Under the pieces are notes generated by a model. It saw only the letters and a program-made list of their open reading frames with translations, was not told the origin of the DNA and ran no database searches. The position numbers were made by a program, and so were the translations under genes. This document shows, in pieces, positions 1-64,000 of a DNA stretch of 64,000 bases. Source of the DNA: an uncultured Candidatus Rokubacteria bacterium (GTDB lineage: Bacteria > Methylomirabilota > Methylomirabilia > Rokubacteriales > CSP1-6); contig CAWBMV010000001.1 in NCBI GenBank assembly GCA_963789955.1, forward strand, positions 416,001 to 480,000, read 5' to 3'. Position 1 is the stretch's first letter; every line of letters begins with the position of its first letter.

Positions 1-506
1 TTGCCGCCGGGCGCCTCCAGCAAGACCAGGTTGTAGTTGGTGGCGCTCGTGGACGCCAACGTCGTCGTGATCTCGACTCCGACGAACCGGAAGCTGTGGG
101 CGCCAGCCTCGGTGCCGATCGCCGGCGAGGTGTTGGGGCTCACGATCTTCGGCATGAGGCTCGCCTGCGCCGGGTCCACGCGGGTGCCGGCCGCCGGCAG
201 GCTCGAGAGCGCGGAGCTCTGAACGTAGATCCAGGCGGTGCCGCTCTTCACCGGCAGGGTGAAGTTGCCGGTGTAGATGGCGCCGGCCTGGAGGATGATC
301 GTGTCGCCGGGCTGGGCCGAGTTGAGGGCTCCCTGCAGATCGCCGCCGGCGGCAACGCTGGTCTGTCGTCCCGCCGGCGCGGCGTACGTCGTGTCGAGGA
401 ACACGCGCGGGCGTTCCGGCGATTGAGCCGGAAAAGTTGGCGCCGCGCCGAAGAAGGCGAGCGCGACAACCGGAACGAGAACAAACTTCCACGATGATCG
501 GAGCAT
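1..506 (-). CDS. Secreted protein, probable right-handed parallel beta-helix family (5' part; runs off window start)
   Basis: Not in the ORF track; read manually. ATG at 506 with AAGGAAG upstream; MLRSSWKFVLVPVVALAFFGAAPTFPAQ signal peptide, then VFLDTTY...GGDLQGALNSAQPGDTIILQAGAIYTGNFTLP, typical of beta-helix N-termini. Confidence 0.7.
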   Translation of the reverse strand, partial: MLRSSWKFVLVPVVALAFFGAAPTFPAQSPERPRVFLDTTYAAPAGRQTSVAAGGDLQGALNSAQPGDTIILQAGAIYTGNFTLPVKSGTAWIYVQSSALSSLPAAGTRVDPAQASLMPKIVSPNTSPAIGTEAGAHSFRFVGVEITTTLASTSATNYNLVLLEAPGG

Positions 507-613
507 GGCGGTCTTCCTTTCGTCTGTGCGAAGACCACCAAGTCCACGAGCCGCCTACTTCATGTAAGAGCTCGGCCCGCGCAGACCAGCCGCTTCGCTG
601 CGGTCGGGCCGGG

Positions 614-629
614 TGCACGGTGAGTGCCA
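614..629 (-). promoter_or_regulatory. Sigma-54 (-24/-12) promoter candidate
   Basis: Minus strand TGGCACTCACCGTGCA has exact GG-N10-GC spacing, ~110 bp upstream of the 506 start. Confidence 0.55.
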
Positions 630-823
630 CGCAGCGATTCGGCAGAGAAATTCGAGACGTCGACGCGACAGAAAATCTGGAAATCGTGTGAGCACTTGGC
701 GATGACTCGACGCGCCGCGCGACGTCGAATAAGTACGCGCGGCCGCGGAGTCTTGTGACAACGAGTCGCGCGACGGACGGTGCCGTTGCGCATTCTGGCA
801 CTGCGCATTCGCGCGACGCGCGC

Positions 824-1174
824 CTACTCGAGCGTGACGAAGATGCAGTTCCGCAGCTTGCCGTCGATCGCCTTCGACAGATGTCCCTTGCCGTGTGTGT
901 CCTCGACCAGGATGACTTCGCCGGGGCCGATGCGCCGCGCCTCGCCGTCGCTGGCGGTGATCTGAACGCCCGCGTCAAGGTTGATGATGTACTGCCGGCG
1001 CGGTGCAGGATGCCAGTCGAGATCGTAGTCGGGCTGCACTTCACGGAAGATGATCCCGGTGGCCGGAAGCCGCTTCGAGAGCCGGCCGGCGCGGGTCGAC
1101 TCCGCGTACTCGACCTCGACGTCCCGGAAGTGCGATTCGCCGTTCTTGTCCACGTACAGGTTGTGGATCTTCAT
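824..1174 (-). CDS. Cupin-fold protein
   Basis: MKIHNLYVDKNGESHF...WHPAPRRQYII...EDTHGKGH motifs; AGGAG RBS before ATG 1174. Confidence 0.8.
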   Translation of the reverse strand: MKIHNLYVDKNGESHFRDVEVEYAESTRAGRLSKRLPATGIIFREVQPDYDLDWHPAPRRQYIINLDAGVQITASDGEARRIGPGEVILVEDTHGKGHLSKAIDGKLRNCIFVTLE

Positions 1175-1325
1175 GTGGGCTCCTCCTCTATTACGGATTA
1201 CGGGCGCGCCTCGGCCGGCGGGGCCCCAGCCCCGCGACGGCCTGCAGCGCGCACAAGGGTGGAGCCGATAATAGTGATGCGCCGGGCGGGTGGCAAGCGC
1301 GCCGAGAGCGTTTATACTCCCGAAA

Positions 1326-2234
1326 ATGGTCACGAAACCGGCGGTCGGTCTCATCGCGGTGGCCGGGCGCCGACGCGCGACGCTCGAGATGGCTCAGCGG
1401 CTCGAGCGCGAGGGCTTCACCGGCCTCTACTGTCCGAGCCCGGGCGACGGCCTGGCGCTCTGCGAAGCGCTGGCACTCTCGACGCGCGAGATCACGTTCG
1501 GCACCAGCATCGCCAACATCTATACGCGCCACGCCTTCGACTACGCGCAGACCGCCGCGGTGATCCACGAGCTGTCCGGCGGGAGATTCAAATTCGGGGT
1601 CGGCGTGAGTCATGGCCCTATCCACGAGCGCCTCGGGATCCAGCCGGGCCGGCCCCTCGACGACATCCGCAAGTTCGTGGGCGACGTGGTCGCGGCGGCG
1701 CCTCAGGTCGGGGCGTTGCCGCCGATCGTCCTCGCCACGCTCCGTCGCCGGATGGTGGAGCTGTCCGCCGAGATCGCGCGGGGCGCCGTGTGGGCTAACG
1801 GCGCGCGGTCGCACATGGCGGCGTCGCTCAGCCACCTGCCGGCGACGGTGCGGACCGACCCGGATTTCTTCATCGGCAACATGGTGCCGACCTGCATCGA
1901 CGACGACCGCGCCGCCGCGGCGGCGGTGATACGCCGCACGCTCGCCTCGTACGTGCGCCTGCCGAACTACCAGAACTACTGGATCGAGGCCGGCTACGAG
2001 GAGGAGATGCGCGCGATCCGCGCGGCGCTCGCGCGTGGCGAGACCCAGCGGGTGCCCGAGCTCATGTCCGATCGCTGGCTGCGCGACGTCACGCTCTTCG
2101 GCAGCGCGGCGGATGTTCGCGAGGGGGTCGAGGCATGGCTGGCGACCGGCGTGCGGACCTTGATCGTGGTCGCCTCCTCGACCCGCGGCGGGCAGATGGT
2201 CGCGCTCGACGAGATGATTCGCGCATTTCAGTGA
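1326..2234 (+). CDS. LLM-class (luciferase-like) flavin-dependent oxidoreductase
   Basis: FGTSIANIYTRH, ELSGGRFKFGVGVSH motifs; 302 aa. Confidence 0.85.
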   Translation: MVTKPAVGLIAVAGRRRATLEMAQRLEREGFTGLYCPSPGDGLALCEALALSTREITFGTSIANIYTRHAFDYAQTAAVIHELSGGRFKFGVGVSHGPIHERLGIQPGRPLDDIRKFVGDVVAAAPQVGALPPIVLATLRRRMVELSAEIARGAVWANGARSHMAASLSHLPATVRTDPDFFIGNMVPTCIDDDRAAAAAVIRRTLASYVRLPNYQNYWIEAGYEEEMRAIRAALARGETQRVPELMSDRWLRDVTLFGSAADVREGVEAWLATGVRTLIVVASSTRGGQMVALDEMIRAFQ

Positions 2235-2268
2235 CGTGTGACCGATTAGACGAGTACGGGAGAGGCTG

Positions 2269-3051
2269 ATGGGACAGCTCGCGGGGAAGGTCGCGCTCAT
2301 CACGGGCGCCAGCAAGGGTGTGGGGCGGGTGATGAGCCGGATGTTCGCCGGCGAAGGCGCCGCCGTGATCTGCGCGGCGCGCTCGCGCGATCTGGTCGAG
2401 GAGACGACGGCGCTGGTCAAGGCCGACGGAGGCCGGGCGATCGCAGTCGTGGGCGACGCCGCCGTCGAGGCGGACGTGCTGCGCATCGTCCAGGCCGGGG
2501 TGAAGGCCTTCGGCAAGCTCGACACACTCGTGAACAACGCGGGTGACGGCGGGCCCACCAAGCCGGTTCAGGACTATACCGCCGAGGACTGGTTCTACAC
2601 GATCAACTCGTGCCTCACGAGCTCGTACATGTGCACGCGCTTCGCCGTGCCCGAGATGTTGAAGGCGGGCGGGGGCGCGATCGTGAACATCTCGTCGATC
2701 GCCGGCCGCCGCGGGCTTGCCTATCGCATCGGCTACTGCTCGGCCAAGGCGGGACAGGTCGGGATGACGTACGGACTGGCGCTCGAGCTGGCGCCGCACA
2801 ACATCCGGGTCAACGCGATCGCGCCCGGCGCCGTCGCCGGCGATCGGATCGATCGCGTGATCGCCGGTCAGGCCCAGGTGAAAGGCGTGCCCGTCGAGGA
2901 AGAGCGGCAGCGGTTCGTCGAGCGGTCGCCGCTCCGACGGATGTCGACCGCGGAGGACATCGCGTCCTTGGCGGTGTATCTCTGCAGCGACGCCGCGAAG
3001 AATCTTTCCGGTCAGTGCATCGCGGTGACCGCCGGGGAGCCCGCAGTCTAG
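2269..3051 (+). CDS. Short-chain dehydrogenase/reductase
   Basis: TGASKGVG, NNAG and YCSAK (YxxxK) motifs. Confidence 0.92.
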   Translation: MGQLAGKVALITGASKGVGRVMSRMFAGEGAAVICAARSRDLVEETTALVKADGGRAIAVVGDAAVEADVLRIVQAGVKAFGKLDTLVNNAGDGGPTKPVQDYTAEDWFYTINSCLTSSYMCTRFAVPEMLKAGGGAIVNISSIAGRRGLAYRIGYCSAKAGQVGMTYGLALELAPHNIRVNAIAPGAVAGDRIDRVIAGQAQVKGVPVEEERQRFVERSPLRRMSTAEDIASLAVYLCSDAAKNLSGQCIAVTAGEPAV

Positions 3052-3144
3052 CGAGGCGAGGCCACTCCGGTCGGGCAAGACAGAGATGGGAAATTCGGGT
3101 ATCTTCTGACGCACCGGCTGGTCTATCGCAGGGGAGGCGCAGGC

Positions 3145-4779
3145 ATGGCACCACTGACCGGGTCCGATATTCTCGCCAGATCGCTCGTCTCGCAGGGCAT
3201 GGACACGCTCTTCTACATCATGGGCGGTCCCATGATCGAGACCGAGGCCGCTATCATCAAGCTCGGGGCGCGCGCGGTCGACACCCGCCACGAGCAAGCC
3301 GCGAGCTTGATGGCGCACGCCTACAGCCGCATCACGCGAAAGCCCGGCGTGTGCATGGGCGCCTCGGGACCGGGCGCGACCAACCTCGTCACCGGCGTCG
3401 CCAACGCGTTCGTCGATGCCGCGCCGATGATCGCGGTGGGCGGATCGAGCCCGCGCGTCTTTCTCGAGATGGAGGCGTTCCAGGAGATCGACCAGCTCGC
3501 GGTCTTCAAGCCGATCACGAAATGGGCGACGCGGATCTACGATGCCAAGCGCATTCCCGAGCTGGTCGCCACGGCCTATCGCCAGGCGACGACCGGCAAG
3601 CCGGGCCCGGTGTACATCGACATGCCCGGTGACGTCCTCGGTGAGACGGTCGACGAATCGACGATCACGTATCCGAAGCCCTGGGCGCCGGCGCCACGCT
3701 CCCACGGCGATCCGAGCGCGATCACCGAGGCGATCGCACTGCTCGCGAAGGCGGAGCGTCCGCTGATCCTGGGCGGCAGCGGCGTGTGGTGGTCGGACGC
3801 CGCCGCGGCGTTCCAGGCCTTCGTGGAGGCCACGGGCATTCCGTTCTACACGACGCCGATCTCGCGCGGCACGGTGCCGGAGGATCACGAGCTCGCGTTC
3901 TTGAACGCGCGCGCGAAAGCGTTCAGCGAGGTGGACGTGCTCCTGGCCGTCGGCACCCGCTTCAACTTCGTGATCCAGTTCGGCCGTCCGCCGCGGTTTG
4001 CCGCCGACGCGAAGGTCATCCACGTCGACGTGAACCCGACCGAGCTCAATCACAATCGCCCGGCCGACGTGCCGATCGCCGGCGACGCGCGCGCCGTGCT
4101 CGAGCAGCTCACCCGGGAGGCGCGCGGCAAGATCGACAAGAACCGCTATGCGCGCTGGGTGTCGAAGCTCAAGGTCCTCGATACCGAGAAGGCGTCGGAG
4201 ATGGACAAGCAGATGAGCTCGGAGGACACCCCGATCCATCCGCTGCGTCTCTGCAAAGAGGTGCGCGACTTCGTGAAGCGCGACGCGATTCTGGTGGTCG
4301 ACGGCCAGGAGATATTGAACTACGGGCGCCAGTCGATCCCGACCTACGTGCCCGGCCATCGGCTGAACTCCGGCGCATTCGGGTGCATGGGCGTCGGGCT
4401 GCCGTTCGGCGTCGGCGCAAAGGTCGCGAAGCCCAACACCCAGGTGGTCGTGCTCCACGGCGACGGCTCGTTCGGCATCAACGCGATGGAGATCGACACG
4501 GCCGTCCGCCACAAGATTCCGGTCCTGTGCGTGATCAGCAACAACGGGGGCTGGACCGCGGACCCGAAGCAGGACAAGCCGGGTCGTAACCTCGGCTACT
4601 CGCGCTACGACAAGATGGCGCAGGACTTCGGCGCGCACGGTGAGTACGTCGAGAAGCCGCACGAGATCCGGCCCGCGCTCGAGCGGGCGGCGGCTTCCGG
4701 GAAGCCCGCCGTCGTCAATGTCATCACCGACTACAAGGCTCGGGCGTCGACGATTCGCTTCTCGGCGTACTCGACCTAA
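3145..4779 (+). CDS. Thiamine-diphosphate enzyme, oxalyl-CoA decarboxylase / 2-hydroxyacyl-CoA lyase-like
   Basis: RHEQAA catalytic Glu motif, FQEIDQ, GDGSFG...NNGG TPP-binding motif; adjacent to a class III CoA-transferase. Confidence 0.85.
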   Translation: MAPLTGSDILARSLVSQGMDTLFYIMGGPMIETEAAIIKLGARAVDTRHEQAASLMAHAYSRITRKPGVCMGASGPGATNLVTGVANAFVDAAPMIAVGGSSPRVFLEMEAFQEIDQLAVFKPITKWATRIYDAKRIPELVATAYRQATTGKPGPVYIDMPGDVLGETVDESTITYPKPWAPAPRSHGDPSAITEAIALLAKAERPLILGGSGVWWSDAAAAFQAFVEATGIPFYTTPISRGTVPEDHELAFLNARAKAFSEVDVLLAVGTRFNFVIQFGRPPRFAADAKVIHVDVNPTELNHNRPADVPIAGDARAVLEQLTREARGKIDKNRYARWVSKLKVLDTEKASEMDKQMSSEDTPIHPLRLCKEVRDFVKRDAILVVDGQEILNYGRQSIPTYVPGHRLNSGAFGCMGVGLPFGVGAKVAKPNTQVVVLHGDGSFGINAMEIDTAVRHKIPVLCVISNNGGWTADPKQDKPGRNLGYSRYDKMAQDFGAHGEYVEKPHEIRPALERAAASGKPAVVNVITDYKARASTIRFSAYST

Positions 4780-4783
4780 TAGA

Positions 4784-4930
4784 ATGGGGGGCCTCGACGG
4801 GCCCCCCAAGCCCCCCGCGCTCGGAGGCGGCCCGGCGTAGCCGGACCGCCCCTCGATGGGGCGTGGCGTGATGGGGCCTCGACGGGCCCCCTCGACGGGG
4901 CTAGTCGTGATCGGGGCCTGGAGGGGCCCT
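4784..4930. repeat. Cluster of GC-rich REP-like palindromes
   Basis: GGGGCC-TCGACG-GGCCCC hairpin at 4784-4808 and 4871-4890, degenerate third copy at ~4910-4930, plus GGCGGCCCGG-CGTAG-CCGGACCGCC hairpin at 4826-4850. Confidence 0.7.
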
Positions 4931-4966
4931 TCGGTTCGTACGGTAGGCTAACTGGGAGGATCGCTC

Positions 4967-6163
4967 ATGGCGAAGGCGCTTGAGGGGATCGTGGTGCTGG
5001 ACCTTACCCAGTACGAGGCAGGGCCGAGCTGCGCACAGATGCTCGGCTGGCTGGGCGCCGACGTCATCAAGATCGAGCCGCCGGGGGGTGAGCCGGGGCG
5101 ACGCATGGTGTCCGAGAACACCGAGCTCGACGCCTGGTTCTTCCTGATGCTCAATGGCAACAAGAAGGGCCTCACGCTCGATCTCAAGGCTCCCGAGGGA
5201 CGCGCCATCCTCAAGAAAATGGTCGAGCGCGCCGACGTCCTCATCGAGAATTTCGGTCCCGGGTCGTTCGAGCGCCTGGGCTTCGGCTGGGAAGACCTGC
5301 GGCGCATGAACCCCAGAATCATCTCGGCATCGGTCAAGGGTTTCAGCCCGACCGGCCCGTACGCGAACTACAAAAGCTTCGAGATGATCGCGCAGGCCAT
5401 GGGCGGCGCGATGAGCGTCACGGGCACGGCCGACGGGCCGCCCACGAAGGTTGAAGCCGGACTCGGCGACACGGGCGCCGGGCTCCATCTGGCCATCGGA
5501 ATTCTCGCCGCGATCGTTCAGCGCCAGACCACCGGCGTGGGCCAGCGCATCGAGGTCGCGCAGCAGGATGCGGTCCTGAACCTGGTTCGCATTCACCTGC
5601 GCGAGCACTACTCGCTCGGGAAGCCGGTCCCGCGGCGCGGCAATCGCTCGCCCGGCGGCGCGCCGTCGAATCTGTATCGCTGCCGGCCGTTCGGGCCGAA
5701 CGACTACGTCTTCATTCACTGCGCGACACTCGAGATGTGGAAGTCCTTCTCGAAGATTCTCGGACGCCCGGAGCTCGGGGACGATCCGACGCTCGCGGAC
5801 CGGATGGGTCGCGTCGCGCGCAACGATGAGCTCGACGCGCTCGTCGAGGCGTGGACCGAGAAGCGGACCAAGCACGAGGTGATGGAGACTCTGGGTGCCG
5901 CGCAGATCCCTTGTGGCGCTGTGCTCGACTCGAGCGAGGTGATGACGGATCCCTCGCTGGTGAAGAGCGGCATGGTGGTCGACCTCGAGCATCCGATGCG
6001 TGGCCGCTATCCGATGCCCGGCAACCCCGTGCGCATGTCGGATTCGCCGACGGAGGTCACGCGCGCGCCGTTGCTCGGCGAGCACAACGCCGAAGTGCTT
6101 GGCCGCTGGCTCGGCATGAGTGTCGAGGAGCTGACGGCGCTGCAGAAGAAGAAGGTGATCTAG
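4967..6163 (+). CDS. Class III CoA-transferase (CaiB/BaiF; formyl-CoA transferase-like)
   Basis: LDLTQYEAGPSCAQMLGWLGADVIKIEPP, NKKGLTLDLK, ENFGPG, catalytic Asp region GDTGAGLH, APLLGEHN. Confidence 0.9.
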   Translation: MAKALEGIVVLDLTQYEAGPSCAQMLGWLGADVIKIEPPGGEPGRRMVSENTELDAWFFLMLNGNKKGLTLDLKAPEGRAILKKMVERADVLIENFGPGSFERLGFGWEDLRRMNPRIISASVKGFSPTGPYANYKSFEMIAQAMGGAMSVTGTADGPPTKVEAGLGDTGAGLHLAIGILAAIVQRQTTGVGQRIEVAQQDAVLNLVRIHLREHYSLGKPVPRRGNRSPGGAPSNLYRCRPFGPNDYVFIHCATLEMWKSFSKILGRPELGDDPTLADRMGRVARNDELDALVEAWTEKRTKHEVMETLGAAQIPCGAVLDSSEVMTDPSLVKSGMVVDLEHPMRGRYPMPGNPVRMSDSPTEVTRAPLLGEHNAEVLGRWLGMSVEELTALQKKKVI

Positions 6164-6323
6164 CGCGCGGCGATTCGCGCTAACACCGCGATTCGGCGCA
6201 TTTTATCCGGAAAGCAGCCCGGGCCGGATTGGCAGTGCAGGCTGTCACAGAGCCCGCCGCCAGGCGCAGAATGCGCCTTGTGTAAAGCGCTGAGAACAAT
6301 CATCATTGGGCATTCGAGCCCCG

Positions 6324-6339
6324 TGGCATTTTGATTGCT
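6324..6339 (+). promoter_or_regulatory. Sigma-54 promoter candidate with upstream palindrome
   Basis: TGGCATTTTGATTGCT is near consensus; perfect palindrome AGGCGCA-GAA-TGCGCCT at 6262-6278 may be an activator site. Confidence 0.7.
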
Positions 6340-6360
6340 CCCTATTGGAGATCGTTGCCC

Positions 6361-6810
6361 ATGTCTGGCATAGCGAAGCGCCCCGACAAACCGTTCGAGA
6401 GACCCACGAAACGTGTCCTCATCATCGACGATGAGGAAACGATCCGGCAGGTACTGACCGAGTTCTTCAACAGCTTCAGTCACGGCATGACGTACAAGAT
6501 CGACACGGCCTCGAACGGCGCGGAAGGCGTCATGATGATGCTGCGGGGTCGTCCCGATCTCGTGCTCATCGACCTGCACATGCCGGTGATGGACGGGCTC
6601 CAGGCACTCAAGCAGCTTCGCGGGCTCGACTCGAACATGCCCATCATGGTGATCACCGCGAGCCGCGACACGAAGGCCGCCGCCGAAGCGCTGAACCAGG
6701 GAGTCTTCGCGTTCATCCCCAAGCCCTTCGACTTCGGCCAGCTCGAGCATCTGGTGGCGCTGGCGCTCAACGCCGGCCGCCCACGACCGCCGTCGCTGAG
6801 CCACGCCTGA
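6361..6810 (+). CDS. Single-domain response regulator (REC)
   Basis: VLIIDDE, DLVLIDLHMPVMDG, ITA, KPF motifs; GGAG RBS. Confidence 0.9.
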   Translation: MSGIAKRPDKPFERPTKRVLIIDDEETIRQVLTEFFNSFSHGMTYKIDTASNGAEGVMMMLRGRPDLVLIDLHMPVMDGLQALKQLRGLDSNMPIMVITASRDTKAAAEALNQGVFAFIPKPFDFGQLEHLVALALNAGRPRPPSLSHA

Positions 6811-6828
6811 TCGGCCCCTCAGACAACG

Positions 6829-6860
6829 AATGGCCGGGGAAGAGCCCCGGCCATTGTTTT
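6829..6860. terminator. Intrinsic terminator, possibly bidirectional
   Basis: 11-bp stem AATGGCCGGGG/CCCCGGCCATT followed by GTTTT, between convergent genes. Confidence 0.7.
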
Positions 6861-6882
6861 GCCTGCGGATCGCGACCGCGCG

Positions 6883-8082
6883 CTACCTGATCAAGCCGTA
6901 GAGCCTGCCGGCGTTCTCACACACGACCTTGCGGCGAACGTCCGCCGGGAGGTGGCCGAGCTCGCGGGCGATGTACTCGCGCGAATCAGGCCAGACCCCG
7001 TCGGGATGGGGGAAATCCGAGCCCCACATGACCTTGTCCGCGCCGAGCTCGTCGAGGAGCTTCACGCCGATCGGATCGGTCTGGTAGGTCGCCCAGCACT
7101 GACGCTTCCAGTACTCGCTGGGCGGCATCGTGAGCGAGAGGTCCTTGAACTGATCCTCCCACTCGGCGTCCATGCGCCAGAGCACGTACGGGATCCAGCC
7201 GATTCCGGATTCGCCGAGCACGAGCTTCATGCGCGGATAGCGCTCGAACACGCCCGAGAAGATCATCGAGGTGAGGATGTTGGACATGTTCATCTGGAAC
7301 TGGGTGATGTTCGAGGCGAACGCCGACCGCGCGACCGGCAGATCCACCTTCGGTGCATCGGCGGCGTTGGCGCGCGACGGATCCGACCCGATCGCGATGA
7401 TCTTGCGGATGTTGTCCGGCGTGTAGCCGCCGACCGTGTGGAAATGGAGCGGGAGCCCGCAGCCGTCGATCACGTCCCAGAGCGGGTTCCAGTAGGGATC
7501 CCAGAGCGGCTTGAGGTCCGCCGAGTTGGCGATGTCCAGCCCGCGAAGCGCGCCGCGCTTCACGACGCGCTCGACCTCGGCGATGGCCGCCTCGAGCGGG
7601 TGATTCGGGATGGACGCGAGTCCGATGTAGCGCTCCGGGTGCACCGAGCAGAAGTCGGCGAGCCACTCGTTGTAGACGCGGAGGACTTCGACCGCCGCCT
7701 CCGGATCGTTCATGCGCCCGGTCGTGCCGAGGACTCCGTACAGCACCTCGGCCTGGACGCCGTCGCGGTCCTGGTCCTTCAGGCGCAGGTCGGGATCGGC
7801 GATCCGGCGGATCCCGCGCTTGCCGTCCTCGTAGAGTCCGGTCGACGCCATCCGATCGGAGCGATGGATGCGTCCGGGAATGTACTCGCGGCCCGCGGAG
7901 CCCATGCCGCACGCCATGCCCAGGCTGGCGCCCTTGCTGGTGATCCAGACCGGGCCTTTCGGCCCGTCCGTCGTGTGCGGCATCCTATCTTTCAGACCCG
8001 CGGCCGCCCTGGACGTGAAGAGATCGGGGGGAAGCCAGCAGAGATCGAGATGGCAGTCGGCGGAGATCATTTCGTATTTCAT
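6883..8082 (-). CDS. Amidohydrolase family protein (Amidohydro_2)
   Basis: ISADCH, LHFH, ESGIGW, WGSDFPHPD motifs. Confidence 0.9.
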   Translation of the reverse strand: MKYEMISADCHLDLCWLPPDLFTSRAAAGLKDRMPHTTDGPKGPVWITSKGASLGMACGMGSAGREYIPGRIHRSDRMASTGLYEDGKRGIRRIADPDLRLKDQDRDGVQAEVLYGVLGTTGRMNDPEAAVEVLRVYNEWLADFCSVHPERYIGLASIPNHPLEAAIAEVERVVKRGALRGLDIANSADLKPLWDPYWNPLWDVIDGCGLPLHFHTVGGYTPDNIRKIIAIGSDPSRANAADAPKVDLPVARSAFASNITQFQMNMSNILTSMIFSGVFERYPRMKLVLGESGIGWIPYVLWRMDAEWEDQFKDLSLTMPPSEYWKRQCWATYQTDPIGVKLLDELGADKVMWGSDFPHPDGVWPDSREYIARELGHLPADVRRKVVCENAGRLYGLIR

Positions 8083-8176
8083 GGCCGGGAGCGTAGCAGC
8101 AGCGAATTGACAAGGCAAGTCGCGGGGCCTAGGGTCAGCGAGCGTCTCAGGCGCTATCGACAAGGAGGGGAATCAC

Positions 8177-8941
8177 ATGAGATTCAAGGGACGGACCGCG
8201 CTGATCACCGCCGTGGGCCGAGGCATCGGCCGGGCGACCGCCGAGATCATCGCTCGGGAGGGCGGGACGGTCGTCGGCGTCGAGGTCGACAAGGAGAGCC
8301 TGGATCAGGTGGTCAGCGGCATTCGAGCCGAGGGTGGCGCCGCCCACGGTCTCGTCGCCGACGCGCTCGACGCCTCGCAGGTCGCCGGCACCGTGAAGAA
8401 GATCGTCGACGAGCACGGACGCATCGACATTCTGGTGAACGCGGTCGGCGGGAGCACCATCATCCCGAAGCCGGCCGCCCATGTGGACGAGCTCACGCTC
8501 GACGAGTGGCAGCGCATGCTCCACTTCAACCTCACCGGGACGTTTCTCTTCTGCAACGCGGTCGCGCCGGTGATGAAGCGGCAGCGCGGCGGCAAGATCG
8601 TCAACATCTCGTCGATCGCGGGACGAGGCCTGAGCCCGTCGAGCAGCAGCGCCTACGCGACCGCCAAGGGCGGAATCATCGCGTTCACCCGCAAGCTTTC
8701 CTTCGAGCTCGGGCCGTTCGGCGTGACCGTGAACGCGATCGCGCCGAGCCTCACCCTGAGCCCTCGGCTGCGCCCGCGCTGGGACCGGATGTCGGCGGAA
8801 GATCGGGCCCGCGAGGAAGCGCGGGTGCCGCTCGGGCGGGTCGCGCTGCCCGAGGATCAGGCGCGCGTGATCTGCTTTCTCGCGTCGAGCGACGCCGACT
8901 TCGTCACCGGCGTGACGATCGACGTGAACGGAGGTCAGTAG
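8177..8941 (+). CDS. Short-chain dehydrogenase/reductase
   Basis: TAVGRGIG, YATAK, DVNGG motifs; AAGGAGG RBS. Confidence 0.92.
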   Translation: MRFKGRTALITAVGRGIGRATAEIIAREGGTVVGVEVDKESLDQVVSGIRAEGGAAHGLVADALDASQVAGTVKKIVDEHGRIDILVNAVGGSTIIPKPAAHVDELTLDEWQRMLHFNLTGTFLFCNAVAPVMKRQRGGKIVNISSIAGRGLSPSSSSAYATAKGGIIAFTRKLSFELGPFGVTVNAIAPSLTLSPRLRPRWDRMSAEDRAREEARVPLGRVALPEDQARVICFLASSDADFVTGVTIDVNGGQ

Positions 8942-9852
8942 CCGAGGGCCTGCTGGGCGATCTCGACGTCGACCAGATCCTCGAAGCGGTGGGTCCGCTT
9001 GATGAAGCCGCCGTCCAGCAGGATCGTCTGGAGGGTGTCGAAGCCCGACCGCGTCAGGACCGGATCGCGCGCCCAGGCGGACTGGCGCAGATAACGCTCG
9101 ACGGCGGCGACGCGGAAGCCGGGGTCGATGTCGGCGAACGCGGGCGCGATCACCGCGGCGATCTCGCGGGCGTCGCTGGCCGCCATCCAGCGCTGCGCTC
9201 TGGAGAATCCGCGCACGAAGCGCACGAGCCGCTCGCGATCGCGCGTGAGCGTCGCCCGTGACGCCATGAGGGAGCTGAAGGGCACCGGCCCGGTCGCGTC
9301 GCCCATCGCGGCGACGAGGTGCCCGGTGCCGTCCGCGAGGAGCTGATCCACGATCGGCGGACCGTGCTCGATGAACTCTCCCTTGCGAGCGCGGAACGCG
9401 GCGACGGCGTCGGCGTTCGAGAGACCGCGCAGAAACGTGATGCGCGCGGGATCGACGCCGTGGCGCCGCAGAACCGTCTGCATGCAGAGCCACGGCGTGG
9501 GCGCGCCGCCGAACGAGATCACGGTGCTCCCGACCAGATCCGACCACGCAAAGCGGGGTCGCGGCTCGCGGCTCAACAGAAAGAATCCGTTCCGGTCGTT
9601 GACCCCGGCGAAGTGCACCAGCGGCGGTTCACCGCGATCGGCCTGATCGAAGCTCCGCATGAGACCGGACAGCGCGACGTCGGCTTCGCCCCGTTGCATG
9701 ATGCCGACCGTGCCCGCGCCGAATTCCGCCGTCACCACCTCGACGTCGAGCCCTTCGGCGGCGAGGTGGCCGCCGTGGACGGCCACGGCGAGCGGCGCGT
9801 AGAAGATCGAGCGGAACGTTTCGGCGACTCGGATCCGGCTGGAAGGGCTCAC
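8935..9852 (-). CDS. ABC-type substrate-binding protein, NMT1/THI5-like (no signal peptide or permease seen)
   Basis: FRSIFYAPL...EGLDVEV, RNGFFLLSR, GPVPFSS motifs; start inferred at GTG 9852. Confidence 0.75.
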   Translation of the reverse strand: MSPSSRIRVAETFRSIFYAPLAVAVHGGHLAAEGLDVEVVTAEFGAGTVGIMQRGEADVALSGLMRSFDQADRGEPPLVHFAGVNDRNGFFLLSREPRPRFAWSDLVGSTVISFGGAPTPWLCMQTVLRRHGVDPARITFLRGLSNADAVAAFRARKGEFIEHGPPIVDQLLADGTGHLVAAMGDATGPVPFSSLMASRATLTRDRERLVRFVRGFSRAQRWMAASDAREIAAVIAPAFADIDPGFRVAAVERYLRQSAWARDPVLTRSGFDTLQTILLDGGFIKRTHRFEDLVDVEIAQQALGY

Positions 9853-9990
9853 GGCGACGGAGTATACCGCCGCAGTGCGGGACCGCGCCGTCGCTTTCGA
9901 GGATGATTTCTGGCCGTCCTCTGGGCCGTTTCTTTCCATTCCCTGGGTGACAACGCCTCCTATCACGCTGATTTTACGTACCAGGATCCG

Positions 9991-10006
9991 TGGCACCCCC
10001 CTCGCA
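9991..10006 (+). promoter_or_regulatory. Sigma-54 promoter candidate
   Basis: TGGCACCCCCCTCGCA with exact GG-N10-GC spacing just upstream of ATG 10019. Confidence 0.5.
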
Positions 10007-10018
10007 TCCGAAAATGGA

Positions 10019-12151
10019 ATGGCGACGGAAGCCATCCGGCCGGTTTACGCTCGTCCCTCGCTCGAGCGGGCCCACGAGGACCCGGCCGAGCGACAGTTCC
10101 GCCGCCGACTGAGGCTCTATCAGGAGCTCACGGTCCGCGGCGGCGTCGCCCTGGTCATCGTGGCGTTCCAGCTCGCGTTCGCGGTCGAGCCCCCGGCCTT
10201 CGCGCGCTGCATCTCGCTCCTCGCGCTCTTCGGGCTCTTCCTGAACGGGCCCTACTTCCTCGCGGCTCGCAACGGGCGCGCGTTCGTCGCGCAGGCCTAC
10301 GTCCGGATGCTCGTCGACGTCCTGCTCCTGAGTGTCGGGCTCTACTTCGCGGGTGGCCTGGCCGCCGCCCACTTCCTCGGCGCATACCTGATCGTGATGA
10401 TCTACGCGGGCATCACCTTCTCGAGCCGCGCGTGCCTGACCGCGACCGCGGCGGCGACCGGCAGCTACGTGACGATCGTGTCGCTGCAGCACGCGGGAAT
10501 CCTGAGCGCGCCCTTCGAGCTCCCGAACGCCGTGATGATCGCGACGTTCAACCTGATCTTGCTCAACATCGCCGGCGCGCTGACGGCGATGCTGTCGCGC
10601 GCGCTGCGCGAGAGCCGCCGCCGCCTTCGCGCGACGTATCAGGAGCTCGAGCGCTTCGTCGAGGCGATCCCCGACGTCATCTACGTGGTCGATCGCGCCG
10701 GACGTCTGACCCTCTGGAATCAGAAGCTCGAGAGCGTGACCGGCCGCGGCGCCGCGGCGCTCAAGGGCGAGCTGCTGACCGATCTGCTCGCCGAGGACGA
10801 CCGCGCGCCGTTCCGCGCGGCGCTCGCCACGGGCCTCGAAGACCGTCCCGTTCGAGGTCGAAGGCCGGCTGCGCGGCGCCGACGGCGCGCTGATCGCCTA
10901 TCAATGGACCGGCGCCGCGCTCACCGACGCGCACGGCCAGGTGAGCGGGCTCACCGGCGTGGGGCGCGACGTCACGGAGCGCAAGCGCGCCGACGAGATC
11001 CTGCGCCAGCGCGAGACCGAGATGCGGCAGCTGCAGAAGATCGAGGCGATCGGCCGGCTCGCCGGCGGAGTCGCCCACGACTTCAACAACGTGCTCACCG
11101 TCGTCATCGGGCGCAGCCAGCTCATGCTGTCCCGCTACCAGCCCGACGATCCCGCGTATCAGGACCTCGACCAGATCGAGAGCACCGCGCAGCGCGCCGC
11201 CAGCCTGACGCGACAGCTGCTCGCGTTCAGCCGCAATCAGGCCTCGGCTCGCCAGCCGGTCGATTTGAATGCCATGGTCACGAGCGTGACCGACATGCTG
11301 GCGCGGCTCATCGGCGAGCACATCGATCTGGCGGTGACGCTCGACCCGAAGCTCGACCTCGTGATGGCCGACCCGGGCCAGATCGAGCAGGTCATCGTCA
11401 ACTTCGCGGTCAACGCGCGCGATGCCATGCCCAACGGCGGCCGTCTCACGATCACGACTCGCAACGTCATGCTGAACGCCGCGTTCGTCGCCGCCCACCC
11501 GGCCGCCTCCGTCGGCCCGCACGTCGTCCTGGAGGTCTGCGACAACGGGGTCGGCATGGACGATCCGACCTTGCAGCGGGTCTTCGAGCCGTTCTTCACG
11601 ACCAAGGCGGCCGGCAAGGGATGCGGGCTCGGGCTGTCGACGGTGTACGGGATCGTGAAGGGGCACGACGGCTACACCGCCGTGGAGAGCGAGCCCGGGC
11701 GCGGCGCGACGTTTCGCGTCTATCTCCCTCGCATGGCGGCGCCGGTCGCCGCGCCGCGCGGAGAGCGCGGACAGGGCTCACGCCGGGCGGCGACGAGACG
11801 ATCCTGCTGGTCGAGGACGAGGAGGCCGTCCGGGGTCTCGTGCGTGAGATCCTGATCCGGCTCGGCTACCGCGTCCTGGTGGCGAGCGACGGGATCGAGG
11901 CGCTCGCGCTGAGCCGGGAGTTCGCGGAGCCGATCGACCTCCTGCTGACCGACGTCGTCATGCCCGGGATGGACGGGCGCGAGCTGGCGGAGCGGATGCG
12001 GATGACACGCCCGGACACGCGGATTCTGTTCATGTCCGGCTATGCCGAGCCGCCGATTCCCGACGACGTCTTGCTCCAGAAGCCCGTCACCCCCGACGCG
12101 CTCGCCCGAAAAGTCTCCGAAGTTCTGCACCAGCCCGCGCTCACCGACTGA
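10019..12151 (+). CDS. Membrane hybrid sensor histidine kinase (TM-PAS-HisKA-HATPase-REC) with two apparent frameshifts (~10845, ~11775)
   Basis: TM and PAS in ORF 9875..12151; AHDFNN H-box and FEPFFTTK...GLGL in ORF 10941..11855; REC (LLVEDE, LLTDVVMP, KP) back in the first frame. Confidence 0.85.
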   Translation: MATEAIRPVYARPSLERAHEDPAERQFRRRLRLYQELTVRGGVALVIVAFQLAFAVEPPAFARCISLLALFGLFLNGPYFLAARNGRAFVAQAYVRMLVDVLLLSVGLYFAGGLAAAHFLGAYLIVMIYAGITFSSRACLTATAAATGSYVTIVSLQHAGILSAPFELPNAVMIATFNLILLNIAGALTAMLSRALRESRRRLRATYQELERFVEAIPDVIYVVDRAGRLTLWNQKLESVTGRGAAALKGELLTDLLAEDDRAPFRAALATGLEDRPVRGRRPAARRRRRADRLSMDRRRAHRRARPGERAHRRGARRHGAQARRRDPAPARDRDAAAAEDRGDRPARRRSRPRLQQRAHRRHRAQPAHAVPLPARRSRVSGPRPDREHRAARRQPDATAARVQPQSGLGSPAGRFECHGHERDRHAGAAHRRAHRSGGDARPEARPRDGRPGPDRAGHRQLRGQRARCHAQRRPSHDHDSQRHAERRVRRRPPGRLRRPARRPGGLRQRGRHGRSDLAAGLRAVLHDQGGRQGMRARAVDGVRDREGARRLHRRGERARARRDVSRLSPSHGGAGRRAARRARTGLTPGGDETILLVEDEEAVRGLVREILIRLGYRVLVASDGIEALALSREFAEPIDLLLTDVVMPGMDGRELAERMRMTRPDTRILFMSGYAEPPIPDDVLLQKPVTPDALARKVSEVLHQPALTD

Positions 12152-12176
12152 GCGTGCCGCGCGCCCGCTCGGCGGG

Positions 12177-12204
12177 TTGACATCCCGAGCGATTCCCCCA
12201 TAAT
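12177..12204 (+). promoter_or_regulatory. Sigma-70 promoter
   Basis: TTGACA-N16-CATAAT upstream of the deacetylase operon. Confidence 0.6.
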
Positions 12205-12236
12205 CGGCTGCCATGAAATTCTCGAGGCAGAACGCG

Positions 12237-13096
12237 ATGCGCTATCCGTGGCCCGACGGCAAGCAGTCCGCGGCCGTGCTCTCGTTCGACTTCGACGCGG
12301 AATCGGGCTTTCTCTTCCGCGAGCCCGAGAAGGCCAAGCGCAGCCTGGCCGACCTGGAAGAGCGGCGCTTCGGACCACGGGTCGGCGTCGATCGCATCTT
12401 GAGGATGCTCGACCGGCTGCGCATGCGGGCGAGCTTCTATATCCCGGGCTGGACGGTCGAGAACCATCTGCCGCAATGCAAGCGGATCCGAGACGCCGGG
12501 CACGAGATCGGCGCGCACGGCAACGTCCACGAGGCGGTCGCCGCGCTCGATCAGGCGCAGGAGAAGGCCGTGCTCGCCGAGCAGCTGCGGATTCTCGCCG
12601 ATCATCTCGGCGTCCGTCCGGCCGGCTATCGCTCGCCGTCCTGGGACGTGAACGTGTGGACGCCGGGCCTGCTGAAGACTCACGGGTTTCGCTACGACAG
12701 CTCGCTGATGGGCAACGACGTGCCCTACGACGTGGCCACGCCCGAAGGGCCGCTCACCGAGATTCCGGTGCAGTGGATCATGGACGACGCGCCGCTGTTT
12801 CGCCACGTGTACGGCTCGACCAATGCCATCGCCGATCCCGGCCGCGTGCTGCAGATGTGGAGCAAGGAATTCATCGCGATGCACCGCGAGAACGGCTGCT
12901 TCGTGCTGACGTGCCACCCGTTCATCAGCGGGCGGGCGTCGCGGGTGGCACTGATCGAGGAGCTCGTCGCGTACATGCGCCGACAGCGCGGCGTCTGGTT
13001 CGCGACCTGCGAGGACGTCGCGCGCTGGCACGACGAGCACGGACGGTCGGGCTCGGCGCGGCGCCGGCGCGCCGCGCGAAGCGCGCCGCGCGCTGA
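12237..13096 (+). CDS. Polysaccharide deacetylase (NodB/CE4, PuuE/PgdA-like); true stop probably TGA 13094-13096, hidden by an indel
   Basis: SFDFDAE, HEIGAHGNVH, GYRSP, YDSSLM, CHPFISGR motifs; the listed ORF reads on over the next gene. Confidence 0.8.
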
Positions 13097-13152
13097 GCCG
13101 CAACGTCAACCCGACACTCCGACGATCGCTGACAGAGGGAAAGGACAGCCAG

Positions 13153-13461
13153 ATGCCGCGATTCGTGACGGTGGCGAAGGCCGACAGCATCCAGCCGGGC
13201 CAGATGATCAAGGTCGAGATCGACAATCTGCCGGTCGCGGTCGCGAACGTCGGCGGGACCTTCCACGCGTTCGACGACACGTGCACGCACGAAGACTGCT
13301 CGCTCGCCGAGGGCGAGCTGGCGAAAACGGTCGTGACGTGTCCGGCCCACTTCGCGGAGTTCGACATCCGCAACGGCGCCGTGCTCGCGCCGCCCGCCAC
13401 GGTACCGATCAAGGTCTATCCCGTCCGCATTCAGGGTAACGACGTGCAAGTGGAATTCTGA
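13153..13461 (+). CDS. Rieske-type [2Fe-2S] ferredoxin
   Basis: CTH...CPAH Rieske ligands; 102 aa. Confidence 0.92.
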   Translation: MPRFVTVAKADSIQPGQMIKVEIDNLPVAVANVGGTFHAFDDTCTHEDCSLAEGELAKTVVTCPAHFAEFDIRNGAVLAPPATVPIKVYPVRIQGNDVQVEF

Positions 13462-14684
13462 TGCCGACGATCGCGATCGTCGGCGCCAGCCTCACCGGGT
13501 CGTCGGCCGCCGCGACCCTGCGCGAGGAAGGCTTCGACGGCCGCGTGCTCCTGATCGGCGCCGAGCCGCAGCCTCCGTACGATCGACCGCCGCTCTCCAA
13601 GAACTATCTGCGCGGCGGGACACCGTTCGAGAAGACCCTGCTGCGGCCGCCGGACTTCTACCGGGAGCGCGACATCGAGCTGCGCCTGGGGACGACGGTC
13701 GTGAAGGTCGACCCGGAGAAACGGACGCTCGCGCTGCAGGACGGCGACCGGCTCGAGTTCGATCAGCTGCTCATCGCGACCGGCGGCAGAAATCGGCGCT
13801 TCCCGATTCCCGGCCTCGATCTGCCCGGCGTCTACGACCTGCGCACGGTGGCCGATGCCGACCGCATCCGCGACGCGATCGCGCGCGGCGGCCGCGCGGT
13901 CGTCGTCGGGCTGGGCTTCATCGGCGCCGAGGTCGCGGCGTCGATGCGCCAGTCGGGGCTCGAGGTCGTCGCCGTCGAGCCGTTCAAGACGCCGCTCTAC
14001 CGGGCGCTCGGCGAAGACATCGGCCGGGTGGTCGAGGGTCTCCATCGCGACCACGGCGTCGAGATGATCCTGGACGATGCCGTGACGGCGTTCGAGGGCG
14101 CCGGCAAGGTCGAGCGCGTCGTGACCCGCCAGGGGCGGCGCATCGAGTGCAGCCTGGCGGTCTTCGGGCTCGGTATCGAGCCCGTCACCGAGCTCGTCGC
14201 GGGCACCGCCGTGCGCGTCGACAACGGGATCGTCGTCGACGATCAGTGCCGAACCAACGTGCGCGGCATCTTCGCCGCCGGTGACGTCGCCAATCACTTT
14301 CACCCCGTGTGCGGGCGCCAGATGCGGGTCGAGCACTGGCAGAACGGCGTCAAGCAGGGGGCCGCCGCCGCGCGCAGCATGCTCGGACGGGGACAGGCCT
14401 ACGACGAGGTTCACTGGTTCTGGTCCGATCAGTTCGACGCGAACATCCAGTACGCGGGATTCCACGCCGCCTGGGACCGGATGGTCGTGCGCGGCAGCCT
14501 GGCCGAGCGCAAGTTCCTCGCGTTCTACCTGGCCGAGGGCCGGCTGGAGTCCGTCGTCGCGATCAATCAGGGACGTGACGTGCGACGAGCCCTGCCGATC
14601 ATCAAGTCGCGCGTGACCGTCGATCCCGCGCGTCTCGAGGATCCGTCCGTGGATCTGCGAACGCTCGCGCCGGCGACCGCGTAG
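13461..14684 (+). CDS. FAD/NAD(P)H-dependent ferredoxin reductase
   Basis: IVGASLTG, PYDRPPLSK, GLGFIGAE, FAAGDVA, RVEHWQN, FWSDQ motifs; TGATG overlap with the ferredoxin. Confidence 0.92.
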   Translation: MPTIAIVGASLTGSSAAATLREEGFDGRVLLIGAEPQPPYDRPPLSKNYLRGGTPFEKTLLRPPDFYRERDIELRLGTTVVKVDPEKRTLALQDGDRLEFDQLLIATGGRNRRFPIPGLDLPGVYDLRTVADADRIRDAIARGGRAVVVGLGFIGAEVAASMRQSGLEVVAVEPFKTPLYRALGEDIGRVVEGLHRDHGVEMILDDAVTAFEGAGKVERVVTRQGRRIECSLAVFGLGIEPVTELVAGTAVRVDNGIVVDDQCRTNVRGIFAAGDVANHFHPVCGRQMRVEHWQNGVKQGAAAARSMLGRGQAYDEVHWFWSDQFDANIQYAGFHAAWDRMVVRGSLAERKFLAFYLAEGRLESVVAINQGRDVRRALPIIKSRVTVDPARLEDPSVDLRTLAPATA

Positions 14685-14698
14685 CGAGGGAGCTCCGA

Positions 14699-15844
14699 AT
14701 GATCAAGCGCTTCTCGACTCTCTATATCGGGCACATCGAGCTGGAGAACTGCGGGCACGCCGGCACGCCGGCCGACGACCGCCGCTATCCGAACGAGCGG
14801 GTGATCGAGGCCTTCGACACCACGCTCGAGCTCGCGCAGACGATGGACGACCTCGGGTACGAGGCGCTCTGGCTGGCCGAGCACCACTTCCAGCACGAAG
14901 GCTACGAGTGCATCCCGAACATCCCGCTGCTGGCCGTCCACATCGCCAACCACACGCGGCGGCTCAAGATCGGCTGCGGGTTCAACATCACGCCCACCTG
15001 GCACCCGATTCGTTTGGCCGAGGACTACGCGACGGCCGACATCCTGACCGGAGGGCGCCTGATCTTCGGCGTCGGCCGCGGCTACCACTCGCGAGAAGTC
15101 GAGAGCTTCGGCAACCCGATGCTCGACGGCGAGGCCAATCGCGAGCTGTTCGAGGAGCAGATCGAGATCATCCTCAAGGCGTTCAATCAGGCCTCGTTCT
15201 CGCACCAGGGGAAGTACTACACGATCCCGCCGGCGGTGCCGTATCGCGGCTATCAGCTGAAGGAGCTCTCGCTGGTCCCGCGCCCGGTGCATCTGCCGGT
15301 CGAGATCTGGCAGCCCATCGTCAGCGGCAGCGCGCGCGGGCTCGAGTTCATGATCAAGCACGGCATCAAGGGTGTCGTCTCCGCCACCGCCGAGCAGTTC
15401 GCCGACCGGTGGTTCCGCGACTATCAGGCCGTGGCGCGCGCGCACGGGCGGGAATTACAGCTCGGCCAGGATCTGATCCTCGGATTCCGGATGAGTATCG
15501 ACGACACCCAGGAGCTCGCCGTCCGCAAGGCGCGCCCGTACTTCGAGGAGCACGCGAAGTTCATGGGGCCGCTGGGGATGCTGCGTTACAGCGAGGAGCA
15601 CGTGAAGGCGGTCGCGGAGCGCAGGGCTCAGTCACCCACCGCCGCGACGATCGAGAACGGCGTGCAGAACCGCACCTGGCTCTGCGGGCCCGCCGAGGAG
15701 TTCATCGGCTATCTGAAGGACGTCGAGCGCCGCTATCCGGGGCTCGAGCACGTCATGGTCTCGTGCCCGCTCGGAACGCCGAAGAAGATCATGAAGGAGA
15801 ATCTCACGCGCTTCGCGCGCGAGGTGATGCCGGCCTTCAAATAG
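14699..15844 (+). CDS. LLM-class flavin-dependent oxidoreductase
   Basis: WLAEHHFQ, HPIRLAEDYA, GVGRGYH motifs. Confidence 0.9.
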   Translation: MIKRFSTLYIGHIELENCGHAGTPADDRRYPNERVIEAFDTTLELAQTMDDLGYEALWLAEHHFQHEGYECIPNIPLLAVHIANHTRRLKIGCGFNITPTWHPIRLAEDYATADILTGGRLIFGVGRGYHSREVESFGNPMLDGEANRELFEEQIEIILKAFNQASFSHQGKYYTIPPAVPYRGYQLKELSLVPRPVHLPVEIWQPIVSGSARGLEFMIKHGIKGVVSATAEQFADRWFRDYQAVARAHGRELQLGQDLILGFRMSIDDTQELAVRKARPYFEEHAKFMGPLGMLRYSEEHVKAVAERRAQSPTAATIENGVQNRTWLCGPAEEFIGYLKDVERRYPGLEHVMVSCPLGTPKKIMKENLTRFAREVMPAFK

Positions 15845-15920
15845 CCGGACGTGTGGCCCGGGCAGGTTTACCTGGATCCAGCGTTTGTCTTCGCGGGGTA
15901 CCCGATGATGCGGTGTCGGA

Positions 15921-17294
15921 TCAGCCCCTGCGGGCCACGCGACCGTTCCCCGACTCGACGTCTTCTTCCACGAACCGCCCGGCACGCGGCAAGTGCACCT
16001 TGAACGTCGCACCGCGATCGTCTGGCGCGTCCAGGGAGATTCGGCCGCCCTGGCGCTGCACGAGCACGCGCGAGATCGCGAGACCGAGTCCTACGCCCGG
16101 CGCGCCGGTCGAGCGCGATGCTTTGCCTCGATAGAAAGGCTGGAACAGTCGCGCGGCCTCGTCGGGCGAGACGCCGGGGCCGGCATCGGAGACCGCGATG
16201 ACCGCCTCGTCCTCGACCGCGGTGGCGGCGATCCGGACCCGGCCGCCGGCCGGTGAGAACTTCACGGCATTGTCGAGAATGTTCGCGAGGGCGACCTTCG
16301 CCGCGACCGGCGCCGCGTTCACGAAGATGTCCGGCAACGGATCGGCGACGACGACCACGCCCTGCTGCTCGGCCCGCGGCCGCACGGCGAGGACGGCCGC
16401 GTCGACGAGGTCGCTGACCGAGACCGCCTCCGCCGGCTCCTGCTCGTCGGTGGCGTCGATGCGCGCCAGCTCGAGCAGGTCCTCGATGATGCCCTGGACT
16501 CGCTCCACCTCGTCGAGGCAGGAGCGCAAGGTCTCCTCGTACTCCGCCAGCGGCCGCGGCCGGCGAAGTGCGACCTCCAGCTCGGCGCGCAGGCGAGACA
16601 GCGGCGAGCGCAGCTCGTGCGAGGCGTCGGCGGAGAACATCCGGCGGACCTCGAAGCTCCGCTCGAGGCGTCCGAGCATCTCGTTCAGGGTCTCGACGAG
16701 CCGGCCGATCTCGTCGGCGGTCCCGGGATGCGGCAGGCGGTCGGCGAGGTTGGCTTCGCCGATGCGCCGGGCGCGGCTCACCATCTGATCGATCGGATTG
16801 AGCGCCTTGCGCGCGAGCAGGGCCCCGGTGAGTCCGATCACGGCGAGGATGATCTTGACGCCCCCGCGGGTCACCTTGCGGCTCGCGGGATCGAGCAGCA
16901 GATCGGTCACGCGGAGAATGGGTGGTCTGGCGATCCGGGCCCGGCGGAGCAGCGCCCTGATCCGGGCGAGCAGCTCGGCGAAGGCGAACGGCTTGGTCAA
17001 ATAGTCGTCGGCGCCGGTGCTGAGGCCGTTGACGCGATCGACCAGGCTGTGGCGCGCGGTGAGCATCAGGATCGGCGTGGTGAGGTCGCGCGCCCGCAGG
17101 GCCTGGCAGACGGCGATGCCGTCCTTGCCCGGCAGGAGCCAGTCGAGGACGATCACGTCGTACTCGTTCACGAACGCCTGCTCTTCTCCGGTCTCGCCCG
17201 TCGGCGCGACGTCCACGACGAACCCTTCCTCGTGCAGACCCTTGGCCAGCAGCTTGGCCGCCTTCCGATCGTCCTCGATCAACAGAACGCGCAT
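15921..17294 (-). pseudogene. In-frame deletion fusion of an OmpR/CusR-like response regulator to the C-terminal part of its sensor kinase
   Basis: Complete REC and start of winged helix (DPASRKVTRGGVKI) join directly to TM2-HAMP-HisKA (ASHELRSP)-HATPase; DNA-binding helices, TM1 and sensor domain are missing. Confidence 0.75.
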
Positions 17295-17704
17295 AACACC
17301 TCACCGTCGCGACACCCGCCCGCATGGGCGTCCACGAAGAAAACTTCAGGCGCTGTCACCGCAGGCGCAGCGCGCCAGATCGCGATCGCGCCCAACTGAC
17401 TACCTTACTCCAGTGGTCCAGCGATCAGGCGGGCCAGGAACTCGAACGTGTGCTTCGGGTTGGAGGCGTTCTCTTCGGTGATCGCCTTCAAGGCGGCCAA
17501 AGTCGCGTACGTGGCGGGATCACCTGGCGCTTTGCGGCGAACACCGCGTTCGATCTGGCCGCGTACTATCTCTTTGCCGGCAGCGCGCTGGACATGACCG
17601 AGCAGCTGAACGGCGTCGCGGTGAAGCGCGTGATCACGACGGGGCATGGCTGGTCCGATCGCCCATGCCCCGCTTGTCGTATCCGAGGCCGCCTCGAAGC
17701 GGCG

Positions 17705-18856
17705 CTAGCCGAGGCCGTAGAGCCGCGCGCAGTTGTCCCAGAGAATCTTGCGCTTGGTCGTATCGGTCACGCCCTCGAGGCCGAGGAACGTCTCGACGGC
17801 GCGCGGATAGGCCGAGTCGTCGTGGGGCCAGTCCGTCGAGATGACGATGTTGTCGTCGCCCATCGACGGCAGCGCGTGACGCACCACGTCCTCGTCGGGA
17901 TCGACCGAAACCCAGCAGTTGCGCTGGAAGTACTCGCTCGGGCGCATGCTGAGGTGGAAGCGCTCGTCGTCGCCGAACTTCTCGACCCGCTCGTCGAGCG
18001 TCCAGAGCCACCACGGCACCCAGCTGCAGCTGCCTTCGAGGAACGCCGCCTTGAGATGCGGGTATCGCTCGAAGACGCCGCCGGTCAGGAGGCTGCCGAG
18101 CGCCATCATCTGTTCGAGCGGATGCGCGACCGCGTGAGCCATCACGAAGTTGTCCATGAAGCGCCGGCCCAGGTGCTCCTGGTAGGCCATCTGGATCCCG
18201 TGGAAGGCCACGGGCACGCCGAGCCGCTCGGCCTCGGCCCATAGCGGCTCGTACGCCGGGTCGTACCACGCGCGGCCGTTGACCGGGTGGTTGGACAGCA
18301 CCACGGCCACGGCGCCGAGCTCGCGCACGCTGCGCCGCGCCTCTTCGACGGCCAGCTTGGGATCGTGCAGTGGCAGGATGGCCGCCGGCTTCAGACGCGC
18401 CCGGTCGGTCGCGCAGAACTCGCTGAGCCAGTTGTTGAACGCGCGACAGATCGCGGCCGAGAGATCGGGCTCGAGTCCGTCCAGGGCGATCAGGTGCGCG
18501 CCACGCGTGCGGAAGACGATGGCGAGGTCGATCCCCTCGCGGTCCATCGCCTTGAGCATCGCGTGCGGATCGTCACCCGGCAGGTCTTCGGCCGGGTCCT
18601 TGTAGCGTCCCGTCGCCAGATGACGGGCCAGCGCCTTTTCGCGGCGGATGCGTCCGAAGCGGCGGCGCTCCGGCCGATCGAAGAAGGCCGGAAACACCTT
18701 GCCCTCGAACTGCCAGCCGTTGGTGTGCGAGCCGTCGATCGCGGCGAATCGCGGCGCGCGGTCCTTGAACCGGGACTCCAGGTACCGATCCCAGAGGTCG
18801 TGGGGCTCGTCGACGTGGATGTCACTGTCCATCACCTTGAAGCCGCACTTGGCCAT
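17705..18856 (-). CDS. Amidohydrolase family protein (Amidohydro_2)
   Basis: DSDIHVDEP, AFH, LEGSCSW, STDWPHDD motifs; CAGGAGG RBS. Confidence 0.9.
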   Translation of the reverse strand: MAKCGFKVMDSDIHVDEPHDLWDRYLESRFKDRAPRFAAIDGSHTNGWQFEGKVFPAFFDRPERRRFGRIRREKALARHLATGRYKDPAEDLPGDDPHAMLKAMDREGIDLAIVFRTRGAHLIALDGLEPDLSAAICRAFNNWLSEFCATDRARLKPAAILPLHDPKLAVEEARRSVRELGAVAVVLSNHPVNGRAWYDPAYEPLWAEAERLGVPVAFHGIQMAYQEHLGRRFMDNFVMAHAVAHPLEQMMALGSLLTGGVFERYPHLKAAFLEGSCSWVPWWLWTLDERVEKFGDDERFHLSMRPSEYFQRNCWVSVDPDEDVVRHALPSMGDDNIVISTDWPHDDSAYPRAVETFLGLEGVTDTTKRKILWDNCARLYGLG

Positions 18857-18926
18857 GAAGACCTCCTGTCGCGTGACGCGGACGTGCGAGCACGCTAGAG
18901 CGCCCGAAGGGCGGTCGTCAAGGGGG

Positions 18927-20296
18927 CGCATCGACTCAAAACTTCGGTTACCGAAGGGAGGATCGTAACTCAGAAGTCACGGTTACCAATTCCCATGGGG
19001 AGGGGCCCGTGACACGAGCCAGCTTGCGCGAGTACGCTGCCGTTCAGGGGTTGCGGTACCAGCAGGCCACTCGAGCCGAGAAGCACCAACTCTTGGACGA
19101 GATCGTGGCCGTGACGGGGATCCACCGCAAAGCGGCCATCCGGCTGCTGCGGCGCTCGCCCCGGGTGCGATCCCGCCCTGGGCCCGGCGGTCGGCCGCGC
19201 ACGTACGGGCCCGAAGTCGCGGCGGCGGCGGCGGTGGTATGGCAGGCCAGTGGCCGGATCGGGGCGCATCGGCTGCAACCGTTCCTGCCGGAACTGCTCG
19301 AGCGGCTGGTCGGCTGTGGCGAGCTGACGGTCAGCCCGCCCGTCGAAAAGCTCCTGCGGCAGATCAGTCGGCCGACGCTCGCGCGCGTGCTGGAGCCGGC
19401 GCGGGCGCAGTACCCGCGGCGCGGTGCCACCATCACGCACCCCAGCCATCTACTGCGGCAAGAGATTCCCATCCGCACGTTCACCGACTGGGACGACGCC
19501 CGGCCCGGCTTCTTGGAAATCGATCTGGTCGCCCACTGTGGCACGAGCACGCAGGGCTTCTACCTCTGTACGCTCTGCGCGGTGGACATCACGACGGCGT
19601 GGATCGAGCTGGACGCGGTCTGGGGCAAGAATCAAGAGCGGGTGGGGAGCGCGGTGCATCGCGTGCGGGAGCGCTTGCCGGTGCCCCTCATGGGGCTCGA
19701 CAGCGACAACGGGAGCGAGTTCATCAACCGCCACCTCTTGGCCTGGTGTCAACGGCACCGGATCACGTTCACCCGCAGCCGCGCCTGGAAAAAGAACGAC
19801 AGTGCCCACGTCGAGCAGAAGAACGGCGCCATCGTCCGCCACCTCATCGGCTACGATCGGTTCGTCTCCAAGGCCGCCTTTACCCAACTCCAGCGCGTCT
19901 ACGACCTGGTACGACTGCACATCAATTTCTTTCAGCCCGTGGAGAAGCTGGTGAGCAAGACGCGTCACGGCGCCCGCACGCATCGCGTCTACGATTGCGC
20001 GCGGACGCCGTATCAGCGGCTGTGCGCGGCCGGCGTCCTGACGCCCGGCAAGCATGACGAACTCGAGCGGCTCTACCAGACGCTCAATCCGCTCCAGCTC
20101 CGGCGCGACCTCGACGCGGCCCTGGCCCGGCTCTGGGCCCTTGCGGCGCCTGATCCGCACCGCGACCCGGGGCATAGCGCGGTGGCTCCCACCCCTCTCA
20201 AGTCCTCTCCAGGAGGCTCGTAGGCGATGGCTTCGGTAACCGTCAGTTATGAGTTGACGAGAAGGCGAGGGTAACCCTCAGTTATGAGCTGCGACG
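18927..20296 (+). mobile_element. Insertion sequence, ~1370 bp, with imperfect inverted ends and 5-bp GGGGG flanking direct repeat
   Basis: Left end CGCATCGACTCA, right end TGAGCTGCGACG; two GGTTACC/GGTAACC-containing repeats 35 bp apart at each end; GGGGG at 18922-18926 and 20297-20301. Confidence 0.8.
19009..20223 (+). CDS. DDE transposase with rve integrase core
   Basis: FLEIDLVAHCG, LDSDNGSEF, NDSAHVEQKN catalytic D-D-E motifs. Confidence 0.92.
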   Translation: MTRASLREYAAVQGLRYQQATRAEKHQLLDEIVAVTGIHRKAAIRLLRRSPRVRSRPGPGGRPRTYGPEVAAAAAVVWQASGRIGAHRLQPFLPELLERLVGCGELTVSPPVEKLLRQISRPTLARVLEPARAQYPRRGATITHPSHLLRQEIPIRTFTDWDDARPGFLEIDLVAHCGTSTQGFYLCTLCAVDITTAWIELDAVWGKNQERVGSAVHRVRERLPVPLMGLDSDNGSEFINRHLLAWCQRHRITFTRSRAWKKNDSAHVEQKNGAIVRHLIGYDRFVSKAAFTQLQRVYDLVRLHINFFQPVEKLVSKTRHGARTHRVYDCARTPYQRLCAAGVLTPGKHDELERLYQTLNPLQLRRDLDAALARLWALAAPDPHRDPGHSAVAPTPLKSSPGGS

Positions 20297-20325
20297 GGGG
20301 GAGCTTCGGTATCAGGGTCGTCGCG

Positions 20326-21006
20326 CTAGCCCTTCTTCAGGGCGTCGATGCGATCCCCCGTGGCCGGATGCGTGGCAAAGAAGCCGCCGCCGCTGGCGCC
20401 CTCGGTCTCGTTGAGCCACGTGAGCGTGTTGATCATGACGTCCCTGGAGAAGCCGGCCCGCTGAAGGATCTCGGTGCCGTGCTTGTCGGCCTCGTACTCT
20501 TCCTTGCGGCTGTACGAGCGCGAGATCAGCTCACCGGCGATCGGGGTGAGGTTGCCGCTGCCCGGGATGATCTGATCGAGCAGCACCATGCCGATCTGCA
20601 GCCCGGCGCCCAGCCGCTGCGCCTTGGCGACGTGGCCGAGATCGTCGTGAGCGAGCTCGTGGGCGAGCACGCCGCGCATCTGATCGTCGTTGGCCTTCTC
20701 CAGGAGCCCGGTCGTGACGTAGAACTCACCGTTGCCGGCGCTGGCCGCGTTGATGTGGGGATCGTCCATGATGCCGATCTTCACCTCGCTCGGCGAGCGC
20801 GGCTTGTTCATCTTCGCCATGAGCGGGATCATCACGCGCTGGAGCCGCTCGACCACGGCGGGATCCACCTTCTTCGAAGACGGCGCCTGCTTGCTCGCCG
20901 TCGGCTGCGGGGTCGGCTGGGGCTGCCGGCTATCGGTCTGACCCGACGACTGCACCGCGCACCCCGCGGCGAGCGTCGCGATCACGAGCATCTTGAGCAA
21001 TCGCAT
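20326..21006 (-). CDS. M48 family zinc metallopeptidase lipoprotein
   Basis: LAAGC lipobox, INAAS, HELAH, YSRKEEYEAD, THP motifs. Confidence 0.9.
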   Translation of the reverse strand: MRLLKMLVIATLAAGCAVQSSGQTDSRQPQPTPQPTASKQAPSSKKVDPAVVERLQRVMIPLMAKMNKPRSPSEVKIGIMDDPHINAASAGNGEFYVTTGLLEKANDDQMRGVLAHELAHDDLGHVAKAQRLGAGLQIGMVLLDQIIPGSGNLTPIAGELISRSYSRKEEYEADKHGTEILQRAGFSRDVMINTLTWLNETEGASGGGFFATHPATGDRIDALKKG

Positions 21007-21392
21007 GTTGGTCTCCTTCAGTTTGGGCGGGTAATGGCGCGCGCTCAGATCAGCTCGCGGATCCGTTCGCCGAGCACGGTGAGCGCGATGCCATGTGTCG
21101 TTCTCTCCCGCGCCCAATCGGTCTTCGGCGCTCTCGGCAATGCCTCTGCGCTCGATCCGCAAGTCACGTGCCGATCCGAGCACGCCGGCTGCCACGGGCG
21201 GAAAACGCAGAAAACACTGGCGCGAGGCGCACGCCGTCCGAGGCGTTCGGCGAATCGCGTGCGAAGCTCGAGGAACGATTTACATGGTAAGAACGCGCAT
21301 CGCCTGAAGTAACGCGCAGGTAAAAAGTCGCGCCCGAGCGCGTAGAAATGCGGATCGCTCGGGCTTTCGATCGTTTCGACGACGTGCACCGC

Positions 21393-21408
21393 TGGCATGT
21401 GCGTTGCT
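21393..21408 (+). promoter_or_regulatory. Sigma-54 promoter candidate
   Basis: TGGCATGTGCGTTGCT near consensus, upstream of the PRC-barrel operon. Confidence 0.7.
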
Positions 21409-21475
21409 CCTTCACTGGTCGACTCGAAACACAAAAGGAGAGGGCACCGGGACACGCGACGGCAAGGAGGACGAC

Positions 21476-22276
21476 ATGCTCAGGACCGCCGGCGAGCTCA
21501 AAGGCGTCACGATCGAGGCGATGGACGGTGATATCGGCAGCGTGCAGGATCTGTACTTCGACGATCAGACCTGGACGATTCGCTATCTCGTCGTCGACAC
21601 CGGAACGTGGCTCCCGGGCCGTCAGGTGCTGATCTCGCCGTTCGCCTTCCAGGTGGTTCCCGGCGCCTCGCGACTCCGGACGTCATTGACGAAGGACCAG
21701 ATCAAGAACAGCCCGTCGGTCGATACCGATCGCCCGGTCGATCGGCAGCGCGAGATCGCGTTCTCGCAGTATTACGGCTATCCGTACTACTGGGTCGGGC
21801 CGTATCGCTGGGGCGACCTGGCGTACCCGACGCTCCCGATCCCGACGGCGCCGCCGAGCGCGGTCGACGAGGAGATGCTGGCGCGGGAGCGTGAGAGCAC
21901 CGATCCCCATCTCCGGAGCGTCCGCGACGTGACCGGCTACTACATTCAGGCGACGGACGGTGACCTGGGCCACGTCGAGGACTTTCTGGTCGACGACGAG
22001 ACGTGGGCGATCCGGTACTGCATCGTCGACACGCGCAACTGGCTGCCGGGCCGCAAGGTGCTCGTCTCGCCGGAGTGGATCCAGCGCGTGAGCTGGGAGG
22101 ATTCGAAGGTGTACGTGGATCTGTCGAAGCGACACATCGAAGCCGCTCCCGAATTCGATCCGAGCATCCCGCTCATCCGCGAGCACGAAGAGCGGCTGTA
22201 CACGCATCTCGGCCGCGCGAAGTACTGGGAGCGCGAGCCGAAGGCACCAGAAGGAAAACCCAATGGCAAGACTTGA
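21476..22276 (+). CDS. Tandem PRC-barrel domain protein
   Basis: Two repeats of DGD(I/L)G-V-D...W-IRY--VDT--WLPGR-VL-SP; AAGGAGG RBS. Confidence 0.88.
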   Translation: MLRTAGELKGVTIEAMDGDIGSVQDLYFDDQTWTIRYLVVDTGTWLPGRQVLISPFAFQVVPGASRLRTSLTKDQIKNSPSVDTDRPVDRQREIAFSQYYGYPYYWVGPYRWGDLAYPTLPIPTAPPSAVDEEMLARERESTDPHLRSVRDVTGYYIQATDGDLGHVEDFLVDDETWAIRYCIVDTRNWLPGRKVLVSPEWIQRVSWEDSKVYVDLSKRHIEAAPEFDPSIPLIREHEERLYTHLGRAKYWEREPKAPEGKPNGKT

Positions 22277-22883
22277 GGTGGAGGAAATCGTGGCGCTCGA
22301 ACCGGACGAAGGGTTTCTGCCCTGGTACGTGTCGTGGAGCGGCGTGTTCGTCGGCGCGTTGTCGGCGCTCGCCCTGCTGCTGGTCTTCGGTCTCACCGCG
22401 ATCGCGGTCGGCGCGCACCAGATCGGTCAGCGCTTCGCGACCTGGCACGAGTTTCATCTGATCACGCTCGTGTTCAGCGTGTTCGGCTCGTTCCTGTCGT
22501 TCGTGCTCGGCGGCTGGGCCGCGGCGCGGGTCACCGGTACGCGACGGGCCGAGACCGCGATGCTCCACGGCGCGATCGCGTGGCTCGTGACGATCCCGGG
22601 GCTCCTGTTCTTCGCCGCGCTCGGCGCGGGCGGCTATCTCGGGGCCTGGTACGGCGGCCTCGCCGCGCCGCCCTCCTGGGCGCCTCAAGCGACGCCGATG
22701 GTCGAGAGCGCCGCGGCCGCGCTCGCCGCGCGAAACGCCGCGCTCGGCTCCTTGACGGCGCTGCTGCTGGGCCTCGTCGGCTCGGTCGTCGGAGGCTGGA
22801 TGGGCTCGGGTGAGCGCATGAGCCTCAACTATTCGAACAGACCGCACCCCGAGCATGGGCGTGCGTGGGGAGAGACGCGATGA
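22263..22883 (+). CDS. Integral membrane protein (about 4 TM), unknown function
   Basis: VSWSGVFVGAL N-terminal motif, hydrophobic segments; overlaps the upstream stop. Confidence 0.75.
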   Translation: MARLEVEEIVALEPDEGFLPWYVSWSGVFVGALSALALLLVFGLTAIAVGAHQIGQRFATWHEFHLITLVFSVFGSFLSFVLGGWAAARVTGTRRAETAMLHGAIAWLVTIPGLLFFAALGAGGYLGAWYGGLAAPPSWAPQATPMVESAAAALAARNAALGSLTALLLGLVGSVVGGWMGSGERMSLNYSNRPHPEHGRAWGETR

Positions 22884-22960
22884 TCTACATCTTGCTCTGG
22901 CTGCTGGGGGCGCCGCTGACCCTCATCCTGATCCTGTTCCTGCTCGGCGTCGGCCGCTAG
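22880..22960 (+). CDS. 26-aa single-TM small protein
   Basis: MIYILLWLLGAPLTLILILFLLGVGR; ATGA overlap with upstream stop, GGAG RBS, followed by a GC hairpin. Confidence 0.7.
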   Translation: MIYILLWLLGAPLTLILILFLLGVGR

Positions 22961-23077
22961 CTCCCGCGAGTCAACGACCGCCGGCCCGCGCGTCGCGAGT
23001 AGGTCTCGCGCGCCGGCCGGCGGTTTCGCTTCTGGGCCGCTTTACTCCGTGCGCCGCCTGAGCGAGGATGACTCACC

Positions 23078-23812
23078 ATGCTTGGCTGGCGCGCGCGAAT
23101 CGGCGTGCTCGTGCCGCCGGGGAACCCGACGGTCGAGCCCGAGCTCTACCGCATGACGCCCCACGGAGTCTCGCTCCATTTCGCCCGGCTCGATTCGTCT
23201 TCGTCGTCCAGCGCGCCCGGCGCGCACGGTGGGATGGAAGATCGCACGCAGGCCTACCTCGACTCGCTCCCGGCGGTCGCGCCGACGCTCGGGGCCGTGA
23301 GCCCCGCGGTCGTCGTGCTCGCGTTCACCGCGGCGAGCTATAGCCATGGATTTGCCCGCGAGCAGGTGCTGGCCGACCGCATCGCGTCGCTGACCGGCTC
23401 GCGCGCGCTCACCGCGGCCCAGGCGATCTTCGCCGCCCTGCAACATCTCGGCGTCAAGAAGCTCGCGCTCGGCACCCCGTATCCCGAGTCCATCAGCGCG
23501 CTCGGCCGAGCGTATTGGGAGGCGGCCGGGCTCAAGGTGGTCGGCTACGCGCGGCTCGCCGGCGTCGAGAACATCTACGACGAGAGCGAGGAGCGCGCCT
23601 ACCGCCTGGCGCGCCAGGCCGACGTGCCGGACGCCGATGCCGTGCTGCTGAGCGGGACGGGATTGCCGACGGTCGGCGTGCTGGAAGTGCTCGAGCGCGA
23701 TCTCGGCAAGCCGGTCATCTCGTCGAACCAGGCCTCGCTCTGGCGGGCACTCCGCATGGCCGGTGTGCGCGAGCCGGTCGCGGGGTTCGGCCGGCTGCTG
23801 ACGGCCGTCTAA
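23078..23812 (+). CDS. Maleate isomerase / arylmalonate decarboxylase (Asp/Glu racemase) family protein
   Basis: RIGVLVPPGNPTVEPE, GTPY, KPVISSNQA motifs. Confidence 0.85.
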   Translation: MLGWRARIGVLVPPGNPTVEPELYRMTPHGVSLHFARLDSSSSSSAPGAHGGMEDRTQAYLDSLPAVAPTLGAVSPAVVVLAFTAASYSHGFAREQVLADRIASLTGSRALTAAQAIFAALQHLGVKKLALGTPYPESISALGRAYWEAAGLKVVGYARLAGVENIYDESEERAYRLARQADVPDADAVLLSGTGLPTVGVLEVLERDLGKPVISSNQASLWRALRMAGVREPVAGFGRLLTAV

Positions 23813-23822
23813 CGCGGCCGCG

Positions 23823-24620
23823 CTACGTTCCGGGCGTGATCCGCCCGGCGAGCTCTTTGAGCTCACCGGCGTCGACGTCGGAGACGAGCGCGTAGCCGAG
23901 CTCGCCGCGCCGCCACACGATCACGTTGAAGCCGCGCTCGCTCGTCACGAACGCCTCCCGGCCACCGATTCGGATGAGGTCCCGCGCCGGCCAGACGAGT
24001 CCGTCGGCGCGGAAGACGAGCAGGGTGATCGGGTGCAGCCGCCGCGCGTAGACGAACACCGCCGCCTTTCGGTCACCGAAGTAGCCGACGCTGCCGCCCT
24101 TCAGGGGAAAGTCGGCGTCGCCTTCGAAGGTGACGACCGGGGCGAAATCCAGCCGCCCGCCGAACCACGGCTTCACCTGATGCAGGCCGCCGCTCTCGAC
24201 GTCGAGCGGGTGCTGGCTCGCCAGCAGGCGCAGATGATCGTTGACCGCCTCGGTCACCATCGCGGATTGCTCACGCGCCGCCCGCGATGCCGTGCGCTCG
24301 TAGTAGACGAGGGGCGCCGCCACGAGGATCACCGCGGCCGCCGCCAGCGCCGGCACGAGGGACGCCCGCGACCGGCTCCACCACGAGCGCTCGACCATCG
24401 GCTCCGACCACTGCGCGGCGAGCCGGCGCTTGAGGGCGAGCGAGGCGGGGTGCTGCGGCAGGCGGTGCTCGAGGAGCTGCGTCAGATCCCGCTCGACCGC
24501 GTCGGCGCGCGTGCAGTCGGGGCAGCCGTCGAGATGCGCGCGCACCGCGCTCTGCGCTTCGAGGCGCAGGCGGCCCTCCTGGTAGTCGAGCAACTGCAGC
24601 CGGACCTCGTCGCACTTCAT
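23823..24620 (-). CDS. Zinc-binding transmembrane anti-sigma factor
   Basis: C...HLDGCPDC (HxxxCxxC), one TM, HQVKPWF, YALVSD motifs. Confidence 0.88.
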   Translation of the reverse strand: MKCDEVRLQLLDYQEGRLRLEAQSAVRAHLDGCPDCTRADAVERDLTQLLEHRLPQHPASLALKRRLAAQWSEPMVERSWWSRSRASLVPALAAAAVILVAAPLVYYERTASRAAREQSAMVTEAVNDHLRLLASQHPLDVESGGLHQVKPWFGGRLDFAPVVTFEGDADFPLKGGSVGYFGDRKAAVFVYARRLHPITLLVFRADGLVWPARDLIRIGGREAFVTSERGFNVIVWRRGELGYALVSDVDAGELKELAGRITPGT

Positions 24621-24627
24621 CGATCGT

Positions 24628-25146
24628 TCACCGCGCGTAGTCCTTGAGCTTCTGGCGCAGGGCCGCCCGGGCGCGGGCAAGCCTCGACTTCACGGTGCCG
24701 ACCGCGCAGCCGACGACGTCGGCGACTTCCACTTCCGTCAGTCCCTCCAGATCCAGCAGGATCACCGTGCGCGATTCCTCCGAGAGCGTCATCAGCGCCG
24801 CCTCGATCTCGTCGGCGACCACCTTGCGCAGGCGATCGAGCTCCAGGTCGCCGAGAAGCCAGTCGGCCGGCGCCGTGCCCTCGACCGCCGTGACCACCGT
24901 GTCGAGCCCGCCCACCGTCGGATCGTTGCGCTGGCGGCGATACGAGCTCAAGAACGTGTTCCTCAAGATCCGGAACAGCCAGGCCTTCAAGTTCGTGCCC
25001 GGCGTGAACTGGTGCTCGGCCCGCAGCGCCCGGGCGTACGTCTCCTGCACGAGGTCCTCGGCGTCCGTTTCGTTGCCGGTCAGATAGCGCGCCAGGTTGT
25101 GCAGGGCGTCGACGTAGGCCAGCGCCTGGTTCGCCAGGGCACTCAC
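24628..25146 (-). CDS. ECF sigma-70 factor
   Basis: [29 protein letters not shown]; start uncertain (GTG 25146). Confidence 0.9.
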
Positions 25147-25211
25147 GCCGCCCGCTCCCCGTTGGCCACCCGCCCACAATAGCACCGGGATGAAACCCCT
25201 TCGTCTTCCGC

Positions 25212-25264
25212 AACGCGCGAGGCGACGAATCGTTCCCTGGGAACGATCGCACGAGAACGGCGTT
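25212..25264. promoter_or_regulatory. Back-to-back ECF-type promoters (GGAAC-N16-CGTT on both strands)
   Basis: Plus: GGAAC 25240-25244, CGTT 25261-25264. Minus: GGAAC 25236-25232, CGTT 25215-25212. Confidence 0.7.
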
Positions 25265-25295
25265 GGCAGAGGTGAGCACCGTAGAGGAGGTCACG

Positions 25296-25619
25296 ATGAA
25301 AATCCGGATCGCAGTGATGATCGGGCTCGTGCTGGCCGGGTCGATGGTGGCCGGTCACGCGCTCGCCGCGAGGTCGGCGGCGGTCGGCATCAAGGAGTTC
25401 AAGTTCGCGCCGACGGCGCTCGAGATCCGCACGGGAACGACCGTGACGTGGACCAACCGTGACGAGGAGACGCACACGATCACGTCCACGACCGGGGCAT
25501 TCGCCTCGGCCGGTCTCGGCAACGACGAGACGTTCGCGCAGACGTTCACCCGCCCCGGGACGTACGAGTACTTCTGCGCGCTCCACCCGAAAATGCGGGC
25601 GACGGTGATCGTGAAGTGA
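25296..25619 (+). CDS. Cupredoxin (amicyanin/plastocyanin-like)
   Basis: Signal peptide, WTNRDEETHT, YFCALHPKM type-1 copper ligands. Confidence 0.92.
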   Translation: MKIRIAVMIGLVLAGSMVAGHALAARSAAVGIKEFKFAPTALEIRTGTTVTWTNRDEETHTITSTTGAFASAGLGNDETFAQTFTRPGTYEYFCALHPKMRATVIVK

Positions 25620-25669
25620 CCCAACGGCGGATCGGACGCACACCCGCACAACTACCGACGGAGGCCCAC

Positions 25670-26593
25670 ATGGATCGGATCGATCGTCGCGGATTTCTCG
25701 AGTGCATGGCGTGGACGGGCTCGGCGCTCGTCTGGACCTCGACCGGCGGCGTGCTGTCCTCGCGCATGGTCAGGCCGGCCGAGGCCGCGGAGGACACGGC
25801 CGGCACCTTCAGCTTCGTGCAGATCAGCGACACGCACATCGGCTTCAAGGGCCAGGCGAACAGCGATTCGGCGGCCACCTTGCAACAGCTGCTCGATCGG
25901 ATCAACGCGCTACGGCCGGCGCCCGCGTTCGTCCTGCACACCGGCGACCAGACGCACGGGCAGAAGCCGGGCGCGTTCGACACGCTCGCGGAGATGCTCA
26001 AGGGCGTGAAGACCGAGCGCATCTTCTACGTGCCGGGCGAGCACGACGTGTTCCTCGACGGCGGCAAGGAATATCTCACGCGCTACGGCAAGGGCACGGT
26101 CGGTGAGCACGGCTGGCAGAGCTTCGACTACAAGGGCACGCACTTCGTCGGCCTCGTCAACGTGCTCAAGTACAAGGGCGAGGGGATGGGTGCGCTCGGC
26201 CAGGACCAGATCGAGTGGCTCGAGAAGGACCTGGCCCCGCTGGCGACCAGCACGCCGGTCGTCGTCTTCGCGCACGTCCCGCTCTGGGCGGTCTATCCGC
26301 AGTGGGGCTGGGTCACCGAGGATGCCGAGCGCGCGCTGACCTCCCTGAAGCGCTTCGGCTCCGTCACCGTGCTCAACGGCCACATCCACCAGGTGTTGAC
26401 GAAGGTCGAAGGCAGCGTGAAGTTCCACACGGCGATGTCGACCGCCTTCCCCCAGCCGGCCCCGGGCGCCGCGCCGGCCCCCGGGCCCATGAAGATCCCG
26501 GAGACGGATGCGCGGCGCATGATCGGCGTGACCGAGGTGACGCTCGTCCGCGGGGCAGAGCCCCTGGCGATCGTCGACTCGACCCTGGGCTGA
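25670..26593 (+). CDS. Tat-exported metallophosphoesterase
   Basis: DRRGFL twin-arginine motif, SDTH, TGD, PGEHD, GHIH motifs. Confidence 0.9.
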   Translation: MDRIDRRGFLECMAWTGSALVWTSTGGVLSSRMVRPAEAAEDTAGTFSFVQISDTHIGFKGQANSDSAATLQQLLDRINALRPAPAFVLHTGDQTHGQKPGAFDTLAEMLKGVKTERIFYVPGEHDVFLDGGKEYLTRYGKGTVGEHGWQSFDYKGTHFVGLVNVLKYKGEGMGALGQDQIEWLEKDLAPLATSTPVVVFAHVPLWAVYPQWGWVTEDAERALTSLKRFGSVTVLNGHIHQVLTKVEGSVKFHTAMSTAFPQPAPGAAPAPGPMKIPETDARRMIGVTEVTLVRGAEPLAIVDSTLG

Positions 26594-26612
26594 GCGACGC
26601 GCCGACGCTCGG

Positions 26613-27062
26613 CTAGGCCCGAAGCGCCGAGACGCGCAAGACGTCGATCTCGGCCGCGGACCGGCCCGCGAGCAGACGACGCGCGCGCTCGGTGATCCGC
26701 GCCACGGGGCTGCGCCGGTGCGGCAGCGGCATGACGACGAGATCGGCGTTGAAGCATTCCGCTTCCAGCGCGATCTCGTCGGCACGTTCGCCGAAGATCA
26801 CGGACGTCTCGACCGGCACACCGTCGAGATGGAGCGCCGCCAGTCGGCGCAGCTCCTCGGCGGTCGAGATCGCCAATCGCTCCATCCGCTGGTCGGTGGT
26901 GAGGAGGATCGAGTCGCGCGAGTCACGCAGCGGCTCGGGAATCGGAACCACCTCGAGCAGTCGGACGATGCCGCCGCTCTCGCCGGCGAGCATCCGCACG
27001 ACGCGCAGGGTGAACTCCATCGCTTTGGTTCGTTCGATCGGAACGAGAATTCGCTTCGCCAT
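26613..27062 (-). CDS. Universal stress protein
   Basis: KRILVPI, GERADEI, ADLVVM motifs. Confidence 0.8.
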   Translation of the reverse strand: MAKRILVPIERTKAMEFTLRVVRMLAGESGGIVRLLEVVPIPEPLRDSRDSILLTTDQRMERLAISTAEELRRLAALHLDGVPVETSVIFGERADEIALEAECFNADLVVMPLPHRRSPVARITERARRLLAGRSAAEIDVLRVSALRA

Positions 27063-27130
27063 CACTTCTCCATCGTGTCGAGACCAGCCGTCTGGCTGTC
27101 GTCGCGTTGATAAAGCCCGTCCCGGTGTCG

Positions 27131-27146
27131 TGCAGCGAATGTGCCA
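27131..27146 (-). promoter_or_regulatory. Sigma-54 promoter candidate
   Basis: Minus strand TGGCACATTCGCTGCA, ~70 bp upstream of the USP start. Confidence 0.65.
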
Positions 27147-27306
27147 ATCGAATCGTGGCGGGGTGCCGACGATTCTTCCGATGCGGCACGGACTTACAGA
27201 GCCCGTCGTCATGCGAGAACCCGCGCGTCTGCCACTGCGTCGCTCACTCAACCGGCAATCGGACCTTTTGACGCCTTCGTAAGCGGCGGTATCATGCGCT
27301 CCCGCT

Positions 27307-28126
27307 ATGTCGCGAGCCCGCTCCGCGCGCATGTTGACAGCTGTCGCACTTGTTTGCGGGTCGATGTCCTGTCTCGGGCCGATGCGGGCGTGCGCGCAAA
27401 GCGTCTCCCCGAGCCTGGCCGGTATCGAGCTGCTTCAGATTCTCGGCGACGGCGTCGTCGGTGGCCCGGAGTCGGCACCGCCCCTCAGAGATCCCGGGCG
27501 GCTCGCCCGCTGGGAAGCAGGCGAGTGGCGCTACCGGATCACCTCCGGCGCGCGCAGCGGTCAGACAGAGGTCGAGATCGTGGCATCGATCAGCAAGACC
27601 GCTCGCGGAGAGACCTGGAAGCGAACGATCGGGCAGGAGTCGACGTTGTTCATTCGCGAGGTGAGCGGCGGCGGTCTCGTGCTGCCGAGCCAGATCACGC
27701 ATGCCTATCAGGCGCTCGTGTACTTCGAGCCGCCGCTGAGCTATCTGATCGCGGGGCTCGGGCCGGGTGAGTCGCGGACGTTCGACGGCCGGATGGACGT
27801 CTACAGCGTCAACAACCCGGCGATCAAGTGGTACACCGGCCGAATTCGCGCGACGACCGAGTACACCGGGGTCTACCGGGTCACGACGCCGGCCGGCACG
27901 TTCCGCGCGGCGCTGATCAAGTCCGAATACCAGATCGACATCTTCGCGGTGGTCTCGGTCAAGGACACCCTCTACACCTTCTACGCCGAGGGCATCGGCA
28001 AGGTCGCGGAGGCCGAGCACCGGCGCATCGCGGCCATGGGCTCTGTTCAACTCGGACACGAAGATCGGCAAGGTCCTCGTGTCGTACACTTCGATCAGCG
28101 TCCCGACCAGGGTCGAAGCGCCGTAA
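27307..28126 (+). CDS. Exported beta-rich hypothetical protein; apparent frameshift near 28040
   Basis: Signal-like N-terminus; VTTPAGTF...YAEGIGKVAE motif; alternative frame continues LFNSDTKIGKVLVSY...EAP to TAA 28126. Confidence 0.65.
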
Positions 28127-28145
28127 GCGGTCGACGGAGGGCTCG

Positions 28146-29201
28146 ATGGAATTCGGGCTGTTCTTCCTGATGCAGCGCGACGAGGCGTGGAGCGAGCAGA
28201 GCGTGTACGAGTCCGGCCTCGCGCAGATGCTGGCCGCCGAATCCCTCGGCTATTCCTCCGTGTGGATCGCCGAGCATCACTTCAACGACTACGGGCTCTG
28301 CCCGGCCCCTCAAGTGCTCGCGTCGTATGTCGCCGCCCGCACGACCAGGTTGCGACTCGGCATGGGCGTGAGCCTCTTGCCGTTGCACCACCCGGTGGAC
28401 CTCGCGGAGGAGCTGGCGGTGCTCGACGTGGTGAGCGGCGGACGGCTCGATATCGGCATCGGGCGCGGCGGCACGTTGCAGGACTACCAGACGTTTCAGT
28501 CCGATCGTGCCGACAGTCGCGAGCGCGTCGAAGAGGGGATCGCGCTCATGCGTCAGGCGTGGAGCGGCGCGCCGTTCGACTTCAAGGGCCGCTTCCACTC
28601 CGCGGAGCGGCTGCACGTGCGCCCGGCCACCACGCAGCGCCCGCATCCGCCGCTCTACATCGCCGCCAACAGCGAGGACAGCGTGCTCTCGGCGGCGCGC
28701 CTCGGCCTGCCCGCGCTCTCGTCGTTCTTCGTGCCGGTCCCGGAGCTCCAGCGGCGCCACACGCTCTATCGCGAGACGGCGCTCGCCGCCGGTCGCACGG
28801 AGCCTGAGATCGCCGCGCTCGAGCGTCGGGGATGGGGCATGCGCGTCGTGTACGTCGCGCATGGGCACGACGAGGCGCTGCAAGCGACCGAGGCGCCGTT
28901 CATGAGCTATCAGCGCCGGATGTCGGCCCTGCGGTCGGACGCCGCCGGCGGCTCGGTACCGAGCTCGTTCGATCGCTCGCTGCTGCGCCTGCGCGCCTTT
29001 CAGGACTACCTGGCCGACGGCTGGGCGCTCATCGGCACGCCGGACGAGGTGCGAGACGGTCTGAATCGCTACCTCGACGCCACCGGATACGAGCGCGTCC
29101 TGCTCCTGATGGCGCTGCCGGGGCTCTCGACCGATCTCGCGTTGCGGTCGATGCGGCTCTTCGCCGACGAGGTCGCGCCCAAGCTCGCACGTCGCCGCTG
29201 A
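28146..29201 (+). CDS. LLM-class flavin-dependent oxidoreductase
   Basis: MEFGLFF, WIAEHHF, HPVDLAEE, GIGRG motifs; GGAGG RBS. Confidence 0.92.
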   Translation: MEFGLFFLMQRDEAWSEQSVYESGLAQMLAAESLGYSSVWIAEHHFNDYGLCPAPQVLASYVAARTTRLRLGMGVSLLPLHHPVDLAEELAVLDVVSGGRLDIGIGRGGTLQDYQTFQSDRADSRERVEEGIALMRQAWSGAPFDFKGRFHSAERLHVRPATTQRPHPPLYIAANSEDSVLSAARLGLPALSSFFVPVPELQRRHTLYRETALAAGRTEPEIAALERRGWGMRVVYVAHGHDEALQATEAPFMSYQRRMSALRSDAAGGSVPSSFDRSLLRLRAFQDYLADGWALIGTPDEVRDGLNRYLDATGYERVLLLMALPGLSTDLALRSMRLFADEVAPKLARRR

Positions 29202-29254
29202 GCACGCTTGACTGCGGGTCCGCGCCGAGACACGATATCGCCGGGGAGAGAGCC

Positions 29255-30778
29255 ATGACCAAGTCCTTGGGGCTGCTGACGGAAGCCATCCTGGAGCGCG
29301 ATCAACCCCGCACGACCGACCTCTTTTTCCGGATGGTGAAGCGAGACGGCCAGTCGCTGAGCGACGCGCTGGACGTCGTGACGACCGCCGAGGCGCCGTT
29401 CGTCCAGGTGCCGAGCCACATCAACGTCCGCGACGGCCAGATCACGCTCATCAACAACGACCACACGATTCTCGGGCTGCGGACCGCCGCGAGCCTGGCT
29501 CCGTATCTGCCCGAGCAATACCGCATGCTCCCGTTCCTGCAGGGCGTGTGGTACATCCCCGCGGGCCTCGATATCTGGAACCAGCTCCTCGGCCGCTATC
29601 CCGGCCGATACGCGACGATGAAGGGCATGAACGTCCCGCCGCCGAGCTACGGGCCGGTCGTGTGGCACCGGGAGCAGCAGCCGATCGTGCAGGAAGGTCC
29701 CCTCGAGGAGCGGCTGCACGCCCACATGGTGGCGACGATCAGTGGTGACGTGCGGCAGTCGTACGGTCTCTTCCTCGGGCTGGCCCAAGACGAGAGCGCG
29801 CGGGCGCTCCTGCGCGATCAGATGCTCTTCCTGGGCTTGATCGATCTGCAAGATACGGTGGTCGGGCGCAAGGCGCGCAACACGGGCCACAAGGCATTGC
29901 GCGCCCGCGCGGCGACGGACCTGGCCGAGCTCATCGGCTGGGATCGGTCTCGCGGCGTCTTCTACATCTGCGTGCCGGACATGGCGGTCGGCCCGCTGTA
30001 CTACTCGCTCTACGACGCGGCGTGCGTGACGGTCAGCGCCGAGTTTCCGGACTCGGGCAAAGGCCTCAAGCAGGCGAACACGGCGCCGCTCGCCCCGGCC
30101 GAGGTCGAGGAGATGGTTCAGCTCCTCATGGAGGCCGACGCGCCGACCGTGTGGAATCTGATCACGACGCACCTGCGCAACGGCAAGTCGCTGACGAGCC
30201 TCGGCGACACGATCCAGATCGGCGCCGCGGAGCTGATCTTGCGGACGACGGTGCCGCGGCAGTTCACCGACGGCCAGCATCCCTTCGACTACTGCAACGT
30301 GGCGAACTACTGGATGCGGACGAGCCAGAATCCGTATCAGCCGCGCGTGCTGTACATGATGGCCAACTTCGTGAACGACGTCGCGCGCTCGAACAAGCTT
30401 CACGCCTCGCTGCTCGAGCGAGAGCGCGCCGGGTTCGACCGGACCGGCCGCTCGCCGCAGGAGCTCCTGCAGGAGCTCGACGAGGCCATCCTGGCGTTCG
30501 ACATCGCGCGCACCACCGCGGTGGCCGACGCGTATCTGAAGTCGGGCGCGGACCGGTCGGCGTATTTCGCCGCGATCGCGCTCACGGCCTGCAAGTTCCA
30601 GGACGATCCGCACAATCAGAAGATCACGCACTCGTCGTTCGAGGAGTACGGGCACAACTCGACGCATCTGCGGGATCGACTGCTGCTCGCGTCAGCGCGG
30701 TTACTGGCGGGCTGGCCGAAGATGCCGGGCGAGCGTGATTGCTACGGCCGCTTCATGAAGGAGTGGATCAACAACTGA
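29255..30778 (+). CDS. Hypothetical 507-aa helical protein with four spaced His motifs
   Basis: Long ORF with coding-like codon bias, GGAG RBS; NNDHT, NTGHK, DGQHP, DDPHN motifs. Confidence 0.75.
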   Translation: MTKSLGLLTEAILERDQPRTTDLFFRMVKRDGQSLSDALDVVTTAEAPFVQVPSHINVRDGQITLINNDHTILGLRTAASLAPYLPEQYRMLPFLQGVWYIPAGLDIWNQLLGRYPGRYATMKGMNVPPPSYGPVVWHREQQPIVQEGPLEERLHAHMVATISGDVRQSYGLFLGLAQDESARALLRDQMLFLGLIDLQDTVVGRKARNTGHKALRARAATDLAELIGWDRSRGVFYICVPDMAVGPLYYSLYDAACVTVSAEFPDSGKGLKQANTAPLAPAEVEEMVQLLMEADAPTVWNLITTHLRNGKSLTSLGDTIQIGAAELILRTTVPRQFTDGQHPFDYCNVANYWMRTSQNPYQPRVLYMMANFVNDVARSNKLHASLLERERAGFDRTGRSPQELLQELDEAILAFDIARTTAVADAYLKSGADRSAYFAAIALTACKFQDDPHNQKITHSSFEEYGHNSTHLRDRLLLASARLLAGWPKMPGERDCYGRFMKEWINN

Positions 30779-30824
30779 GCGCGCCGAGCCATCGGCTCGA
30801 CGCGCCCGTCGCGAGACGGGAGCG

Positions 30825-31106
30825 CTATTCGGGGTCGACCTGAACCCAGCCGGTCAGGCGCATCGTCTCATCGCGGTCGGCTGACCGGCGATCTTCCTTG
30901 CGGCGCTCGACCACGGGCGTCCGATCCTCCCGACGACGATCAGTGCGGCGGCGATCGAAGATCACCCGCACGCCACGGTCGCCATCGAACGCGAACGCCA
31001 GCGAGTTGAAGCGCTCCGGAAGATCCCGCGACACGATGAACAGGGCCGGACGGCTCGGGACCAGGGTCGAGCGGTACGCGGGTCGTGCTGGAATGAGGAC
31101 TGTCAT
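30825..31106 (-). CDS. Small hypothetical protein with repeated (D/E)RR motifs
   Basis: LFIVSR...VRVIFDRRRTDRRRED...ERRKEDRR; downstream of mreB on the same strand. Confidence 0.55.
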   Translation of the reverse strand: MTVLIPARPAYRSTLVPSRPALFIVSRDLPERFNSLAFAFDGDRGVRVIFDRRRTDRRREDRTPVVERRKEDRRSADRDETMRLTGWVQVDPE

Positions 31107-31158
31107 CGGCCCAAGGATAGACCGGGACCCGCACAGGACCCAAGAATTGAGTGAGCCC

Positions 31159-32181
31159 TCACGCCGGCCCGGCCACGCGCTTGAGGAGGTCCATTTCGTC
31201 GAGCATCCGCCCGAGACCGAGGACCACGCAGCACGTCGGGTCCGCGGCGACCTTCACGGGGAGCTGCGTCTCCTGGACCAGGAGCCGGTCGAGTCCTCGC
31301 AGGAGGCTTCCACCGCCCGTCAGCACCAGGCCCGAGTCGACCAGGTCGGCCGCCAGCTCGGGCGGAGTCCGCTCCAGGCAGGTCCGGATGGTCTCGATGA
31401 TCGTCGTGACGGGCTCGCGGAGCGCCTCCCGGATCTCGTCCTCGTTGAGGGTGATCGTCTTCGGGATACCGTCCGCCAGGTCCCGGCCCTTGACCTCCAG
31501 GGAGCGGGTGGGGCCCTCGCTCGGGCAGGCCGAGCCCAGGGTGAGCTTGAGGTCCTCGGCCTGACGCTCGCCGATCAGGAGGTTGTAGTGCTTCCTGATG
31601 TGCTGCAGGATCGCCTCGTTCATCCCGTCGCCGGCGACCCTGACCGAGGTGCAGAAGATGACCCCGGCCAGCGAGATCACCGCGACCTCGGTGGTGCCGC
31701 CGCCGATGTCCACGATCAAATTCCCGCCGGGCTCCTGGACCGGTAGCCCGGCCCCGATCGCCGCCGCGACCGGCTCCTCGACGAGGTAGACCTCGCGCGC
31801 TCCCACGTGGCGTGCGGAATCCCGGACCGCCCGCCGCTCGACCTGGGTGATCCCGGCCGGCACCCCGATCACGACCTGGGGCTTGAGGACCGTCCGGAGC
31901 CAACGCTGGGTCCGCGCGATGAAGTAGCCGAGCATCCGCTCGGTCATCTCGAAGTCCGCGATGACCCCGTCCTTCAGGGGCTGGATGACCCGGATCTCCG
32001 GGGGGGTGCGCCCGATCATCGCCTTGGCCTCGTTGCCCACGGCCAGGATCGAGTGGTCGTCCTCGTGAATCGAGACGATCGAGGGCTCGTTCACAACGAT
32101 GCCTTCGCCACGCACGTAGACCAGGGTGTTCGACGTCCCCAGGTCGATCGCGAGGTCTCTCGAGAACCTTTGCAAAAACAT
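31159..32181 (-). CDS. mreB: Rod shape-determining protein MreB (orphan copy)
   Basis: AIDLGTSNT, NEPS, PLKDGVIADF, DIGGGTTEVAVISL, LTGGGSLL motifs. Confidence 0.9.
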   Translation of the reverse strand: MFLQRFSRDLAIDLGTSNTLVYVRGEGIVVNEPSIVSIHEDDHSILAVGNEAKAMIGRTPPEIRVIQPLKDGVIADFEMTERMLGYFIARTQRWLRTVLKPQVVIGVPAGITQVERRAVRDSARHVGAREVYLVEEPVAAAIGAGLPVQEPGGNLIVDIGGGTTEVAVISLAGVIFCTSVRVAGDGMNEAILQHIRKHYNLLIGERQAEDLKLTLGSACPSEGPTRSLEVKGRDLADGIPKTITLNEDEIREALREPVTTIIETIRTCLERTPPELAADLVDSGLVLTGGGSLLRGLDRLLVQETQLPVKVAADPTCCVVLGLGRMLDEMDLLKRVAGPA

Positions 32182-32269
32182 CAGACCCCTCTCGGCAATA
32201 GTCGCGAGAACTCAGCAGATTCCGCCAACAGGGTAGTGGGGGGGCGCCGACAATCGGAAGAAATTTCTA

Positions 32270-32372
32270 AGGTCGTGCGAGCCGCAGGACGTCGCGGGGC
32301 TGGGGCCCCGCCGTCGAGCCGAACCCAGGTCGTGCGAGCCGCAGGACGCGGGGCTGGGGCCCCGCCGTCGAG
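32270..32372. repeat. Two tandem copies of a ~46-49 bp palindromic REP-like unit
   Basis: AGGTCGTGCGAGCCGCAGGACG(TCG)CGGGGCTGGGGCCCCGCCGTCGAG at 32270-32318 and 32327-32372. Confidence 0.8.
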
Positions 32373-32387
32373 GCGAGCCTGTGAATC

Positions 32388-34442
32388 TTAGCCGGCGGTT
32401 GCGCGGACGGCGTCGAGGAACTGAGGCCCGGTGAACGGCTTGTAGAGGAGGGCCGCCCCGGCGTCGCGAAGGGCTTTGTCCGCCTCTTCCCCGACGGGAC
32501 CGGCCGTGATGAAGATGAATCGGTGGCCGACGGCCGTGCCGCGGGCCGCCACCTGTCCGAGGAGCTCGAGCCAATCGACCCCGTCCAGGTTGAAGTCGGC
32601 GACGACCAGATCGATCCCGTCGCGGAGGTGCTGACGGGCCTCGTCGGCGCGGGCCACGGTGAGCGCCGTGCAGCCTGTGGGCTCCAGGTGCTCGAGGAGG
32701 ATCTTCTGGACGGCCTGGTCGTGCTCCACGATGAGGATGCGCTTGCCGTCGAGGTTGATCGACGGCCCGGCCTCGTCGGGGGCGGATCCGCCGGCGCTGC
32801 CGACGGGCAGGTCGATCGTGAACGTCGCGCCGTGGCCGGGCTTACTGTCGGCCGTGATGTGGCCTCCGTGCTCGCGGATGATGCCGTAGGAGATGCTGAG
32901 GCCCAGACCCGTGCCCGCCGAGCCCTTGGTGGTGACGAAGGGGTCGAAGATCTTCGGCAAGACGTCGGCGGGAATGCCCGGGCCGGTGTCCTCCAGGGAG
33001 ATCAGGACGCGGTCGGTGCCGAGCGCCCGGGTCGTCACCTTCAGGCGGCGCTGACCTTCCGGCAGCTCGGCCATGGCCTGCTTGGCGTTCGTCACGAGAT
33101 TGACGAGGACCTGCTGGAGCTGGTTGCCGTCGGCCCACACCGGCGGCAGACCCGCCTCCATGTCCCGGTCGACCTTCACGCTCTCGATCCGGAGGTCGGC
33201 CGAGGTGAGCGCCAGGACCTTGTCGATGAGCTCTTCCAGCATGACGTGGCGCCGCTCGAGGGGCATCTGGCGCCCGAAGGTCAGGAGGCCGCGCACGATG
33301 TGGCGGGCCGCGTCGGTCGACTCGCGGATCATCTGCGCGTATTCCTTCAGATCGTCGGGCGCCTGCTGCTCGAGGATGTCGCTGGCGCCCACCAGCACCG
33401 TGAGCGGGTTGTTGAGCTCGTGGGCGACTCCGGCGACGAGCTCGCCCAGGGCGGAGAGCTTCGCGGCCTGGATCATCTGCTGCTGGGCGAGCGTGAGGCG
33501 GAGCTTCTGGTCCTCGACGACTTCCTGCAGCCGCTGCGCCGCCTGCTGGGCTTCTTCGAAGAGGCGCGCGTTGTCGACGGCGTACGCCGTGTAGGTGGCG
33601 AGCGCGTTGAGGAACTGCAGGTCGGTCTGACTGAACACGCCGGTCGAGCCCGGGGCGACTTCCTTCTTGGAGAGGTTGACGACACCGACGATGCGCTCGG
33701 CGACGCGCAGCGGCATGCAGATGAACGATCCGCCGCCGTAGCGCGGGTCGTTCTGCTGACCGAACCGCGGATCCTTCTCGATGTCCTCGACCACGACGGC
33801 TTCGCCCATCTCGACGACCTTGCCCGCGATGCCCTCGCCGACCTTCACCTCGACGGGCCCTCGGCCGGCCTCCTGGAGCCCGCGCCCGACCGCGATACGC
33901 AGGGTCTGGCGCTCGCGGTCGAGCAGCATGATCGACCCGATGCGAGCGCTCACGGCGCGCATCGTGCGCTCGAGAACGTGGGAGAGCAGGTCCTCGATTC
34001 GCGGGATGCGGGCGGCCATCTCGACCATGTCGTTGAGCGCACCGAGCTTGAACACGAGGTCCTCGAGCCGCTCGGTCGACGCGCGCAGCTCGAGGAGCAT
34101 GCGTCCGAACGCCTGGGCGATCTCGCCGATCTCGTTCACCTGACCGAGGCCGGGCACCGCCGCGGTCGCGGTCCCCTTCGACGCGGGAGCCGGCGCCGCG
34201 AGCTTGTCGGCCGGAGCGGACGGCAGTGCCTGTCCGAGGGCGCGGCCGAGGTCAGCGACGCGCTGCGTGAGCCGGCGGAAGAGGAGGTAACCGAGGAGGG
34301 CGATCGCGAGGGCGAAGAAGATTCCGACCTGCGCTTCGGTCGACTCCAGCAGCCCGAACCGCCACATGAAGTACACGAAGAGCAGCAGCGGCAGGATGGC
34401 GGTCAGCGCGAAGATGGTGCTCGCGGCTTCGCGGAGCTTCAC
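32388..34442 (-). CDS. Hybrid sensor histidine kinase (2 TM-GAF-HisKA-HATPase-REC); start uncertain
   Basis: GEGIAGKV...DPRF GAF, AHELNNPL, FDPFVTTK...GTGLGL, REC with LVVAD and KPF. Confidence 0.9.
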   Translation of the reverse strand: MKLREAASTIFALTAILPLLLFVYFMWRFGLLESTEAQVGIFFALAIALLGYLLFRRLTQRVADLGRALGQALPSAPADKLAAPAPASKGTATAAVPGLGQVNEIGEIAQAFGRMLLELRASTERLEDLVFKLGALNDMVEMAARIPRIEDLLSHVLERTMRAVSARIGSIMLLDRERQTLRIAVGRGLQEAGRGPVEVKVGEGIAGKVVEMGEAVVVEDIEKDPRFGQQNDPRYGGGSFICMPLRVAERIVGVVNLSKKEVAPGSTGVFSQTDLQFLNALATYTAYAVDNARLFEEAQQAAQRLQEVVEDQKLRLTLAQQQMIQAAKLSALGELVAGVAHELNNPLTVLVGASDILEQQAPDDLKEYAQMIRESTDAARHIVRGLLTFGRQMPLERRHVMLEELIDKVLALTSADLRIESVKVDRDMEAGLPPVWADGNQLQQVLVNLVTNAKQAMAELPEGQRRLKVTTRALGTDRVLISLEDTGPGIPADVLPKIFDPFVTTKGSAGTGLGLSISYGIIREHGGHITADSKPGHGATFTIDLPVGSAGGSAPDEAGPSINLDGKRILIVEHDQAVQKILLEHLEPTGCTALTVARADEARQHLRDGIDLVVADFNLDGVDWLELLGQVAARGTAVGHRFIFITAGPVGEEADKALRDAGAALLYKPFTGPQFLDAVRATAG

Positions 34443-34827
34443 AGAACGGTCACCGACGTTCGATCCTCCAAAGAGGCGCCCAAAGACGAGCCCAATGACG
34501 GCCCACGGCAGAGTTCGCTCGCTTTCTCCTAGTGTGCCGGGCGCGTGGCGCAGACTCAAAGGAGAAAACGGCTAGGCAACGAGGCGCCGAAATGCGTCGA
34601 GAAATTCTGAAAAATTGGAATGCCCAGGCCAGCGCTCGCGCCAGCCAGATCGTGCCGGTCGACGCAGATTCTCTCACTCTTTCTGAGAGGTTACGAGGCG
34701 ACGGGCCCGTCGGCTTGCCCAATCCAAGATCTATTTGCGCCGCCGGGCCCGAAGCGTATAGTTCGTCCGGCTTCACTCGAGGATATTGGCGCTCGATGCT
34801 GACGGCGAGCAGCAAGGAGGGCTGACG

Positions 34828-35241
34828 ATGGAGTCGAGTCGAGTCATCGTGCTGCTCGCGGCGGTCCTGCTCGCAGCATGTGCGACCGCCGCGCCCCAAG
34901 CTCTTTCTCCGCAACTGGAGGACCACCAGCGGCTCGCCAACGCCCTTCATCCCAGAGTTCAAGTCCAGGGTGGGTGGGCGCCGGAGGACAATCTCGGCGT
35001 CGTGCAAACCGTACCGTTCTGGAAGGGTGGCTTTGGCGGCATCAGCATCTCGCTCCGAGGAGACATCGTGGGCACACAGTGCGGCCAATACGTGATCGCG
35101 AGTCTCCTGGCCCTCCGCGAGCGCAACCGATCTCTGGGGGATCGCGGCACGTTGGACGACGCGGCGATCACGAGCCTCGTCGCAATAGGGTGGAGCGAGC
35201 AGACTGCGCGTTCCGCGGCGGCCTCGTGTCCCACGCGCTAG
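34828..35241 (+). CDS. Hypothetical lipoprotein
   Basis: AAGGAGG RBS, LLAAC lipobox. Confidence 0.55.
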   Translation: MESSRVIVLLAAVLLAACATAAPQALSPQLEDHQRLANALHPRVQVQGGWAPEDNLGVVQTVPFWKGGFGGISISLRGDIVGTQCGQYVIASLLALRERNRSLGDRGTLDDAAITSLVAIGWSEQTARSAAASCPTR

Positions 35242-35275
35242 CTCGGCTCGGCGAACGCTCGGGACACGACGCGCC

Positions 35276-36520
35276 TCATTGATCCAGTTGGCCTCCGATG
35301 TCAGCCTCGAGCTGATAGAGGGCACCCAGATACGCTCCAAGCGCCTGCAGGTGGGCGAGGGCAGTCTCCCGATAGCTTCGCTGAGCATCGAGAAAGTCGA
35401 GCAGGCTCTGGCCGCCGCGGCGGTAGGCGTATTCGACGGTATCGCGGGCCTGGGTCGCCTTGGGCAAATACACGTCTCGCAGCGAAATCACGCGCTCGCG
35501 CTGGATCAGCGCGGCCTGCCGGTCGGTGTCGAGGGCGGCCAGCACCTGGAGCGCGGTCGCCTCACGCACCGCATCGACTCGCGTGATCTCGGCCTGGGCT
35601 CGGGCGATCTCCCCCTGATTGCGATCGAAGATTCGAAGCGGGAAGCCGAATCCGATGCCGATGGTATTGTCCGGTCCAATCCGTTGGTACTCGAGCTGCG
35701 GCGTGATATCCCACCACGCGTTGGCCCGCGCCAACCGATGGTCCGCTCGTGCGCGCTCCCGATCGGCGTCCGCCGCTCGTAGATCTGGGCGGTTGTCCAG
35801 CGCGCGCCGCACGAGCAGTGCTCGATCGAGTGAAACCTCCTTGAAGTCGATGTCGCCGGCGACCTCGAAATCCTCGGCGATATTCACGCTCCCAGCGGCC
35901 GTACGCAGGGCGATTCGTGCGGCCGCGAGGGCTTGACGCGCATCGGCGGCATCGCGCGCGAACGTGAACCGTTGCACCTGGATGCGCAGCAGCTCGAGCT
36001 CCGAGATGTCGCCCTTCTCCGCACGGATGCGCTGGATCCGCTCCGTGTCGTCGAGCGTTTTGAGGTTGGCTTCAGCCAGGGCGAGCTGCTCTCGAGCGAT
36101 CAAGGCCGCGGCGAAGGCACTCTTGACCTGCAGGACCACCTGGCGGCGTGCATCGTCCAGCTGGTACGTCGTCACCTGCGTGGCGGCTCGCGCCGAGTCG
36201 ATCCGGCGCTGGCGCTTGCCCCCCAGCTCGATCGGCTGGCCCACGTTGACCGTGTACTGCGCGTCCTGCTGCGATTGGCCGGGTCTGAGCTGCTCGGCCA
36301 GGAAGTTCATCGTCGGATTCGGCCGCAGCGCCGCGGTCGTCTCGCCGGCCTTGGTCGCGAAGAGCGCGGCCTGCTGGGCCATCAACGTCGGGTTCTGCTT
36401 GAGGGCGAGCTGAAGAGCTTCCTCGAGCGAGACCCGATTCAACGGCGGTTGCGCGACCGCCAGCGATGATGCCCCGAACGCGATCACGAAACTCGATAGG
36501 CCGATCCATACCCAGCGCAT
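35276..36520 (-). CDS. TolC/CzcC-family outer membrane efflux protein
   Basis: Signal peptide, SLEEALQLALKQNP, QPIELGGKR, PLRIFDRNQG, LLDFLDAQR motifs. Confidence 0.9.
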   Translation of the reverse strand: MRWVWIGLSSFVIAFGASSLAVAQPPLNRVSLEEALQLALKQNPTLMAQQAALFATKAGETTAALRPNPTMNFLAEQLRPGQSQQDAQYTVNVGQPIELGGKRQRRIDSARAATQVTTYQLDDARRQVVLQVKSAFAAALIAREQLALAEANLKTLDDTERIQRIRAEKGDISELELLRIQVQRFTFARDAADARQALAAARIALRTAAGSVNIAEDFEVAGDIDFKEVSLDRALLVRRALDNRPDLRAADADRERARADHRLARANAWWDITPQLEYQRIGPDNTIGIGFGFPLRIFDRNQGEIARAQAEITRVDAVREATALQVLAALDTDRQAALIQRERVISLRDVYLPKATQARDTVEYAYRRGGQSLLDFLDAQRSYRETALAHLQALGAYLGALYQLEADIGGQLDQ

Positions 36521-36664
36521 AAGACGCCTCCTGGCTGACTCGACATGCCCCCTCAGCCAGTCGGATCTTGCACGGAGCAACCTGACGAATTCCTAAAGAC
36601 GCGGACGAGCCCCTCGATGGCGACGCGGTGGCATCGGGGTCACCGGGAAGGATCGAGAGAAAAA

Positions 36665-37058
36665 GCGCCAGAGAAGGCCTGTAAGCCGGGTCCTGTGCCC
36701 CGACCGGTTTCCCGGCCGGGTGACGATCATTTCTCTACGACGCCGGTTACCCGACGTCTCCAGCGGCCGAACCCGGGAGCGGCGCGGGCCACGCCATAGC
36801 TCCCCTATTTGGCCTTGCTCCGGGTGGGGTTTGCCAAGCCAGCGCGGTCACCCGCGCTGCTGGTGAGCTCTTACCTCACCGTTTCACCCTTACCGCCTCG
36901 CCACCCTCGCGGGCACGACGAGACGGCGGTCTGCTTTCTGTGGCACTGGTCCGTGGGGTTTCCCCCCCTGGGCGTTACCCAGCACCCTGCCCTGCGGAGC
37001 CCGGACTTTCCTCCCGCCGCGTTGCCGCGGCCGGCGACCGTCCAGCCTTCTCTGGCGC
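36665..37058 (-). ncRNA. rnpB: RNase P RNA (class A)
   Basis: Minus strand GAGGAAAGTCCGGGCT, GGTAAGAGC, ACAGGACCCGGCTTAC; complementary P1 ends GCGCCAGAGAAGGC/GCCTTCTCTGGCGC; TATACT just upstream. Confidence 0.96.
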
Positions 37059-37080
37059 CCTCACAGTATAGCCGACCGGC

Positions 37081-37551
37081 TCAGCCGCCGATCGCGCCTC
37101 GGGCGAGGAGGTCGACCCGGTTGTTCATGACGTCGTCCGCGTGGCCGGCGACCTTGTGCCACTCCATGTCGTGGCGCCGAGTCTCCGCGAGGAGGCGCTC
37201 CCAGAGATCGCGATTGGCGACGGCCTTCTTCTGACTGTTTCTCCAGCCGTTCTTCTCCCAGCGCTCCCACCAGCGCTCACGGAAGCAGTTCACGATGTAC
37301 GCGCTGTCGGAGTAGATGTGGACGCGCCGGTGGCCCGGGACCGCCGCGAGGCCTTCGGCGACGGCCTGCAACTCCATGCGCTGATTGGTCGTGTGCGGGG
37401 CGGCGCCGGAGACCACGCGTTCCTCGCCGCCGTCGATGATGATCGCGGCCCAGCCGCCCGGTCCGGGGTTACCCGAGCAGGCGCCGTCCGTGTAGATCGT
37501 GACGTCGGTTTGAGCGCGTCGGGGAGCGGCGCCGGCGGGGCGCGCCGTCAG
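37081..37551 (-). CDS. rnhA: Ribonuclease HI
   Basis: IYTDGACSGNPGPGGW, TTNQRMEL, SDSAY, NRDLW, VAGH, NNRVD; frame is open back to CTG 37551. Confidence 0.92.
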   Translation of the reverse strand: MTARPAGAAPRRAQTDVTIYTDGACSGNPGPGGWAAIIIDGGEERVVSGAAPHTTNQRMELQAVAEGLAAVPGHRRVHIYSDSAYIVNCFRERWWERWEKNGWRNSQKKAVANRDLWERLLAETRRHDMEWHKVAGHADDVMNNRVDLLARGAIGG

Positions 37552-38261
37552 GCGGATTCCTGCCAGTAGAGGTAGCGGCCGCAGTTTTCGCAGATCATCG
37601 GCGCCTGCGCTGCCTTCAGCTCCTGGATGGCCTGGGGCCGGATCGCCATCCGACAGCCGCCGCAGATGGCCGAGGCATTCACGCTGGCCACCGCGATACC
37701 GCTGCGCGCCTTCAGGATCTTTTCATAGTCGGCCAGGAGCGGGCGGGGAAGCTCCCGCGCGCGAGAGTGGCGGTCGGCGCGCAAGGCGGAGAGCTCCTTC
37801 TCGACCGCCGCGAGCTTCTTGCGCACGACGGCCTCGTCCTGCTGCGCTTGTTCCTGGCGCGCCTTCAAGCGCACGTCGGCTTCGCGACCCTCGACCGCGA
37901 GGCGCTCCTGGATCTCCATCAGGCCAAGGATCTCTTCTTCGCCCTTCGCCTTCTCCTGCTTGATGGCCTCGATCTCCGAGAGCACCGCCGAGTACTCGGT
38001 GTTGTTCTTGACCTCCCAGAGACGCCCCTCGGCCTTCGTCCGCTTGGCGGTGACGACCTCGAGGTCTTTTTCCTTCGTGCGGAGATCCTTCCGGGTCGTG
38101 TCGGCCTTGGCCTTGATGGTCTCGACGGATTTCTTGGCTTCCGCGAGCGCGGCCTGGATGGCTTCGATCTGCCTGGGGAGACGGGCGGCCTCGGCATCGA
38201 GCGCGGCGAGTCGCGTGTCGAAGCCTTGCAAATCGATCAAGGTCAGGAGCTGAGCGTCCAC
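37548..38261 (-). CDS. Coiled-coil protein with C4 zinc ribbon (DUF164-like)
   Basis: LIDLQGFD N-terminus, long coiled coil, CGGC...CENCGRYLY. Confidence 0.88.
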   Translation of the reverse strand: MDAQLLTLIDLQGFDTRLAALDAEAARLPRQIEAIQAALAEAKKSVETIKAKADTTRKDLRTKEKDLEVVTAKRTKAEGRLWEVKNNTEYSAVLSEIEAIKQEKAKGEEEILGLMEIQERLAVEGREADVRLKARQEQAQQDEAVVRKKLAAVEKELSALRADRHSRARELPRPLLADYEKILKARSGIAVASVNASAICGGCRMAIRPQAIQELKAAQAPMICENCGRYLYWQESA

Positions 38262-38379
38262 GCCTTCCTTGATTGTAGCCGATCACCGCCAACCACGGGT
38301 TGTCCGCGGAGCGGAGCCACGAGCACCTGTATCAGGCCACCCTCGGTGGAAGCCGGCCTCGAGGCACCCGCTACAATAG

Positions 38380-38451
38380 TGGGCCCACCTGGACTCGAAC
38401 CAAGACCTAACCGGTTATGAGCCGGCTGCTCTGCCATTGAGCTATGGGCCC
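38380..38451 (-). tRNA. tRNA with CAT anticodon, most likely tRNA-Ile2 (lysidine); CCA not encoded
   Basis: GGGCCCATAGCTCAATGGCAGAGCAGCCGGCT-CAT-AACCGG...GTTCGAGTCC...TGGGCCCA cloverleaf; lacks initiator features; follows rpoD. Confidence 0.9.
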
Positions 38452-38483
38452 GCAGGGTCATCGTGTCCGTCGTGCGCTCCCGA

Positions 38484-40343
38484 TCACGATTCCAGGAAGC
38501 TCCGGAGCTTCTTGGAGCGCGACGGATGACGGAGCTTGCGCAGGGCCTTGGCCTCGATCTGCCGGATGCGCTCCCGCGTCACGGCAAAATCTTGCCCGAC
38601 CTCTTCGAGGGTGTGCTCGCAGCCGTCCGAGAGCCCGAAGCGCAGCCGCAGGACCTTTTCCTCGCGCGGCGTGAGCGTGTTCAGCACCTTGTTGGTCTGC
38701 TCGCGCAGGGACAGGCCGATGATCGACTCGACCGGCGAGACGACCTGCTTGTCCTCGATGAAGTCGCCGAGGTGGCTGTCTTCTTCCTCGCCGATCGGCG
38801 TCTCCAGCGAGATCGGTTCCTGTGCGATCTTCAAGACCTTGCGGACCTTGTCGACCGGCACGTCCATCTTGGTCGCGATCTCTTCCGGGGTCGGCTCGCG
38901 GCCGAGCTCCTGCACGAGCTGGCGGGAGGTCCGGATGAGCTTGTTGATGGTCTCGATCATGTGCACGGGGATACGGATCGTACGCGCCTGGTCGGCGATC
39001 GCTCGGGTGATGGCCTGACGGATCCACCACGTCGCGTACGTCGAGAACTTGTAGCCGCGGCGGTACTCGAACTTGTCGACGGCCTTCATCAGGCCGATAT
39101 TGCCTTCCTGGATCAGGTCGAGGAACTGAAGGCCGCGGTTCGTGTACTTCTTCGCGATCGAGATGACCAATCTGAGGTTGGCCTCGACCATCTCCTTCTT
39201 GGCCTGGGCGGCCTTGACCTGGCCGGCCTTGATGATGGTCATGACGCGCTTGATCTCGTCGGCCTTGGCGTTGGCGCGCCCCTCGGCGACCTTGATCTCC
39301 TGCTGGGCGACCCACACTTGCTGCTGCTTGGGCGAGGGGAACTTCTTGGCGGCCTTCAGATGCAGGTCGCCGACGCCGGCCGCGGCGGCGCCGCCGTTGG
39401 TGGCCGGATCGCGGAACGAGACGTAGATGAGGTTCTGCACCTCGTCGGTCGACGGCCGCCGGCCGTTGGTCCAGAGACGGATCACGCGCTCGGCGCGCTC
39501 GATGTCGTCGAGCAAGTCGCGCAGCCGCTGCACCAGGCCGCGGCGGCCGAGCTCGGAATCCTCGCGATCGATGATCTGGTTGCCGATGTTCAGCGCGCGG
39601 AGCTTCTCGAGCACGCGGGTCTGACGCTGCAGCGCCTGACTCTCGAGCCGCTTCCACGCCGGCTCCTTGGCGCCCTTCTTCGGCTTGCGCCGGGTGGTCG
39701 ACTTGCCCCGGAGCTTGCGGGCCTGGGAGACGAGCTTGTCCCGCTCGCGGAGCAGCCGGTCGACCATCGCGAACGCCGTGATGACCACGCGCGTCAGATC
39801 GGCTTCCTTCTCCTCGGTGAACTCTTCCTCGTTGACGTCGACGACCTCCTTGACGGAGATGTCGTGACGGCGAAGCTGCTCGCGCAGCTCACGGAATCGC
39901 TCGACGGCGAGGTTCGTGCTGAGGATGGCGGATGTGACCTGGTTCTTGCCTTCTTCGATGCGCTTGGCGAGCGCGATCTCGCCCTCGCGCGTGAGGAGCG
40001 CGACGCGCCCCATCTCGCGCAGGTAGAGGCGTACCGGGTCCTCGGTGCGTCCGACCGGGCCCGGCGTGAGGTCGATCGGCTCGGGCGGCCCGTCGTCGTC
40101 GTTCTCCTCGGGCTCTTGCTGCGCCTTCCGCTCACGAATCTCGGAGGGCAGCCGGCCGGCCTTCGCCGAGTCGACGACCTCGATGTCCATCGCCCCGAAC
40201 ATCATCATGATGTCGTCGAGCTGGTCGAGCGAGACGAGGTCGGAGGGGAGGGCGTCATTCACTTCGTCGTAGGTGAGGAAGCCTTTTTGCTTCCCCATCG
40301 AGATCAGCCGGTCGAGCTCCTCCAGCTTTGGTTCTTCGCTCAT
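38484..40343 (-). CDS. rpoD: RNA polymerase primary sigma factor
   Basis: Region 1.1, [43 protein letters not shown]. Confidence 0.98.
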
Positions 40344-42208
40344 TCGTCTGAGCTCCTTGGGGACGTCGACGTCCCGTCTTCTAACGACTGGGCGACACCA
40401 CCCGTGATCTCGTACACGACGGCGCTCTCCTTGTGTAAGGTTCTGAGCTCGGCGTGCATCGGCGCCTCGACTCCAGTCTTGGCCTGAGTCTCGGCGATCG
40501 CCTGGCTCATCTCCCGCGCTCGGCGCAGCCGGTGGCTGCGCTCGAGACGTCGTTGGAACTGTCCGATGCTAACCCGAGCGTCAACACTTTCGCGATCTTC
40601 GACGAGCAGGGACGCGAGAACGGACCGGGCTTCGTCGGTCGGCAGGTCGGTCATCAGGCTCTCGGCCGTGGCGTCGGGCCGGAGCCGGAGCGCTTCCACG
40701 ATGGCGCGGAGCGAGGCGTGGCTGACCTCGTCGGACTCGCCGAGCAGCGCCAGGAGCGTCGTCCGGGCCTCCGGGGAGTGAAGCAGGAGCGTCACCAGAT
40801 CTCGCTCGACCGGGTGCGCCGAGATCGGTGCCGGCGGCCGGGACTGCGCCGGTGGCGTCCTCAGGGAGGACTGCAGGCGCTGGGACTCGATCCAGAGCTG
40901 GGTCGGGTCGACCCCGAGCTTGGTCGCGGCCTCGCGCGACAACGCCGCCGCTTCGTCCCCGTCGGCGACCTTCGCCAGGAGCAGCGCCACCCGCGCGAAC
41001 GCCGTGGTCCGCGCCCGCGTCCCGGTGGCTCCGTCGGGGTCGACGAGCGCCCGGTCGAGCGCGTAGGACAGGATGCTGCGGGCCGCTGCGATCCGCTCGT
41101 TGAAGCCCTCGCTGCCGGCCGAGCGGAGGAACGTGTCCGGGTCGTGGCCTGCCGGAAGCAGCGCCACCTTCACCTTGAGCGTCCCGGCGCCCTCGAACGC
41201 CCCGGACCGATTCACCGCCCACGCCATGCCGCGGCCCGTGGGCTCGAGGAGCTCCTCGGCCCGTGCGGCGGCCTTCTGGCCGGCCGCGTCGGCATCGAAG
41301 AACGTGACGACCTCGTCGCAGTAGCGCCGGAGCAGGGCGAGCTGGGCCGGAGTGAACGCGGTGCCGAGCGCCGCCACGGTCCCCGTGAACCCGTACTGGT
41401 GAGCCATGATGCAGTCGACATAGCCCTCGACCAGCAGCGCGCGATTCTGCGACTGGATCGTCGGCCGGGCCAGGTCGGCGGCATAGAGAAGGTTGCCCTT
41501 GGTGTAGAGGGGGGTCTCCGGCGAGTTGAGGTACTTCGGTTGCTCGTCGCCGAACCCGCGGCCGCCGAAGGCGACGACCCGGCCCTGGAGATCGCGAATC
41601 GGGAACAGGAGCCGTCCGCGGAAGCGGTCGTAGGCGCCAGCCCGATTCTCGCGCGCGACCGCCAGACCCGCGGCGATCAGCACGTCCTCGGCGACCTTCT
41701 CTCCCTTCATGAAGGTGAGGAGCGACTCCCAGCCCTCAGGCGCGTAGCCGAGGCCGAAGCGCTTGGCGATCTCGGTGTCGATCCCGCGCTGTTCGAGATA
41801 GGCCCGCGCTCGCTCGCCGGCCGCCTTCCAGAGGGTCTCGACGTAGAAGCGCCCCGCGAGCTCCATCACCCGGATGAGCTCTTCGCGGCCGGAGTCTCCG
41901 CTCGCCGCTCCGCGCTCGTCGGGCAGGGCGATCCCGGTGCTCTTCGCCAGCGCGCGGACCGCTTCGGGGAACGAGAGACGATCCTGACGCATCACGAAGC
42001 CGAAGGCGTCGCCGCCGACCCCGCACCCGAAGCAATGGAAGATTCCCTTCTGGGGATTGACGGTGAAGGACGGTGTCTTCTCGGAATGGAAGGGGCAGAG
42101 GCCCTTCCAGTGGGATCCGGCCTTGCGGAGATTCACCAGGCGGCTGACGAGATCGACGATGTCGACGGCGGCGCGGATGTCGTCGAGCAGCGCCTGTGAG
42201 TACTGCAT
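40340..42208 (-). CDS. dnaG: DNA primase
   Basis: CPFH...CFGC zinc finger, [24 protein letters not shown]. Confidence 0.97.
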
Positions 42209-42233
42209 CAGCCGATCACCCATGCGGTCGGCA

Positions 42234-44645
42234 TCAGCCGACCTTCAACGCGGCCACGGTCGCGCCAGTTCCGCCTTCGGACGGCTCGCCGTCACGGAAC
42301 GACTCGACCAGGGGATGGCCGGCCAGAAGATCACGGACCGCCTTGCGGAGGGCGCCGCTGCCCTTGCCATGAACCAATCGTACGCTCGCGAGGCCCGCGA
42401 GGAAGGCGTCGTCGAGATATTTCTCGACCCGATCGCGCGCCTCGTCGGTCGTCTGCCCGAGCAACAAGATCTCGCCCGCGACGGATCGATGCGAAGTCTG
42501 GATCGAATCGCCGCCTCGGAACCCCGATCGGCCCGTGCCTCGCACGGCCTCGCCCCGCCCCGGGGTCGCGGAGCTAGCGGCGACGGCACGGAGCACTTGA
42601 AGAGGCACGCGTACGGTCACCGAGCCCGACCGAACCGTGGCCGAGCTGCCGGCGATCTCGACCAGCTCACCGCGAATCCCCAGGTGCTCGGCCGCCACGG
42701 TCGCGCCCGGAGCCAGCGCCACCGGCCGCTCCGCGGGCGCCTCGGGTACGAGCGCCTCCATCCGGCCGGCGACATCGCGCACGCGGCGCCGGCTCTCGTC
42801 GAGCGAGCGGCGCGACCGGTCCGAGCGCTTGAGCTTGTCCCACTCGGCGGTGAGCGCGCGGCGGATCTCGCTGACGAGTGCCGTCGCCTCGGCCCGGGCG
42901 CGGGCGACGATCGCCTGGGCCCGGCTCTCCGCCGCCGCCTCGGTCTGGCGGGCCTTCGCCAGCTGGGCCGCGGCCTCGGTGCGGATACGCTCGATCTCGC
43001 GCGCCCGCTCGGCTTCGGTGCGAGCGTTGGCGTCCAGGGTCGCCAGCAAGTCCGCCAGCCGGGCGGCGTGCTCCGAGCGATGCGCATTCGCGCGGGCGAT
43101 CAGCTCGGCGCCGAGACCGAGACGCGCGGCGATCGTCAGCGCGTAGCTCTGGCCGGGCTGGTCGTAGCGAAGATGGAAGGTCGGCGCCAGGGTGGCGGTG
43201 TCGAACTCGACCGAGGCGTTGCGCGCCCGAGGATGCGTGGACGCGAAGGCCTTGAGCGGCTCGAGGTGCGTCGTCGCGATCACCAGGGCGCCGCGCTCGG
43301 CCAGCTCCTCGAGGATCGCCTGGGCGAGGGCCGCGCCCTCGTCGGGGTCGGTGCCTGCGCCGAGCTCGTCCAGGAGCACGAGCGAGCGCTGGTCGGCGCG
43401 CTCGAGGATCTCACGCGCTTGCTTGACGAACGCCGAGAAGGTCGAGAGGTTCTCGGCCACGGACTGATCGTCGCCGATGATCGCGAACACGTCGTCGAAC
43501 ACGGGCAGGCGCGAGCCTTCGTCGGCCGGCACGTGGCAGCCGACCTGGGCCATGAGCGCCTGGACGGCGAGCGTCTTGAGCGCGATCGTCTTGCCGCCGG
43601 CGTTCGGTCCGGTGATGACGAGCAGCGGGCGCTCGGGGCCGAGCTCGAGGTCCATCGGGACCACGGTGCGGCTCGGGTCCTTCCAGCTCTGAGCGAGCAG
43701 GAGCGGGTGGCGCGCGCCTCGAAGCTCCACGGTCCGTCCGGCATCGATCGCCGGCGCCGTCGCGCCCATGCGCTCGGCGGCCTGGGCTCGCGCGAAGATC
43801 CAGTCGAGCTCGCCGATGGAGCTCACGAGGGCGTCCAGATCGTCGAGCCGCGCGTGGACCGCGGCCGTCAGCTCGGCGAGGATGCGCGCGGTCTCGTGCT
43901 CCTCCTCGCGCGTCGCCTGCACGAGGTCGTTGTTGGCGTCGACCACCTGCTCAGGCTCGATGAAGAGTGTCTGGCCGCTCTGCGAGCGGTCGTGGACGAT
44001 TCCGCGCACGCGGCTCCGCGACTCGGTCCGCACCGGCAGGACGTAGCGGCCGTGTCGAAGCGTGACGTAGTGGTCGGTGAAGAGCCGGTCGGCGTCGCTG
44101 CCCTGGAAGGCGCGCTCGAGCTCGCTGGCGAGATGACGGCGCCGTTCGCGGATCTCACGCCGAAGGCGCTTGAGCGTCGGACTCGCGTCGTCGGTCACGG
44201 CGCCGCTCGCATCGAGGGCGCGGCGGAGCCGGTCGGCGAGCTCGGCGAACCGCGGCAGGGCGTCGGTGATCGTCGCCACCTCGGGGCTCGTCTCACGCAC
44301 GCTTCGGCCGTAGGCGCGGAGCTTGGGGCTCGCGTCGAGGACGGGAACGATCTGAATCATCTCGGAGCCGTCGAGCACGGTGCCCTCGGCGCGGCAGCGC
44401 GCCAGGATCGAGCGGATGTCGGGGAGCGCCTCCAATGGAAGCGAGCCGGTGGTGGCCAGCGCCAGGCGCGCCTGGCGGGTCATCTCGATCGCTGCCTGGA
44501 CTTCGGAGATGTCGGTGAGCGGCTCGGCCGCCGTCGCCCGATCGCGTCCCATCTGGGTTGAAGCTTCGTGAGCCAGGAGCGCTCGCACCGCGTTCCATTC
44601 GGTGCCGGGCTCCCAGATTCGACCTGCCTGCAACCTTCGCCTCAC
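42234..44645 (-). CDS. mutS2: Endonuclease MutS2
   Basis: TGPNAGGKT, LSTFS, DELGAGTDP, TTH, C-terminal Smr (HGKGSG). Confidence 0.95.
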   Translation of the reverse strand: MRRRLQAGRIWEPGTEWNAVRALLAHEASTQMGRDRATAAEPLTDISEVQAAIEMTRQARLALATTGSLPLEALPDIRSILARCRAEGTVLDGSEMIQIVPVLDASPKLRAYGRSVRETSPEVATITDALPRFAELADRLRRALDASGAVTDDASPTLKRLRREIRERRRHLASELERAFQGSDADRLFTDHYVTLRHGRYVLPVRTESRSRVRGIVHDRSQSGQTLFIEPEQVVDANNDLVQATREEEHETARILAELTAAVHARLDDLDALVSSIGELDWIFARAQAAERMGATAPAIDAGRTVELRGARHPLLLAQSWKDPSRTVVPMDLELGPERPLLVITGPNAGGKTIALKTLAVQALMAQVGCHVPADEGSRLPVFDDVFAIIGDDQSVAENLSTFSAFVKQAREILERADQRSLVLLDELGAGTDPDEGAALAQAILEELAERGALVIATTHLEPLKAFASTHPRARNASVEFDTATLAPTFHLRYDQPGQSYALTIAARLGLGAELIARANAHRSEHAARLADLLATLDANARTEAERAREIERIRTEAAAQLAKARQTEAAAESRAQAIVARARAEATALVSEIRRALTAEWDKLKRSDRSRRSLDESRRRVRDVAGRMEALVPEAPAERPVALAPGATVAAEHLGIRGELVEIAGSSATVRSGSVTVRVPLQVLRAVAASSATPGRGEAVRGTGRSGFRGGDSIQTSHRSVAGEILLLGQTTDEARDRVEKYLDDAFLAGLASVRLVHGKGSGALRKAVRDLLAGHPLVESFRDGEPSEGGTGATVAALKVG

Positions 44646-44698
44646 TCGCTCCCGATCCGGGTTCCGGGAGTGCCGGCGTCCATCAGGCGATGTCCCGG

Positions 44699-44893
44699 CT
44701 AATCGGACACCCGTTCGCGCCGCTTGGCCTTCTTGCGGGCGGCGAGGGCCTTGCGCTTGCGCCGAACGCTGGGCTTTTCATAGTGCTGGCGCTTCTTGAA
44801 CTCTGAGAGGAGCCCGGCTTTTTCGCATTGCTTCTTGAAGCGCTTGAGCGCGCTCTCGAAGGACTCGTCGGGCTCGACGATGACCTTGGTCAC
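44699..44893 (-). CDS. rpsU: 30S ribosomal protein S21
   Basis: [12 protein letters not shown]...HYEKPS; GTG start with GGGAG RBS. Confidence 0.96.
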
Positions 44894-45018
44894 ACGACTC
44901 TCCCTCAGGACGGCTGGACTTATGGATAAACAACAACTATATACCACGCGACCCACCCTCGGGCAATCGAGCGCCGTCCTGTAGACTGGGCCGACTCACG
45001 AGCGACCGAGGAGAGTTC

Positions 45019-46246
45019 TTGCCGCTCTACACCGTCGCCCCCTTCGTCACCATGCTCCTGGCCATCGCCCTCCTTCCGCTCTGGCTCCCGCGCTGGTGGG
45101 AGTCGAACCGCAACAAGCTGATCGTCTCGCTCGGCTTGGGCTTGCCGATCCTCGCCCTCTATGCGGTACGTCAGCCGGAAGCCCTTCTGTCGATGGCCGA
45201 GGAGTACGTGTCGTTCATCGTGCTGCTGGCCGGCCTCTTCGTGATCTCGGGCGGGATCCTGCTGCGCGGGGATCTGGTGGCGACGCCCCTCACCAACACC
45301 GCCTTCCTCGCGCTCGGGTCGGCTGCTGGCCTCGTTCATCGGCACGACCGGGGCCTCGATGCTGCTGATCCGCCCAATCCTCCAGACGAACCGCGAGCGC
45401 ACGCGCGTCCGCCACACGATCGTCTTCTTCATCTTCCTCGTGTCCAACATCGGCGGGATGCTGACGCCGCTCGGCGACCCGCCGCTCTTCCTCGGGTATC
45501 TGCGAGGGGTGCCGTTCGCGTGGACCTTCCGGCTCTGGCCGCACTGGGGGCTCCAGGTGGCCGTGCTGCTCGCGCTGTACTTCGTCTGGGACACTCGCGA
45601 ATACACGCGGGAGCCGATCGCCGCGCTCCGACGGGATCGGGCTCAGATCGAGCCGCTTCGCGTGCAGGGCGCGTTGAACCTGGCGTGGCTCGTGCTCGTC
45701 GTCCTTGCCGTCGCGCTGCTGCACGCACCCTGGCGCGAGGCCGCGATCGTGGCGCTCGCCGCGCTCTCCCTCTGGCGCACGCCCCGCGCGGTGCGTCGCG
45801 CCAACGGTTTCACGGCGTACCCGATCGTCGAAGTCGCCGTGCTGTTCGCGGGGATCTTCCTCACGATGATGCCGGCCCTCGAGATCTTGCGATTGCGCGG
45901 AGGCGAGCTCGGCGTCCGAGCGCCGTGGCACTTCTTCTGGGCGACGGGGATCCTGTCGTCGTTTCTCGACAACGCGCCGACGTACCTGACGTTCCTCGCA
46001 TTGGGGCAGGGGCTCGGCCTGGCGCGCGAGGTCGTGGACGTTCCGCACGCGATCCTGGCGGCGATCGCCGTCGGCTCGGTGTCGATGGGAGCCAACAGCT
46101 ACATCGGCAACGCGCCGAACTTCATGGTGAAGGCGATCGCCGAGGAGCAGGGCGTGAAGATGCCGAGCTTCTTCGGCTACATGCTCTACAGCGGCGCCGT
46201 GCTGCTGCCGCTCTTCGTGCTCGTCACCGCGCTGTTTTTCTGGTAG
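45019..46246 (+). CDS. Putative sodium:proton antiporter (ion transporter superfamily); apparent frameshift near 45322
   Basis: IGTTGASMLLIRP, NIGGMLTPLGDPPLFLG, SSFLDNAPTY, YIGNAPNFMVK across two frames. Confidence 0.82.
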
Positions 46247-46300
46247 TCGAGCGCGCGCCGCTGGTGCGCACCCGAACCTTCGGCTAGACTTCGCCGAAGC

Positions 46301-47290
46301 ATGCAGGTGATCGGGCTCGCGGTTGTGCTCACGCTCGGTCTCTTCGTTGCGCCGCTCCGCGCCGACGCTCAGGAGAGGACCCGGCCCGCTCGGATCGGGT
46401 TCCTGGCGACCAGCGGGAATCTTCCCGAATCGACGCAGGCGTTTCGGCGAGGACTAAACGATCTCGGCTACGTCGAGGGCCGCAACATCGTGACCGAGAT
46501 CCGATCGGCCGAGGGCAAGCCCGAACGGCTCCCCGCGCTCGCCGCCGAGCTGATCGCGCTCAAGGTCGACGTCATCGTGGCCGCGGGTGGCACGAGCGCC
46601 GCGCTCGCCGCCAAGCAGGCGACCAAGACGATCCCCATCGTCTTCCCCGCGGTCGACGATCCGGTGACGAGCGGGCTCGTCGCCAGCCTTGCGCGGCCCG
46701 GCGGCAATCTCACGGGGCTGGCGCTGCTGTCACCGGAGCTCATCGGCAAATGTTTGGAGCAGATCAAAGAGGCCGTTCCGTGGGTGAGTCGCGTCGCCGT
46801 GCTCTGGCAACCGGGTACCGCGCCCGAGCGCGCCGAGAAGGACATATTGCAGGAAGCGGATCTCGCGGCCGGCGCGCTCGGGCTGCGGCTGCCCATCGTG
46901 AGGGCGCGCGGCCCGGAAGACTTCCCCCGGGCGTTCGCGGAGATCAAACGCAGACAGGCGGACGCCCTGACCGTGCTGTCGAGCCCGGTCTTCGTCGGAG
47001 AGCGCCGACGGATCGCGGAGCTGGCGATCAAGAATCGGCTGCCGACGGTCTTCGCGTTCAGATCGTACGTCGACGCCGGGGGTCTCATGTCGTACGGGCC
47101 GAACATTGCCGACTTGTTCCGGCGCGCTGCGACCTACGTGGACAAGATCCTCAAAGGGGCGAAACCCGCCGACCTACCGGTCGAGCAGCCCACGACGTTC
47201 GAGCTGGTCGTCAACCTCAAGACCGCGAAGGCGCTCGGGCTGACGATCCCGTCGTCGATGCTCGGACGGGCGAATCACGTGATCGAGTAG
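46301..47290 (+). CDS. Orphan ABC transporter substrate-binding protein (ABC_sub_bind type)
   Basis: LGYVEGRNI, SLARPGGNLTG, GGLMSYG, DLPVEQPTTFELVVNLKTAKALG. Confidence 0.9.
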   Translation: MQVIGLAVVLTLGLFVAPLRADAQERTRPARIGFLATSGNLPESTQAFRRGLNDLGYVEGRNIVTEIRSAEGKPERLPALAAELIALKVDVIVAAGGTSAALAAKQATKTIPIVFPAVDDPVTSGLVASLARPGGNLTGLALLSPELIGKCLEQIKEAVPWVSRVAVLWQPGTAPERAEKDILQEADLAAGALGLRLPIVRARGPEDFPRAFAEIKRRQADALTVLSSPVFVGERRRIAELAIKNRLPTVFAFRSYVDAGGLMSYGPNIADLFRRAATYVDKILKGAKPADLPVEQPTTFELVVNLKTAKALGLTIPSSMLGRANHVIE

Positions 47291-47293
47291 CGA

Positions 47294-47842
47294 TCAGCCG
47301 AGGAGCGCCAGAACTTTTTCCACCGCTTCGGCGACGGCGGCGTCGACGACCGGCAGCTCGTCGCGCTCGAACGACGTGAGCACGTGGTCCGGGACGTCGC
47401 CCTTGTGGTCCGGGCGCCCCACGCCCACCTTGACCCGCTTGATGTCCTGGGTGCCGAGGGCGTCGATCACCGAGCGGACGCCGTTGTGGCCGCCGTGGCT
47501 CCCCTTCATGCGGACCCGGACGGTCCCGAGGGGCAGGTCGATGTCGTCGTAGACCAGGATCACATCGGCGGGACCGGCCTCCGCGCGGCGAAGCGCCTTC
47601 GCGACGACCGGACCGCTCTCGTTCATGAACGAGAGCGGCTTGATGAGGCGTACTTCTTCGCCGCGCCAGCGTCCGCGCGCCACGATCGTCGCACCGTCGC
47701 GCCGCCACGAGCCGCGGACGGTCTTGGCGAGGACGTCGAGCACGCGCTGGCCCACGTTGTGGCGGGTGTCTCGATACTCCGGGCCCGGGTTGCCCAGCCC
47801 CACGACGACGCGGCCGGTTCCCGGGCCCTCCCCCTGGGCCAC
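47294..47842 (-). CDS. pth: Peptidyl-tRNA hydrolase
   Basis: VGLGNPGPEY..TRHNVG, FMNESG, YDDIDL, GGHNG. Confidence 0.96.
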   Translation of the reverse strand: MAQGEGPGTGRVVVGLGNPGPEYRDTRHNVGQRVLDVLAKTVRGSWRRDGATIVARGRWRGEEVRLIKPLSFMNESGPVVAKALRRAEAGPADVILVYDDIDLPLGTVRVRMKGSHGGHNGVRSVIDALGTQDIKRVKVGVGRPDHKGDVPDHVLTSFERDELPVVDAAVAEAVEKVLALLG

Positions 47843-47857
47843 GCGATGCTCGCTCGG

Positions 47858-48586
47858 TTACTTGTCCTTGTCTGACTTCTCCGCGCGCGCGGGCCGCGAT
47901 GGCTTCTTGCCGTCGTCGGCCGCCGCTTCTTCGCCTTCCTTCGGCTTGCGCTCGGTGAGGACTTCCGGCTCGGTGACCGCTGCCGCGGTCGGCGCCGCCG
48001 CCGCTGCCACTTCCTCCGCCATCGGCGGAGCCACCGTCGCGACCGCCTGACCTGGATCGTTCACGATCCGGACGCCGGCGGGCGCCCGGAGCTCGGCCAC
48101 CGTCAGCACGTCGCCGATCATGAGCGCGCTGACGTCGGCGTCGATCCGCTCGGGAATCGCCGTCGGCAGGCACGCGATGGTCAGCTCGTGGAGCACGAGG
48201 TTCAGGATGCCCTTCTGCTCCTTCACGCCCGCGGCCTCACCGATGGCGCGCACGGCCACCTGCACGGTGATCGCGCGGTCCGCGGCCACTTCCTGCAGAT
48301 CGACGTGCAAGAGCAGATCGGTGACGGGATCGAACTGTAAATCGCGGATGATGGCCATCCGCGTGCCGTTGCCGTTCTCACCGTCGAACCGGAGCGTGAG
48401 CAGCTGAGTCGTGCCTTCGTGGCCGTGGATCATGCGAAGCACCGCTTTGGGATCCACGGTGACCGACTCGGCCTTCTTTCCGTCGTAGAGGACCGCCGGA
48501 ACGGTGCCCTCGCGGCGCAGGCGCTTGGAGAAGGCCTTGCCGCTTCCCTCTCGCCGCTTGATCGTCAGCTCTTGCATCGTGGCCAT
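47858..48586 (-). CDS. rplY: 50S ribosomal protein L25/Ctc
   Basis: RLRREGTVPAVLY, LQFDPV...HVDL, CLPTAIPE; synteny prs-rplY-pth. Confidence 0.95.
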   Translation of the reverse strand: MATMQELTIKRREGSGKAFSKRLRREGTVPAVLYDGKKAESVTVDPKAVLRMIHGHEGTTQLLTLRFDGENGNGTRMAIIRDLQFDPVTDLLLHVDLQEVAADRAITVQVAVRAIGEAAGVKEQKGILNLVLHELTIACLPTAIPERIDADVSALMIGDVLTVAELRAPAGVRIVNDPGQAVATVAPPMAEEVAAAAAPTAAAVTEPEVLTERKPKEGEEAAADDGKKPSRPARAEKSDKDK

Positions 48587-48610
48587 GACTGAAGCTCCTT
48601 GAAAGTCGAG

Positions 48611-49555
48611 TTACGCGAACAGTGTCGAAACGGATTCCTCGTCGTGGATCCGCCGGATCGCCTCGCCCAGGAGCGGCGCGACCGAGAGCACCGTGATGCG
48701 CGCCGCGGCGCGCTTGGTTTCGCTCAGAGGGATCGAGTTCGTGACGACGACCTCTTCGATCGGCGAGGCGCCGATGCGGTCGATCGCCGGCCCCGAGAGC
48801 ACCGCGTGGACGCCGCAGGCCATGATCCGCCGGGCGCCCTCGCGCTCCAGGGCCGTCACGGCTTGCGTGAGAGTGCCGGCGGTGTCGATGATGTCGTCGA
48901 TGACCACCGCGTCGCGCCCTTTGACGTCACCGATGAGGTGCATGGCAACCGCTGAGCCCGGGCCCTCGCGCCGCTTGTCGATGATGGCCAGGCCCGCGTC
49001 GAACCGCTTGGCCATCGCGCGCGCGCGCTCCACGCCGCCCGCGTCGGGCGCGACGATGACCGGATCCTTCAGATCTTTCTTGCGCAGATAGTCGATCATC
49101 ACGACCGGGCCGGCGAAGAGGTGGTCGACCGGAACGCTGAAGAATCCCTGGATCTGCCCGGCGTGCAGATCGAGCGCCAGTACGCGGTTGATCCCCGCCG
49201 CCTCGAGCAGGTCCGCCACGAGCCGCGCGGAGATCGGCACCCGTGACTGAACCTTCCGGTCCTGGCGCGCGTACCCGTAGTAGGGCAGCACCGCGGTGAC
49301 CCGGCGGGCCGACGCGCGCTTCATGGCGTCGACCATGATGAGCAGCTCCATCAGCGTATCGTTCACCGGCGGACACGTGGGCTGGATGACGAACACGTCG
49401 GCGCCCCGCACGTTCTCGTCCACCTGCACGTAGACTTCACCGTCGGAGAACCGGGTGACCTCGGCGTCGGCCATCGGGACGTGGAGATACTGCGCGATCT
49501 CCTCGGCGAGCGGACGGTTCGCGTTGCCGGTCAGGAGCTTCAGCTCATACGCCAT
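48611..49555 (-). CDS. prs: Ribose-phosphate pyrophosphokinase
   Basis: FSDGE, YYGYARQDRK, DLHAGQIQGFF, DDIIDTAGT. Confidence 0.98.
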   Translation of the reverse strand: MAYELKLLTGNANRPLAEEIAQYLHVPMADAEVTRFSDGEVYVQVDENVRGADVFVIQPTCPPVNDTLMELLIMVDAMKRASARRVTAVLPYYGYARQDRKVQSRVPISARLVADLLEAAGINRVLALDLHAGQIQGFFSVPVDHLFAGPVVMIDYLRKKDLKDPVIVAPDAGGVERARAMAKRFDAGLAIIDKRREGPGSAVAMHLIGDVKGRDAVVIDDIIDTAGTLTQAVTALEREGARRIMACGVHAVLSGPAIDRIGASPIEEVVVTNSIPLSETKRAAARITVLSVAPLLGEAIRRIHDEESVSTLFA

Positions 49556-49575
49556 CGGCGCCTCGTCCTATCGTG

Positions 49576-49650
49576 TGGTTGGGGCGGGAGGATTCGAACC
49601 TCCGAATACGGGATCCAAAGTCCCGCGCCTTGCCGCTTGGCCACGCCCCA
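49576..49650 (-). tRNA. tRNA-Gln(TTG)
   Basis: TGGGGCGTGGCCAAGCGGCAAGGCGCGGGACT-TTG-GATCCC...GTTCGAATCC...CCCCAACCA; canonical position between ispE and prs. Confidence 0.96.
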
Positions 49651-49686
49651 TCGTGTGCCCTTCTTCGATGACCAACCACGCCGCCC

Positions 49687-50575
49687 TTACTTTCGAATCC
49701 GGATCGCGGGGCCCTGGAGCGCCCGCACCGCCCAGCATCCCCAGCGCGCGCGTGTCACGCGGGCACGGATCTGCCGCGCGTGATCGAACGAGCGCGCGAT
49801 CCCGAACACGGTGAGCCCGCTTCCTGACATCACGAGCGCCCAGCGCCCCCGCTGCCAGGAGCGCGGCCTCCATCTGCTCGACTTCACGGTACCGCGCACT
49901 GGCGACTCGTTCCAGCGTGTTGCCGAGCCTCGCCGCGACACGAGCCGGCTGCCGGCTCCGAAGCGCCGCGGCCATCGCGCGCGCCTGGGCCCCGTCAGAA
50001 TACATCGAGGCCACGACCCCTCCGTAGATCTCCGCCGTGCTCGCCGCGACGCGCGGATTCACGAGCACAAGCGCCAGCGCCGAGCTGGCCAGCGGCTCGA
50101 GACGCTCGCCGCGTCCCGTGCCCATCGCGGCGCCGCCGTGCAGGAAGAACGGGACGTCCATCCCGAGCTTCACCGCCGCTTCGGCCAGTCGCGCGGCCGA
50201 CCACCCGAGCCCCCACAGCCGGTTCAACCCGACGAGCACCGCGGCTGCGTCGGTCGATCCACCACCGAGACCGGCCGCGACGGGGATTCGCTTGTCCAAG
50301 GTGATCTTCACTCCCCGGCTCATCCCCGCCATCTTCCGGAGAGTCAGCGCCGCCTTGAGCGCCAGGTTGGTCCCGTCCGTCGGAACGTCGGAAGCGGTCG
50401 TCCGGAGCTCGAGAACGTCCGCTTCTTCGAGCACCAGCTTGTCGGACAGATCCACGGCCTGCATGACCGTGGCGATTTCATGGTAGCCGTCGTCCCGCCG
50501 GCCAAGTACCTCGAGCGCGAGGTTCACTTTGGCCGCTGCGCTGAGCACGAGGCGACGGGGCTTCCCCGACCGCAT
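49687..50575 (-). CDS. ispE: 4-diphosphocytidyl-2-C-methyl-D-erythritol kinase; apparent frameshift near 49835
   Basis: AKVNLAL, DGYHE, IPVAAGLGGGSTDAA, DVPFF; MSGSG motif continues in ORF 49687..49941. Confidence 0.92.
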
Positions 50576-50614
50576 CGACAAGACATCGAACCATAGCACG
50601 GGCGACTGGGCCTT

Positions 50615-51382
50615 TCAACGGATGGGCTGTGTTTTCGCCCCTTTCGGGATCGTCAGGGTGAAGCGCTCGTCGTCGATTCCCTGGTTCTCGACCAGGTTCT
50701 GATAGCTCACGGAGCCGGTGATGTAGGACATCGCCGCGTCGAGATCGAATCCCATCAATGCGCCGGCGCCGTCGCGCCGGTATTTGATCAGCGCGTTGAA
50801 CCGGCTGCCGAAGATCTGACGCTGCTGGATCACGCCAGTCCCAAGATCGAGCCACACCCGCTGGCGGACGCCGGATCTGGTCACCAGATTCAGTGACGGC
50901 CCGGTCGCGTCCGGCTCCAGGACTTCGGCGCTCCGGAGGTCGCGCGGTGCCGCGAGTCGCCCGGCCAGCACCGAGACGAGGTCGTCGGCTTCCAGGGGTA
51001 GCCCGAGGACTTTCGAGATCGTTTCCGAATCGGCGGGGCCCACGCGTGCCTCGTTCTTCAGCGCGTCGTAGGCCGTCACCTGGCCCTCGTGCACGGTGAC
51101 GACCATGAGCGGCGGACCGAACGGCGAGAGGGCTTCGAAGCGGACCGAGCTCGGCGAGCGAATGAGGAGGACGCCTCGAAGACGCTGCCGATCGCCGCCC
51201 TTCCTCAGGGAGACATCGGCGAGCGTACGCATGTCCGTGAGCTCGCCATAGCGCTCGGCGAGCAGAGCGAGCGCTCGACGGACGTCGTCGCTGATCGGTT
51301 CTCGAGATGGTGCGGTGGCGCAGGCGGCGAGCAACGCCACCTGCAGGAAGAGGAGGAGGCTACTGAGAGGCCTTCGGGCCAC
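50615..51382 (-). CDS. LolA/LolB-like fold lipoprotein (in the lolB position)
   Basis: LLAAC lipobox, RFEALSPFG motif, beta-rich; between TPR gene and ispE. Confidence 0.7.
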   Translation of the reverse strand: MARRPLSSLLLFLQVALLAACATAPSREPISDDVRRALALLAERYGELTDMRTLADVSLRKGGDRQRLRGVLLIRSPSSVRFEALSPFGPPLMVVTVHEGQVTAYDALKNEARVGPADSETISKVLGLPLEADDLVSVLAGRLAAPRDLRSAEVLEPDATGPSLNLVTRSGVRQRVWLDLGTGVIQQRQIFGSRFNALIKYRRDGAGALMGFDLDAAMSYITGSVSYQNLVENQGIDDERFTLTIPKGAKTQPIR

Positions 51383-53531
51383 CCTTGACCCGGCGCTGGC
51401 GATCCTTGAGGTCATCGACCTTCTTTTTGACCCCTTCGGCGGCCGGATCGAGCTGGAGCGCCTTCTCCCATGCAGCGAGGGCGTCCTGGTCGTTACCGTT
51501 CTTGACCAGTGCGTCGCCCAGGTGCTCATAGATGACGGGGTCCGGCTCCTTGGTCTTCATGACCGCCCGCTTGAGCTCCTTCAGCGCCTCCGGATACTTG
51601 CCCTGCTGGTAGTACGCCCAACCGAGGCTGTCGATGAAGTAGCCGTTTTCGGGCTCGAGGTCGAGGGCCTTGCCGATCAGCTGGATCGCTTCGTCGAGAT
51701 TTTGGCCCTTCTCGGCGTACATGTAGCCCACGTAGTTGTAGGCCTCGGCGTTCTTGGGATCCAGCGAGATCACGCGCCGGAACGAGGTGACCGCGTCGTT
51801 GAACCGCGACTGCTTCTCGTAGACGACGCCGAGCTGGAAGTGCAGATCCTTCTGCTTGTCGTCGAGGCCCAGGCCTTCCTGGAGCGTCTCGGCCGCGCGG
51901 TCGTACTCCTTGGCGCGGTAGTACGCCGTCCCGAGGTAGAGGAACAGCTCGGGGCGCTTGGGCTCCATGTTGACGGCTTCGCGCAGGGTCGAGATCGCCT
52001 CGTCGAACCGCTTGGCCCGGCCGTAGAGGAAGCCCAGCTGAACACGCGCGTCGATCGACCGCGGGTCGGCTCGAAGGATCCGCTCGAGCTCGGCCTTGGC
52101 TTCGGCGTCGCGTCCCGCGTCCATATACGTGGTGGCGAGGAAGTAGCGAGCGCGGAGATTCGAGGGCTCGAGGGCGACGACCCGACGGAAGGACTCGATC
52201 GCCTTGTCCCACATCTTCTGCTCGTAGTACACGGCGCCGAGCTTCATCCACGCGCGCGGGTTCTGCGGCGTGGCTTCGGCGACTCCTTCGAGCTCGATCT
52301 GCGCCTCGGGCAGGCGGCCCAGGCGAATCAGGAGATCCGCGAGCTTATCGGCGAACGCGGGATTGTCGGGGTTGGCCTTGACGGCGCGGCGATAGACTTC
52401 GATCGCCTCTTCGTTCTTGTGCAGCGCCTCGCCGTAGACCGCGCCGAGAGCGCTCCACGCGCCGTCATGATCGGGATCGATCTCGACGGCGGCGCTCAGG
52501 CGCGCGATCGCCTCGTCCCAGTTTTCGGTCTCGATCGCGAGCCGCCCGAGGAGGAACTGGGCCTGCGCCAGCCGCGGCTGCTGCTCGACCAGTCGGAGCA
52601 GGACGGCCCGCGCCTTGTCGTAGTTCTTCTGCTCGACGTAGATGCGCGCCAGGGTGAGATACGGCTCCTCGGAGCTCGGGCTCAGCTGGATGCAGCGCTC
52701 GAGCTCGGCCTCGGCTTCGGGAATCTTTCGCTGCGCGCGCAGGAGCTCGGCCAGGGTCATGTGGGTCGAGACCTGGTCCGGGGCCAGCTCCACGGCCTTT
52801 CGCGCCGCGATCACGGCTTCGTCGAGGTTGTCGGCGCGCATGAGCAGCTGGGCGAGCTGGGTCCAGAGGGCCGCCGAATTGGGGTCGCGCTTGATCGCGG
52901 TCCTCATGTACGGGACGGCGTCCTTGAACCGGCCCGCCTGGATGTTCATCTGCGCGACGCTGTAGGCGTAGTACGCGTCGCCGCGAGGATCGGCGACCGC
53001 GACCCGGCGCGGCAGCTGGTCGTCGTTGGTGATCGTCGGGTCGTGCGCGCTGGCGCAGCTCGCCAGCACCGTCGCGAGGGCGAGCACGGTCAGCCCCGGC
53101 CACGCTTTCGTCATGAGACGGCGGGCCGCCGCCGCGACCCCGGCGTCCGGGATGGCCGCCGCCGCTTCGTCGATTTCCTTCAGCGCGCGCGTGTCGAGTG
53201 CCCGGGCGGGTTGCGCGCTGGGGCGGGCCGACGCATCGGGTTCGACCGTGCCCGCCACGAAGCGGAGCGAGCGAACGGCGTCGAAGCGGTCGTGGAGACG
53301 GCGCGTCAGCTCTTCGCTGCGAAGCGTCAGCTCGTGGAGCCAGGGGGAATTGTCGACCGCGACGGTGAGACATCCGTCGGCGAAGCTCCGGGCCTGGGCG
53401 CGGCGGGCCGCGTCGGCGCCCACCACGTGAGGCCAGGCCCGACGGATACGCTGCTCGAGAAGGCGATCTCGCAGGTCGGGGACCGCGGTGAGCAAGAGAT
53501 CAGCGACGGCGCGCGGCGGTCGACTGTCCAT
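51360..53531 (-). CDS. DUF721/DciA-like domain fused to lipobox-containing multi-TPR protein
   Basis: N-terminus WPHVVG...LTVAVDNSPWLHEL (DUF721-like); internal LALATVLASC; many TPRs including AYNYVGYMYAE, DSLGWAYY, EHLGD. Confidence 0.85.
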   Translation of the reverse strand: MDSRPPRAVADLLLTAVPDLRDRLLEQRIRRAWPHVVGADAARRAQARSFADGCLTVAVDNSPWLHELTLRSEELTRRLHDRFDAVRSLRFVAGTVEPDASARPSAQPARALDTRALKEIDEAAAAIPDAGVAAAARRLMTKAWPGLTVLALATVLASCASAHDPTITNDDQLPRRVAVADPRGDAYYAYSVAQMNIQAGRFKDAVPYMRTAIKRDPNSAALWTQLAQLLMRADNLDEAVIAARKAVELAPDQVSTHMTLAELLRAQRKIPEAEAELERCIQLSPSSEEPYLTLARIYVEQKNYDKARAVLLRLVEQQPRLAQAQFLLGRLAIETENWDEAIARLSAAVEIDPDHDGAWSALGAVYGEALHKNEEAIEVYRRAVKANPDNPAFADKLADLLIRLGRLPEAQIELEGVAEATPQNPRAWMKLGAVYYEQKMWDKAIESFRRVVALEPSNLRARYFLATTYMDAGRDAEAKAELERILRADPRSIDARVQLGFLYGRAKRFDEAISTLREAVNMEPKRPELFLYLGTAYYRAKEYDRAAETLQEGLGLDDKQKDLHFQLGVVYEKQSRFNDAVTSFRRVISLDPKNAEAYNYVGYMYAEKGQNLDEAIQLIGKALDLEPENGYFIDSLGWAYYQQGKYPEALKELKRAVMKTKEPDPVIYEHLGDALVKNGNDQDALAAWEKALQLDPAAEGVKKKVDDLKDRQRRVKGGPKASQ

Positions 53532-53604
53532 GCTTTCGTATCATACATCCTCAGTGTAGCGGGCCGCGAGAGCGGTTGAGAACCCTGATATAGTGGCGTC
53601 AATC

Positions 53605-54972
53605 ATGGCAAAACCGAGGCGTGGTGACGTCCTCGATTTGACGATCGACGACCTCGCATTCGGTGGCGAGGGGGTCGGTCGGGTCCAGGGCTACGTCCTC
53701 TTCGTCCGCGGCGCGGTCCCGGGCGACCGTGTGCGGGCCAGGATCGTCGAGGCGCGCTCGCGATTCGGGCGCGCGGTGATCGAGTCGCTCGAGACGCCCT
53801 CCCCGGACCGAGTCGAAGCCCCCTGCGCCTACTTCGGCCGCTGCGGCGGCTGCCGCCTCCAGCACCTTTCGTACGCCGCCCAGCTCAGGTTCAAGGAAAA
53901 GCAGGTGCGCGACTGCCTCGAGCGGATCGGCGGGCTCGGCGAGTTCGAGCTCCGGCCCATCCTGGCCGCCCCCGATCCGTACGGGTACCGCAACAAGATG
54001 GAGTTCACGGTCGTGCCGGGTGGTAACGGGCCCGAGATCGGGCTGCACCAGGCCGACCGCTACGACGTGGTCCTGGACATCGAGCGCTGTCATCTGCAGT
54101 CGGAGACGATGAACACGCTGCTCGGCGAGCTGCGCGCTCAGTCCCGCGCGCGCCGGCTCTCCGTCTACGATCAGGATTCGGGCGCCGGGCTCTTGCGCTT
54201 CGCGACCGTGCGCGAAGGGCGCCGCACCGGCGAGGCGATGGTGAACATCGTCGCGGCCGCGCCGGACGTCGAAACCCTGACGCCGGTCGCCGAGCAGCTG
54301 CGCGCGCGCGTCCCGGCGGTGGCCAGCGTGGTCCTGAACGTGAACGCGAAGAAGGCGTCGGTCGCCGTGGGGACGGAGGAGCACCTCCTGCTCGGGCGCG
54401 ATCACATCCGCGAATCACTGGGCGGGCTCACGTTTCAGGTGTCCGCGAGCTCGTTCTTCCAGACGAACACGGTGCAGGCCGAGCGGCTCTTCCAGGTGGT
54501 CGAGGCCGCGTGCGAGCTCGACGGCACCGAGACGGTCATGGATCTCTATTCGGGCACGGGCGCCATCAGCCTCCTGCTGGCCCGACGCAGCCGCTGGGTC
54601 TACGGCATCGAGGTGTCCTCGGCCGCCGTGGCGGACGCGGTGCGAAACGCGCGCGAGAACGGGATCGAGAACTGCACGTTCCTCCCCGGCGAGGTGCGTC
54701 ACGTCCTGCCGACCCTGATGCGCGACGGCGTGCGCGCCGACGTCGTCGTGGCCGATCCGCCGCGCGCCGGTTTCCATCCCAAGGCGCTCAACGCGCTGGC
54801 CACGCTCGGCCCGGCGCGGCTCGTGTACGTGTCGTGCAATCCGTCCACGCTCGCGCGCGACGTCGGCGACCTGGTTCGGCAGGGCTATCGACTGGAGTGG
54901 GTCGAGCCCGTCGACATGTTTCCGCAGACGCCGCACATCGAGGCCGTCGCCCGTCTCCGCCGGGCCTCATGA
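53605..54972 (+). CDS. rlmD: 23S rRNA (uracil-C5)-methyltransferase RlmD/TrmA family
   Basis: TRAM domain, C-x5-CGGC, YRNK, FFQTN, DPPRAG, YVSCNP, DMFPQTPHIE. Confidence 0.92.
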   Translation: MAKPRRGDVLDLTIDDLAFGGEGVGRVQGYVLFVRGAVPGDRVRARIVEARSRFGRAVIESLETPSPDRVEAPCAYFGRCGGCRLQHLSYAAQLRFKEKQVRDCLERIGGLGEFELRPILAAPDPYGYRNKMEFTVVPGGNGPEIGLHQADRYDVVLDIERCHLQSETMNTLLGELRAQSRARRLSVYDQDSGAGLLRFATVREGRRTGEAMVNIVAAAPDVETLTPVAEQLRARVPAVASVVLNVNAKKASVAVGTEEHLLLGRDHIRESLGGLTFQVSASSFFQTNTVQAERLFQVVEAACELDGTETVMDLYSGTGAISLLLARRSRWVYGIEVSSAAVADAVRNARENGIENCTFLPGEVRHVLPTLMRDGVRADVVVADPPRAGFHPKALNALATLGPARLVYVSCNPSTLARDVGDLVRQGYRLEWVEPVDMFPQTPHIEAVARLRRAS

Positions 54973-55886
54973 AGATCTTCCTGGCCCGCCGTCTGGCCCA
55001 GTCGCTGCTGGTCCTGCTCGGCGTCTCCTTCATCGTCTTCTTCATCCTGTATTTGACCGGCGACCCCGCGCTCGTGCTGCTGCCGCCTGATTCCTCCGAG
55101 GAGGACGTGCAGAAGTTCCGCCAGGCGATGGGCTTCAACGACCCGTTCATCGTCCAGTACGGCCGCTTCCTCGTCGGCGCGCTCCACGGAAACTTCGGGC
55201 AATCGGTGCGCCACGGCGAGCCGGCCTTCAACCTGGTCGTCGAGCGCATGCCCGCGACGTTCGAGCTCTCGGGCGCCGCGCTGCTGGTCGCGCTCTGCCT
55301 GGCGATCCCGGCGGGGATCGTCTCGGCCGTGAAGCGCAACACGATTCTCGACTACATCTCGACGGTGGTCGCGCTGCTCGGGCAGTCGATGCCGACGTTC
55401 TGGCTGGGGATCATGCTGATCCTGGTCTTCTCCGTTCAGTTCAATCTCTTACCGTCATCGGGCCGGGGCAACTTCCAGCACCTCGTCTTGCCGGCGATCA
55501 CGCTCGGGCTCTTCACGACTGCGCGCATCACGCGGCTCACCCGCTCGGGGATGCTCGAGGTGCTGAGCCAGGACTACATCCGCACGGCGCGTGCGAAGGG
55601 CGTGAGCGGTCCGCCGGTGGTCTGGAAGCACGCGCTCAAGAACGCGGCGATTCCGATCGTGACCATCGTGGGAATCGAGCTCGGCACCCTGCTCGGCGGC
55701 TCGGTCATCACGGAGACGATCTTCGCGTGGCCGGGAGTCGGTCGTCTGTCGGTGCAGGCCATCTACAACCGCGACTATCCGGTGGTGCAGGCGGCCGTGT
55801 TCCTGCTCTCGTCGACGTTCGTGCTCGTGAACCTGTTCGTCGACGTCCTCTATACGTACCTCGACCCGCGGATCCGACTCAGGTGA
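54969..55886 (+). CDS. Peptide/nickel ABC transporter permease (DppB-like)
   Basis: ATGA overlap; DYIRTARAKG, HALKNA, ETIFAWPGVG, DPRIR. Confidence 0.92.
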   Translation: MKIFLARRLAQSLLVLLGVSFIVFFILYLTGDPALVLLPPDSSEEDVQKFRQAMGFNDPFIVQYGRFLVGALHGNFGQSVRHGEPAFNLVVERMPATFELSGAALLVALCLAIPAGIVSAVKRNTILDYISTVVALLGQSMPTFWLGIMLILVFSVQFNLLPSSGRGNFQHLVLPAITLGLFTTARITRLTRSGMLEVLSQDYIRTARAKGVSGPPVVWKHALKNAAIPIVTIVGIELGTLLGGSVITETIFAWPGVGRLSVQAIYNRDYPVVQAAVFLLSSTFVLVNLFVDVLYTYLDPRIRLR

Positions 55887-56797
55887 GCGTTCCGATCAGC
55901 GCCCGCCCGATCGACCTGGCCGGCACTCGCAGTCCGGCCCGGCGGGAGTGGGTCGTGTTCGCCCGCCGGCTCGCGCGCCGGCGGACGGCGCTCTTCGGCC
56001 TGGTCGTCGTGACGGTCGTGGTCGTCGCGGCGCTCGGCGCGCCGTGGCTCGCCCAGTACGATCCGATCGAGCAGGACATCACGAACCGGCTGAGGCCGCC
56101 GGGCGCGCTCGACGCGGCCGGGCGCAGCCATCTCTTCGGCACCGATCACCTCGGTCGCGATCTCCTGGCCCGCATGATCTTCGGCGCGCGTCCGGCGCTG
56201 ATGGTCGGCTTCGCCGCCGTCGCGATCTCCGGCGTGCTCGGCATGGCCGTCGGACTGATCTCCGGCTACTTCGGCGGCCGGATCGACGACGTGTTCATGC
56301 GACTCGCCGATATTCAGCTGGCGTTTCCGTTCATCCTGCTCGCGATCGCGGTCATCGGCGTCCTCGGCCCGAGCCTGCCGGTCATCATCGTCGTCATCGG
56401 AGTCTCGAGCTGGGTCGTGTACGCCCGCGTGGTGCGCGGCGCCGTGCTGTCCTTGCGCGAGCGCGAGTTCGTCCAGGCGGCGCACGCGCTCGGAAGCCGC
56501 GACGGCCGTGTCCTCATCCGCCACATCCTTCCGAACGCCTTCACGCCGTGGCTCGTGGTCGCGACGCTCGACATGGCGCGCGTGATCGTGATCGAGTCGG
56601 CGCTGTCGTTCCTGGGGCTCGGCGTCCAGCCGCCGACGCCGACCTGGGGCGGGATGCTCGCCGACGGGCGCGTCTACATCTCGACGGCGTGGTGGCTCGC
56701 GACGTTCCCCGGCCTCGCGATCCTCGTCACCGTGCTTGGCATCAACCTCTTCGGTGACGGATTGCGGGATACGCTCGATCCTCGCCTCAAGCTCTAG
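55883..56797 (+). CDS. Peptide/nickel ABC transporter permease (DppC-like)
   Basis: GTGA overlap; FGTDHLGRD, EFVQAAHALG, LSFLGLG, GDGLRDTLDP. Confidence 0.92.
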   Translation: MSVPISARPIDLAGTRSPARREWVVFARRLARRRTALFGLVVVTVVVVAALGAPWLAQYDPIEQDITNRLRPPGALDAAGRSHLFGTDHLGRDLLARMIFGARPALMVGFAAVAISGVLGMAVGLISGYFGGRIDDVFMRLADIQLAFPFILLAIAVIGVLGPSLPVIIVVIGVSSWVVYARVVRGAVLSLREREFVQAAHALGSRDGRVLIRHILPNAFTPWLVVATLDMARVIVIESALSFLGLGVQPPTPTWGGMLADGRVYISTAWWLATFPGLAILVTVLGINLFGDGLRDTLDPRLKL

Positions 56798-56809
56798 CTC
56801 GCGTCGGAT

Positions 56810-56959
56810 CCGGGCGCGGGGGGCGGTGGGGCCGGGATGTCTGGCCCATCCCGACTGCTTCCATTCCGTTCTGTGGCGACACCACAAAGCTCGCGCCTGA
56901 GTGACGCTGCCTACACGGGATGGGCCAGACATCCCGGCCCCACCGCCCCCCGCGCCCGG
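56810..56959. repeat. 150-bp element with perfect 44-bp terminal inverted repeats
   Basis: CCGGGCGCGGGGGGCGGTGGGGCCGGGATGTCTGGCCCATCCCG (56810-56853) and its exact reverse complement (56916-56959) around a 62-bp spacer. Confidence 0.9.
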
Positions 56960-57088
56960 CCGTTGCGGTTGAGCTTGGGCGGGTCGAGCGTGCGCATGCC
57001 TAGCGCGCGTCGGAGGGTCACCTTGCTCGCGTTTCTTCGTGCTGTTCGCCTGCGCCGGCCCGTTGTCGGGCGGAGCTGGGCGTTCTTT

Positions 57089-57690
57089 CTAGGGGTTGGA
57101 GCTGGGGCGGTGGCGGGTGTAGAGGGTGCGGGCGAGGAGGAGGATGGCGGCGAGGGGGGATGTCAGCCAGAGGAGGCCGGAGGGGGTGTCGGTGAGGGTG
57201 TTGAGGATCGAGGAAGGCGATGCCGCCGAGGAGGGCGGTCCAGAGGAGAAGGGTGGTGGCGCGGTCGATCACTGTGCGCCAGCCGAGAGTGGCGACGAGC
57301 ATCGCCAGCGATGCACCGATGCCGTCGAGCGCGACGTCTATGGCGCTGGCGGTTCGAGAGGGGACGAAGGACTGACGGGTTTCGTCCACGATTGCCCAGA
57401 CCAGACTGATCGCGAACGCGATCGGCGCGGCCGAGCGCGAGGTGAGATGTCGGCCCCTCGCGAAGGCGCGATACCAGAGTGAGGCCAGCACCGCGTATTC
57501 GGTGAGATGGCCGCCCTTGCGCACGAGTCCGTGCATGGCTTCGATCTGGGTCGGCGTCGCCCATGAGGCGGTGAGACGCAGGAACGGGCACGAGCCAGTG
57601 CTCGGTGTGCTCGGCGCTTGCGATGTCCGAGGACAAGGTCACGATGATGGCCATCCAGAGGACCGGAGGCAGCCAGTGCTTGAGGGGCAC
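57089..57690 (-). CDS. VanZ family membrane protein; apparent frameshifts near 57582 and 57205
   Basis: WLPPVLWMAII..LSS, VRKGGHLTEYAVL, DETRQSFVPSRTAS..DV..D across three frames. Confidence 0.78.
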
Positions 57691-57767
57691 GCCGCAATGA
57701 TACAAAGAGCGTCCGGCGCGACCGATCTGAGGTAGAAGTCCGGACCCGCCGTGCTACAGTGGCCGCG

Positions 57768-60113
57768 ATGCTCGGCGGGATCCTCGACGATCTGCTGACC
57801 TCACCGTCGACGGGGCCGTGCATTACGGCGACGCGTCACTTTCCCGCGCGGCCCCCGGTCCTCGTTCCGTTTCCGGCGTCGCTCGATCCACGAATCGGCG
57901 ACGCGCTGCGTGCGCGCGGGATCGGCGAGCTCTACTCCCATCAAGCGCGCGCGTGGGACCTGATCGCGAAGGGCCAGAACGTGGTCGTCGTCACGCCGAC
58001 CGCGTCCGGCAAGACCCTCTGCTACAACCTGCCCGCCCTCCAGGCGCTCGTGCACCAGCCGGACGCGCGAATCCTCTATCTATTTCCCACGAAGGCGCTG
58101 GCCCAGGATCAGCTCGCCGAGCTGGAGGAGCTCGCCCGGCAGCTGCCCGAGATGCGGATGTTCACCTACGACGGCGACACGCCGCAGGACGCGCGCCGCG
58201 CGGTGCGGGCGCGCGCGAATCTCGTGCTGACGAATCCCGACATGCTGCACTCGGGGATCCTGCCGCATCACACGAAGTGGGCGACGCTCTTCCAGAACCT
58301 CCGCTACGTCGTGATCGACGAGCTGCACGCGTACCGCGGCGTCTTCGGCTCGCATCTGGCGAACGTGCTCCGGCGGCTGCGTCGCATCTGCCGGCACTAC
58401 GGCTCGGCGCCCCAGTTCATCATGGCGTCGGCGACGATCGCGAACCCGGGTGAGCTGGCCAGCCGCCTGATCGGCGAGGCGGTCGAGGAGATCACCGAGA
58501 GCGGCGCCCCGACGGGCGACAAGGTGTTCGTCTGCTACAACCCGCCCGTCGTGAACCCGGAGCTCGGGATCCGAGCTCCGTATCTCGGCGAGGCCGCGAA
58601 GCTCGCGCTCCGCTTCCTCAAGCAGAAGATCGCGACGATCGTGTTCGCGCAGAGCCGGCTCGCCACCGAGGTCTTGCTGACGGCGATCAAGAGCGGCGTC
58701 GCCGACAAGACGGGCGATAGCGGAATCGTCCGCGGCTATCGCGGCGGCTATCTGCCGACGCGTCGCCGGGCGGTCGAGAAGGGCCTGCGCGAGGGCGAGG
58801 TGCTGGGCGTCGTGTCGACCAACGCGCTCGAGCTCGGCGTCGACATCGGTCACCTCGACGTCGCGGTGCTCGCCGGCTATCCCGGCGCGATCGCGTCGCT
58901 GTGGCAGCAGGCCGGACGCGCCGGCCGGCGGACCGGCCAGTCCGCGGCCGTCCTCGTGGCGACGAGCGCGCCGCTGGATCAGTTCATGATGACGCACCCC
59001 GAGTACCTGTTCGGGACGCCGCCCGAGCACGCGCGCGTGAACCCGAACAACCCGTTCATCCTGGTGAACCATCTCAAGTGCGCCGCCTTCGAGCTGCCGA
59101 TCGGCGAGGACGAGCGGTTCGGCGAGCTCGACGTCCGGAAGTTCTTGTCGGCACTCGACGACGAGGGGGTGCTGCATCACGCCGGACGCCACTGGCACTG
59201 GGCGTCCGAGACCTACCCGGCCGATCACACGTCGCTCCGCACGGTCACCACCGACAACTTCCTGGTGATCGACACGACCGCGCGCGACGAGAAGCAAACG
59301 AAGCGTCGTCAGATCATCGCCGAGGTCGACTGGGGCAGCGCGTTCGCGACGATCTATCCCAAGGCGATCTATCTCGTGGAGAGCGAGCCGTACGAGGTTC
59401 AGGAGCTTCACTTCCGCGAGGACGAGGAGAAGGTCGCGTACGTCAAGCGCGTCGCGGTCGACTACTTCACCGATGCGATCAGTGCCAAGGGCGTCTGGAT
59501 CCTGCAGCGGCTGGCCGAGGCGCCGCCGGCCCCGTATCTCGCCGAGCAGGGCGAGGTGCTGGTGGCCGAGAAGGTCGTCGGCTTCAAGAAGATCAAGATG
59601 GGAACGCTCGAGAACGTCGGCTCGGGCGAGGTCGAGCTGCCCCAGCAGGAGATGCAGACGACGGCGGCGTGGATCACGGTGGGAGCCGAGACCCTGGCGC
59701 ACGTCAGTGCCTCGCGTGAAGAGCTGATCGACGGGCTGCGGGCGGTGACCTACTTGCTGCATCACCTGGCGCCGATCTTCCTGCTCTGCGACATCCGCGA
59801 CCTCGGGTCGTGGCTCGGCGACACGACCCCGGCGACGAGCGGCGTCGTGGCGACGCGCGAATCGACCAAGCGCCGCCTGATGGACGCCGCGCAGTTCAAC
59901 CCGACCATCTATCTTTACGATTCCCACGCCGGCGGGATCGGCCTCGCGGAGCATCTGTTCGACATCCTGCCCGACCTCCTGCGTCGCGGGCTCGAGACGC
60001 TCGAGACGTGCGCCTGCCGTGACGGCTGTCCCTCGTGCGTCGGACCGGTCAACGAGGTCGGCCGCCGGGCCAAGAGAACGGCGCAGGCGCTCCTGCGCGC
60101 GCTGACCGACTGA
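57768..60113 (+). CDS. DEAD/DEAH-box helicase with C-terminal DUF1998 (MrfA/YprA/Hrq1-like)
   Basis: PTASGKT, DELH, SAT, QQAGRAGR, YDSHAGGIG, CACRDGCPSC. Confidence 0.92.
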   Translation: MLGGILDDLLTSPSTGPCITATRHFPARPPVLVPFPASLDPRIGDALRARGIGELYSHQARAWDLIAKGQNVVVVTPTASGKTLCYNLPALQALVHQPDARILYLFPTKALAQDQLAELEELARQLPEMRMFTYDGDTPQDARRAVRARANLVLTNPDMLHSGILPHHTKWATLFQNLRYVVIDELHAYRGVFGSHLANVLRRLRRICRHYGSAPQFIMASATIANPGELASRLIGEAVEEITESGAPTGDKVFVCYNPPVVNPELGIRAPYLGEAAKLALRFLKQKIATIVFAQSRLATEVLLTAIKSGVADKTGDSGIVRGYRGGYLPTRRRAVEKGLREGEVLGVVSTNALELGVDIGHLDVAVLAGYPGAIASLWQQAGRAGRRTGQSAAVLVATSAPLDQFMMTHPEYLFGTPPEHARVNPNNPFILVNHLKCAAFELPIGEDERFGELDVRKFLSALDDEGVLHHAGRHWHWASETYPADHTSLRTVTTDNFLVIDTTARDEKQTKRRQIIAEVDWGSAFATIYPKAIYLVESEPYEVQELHFREDEEKVAYVKRVAVDYFTDAISAKGVWILQRLAEAPPAPYLAEQGEVLVAEKVVGFKKIKMGTLENVGSGEVELPQQEMQTTAAWITVGAETLAHVSASREELIDGLRAVTYLLHHLAPIFLLCDIRDLGSWLGDTTPATSGVVATRESTKRRLMDAAQFNPTIYLYDSHAGGIGLAEHLFDILPDLLRRGLETLETCACRDGCPSCVGPVNEVGRRAKRTAQALLRALTD

Positions 60114-60119
60114 GGCCTC

Positions 60120-61322
60120 GTGGCCGGCCACTCGCTCGACGATCTCCGTCGTGTCATCCGCCGCATCGAGACCCGGCGCCCGAAGCGGCCTGCGCCTCAG
60201 CCGATCGAAGAGGTGCTGGGCGGCGAGGTGGTCGACACCGGTGAGGGAAAGCTCCTGGTGGTGCGCCGCGAGTTCCCGCTCTCGCACCAGCACGGACGTC
60301 AGACGCTCGGCGCCGTGCTCGAGGCGCCCCTCGATCTCCTGAGCGCGGTCGCGCGCGCCGAGCGCCCCGTCGAGGACGCGCGGCGGCTTCTCTTCCTCGA
60401 CGCCGAGACGACCGGGCTCGCCGGCGGCACCGGCACCTACGCGTTCCTGGTCGGAGCCGCCTGGCTCGAGGACGACCGCCTCGTGCTCACGCAACACTTC
60501 ATGCGCGATTTCGACGAGGAGCCCGCGCTGCTGGCGGCGCTGCGGCCGCTCCTGGAGCGAGCGAGCGGTGCTCGTGACTTTCAACGGGGCGACCTTCGAC
60601 CTGCCGCTGCTCGAGACACGCTTTCTCATGACCCGCCTTCGCTGGCCGATCTTGCCGCACCTCGACTTGCTGCGGCCGGCGCGGCGCGTGTGGACGTCGT
60701 ATCTGGCCGACTGCCGGCTGGCCACGCTCGAGCGCGAAGTCGTCGGGCGTCGCGCGCGAGGACGACATCGCCGGCGGCCTGATCCCGGCGCTCTACTTCG
60801 ACTTCCTTCGCTCGCGCCGGGCGGCGCCGCTGGGCCGGGTGCTTGCCCACAACCGGGACGACATCCTGACCCTGGTGGCGCTACTCGGCTGGTTCGGCAA
60901 GGCGCTGACGTCGCGCGCGGACCTGTCGGCCGGCGAGCTCGGCGGCCTCGGGCGGCTCTGGGAGCCGGTGGACGTCGAGCGCGCGCTCGACGTGCTATCG
61001 CGACGCGCTCGCCGCGGGGCTCTCCGGCGCGCCGGCGCAGGCGGTGCGCCTCCATCTGGCGAGGTGGGAGAAACGATTCGCCCGATGGGATGTCGCGTGC
61101 TCGTTGTGGGAAGCGGCGGCGCGCGATGCCGGGTTCGACCCGCGCCCGTGGGAGGAGCTGGCCAAATTCCACGAGCACCGTCGCCGCGATTTCGTCGCCG
61201 CCCGCGCCGTCGTCGAGGACGCGCTGGGACTCGCGGAGGATGCCGGCGTTTCACCGCGCGTCCGTGAGGCGTTCGCGTACCGGCGCGCCCGCCTCGACCG
61301 TCGCCTCCTGACGCGCGGCTGA
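60120..61322 (+). CDS. RNase H-like DEDD exonuclease with TPR-like tail (MrfB/YprB-like); apparent frameshifts near 60567, 60750, 60992
   Basis: FLDAETTGL, TFNGATFDLP, HLDLL, HNRDD, ELAKFHEHR spread over four ORFs. Confidence 0.85.
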
Positions 61323-61359
61323 CAGCACAGGCGCCAGGGGGCCGGTGCTCAGGCCTCCG

Positions 61360-62320
61360 TCACGGCACCGGGGTCAGCGGCGGCTTTCCGTCGAGCACGG
61401 CCAGGCAGTTGCGGATGGCGAGCGTCGCCATCGCGAGCCGCGTATCGAACGATGCGCTCGCGATATGCGGCGCGAGCACGACGTTCTTCAGCGGCAGCAG
61501 ACCCGGGTGGACTTTCGGCTCTTCCTCGAAGACGTCGAGCCCGGCGCCGGCGATCCATCCCTCCTTGAGGGCGCGGACCAGCGCGGCCTCGTCGACGACG
61601 GGGCCGCGGGCGGCGTTCACGAGCACCGCGGACTTCTTCATCAGCCTCAACGTGCGCTCGTTCATCAGATGGCGGGTCTCGGGCAAGAGCGGGGTGTGAA
61701 GGCTGACGAAGTCGGCCTCCGCCAACAGCGGCTCGAGCTCCGTGCGGCTCGCGCGTAGCTCGCGCTCGACCGCCGCATCGGCCCGGAAGGCGTCCTGGTA
61801 GAGGACGCGCATGTTGAATCCGAGAGCCCGCCGCGCGACCGCCCGTCCGATGCGCCCGAACCCGACAACGCCCAGGGTCTTTCCGTGGATGTCCGCGCCC
61901 CAGAGAAGATCCCACTCCCAGCGTTGCCACTGACCCGAGCGCGCGAAGTGGTCGGCCTCGACGACGCGCCGGGCGGCGGCCATCAAGAGGGTCCACGCGA
62001 AGTCCGCGGTCGTCTCGGTGAGGACGTCGGGCGTGTTGGTGACGACGACGCCGCGGCGACGCGCCGCCGCCACGTCGATATTGTTGTAGCCAACGGCGAC
62101 GTTCGCGACGACCTTCACCGTCGGCGCCGCGGCCAGCACCTCGTCGTCGATGGCGCTGATGATGTGGCAGATCAGGCCGTCCTTGCCGCGAAGTCGGGCG
62201 ATCAAGTCAGCCTTGGACAGCCCGGTCTGCGCGTTGTTGTAGTCGACGGCGATGTCCTTGGGAATCATGCCGAGGGCTTCATGCTGGCAAAACATTGGAA
62301 ATCAATATGCTTTTCGCCAT
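61360..62320 (-). CDS. D-2-hydroxyacid dehydrogenase (glyoxylate reductase-like); apparent frameshift near 62283
   Basis: VAVGYNNID, TNTPDVL, GFGRIG, NAARG, PHIASA; true N-terminus MAKSILISNVLP from ATG 62320 with GGAG RBS. Confidence 0.9.
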
Positions 62321-62380
62321 CGTCTCCCGATCTCCTCGGATCGAATTCCGCTTGCGACGGCTGTAGCCGGGCCCGTATAT

Positions 62381-62407
62381 TTAGCACTCGACATTTCAGA
62401 GTGCTAA
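62381..62407 (+). promoter_or_regulatory. CIRCE element (HrcA operator)
   Basis: Perfect TTAGCACTC-N9-GAGTGCTAA upstream of groES. Confidence 0.97.
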
Positions 62408-62492
62408 CAGCCAGGCAGTTGGAGGACGGGCAAGCCATCGCCCGCAGAAGGCTAGCGCAACATCAACAAAGCACCAAGGAGGCAGAGACACC

Positions 62493-62780
62493 ATGAAGAT
62501 TCGTCCGCTGCATGACCGCATCCTCGTCGAGCGGCTCGAGGAGCAGGAGGTTCGCCGGGGCGGGATCATCATCCCGGACACCGCGAAGGAAAAGCCGCAA
62601 GAGGGCAAGGTCATCGCCGCCGGCACCGGTAAGGTCGGCGACGACGGCAAGAAGATCCCCCTCGACGTGAAGGCCGGCGACAAGATCCTGTTCGGGAAGT
62701 ACTCGGGCTCCGAGGTCAAGATCGACGACAAGGAATATCTCATCCTGCGCGAGGAAGACGTCCTCGCCATTCTCGAGTAA
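62493..62780 (+). CDS. groES: Co-chaperonin GroES
   Basis: [25 protein letters not shown]. Confidence 0.98.

Positions 62781-64000
<1,220 letters not shown>

Follow-up and report, generated by a model that had tools for sequence, protein, structure and literature searches.

We found that dciA, detected as a single copy in a soil Rokubacteria genome, continues with no intervening stop codon into the next gene, entering it at a lipoprotein signal peptide; that gene encodes an envelope TPR protein. The locus combines a cytoplasmic protein and, in the same frame, the signal peptide of an exported protein without separate translation signals, which is the layout of a polyprotein. Because no stop lies between dciA and the signal peptide, the product is predicted to be a single chain that is cut at the membrane into two proteins. 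Most bacteria use DciA as their helicase loader, and little is understood of how it is regulated. The comparative sequence data lead us to favor, as on balance the probable explanation, one precursor made from the in-frame dciA–TPR gene and cut by the lipoprotein pathway (Lgt/LspA) at a conserved lipobox.

Structure of the fused gene

The window is the whole 64,000-nucleotide stretch of DNA that was analyzed, and positions below refer to it. The features of the locus are as follows.

53540..53545, minus strand: TATGAT, a hexamer resembling a −10 element, its end 8 nt upstream of the dciA ATG (sequence)
51360..53531, minus strand: ORF of 723 aa with an ATG start, comprising DciA, an internal lipoprotein signal peptide and TPRs (ORF listing and Pfam)
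53259..53492, minus strand: DciA (DUF721, PF05258) domain, residues 14-91 (Pfam, AlphaFold, Foldseek)
53193..53252, minus strand: variable low-confidence linker, residues ~94-113 (AlphaFold, pN/pS)
53094..53192, minus strand: conserved two-helix DciA tail, helices 114-125 and 130-146, ending in ...AAAARRLMTKAW (AlphaFold, conservation)
53112..53114, minus strand: internal ATG, Met140, in the last DciA helix; a possible but unsupported second start
53094..53102, minus strand: approximate junction, placed from a 47-nt deletion relative to split relatives (DNA alignment)
53055..53099, minus strand: signal peptide, hydrophobic core PGLTVLALATVLAS and lipobox L-A-S-C, with Cys159 at 53057-53055
51363..53057, minus strand: predicted mature, exported TPR lipoprotein, residues 159-723 (TPR Pfam families)
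50615..51415, minus strand: downstream neighbor, a lipoprotein gene that matches DUF4292 weakly (earlier called lolB), its start overlapping the end of the TPR frame; start codon tentative
49576-49650, minus strand: tRNA-Gln, downstream, with ispE and prs

The original prediction had described one 723-aa ORF whose N-terminus resembles DUF721 and which continues into a lipobox (LASC, Cys159) and then many TPRs, and each of these elements was borne out. The ORF listing gives a single frame at 51360-53531 on the minus strand, beginning with ATG. PF05258 matched residues 14-91 with 61 bits when the 139-aa N-terminal piece was used (cut-off 24), and many TPR families matched residues ~190-700, with TPR_2 reaching 247 bits over seven stretches. 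Read from the sequence, the internal ATG at 53114-53112 (Met140) is followed by TKAWPGLTVLALATVLASC, including Cys159.

AlphaFold modeled the DciA domain with pLDDT of 92-97 over residues ~21-90, and a Foldseek search with this predicted model ranked first the DUF721 domain of Deinococcus radiodurans DciA (7ykm; target-normalised TM-score 0.80, 31% identity), with Vibrio cholerae DciA in 8a3v at ranks 2-3. The linker behind the domain has no predicted secondary structure, its pLDDT dropping to 55 in the block 101-110, and it leads to two tail helices (114-125 and 130-146; pLDDT 82-86), a tail that is kept in both fused and split relatives. The C-terminal extension of Vibrio cholerae DciA is described as folding into a helix hairpin that binds the LH-DH module of DnaB (PMC9912922), and by analogy the two-helix tail is the predicted DnaB-binding hairpin of the present protein. 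Within the genus, pN/pS was 0.18 for the DciA domain, 0.72 for the linker, 0.23 for the DciA tail and 0.19 for the TPR part; the DciA domain, tail and TPR part are all under purifying selection.

A whole-genome profile scan returned one PF05258 match (61.6 bits), so no other dciA was found, and in this assembly, which is 87% complete, neither DnaC nor DnaI was among the three PF01695 matches, which correspond to the IstB of an IS21 element, DnaA and PhoH. DnaB is encoded in the same genome, as a genome search indicated, and in genera g1 and g26 each genome listed has one DciA match. Around the locus, rlmD lies upstream and is divergent. The downstream order had been given as TPR-lolB-ispE-tRNAGln-prs-rplY-pth, of which ispE, tRNA-Gln and prs were indeed present, but the gene labeled lolB has DUF4292 as its sole match, and a weak one (24.9 bits vs a cut-off of 23).

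Conservation of the fusion within the genus

The gene had a match in 15 of the 16 genomes of the genus, and in 14 of these 15 the same in-frame join is found, as an uninterrupted frame of 657-728 aa through the junction. The members that keep the open frame are other species, at 64-81% identity to the window ORF. An assembly indel could in principle create such a join, as could a dciA that has been decaying since it lost its stop, and some observations lean this way: ispE, ~3.3 kb downstream, has an apparent frameshift in this assembly, and the frame is broken in three fused relatives, by a TGA and frame changes within the dciA frame in G011 (the 15th match, 66% complete) and further downstream in G181 and G183. 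Neither an artefact nor a dying gene sits well with the same in-frame junction recurring in the assemblies of 14 further congeneric species and, outside the genus, at 33 loci from 10 genera, with a pN/pS of 0.18 in the DciA domain, or with a genome in which no second dciA and no dnaC or dnaI was found, and we regard both as highly improbable. The fusion is real and stable, not an assembly slip.

Origin and recurrence of the fusion

Sister genera carry two genes that overlap at ATGA. In this split form a stand-alone dciA of ~155-175 aa ends 8-25 codons past the tail motif, often with an overlap at ATGA or GTGA. The TPR lipoprotein gene there has a start of its own and, in 22/27 loci, its own SD-like site. 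In the fused form the stop, SD and start are deleted or out of frame, whereas the DciA tail motif and the mature lipoprotein are the same in both. A DNA alignment of four genus members with three split sister genera contained one 47-column gap. What it removes is the 3' end of dciA including the stop, a GAGG-type SD, and the beginning of the TPR gene with its ATG and initial codons.

We extended the comparison to a census of 89 Rokubacteria loci. Long open frames proved an unreliable proxy for fusion, so each locus was read individually and its fused or split state assigned locus by locus; the proxy was rejected because G020, G026, G204, G223, G216, G205, G132 and G135 have long frames yet are split. 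The order dciA then TPR lipoprotein gene was found in 89/89 loci, and in those relatives for which more sequence was read, the gene that comes next encodes a DUF4292-like lipoprotein. Fusions made up 48 of the 89 loci, in 11 genera and with differing junctions. Nine changes of state are needed on the tree, at least six of them forced by well-supported branches, and both forms occur within one genus in g27 and again in g57. The fusion arose from small deletions between neighboring overlapping genes and behaves interchangeably with the two-gene form, and related bacteria have acquired this join repeatedly. The suggestion that the fusion serves to link replication and envelope found no support, given its small-deletion origin and its interchange with the two-gene form.

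Among DciA representatives more widely, 12,886 were found at E ≤ 0.001, of which the best 150 of 12,886 were listed. As a separate observation, one sequence (P0005) carries a NicO-like membrane protein fused to DciA, again at the WPGLTV point; its source is a single 2.2-kb contig that may be a chimera.

Signal peptide and predicted processing

Type II signal peptides have three parts: a positive n-region, a core of ~7-22 hydrophobic residues, and a lipobox of the form [LVI][ASTVI][GAS]C. The signal peptide in the window, RRLMTK-AWPGLTVLALATVLAS-C, fits these features in n-region, core and lipobox. The DciA tail (...RRLMTKAW) now doubles as its n-region and supplies the charges (RR..K). It does not stand at the N-terminus of the chain and instead occupies residues ~137-159, behind the folded 140-residue DciA; it would be N-terminal only if Met140 were the start used. 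A script located the lipobox Cys in 45/48 fused loci, with an h-region of 13-21 residues (median 16) and Ala as the residue after the Cys in 43/45; in L015, one of the three loci that the script missed, LAGC is visible in the sequence. Tat export as a requirement, raised by the RR in RRLLTK, was rejected because many split relatives have a single Arg and ordinary short lipoprotein signals. The processing machinery is encoded in the same genome, with lgt (PF01790, 245 bits) and lspA (PF01252, 125 bits), and so are an RseP-type M50 protease and two SppA-type S49 proteases.

These features also bear on whether the product is a permanent bitopic protein, in which an uncleaved anchor would hold DciA inside and the TPR part in the periplasm and so couple replication to the envelope. 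The frame has stayed continuous over long evolutionary times and in two large genera, and with positive charges N-terminal of its hydrophobic stretch the protein is built like a type II membrane protein. Yet an anchor would not need the lipobox Cys and the small residues before it, which are kept in the scored fused loci, and at 13-21 residues the h-region is on the short side for anchoring a protein in the membrane. The signal peptide is, moreover, the same in kind as in split genes, and alternation of the two forms in g27, in g57 and at least six times on the tree argues against an obligate covalent link. We consider an uncleaved bitopic protein decidedly unlikely, and of the two readings first proposed, the comparative data agree better with a polyprotein that signal peptidase II cleaves than with the bitopic protein.

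Translation starts

It had been noted that the internal ATG lacks an obvious RBS and that TATGAT lies 8 nt ahead of the ATG at 53531. Both points hold, as there is no GGAG, GAGG or AGGA 4-13 nt ahead of 53114, and the hexamer is seen at 53545-53540. Its distance from the ATG suggests a leaderless or nearly leaderless mRNA. We found GTATGATA or GTATCAT recurring just ahead of dciA in most of the family loci printed, and TGATA just upstream of dciA in 38/89 loci, with TATCAT variants seen by eye. A two-hexamer sigma-70 promoter scan of 51200-53700 on either strand gave no match, and so lends no support to an upstream promoter or an internal one. RNA contigs from one run were short and fell on 51308-51645 and 53345-53508, both away from the junction.

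The TPR lipoprotein might instead be made mainly from an SD-independent internal NTG at Met140, with the few ribosomes that begin at dciA yielding the fused chain as a tolerated minor by-product. Codon 140 is NTG in 14/15 genus members (ATG in three, TTG in five and CTG in six, with CTC in one), though CTC accounts for 59% of the Leu codons in these genes, and in the window this ATG lies 19 codons ahead of the Cys. Across the census ATG, GTG or TTG occupies the site in 29/48 fused vs 10/33 split loci, an excess that comes mainly from the large fused genera g1 and g26, and dciA itself has no evident SD, which implies that these bacteria can initiate SD-free. Pulling the other way, 12/45 fused loci have no ATG, GTG or TTG at all 12-38 codons ahead of the Cys, and 43/45 have no SD-like motif before any in-frame codon of this kind in that range, whereas an SD-like motif was found in 22/27 split loci (16/18 and 6/9); the test is a simple motif list, and the species are related and the loci not independent. 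The codon is CTG in six and CTC in one of the 15 genus members, CTC occupies the site in the fused genera g20, g31, g53 and g57, and M, L or V at this position also characterizes the DciA helix of split relatives. Since DciA has no stop codon, the fused chain would in any case still be obligatory for DciA. A lipoprotein made mainly from a second start is thus unlikely, although the NTG preference at codon 140 despite the prevalence of CTC suggests that some internal initiation may occur.

Two related candidates were also rejected. Selection for a start codon at codon 140 was striking within the genus and became weaker in a genus-wise table of all 81 motif-bearing loci. A conserved TGA in the +1 frame (xTGAcg) was considered as a hidden DciA stop and dropped: one member of the genus lacks it, there is no evident signal for frameshifting, and frame 0 is the one that encodes the conserved DciA tail.

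Proposed pathway

In the single-precursor explanation that we favor, ribosomes would initiate at the ATG of dciA, the mRNA probably being leaderless, and translate all 723 codons. The internal hydrophobic stretch would then insert into the membrane, with DciA staying on the cytoplasmic side and the TPR part being exported, after which Lgt would lipidate Cys159 and LspA would cleave between Ser158 and Cys159. The products would be a normal mature TPR lipoprotein and DciA(1-158), held in the inner membrane by a 14-residue hydrophobic tail. DciA would either load DnaB while anchored or be freed by the RseP-like or SppA-like proteases that clear spent signal peptides. As the last DciA helix ends at the hydrophobic stretch, tethered DciA would bind DnaB at the membrane surface. 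Fused and two-gene forms would yield the same end products, which would explain their frequent interchange. Cleavage, lipidation and topology are all predicted, and we infer proteolytic separation from two observations, the conservation of the lipobox and the interchange of fused and split forms. To our knowledge there is no experimentally tested example of LspA acting on a signal peptide preceded by a folded 140-residue domain.

A bolder extension, which we think improbable, is that the signal peptide, kept in place, tethers the only helicase loader to the membrane in a switchable way. Newly made DciA would be anchored and would match the lipoprotein 1:1, DnaB loading would follow only after the action of LspA and an intramembrane protease, and initiation would be gated by lipoprotein export flux and hence by envelope growth. 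If this were true, the protein would be the first natural LspA substrate whose signal peptide carries a folded cytoplasmic domain.

Comparison with known systems

The Bradyrhizobium FbcH cytochrome b-c1 precursor is reportedly a bacterial two-protein precursor that is split at an internal signal peptide, and both of its halves are said to be membrane or periplasmic parts of one complex, cut by type I signal peptidase. Here, in contrast, the two halves have unrelated functions and cleavage would be of type II. At the core-E1 junction of HCV, signal peptidase is described as cutting first and signal-peptide peptidase as then freeing core (PMC5402940). This resembles the proposed model in that the C-terminus of a cytoplasmic protein is formed by the signal peptide of the exported protein that follows, and the cytoplasmic protein is left anchored until intramembrane proteolysis. 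In HCV the setting is the eukaryotic ER and the substrate of signal peptidase and SPP is a viral polyprotein, whereas bacterial Lgt/LspA and RseP or SppA are proposed here for a chromosomal gene pair.

The DciA-TPR architecture itself was catalogued by Blaine et al. 2022 (bioRxiv 10.1101/2022.01.24.477630), whose proteins belong to the same family and lineage as the relatives here (Candidatus Rokuibacteriota / Rokubacteria / Methylomirabilota). The preprint places the TPRs under "domains associated with DNA replication" and reads them as cytoplasmic, and the words "membrane", "transmembrane", "signal peptide", "lipoprotein", "periplasm" and "operon" do not occur in its main text. Unlike in that reading, a lipoprotein signal peptide precedes the TPR part here, which derives from the neighboring envelope gene. 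The architecture is thus known, and what is new is its origin by small deletion, its recurrence and the loss of the internal start.

Significance

The sole DciA copy of this lineage cannot be made without the signal peptide of an envelope lipoprotein, and the published reading of DciA-TPR as a cytoplasmic replication module is thereby corrected. The locus is also a clean example of overlapping genes becoming one frame through a single small deletion, with a redundant ribosome-binding site and start codon gone. These fusions offer a natural and recurrent test case for whether Sec, Lgt and LspA can cope with a signal peptide located internally, after a folded domain, and for whether DciA is functional while tethered to the membrane or only once released.

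The dciA–TPR frame and its neighbors

In the window, the gene for the helicase loader DciA runs in one frame into a gene for a tetratricopeptide repeat (TPR) lipoprotein.

51360..53531, minus strand: dciA–TPR ORF, one frame of 723 aa with an ATG start
53114-53112, minus strand: internal ATG (M140), read from the window sequence
53545-53540, minus strand: TATGAT, 8 nt upstream of the first ATG
49576-49650, minus strand: tRNA-Gln, after ispE and followed by prs

Pfam placed DciA (PF05258) at residues 14-91 (61 bits when the 139-aa N-terminal piece was searched, 57.9 bits with the full protein; cut-off 24) and a long run of TPR families behind it at residues ~190-700. The junction reads ...AAAARRL-M140-TKAWPGLTVLALATVLAS-C159-ASAHD... 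in the window sequence, a charged stretch followed by 14 hydrophobic residues and the lipobox L-A-S-C. All of the elements named in the original prediction (ORF, DciA part, internal ATG, LASC lipobox, and TATGAT) were recovered from Pfam and the window sequence. The operon it described was found in part: ispE, tRNA-Gln, and prs lie downstream, while its "lolB", the gene after the TPR frame, encodes a lipoprotein that matches DUF4292 only weakly (24.9 bits, cut-off 23) and is not a recognizable LolB. The upstream neighbor of dciA is rlmD, which is divergent. If started at ATG 51415, the DUF4292-like frame would share ~56 nt with the 3′ end of the TPR frame (51360-51415, minus). A stop-free antisense frame of 754 aa (51315-53579, plus) spans the whole dciA–TPR gene and was rejected as a gene, such frames being typical of very GC-rich DNA.

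In this assembly ispE looks frameshifted (49687-49941 and 49568-50599, minus) around 49830, 3.3 kb from the dciA–TPR ORF. Its N-terminal ~240 residues (GHMP_kinases_N; TIGR00154, 204.6 bits) lie in one frame and its conserved C-terminal ...VMSGSGLTVFG... in the other, with a stop at 49687 immediately ahead of tRNA-Gln; the long ispE frame continues through the tRNA-Gln gene. Either the assembly contains an indel here or this essential gene is truly defective.

Conservation and selection in the genus

Because ispE appears frameshifted in the same assembly, the window alone was insufficient and a comparison within the genus was needed. Matches were found in 15 of 16 genus genomes, and the fusion proved common to these relatives, with a frame of 657-728 aa uninterrupted across the junction in 14 of the 15 (67-81% identity over the first 210 residues). 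In the remaining match, from a 66% complete genome (G011, 64% identity), the dciA–TPR frame is broken by a TGA and frame changes. Within the genus, at a mean synonymous difference of ~0.4-0.5, pN/pS was 0.18 in the DciA domain, 0.23 in the DciA tail, and 0.19 in the TPR part, and both halves are therefore working genes; the ratio was 0.72 in the linker and 0.53 in the signal peptide. The fused frame is not an assembly error. The nearby ispE break would favor an artefact or a decaying gene, but the open frames and the selection on DciA domain, tail, and TPR part make that explanation highly improbable.

The DciA part as the sole loader found

We modeled residues 1-200 with AlphaFold from an alignment of 25 relatives. 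The DUF721 domain was predicted at pLDDT 92-97, followed by a linker without structure (residues 94-113), two helices (114-125 and 130-146, pLDDT 82-86), and the signal-peptide stretch, which was of low confidence throughout. Foldseek ranked DciA structures highest in the PDB: the DUF721 domain from Deinococcus radiodurans (7ykm, target-normalised TM-score 0.80) and the Vibrio cholerae protein in complex with DnaB (8a3v). In V. cholerae, according to PMC9912922, the C-terminal tail of DciA forms a helix hairpin on the DnaB LH-DH module that is needed for loading, and our two helices are the obvious predicted counterpart of this hairpin. On this model, the fusion begins with a complete DciA.

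A search of the window's own genome (assembly 87% complete) for dnaC/dnaI or a second dciA, as the original prediction had proposed, returned a single DciA match, with DnaB present, and no DnaC/DnaI. The three DnaC/IstB-family matches are an IS21 IstB, DnaA, and PhoH, so the fused DciA is the only helicase loader found. The DnaB_C match in this genome falls in two pieces (positions 1-34 and 32-255) ~1 kb apart in one 813-aa open frame (G000:C1:482850-484673, plus), ~3-5 kb past the window's end and ~13 kb from dciA, a pattern that points to an intein within the gene of the replicative helicase.

Origin and recurrence of the fusion

Sister genera of the same family carry two genes: dciA encodes ~157-161 aa ending in ...RRLLTKAWRFPRERGAAR*, and the TPR lipoprotein gene, in another frame, starts at an ATG or GTG that overlaps the dciA TGA (e.g., MIRRVLGRVSVALAGAALAAC). 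In a DNA alignment, four genus members showed one 47-column gap relative to three split relatives, which takes out the last dciA codons and stop, a GAGG-type Shine-Dalgarno (SD) site, the ATG, and the first TPR-gene codons. This gap shifts the frame by two and so brings the two genes in frame, and the signal peptide now takes its positive n-region from the conserved DciA tail RRL(L/M)TKAW.

A profile of the DciA part matched 232 of 251 genomes of the phylum, and we read 89 loci, a sample skewed towards fused candidates: the window's genome and 14 genus members; outside the genus, all 39 listed matches with an open frame of at least 500 aa, except one at a contig end (G224) and two already included (G020, G026); one with a 410-aa frame; and 1-3 split loci from each of 30 genera. 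The dciA gene lies directly before the TPR lipoprotein gene in all 89, fused in frame in 48 and split in 41, and at least 48 of the 232 matching genomes have the fused form. Fused loci are spread over 11 genera (g1, the window's own genus, 15; g26, 19; g19, 4; g20 and g55, 2 each; g24, g31, g53, and g54, 1 each; g27 and g57, 1 of 3 each), and junction sequences are unlike from genus to genus. A tree of the DciA and TPR parts, junction excluded, required nine state changes, at least six of them forced by well-supported branches, with gains and losses not distinguishable on this tree. The best 150 of 12,886 DciA representatives in a large protein library were mostly 150-175 aa; in 10 of 17 longer or odd ones examined, several ending at contig ends, the DciA tail likewise runs into a lipoprotein signal peptide.

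Two fused loci (L065 and L073), both from assemblies of few contigs, keep the junction and change frame a few codons past the lipobox Cys, which may reflect indel errors or real pseudogenes. A 428-aa metagenomic protein on a single 2.2-kb contig (P0005) is 87% identical to the window DciA up to ...KAWPGLTV and then continues as a NicO-type metal-transporter membrane protein (PF03824, PF13386) rather than a TPR lipoprotein; it could be an assembly chimera or represent a different join made at this hydrophobic position.

Translation and proposed processing

We scanned for in-frame ATG, GTG, or TTG codons 12-38 codons before the lipobox Cys with a GGAG/GAGG/AGGA-type motif 4-13 nt upstream of each. 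SD-like motifs were found in 22 of 27 split loci (16/18 in one set and 6/9 in another) and in 2 of 45 fused loci, both doubtful at 38 codons upstream. A candidate start codon was missing from 12 of the 45 fused loci and from none of the 18 split loci, the other nine split loci having one each. This loss argues more strongly than any other finding that fused loci translate the lipoprotein as a continuation of DciA. It also makes internal initiation unlikely as the main source of lipoprotein, with 43 of 45 fused loci lacking the motif, though codon 140 is ATG, TTG, or CTG in 14 of 15 genus members (ATG 3, TTG 5, CTG 6, CTC 1) in genes whose Leu codons are 59% CTC and 4.7% TTG. ATG, GTG, or TTG at this site is also commoner in fused than in split loci (29/48 vs 10/33), an excess that two large genera mostly account for; CTC occupies the site in several fused genera, and M, L, or V at this position characterizes the DciA helix in split relatives as well. 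From these codons, some internal initiation in some species is possible; it cannot be the general route. Upstream of dciA itself, most family loci, from many genera, have a conserved GTATGATA or GTATCAT box 7-9 nt before the start (window copy 53540-53545, minus) and no SD site, and this TATGAT/TATCAT box suggests that the operon mRNA is leaderless.

A script recognized the lipobox Cys in 45 of 48 fused loci, missing two frame-broken loci and L015, in which LAGC is visible. The hydrophobic stretch spans 13-21 residues (median 16) in fused and 12-23 (median 13) in split loci, and Ala follows the Cys in 43/45 and 31/33, respectively. The original prediction had offered two readings, a permanent bitopic protein or a polyprotein cut by signal peptidase II. 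The first would account for the unbroken frame with an uncleaved anchor, which would not need the lipobox that fused loci retain, and we regard it as quite improbable; the second fits both the kept lipobox and the interchange of fused and split forms.

We lean toward one precursor from the fused frame, processed by Lgt and LspA at Cys159. One mRNA starting at or beside the dciA ATG would be translated into a single 723-residue chain, whose internal signal peptide would be inserted with DciA on the cytoplasmic side. Once Lgt and LspA, both encoded in this genome, had acted on Cys159, the mature TPR lipoprotein would take its normal route, and DciA(1-158) would stay in the inner membrane by its 14-residue hydrophobic tail until or unless freed by a signal-peptide-clearing protease. 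RseP-type and SppA-type proteases clear spent signal peptides, and one RseP-type and two SppA-type proteases are encoded in this genome. Fused and split forms would yield the same end products under this model, which fits their frequent interchange. The Bradyrhizobium FbcH cytochrome b–c1 precursor follows the same logic. So does the HCV core–E1 junction (PMC5402940).

Among the matches listed in a literature search, only Blaine et al. 2022 (bioRxiv 10.1101/2022.01.24.477630) mentions both DciA and tetratricopeptide. [quoted passage not shown] Its main text does not mention membrane, transmembrane, signal peptide, lipoprotein, periplasm, or operon. The junction signal peptide, the 47-nt deletion, the recurrence in one family, and the missing internal SD site and start appear to be new relative to that paper, and the published reading as a replication module looks wrong. 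The sole helicase-loader gene found is joined in frame to an exported-lipoprotein gene, and this join is real, conserved, and recurrent. With the processing step that we infer, the fusion offers a natural case for asking whether LspA accepts a buried signal peptide and whether DciA works while tethered to the membrane.
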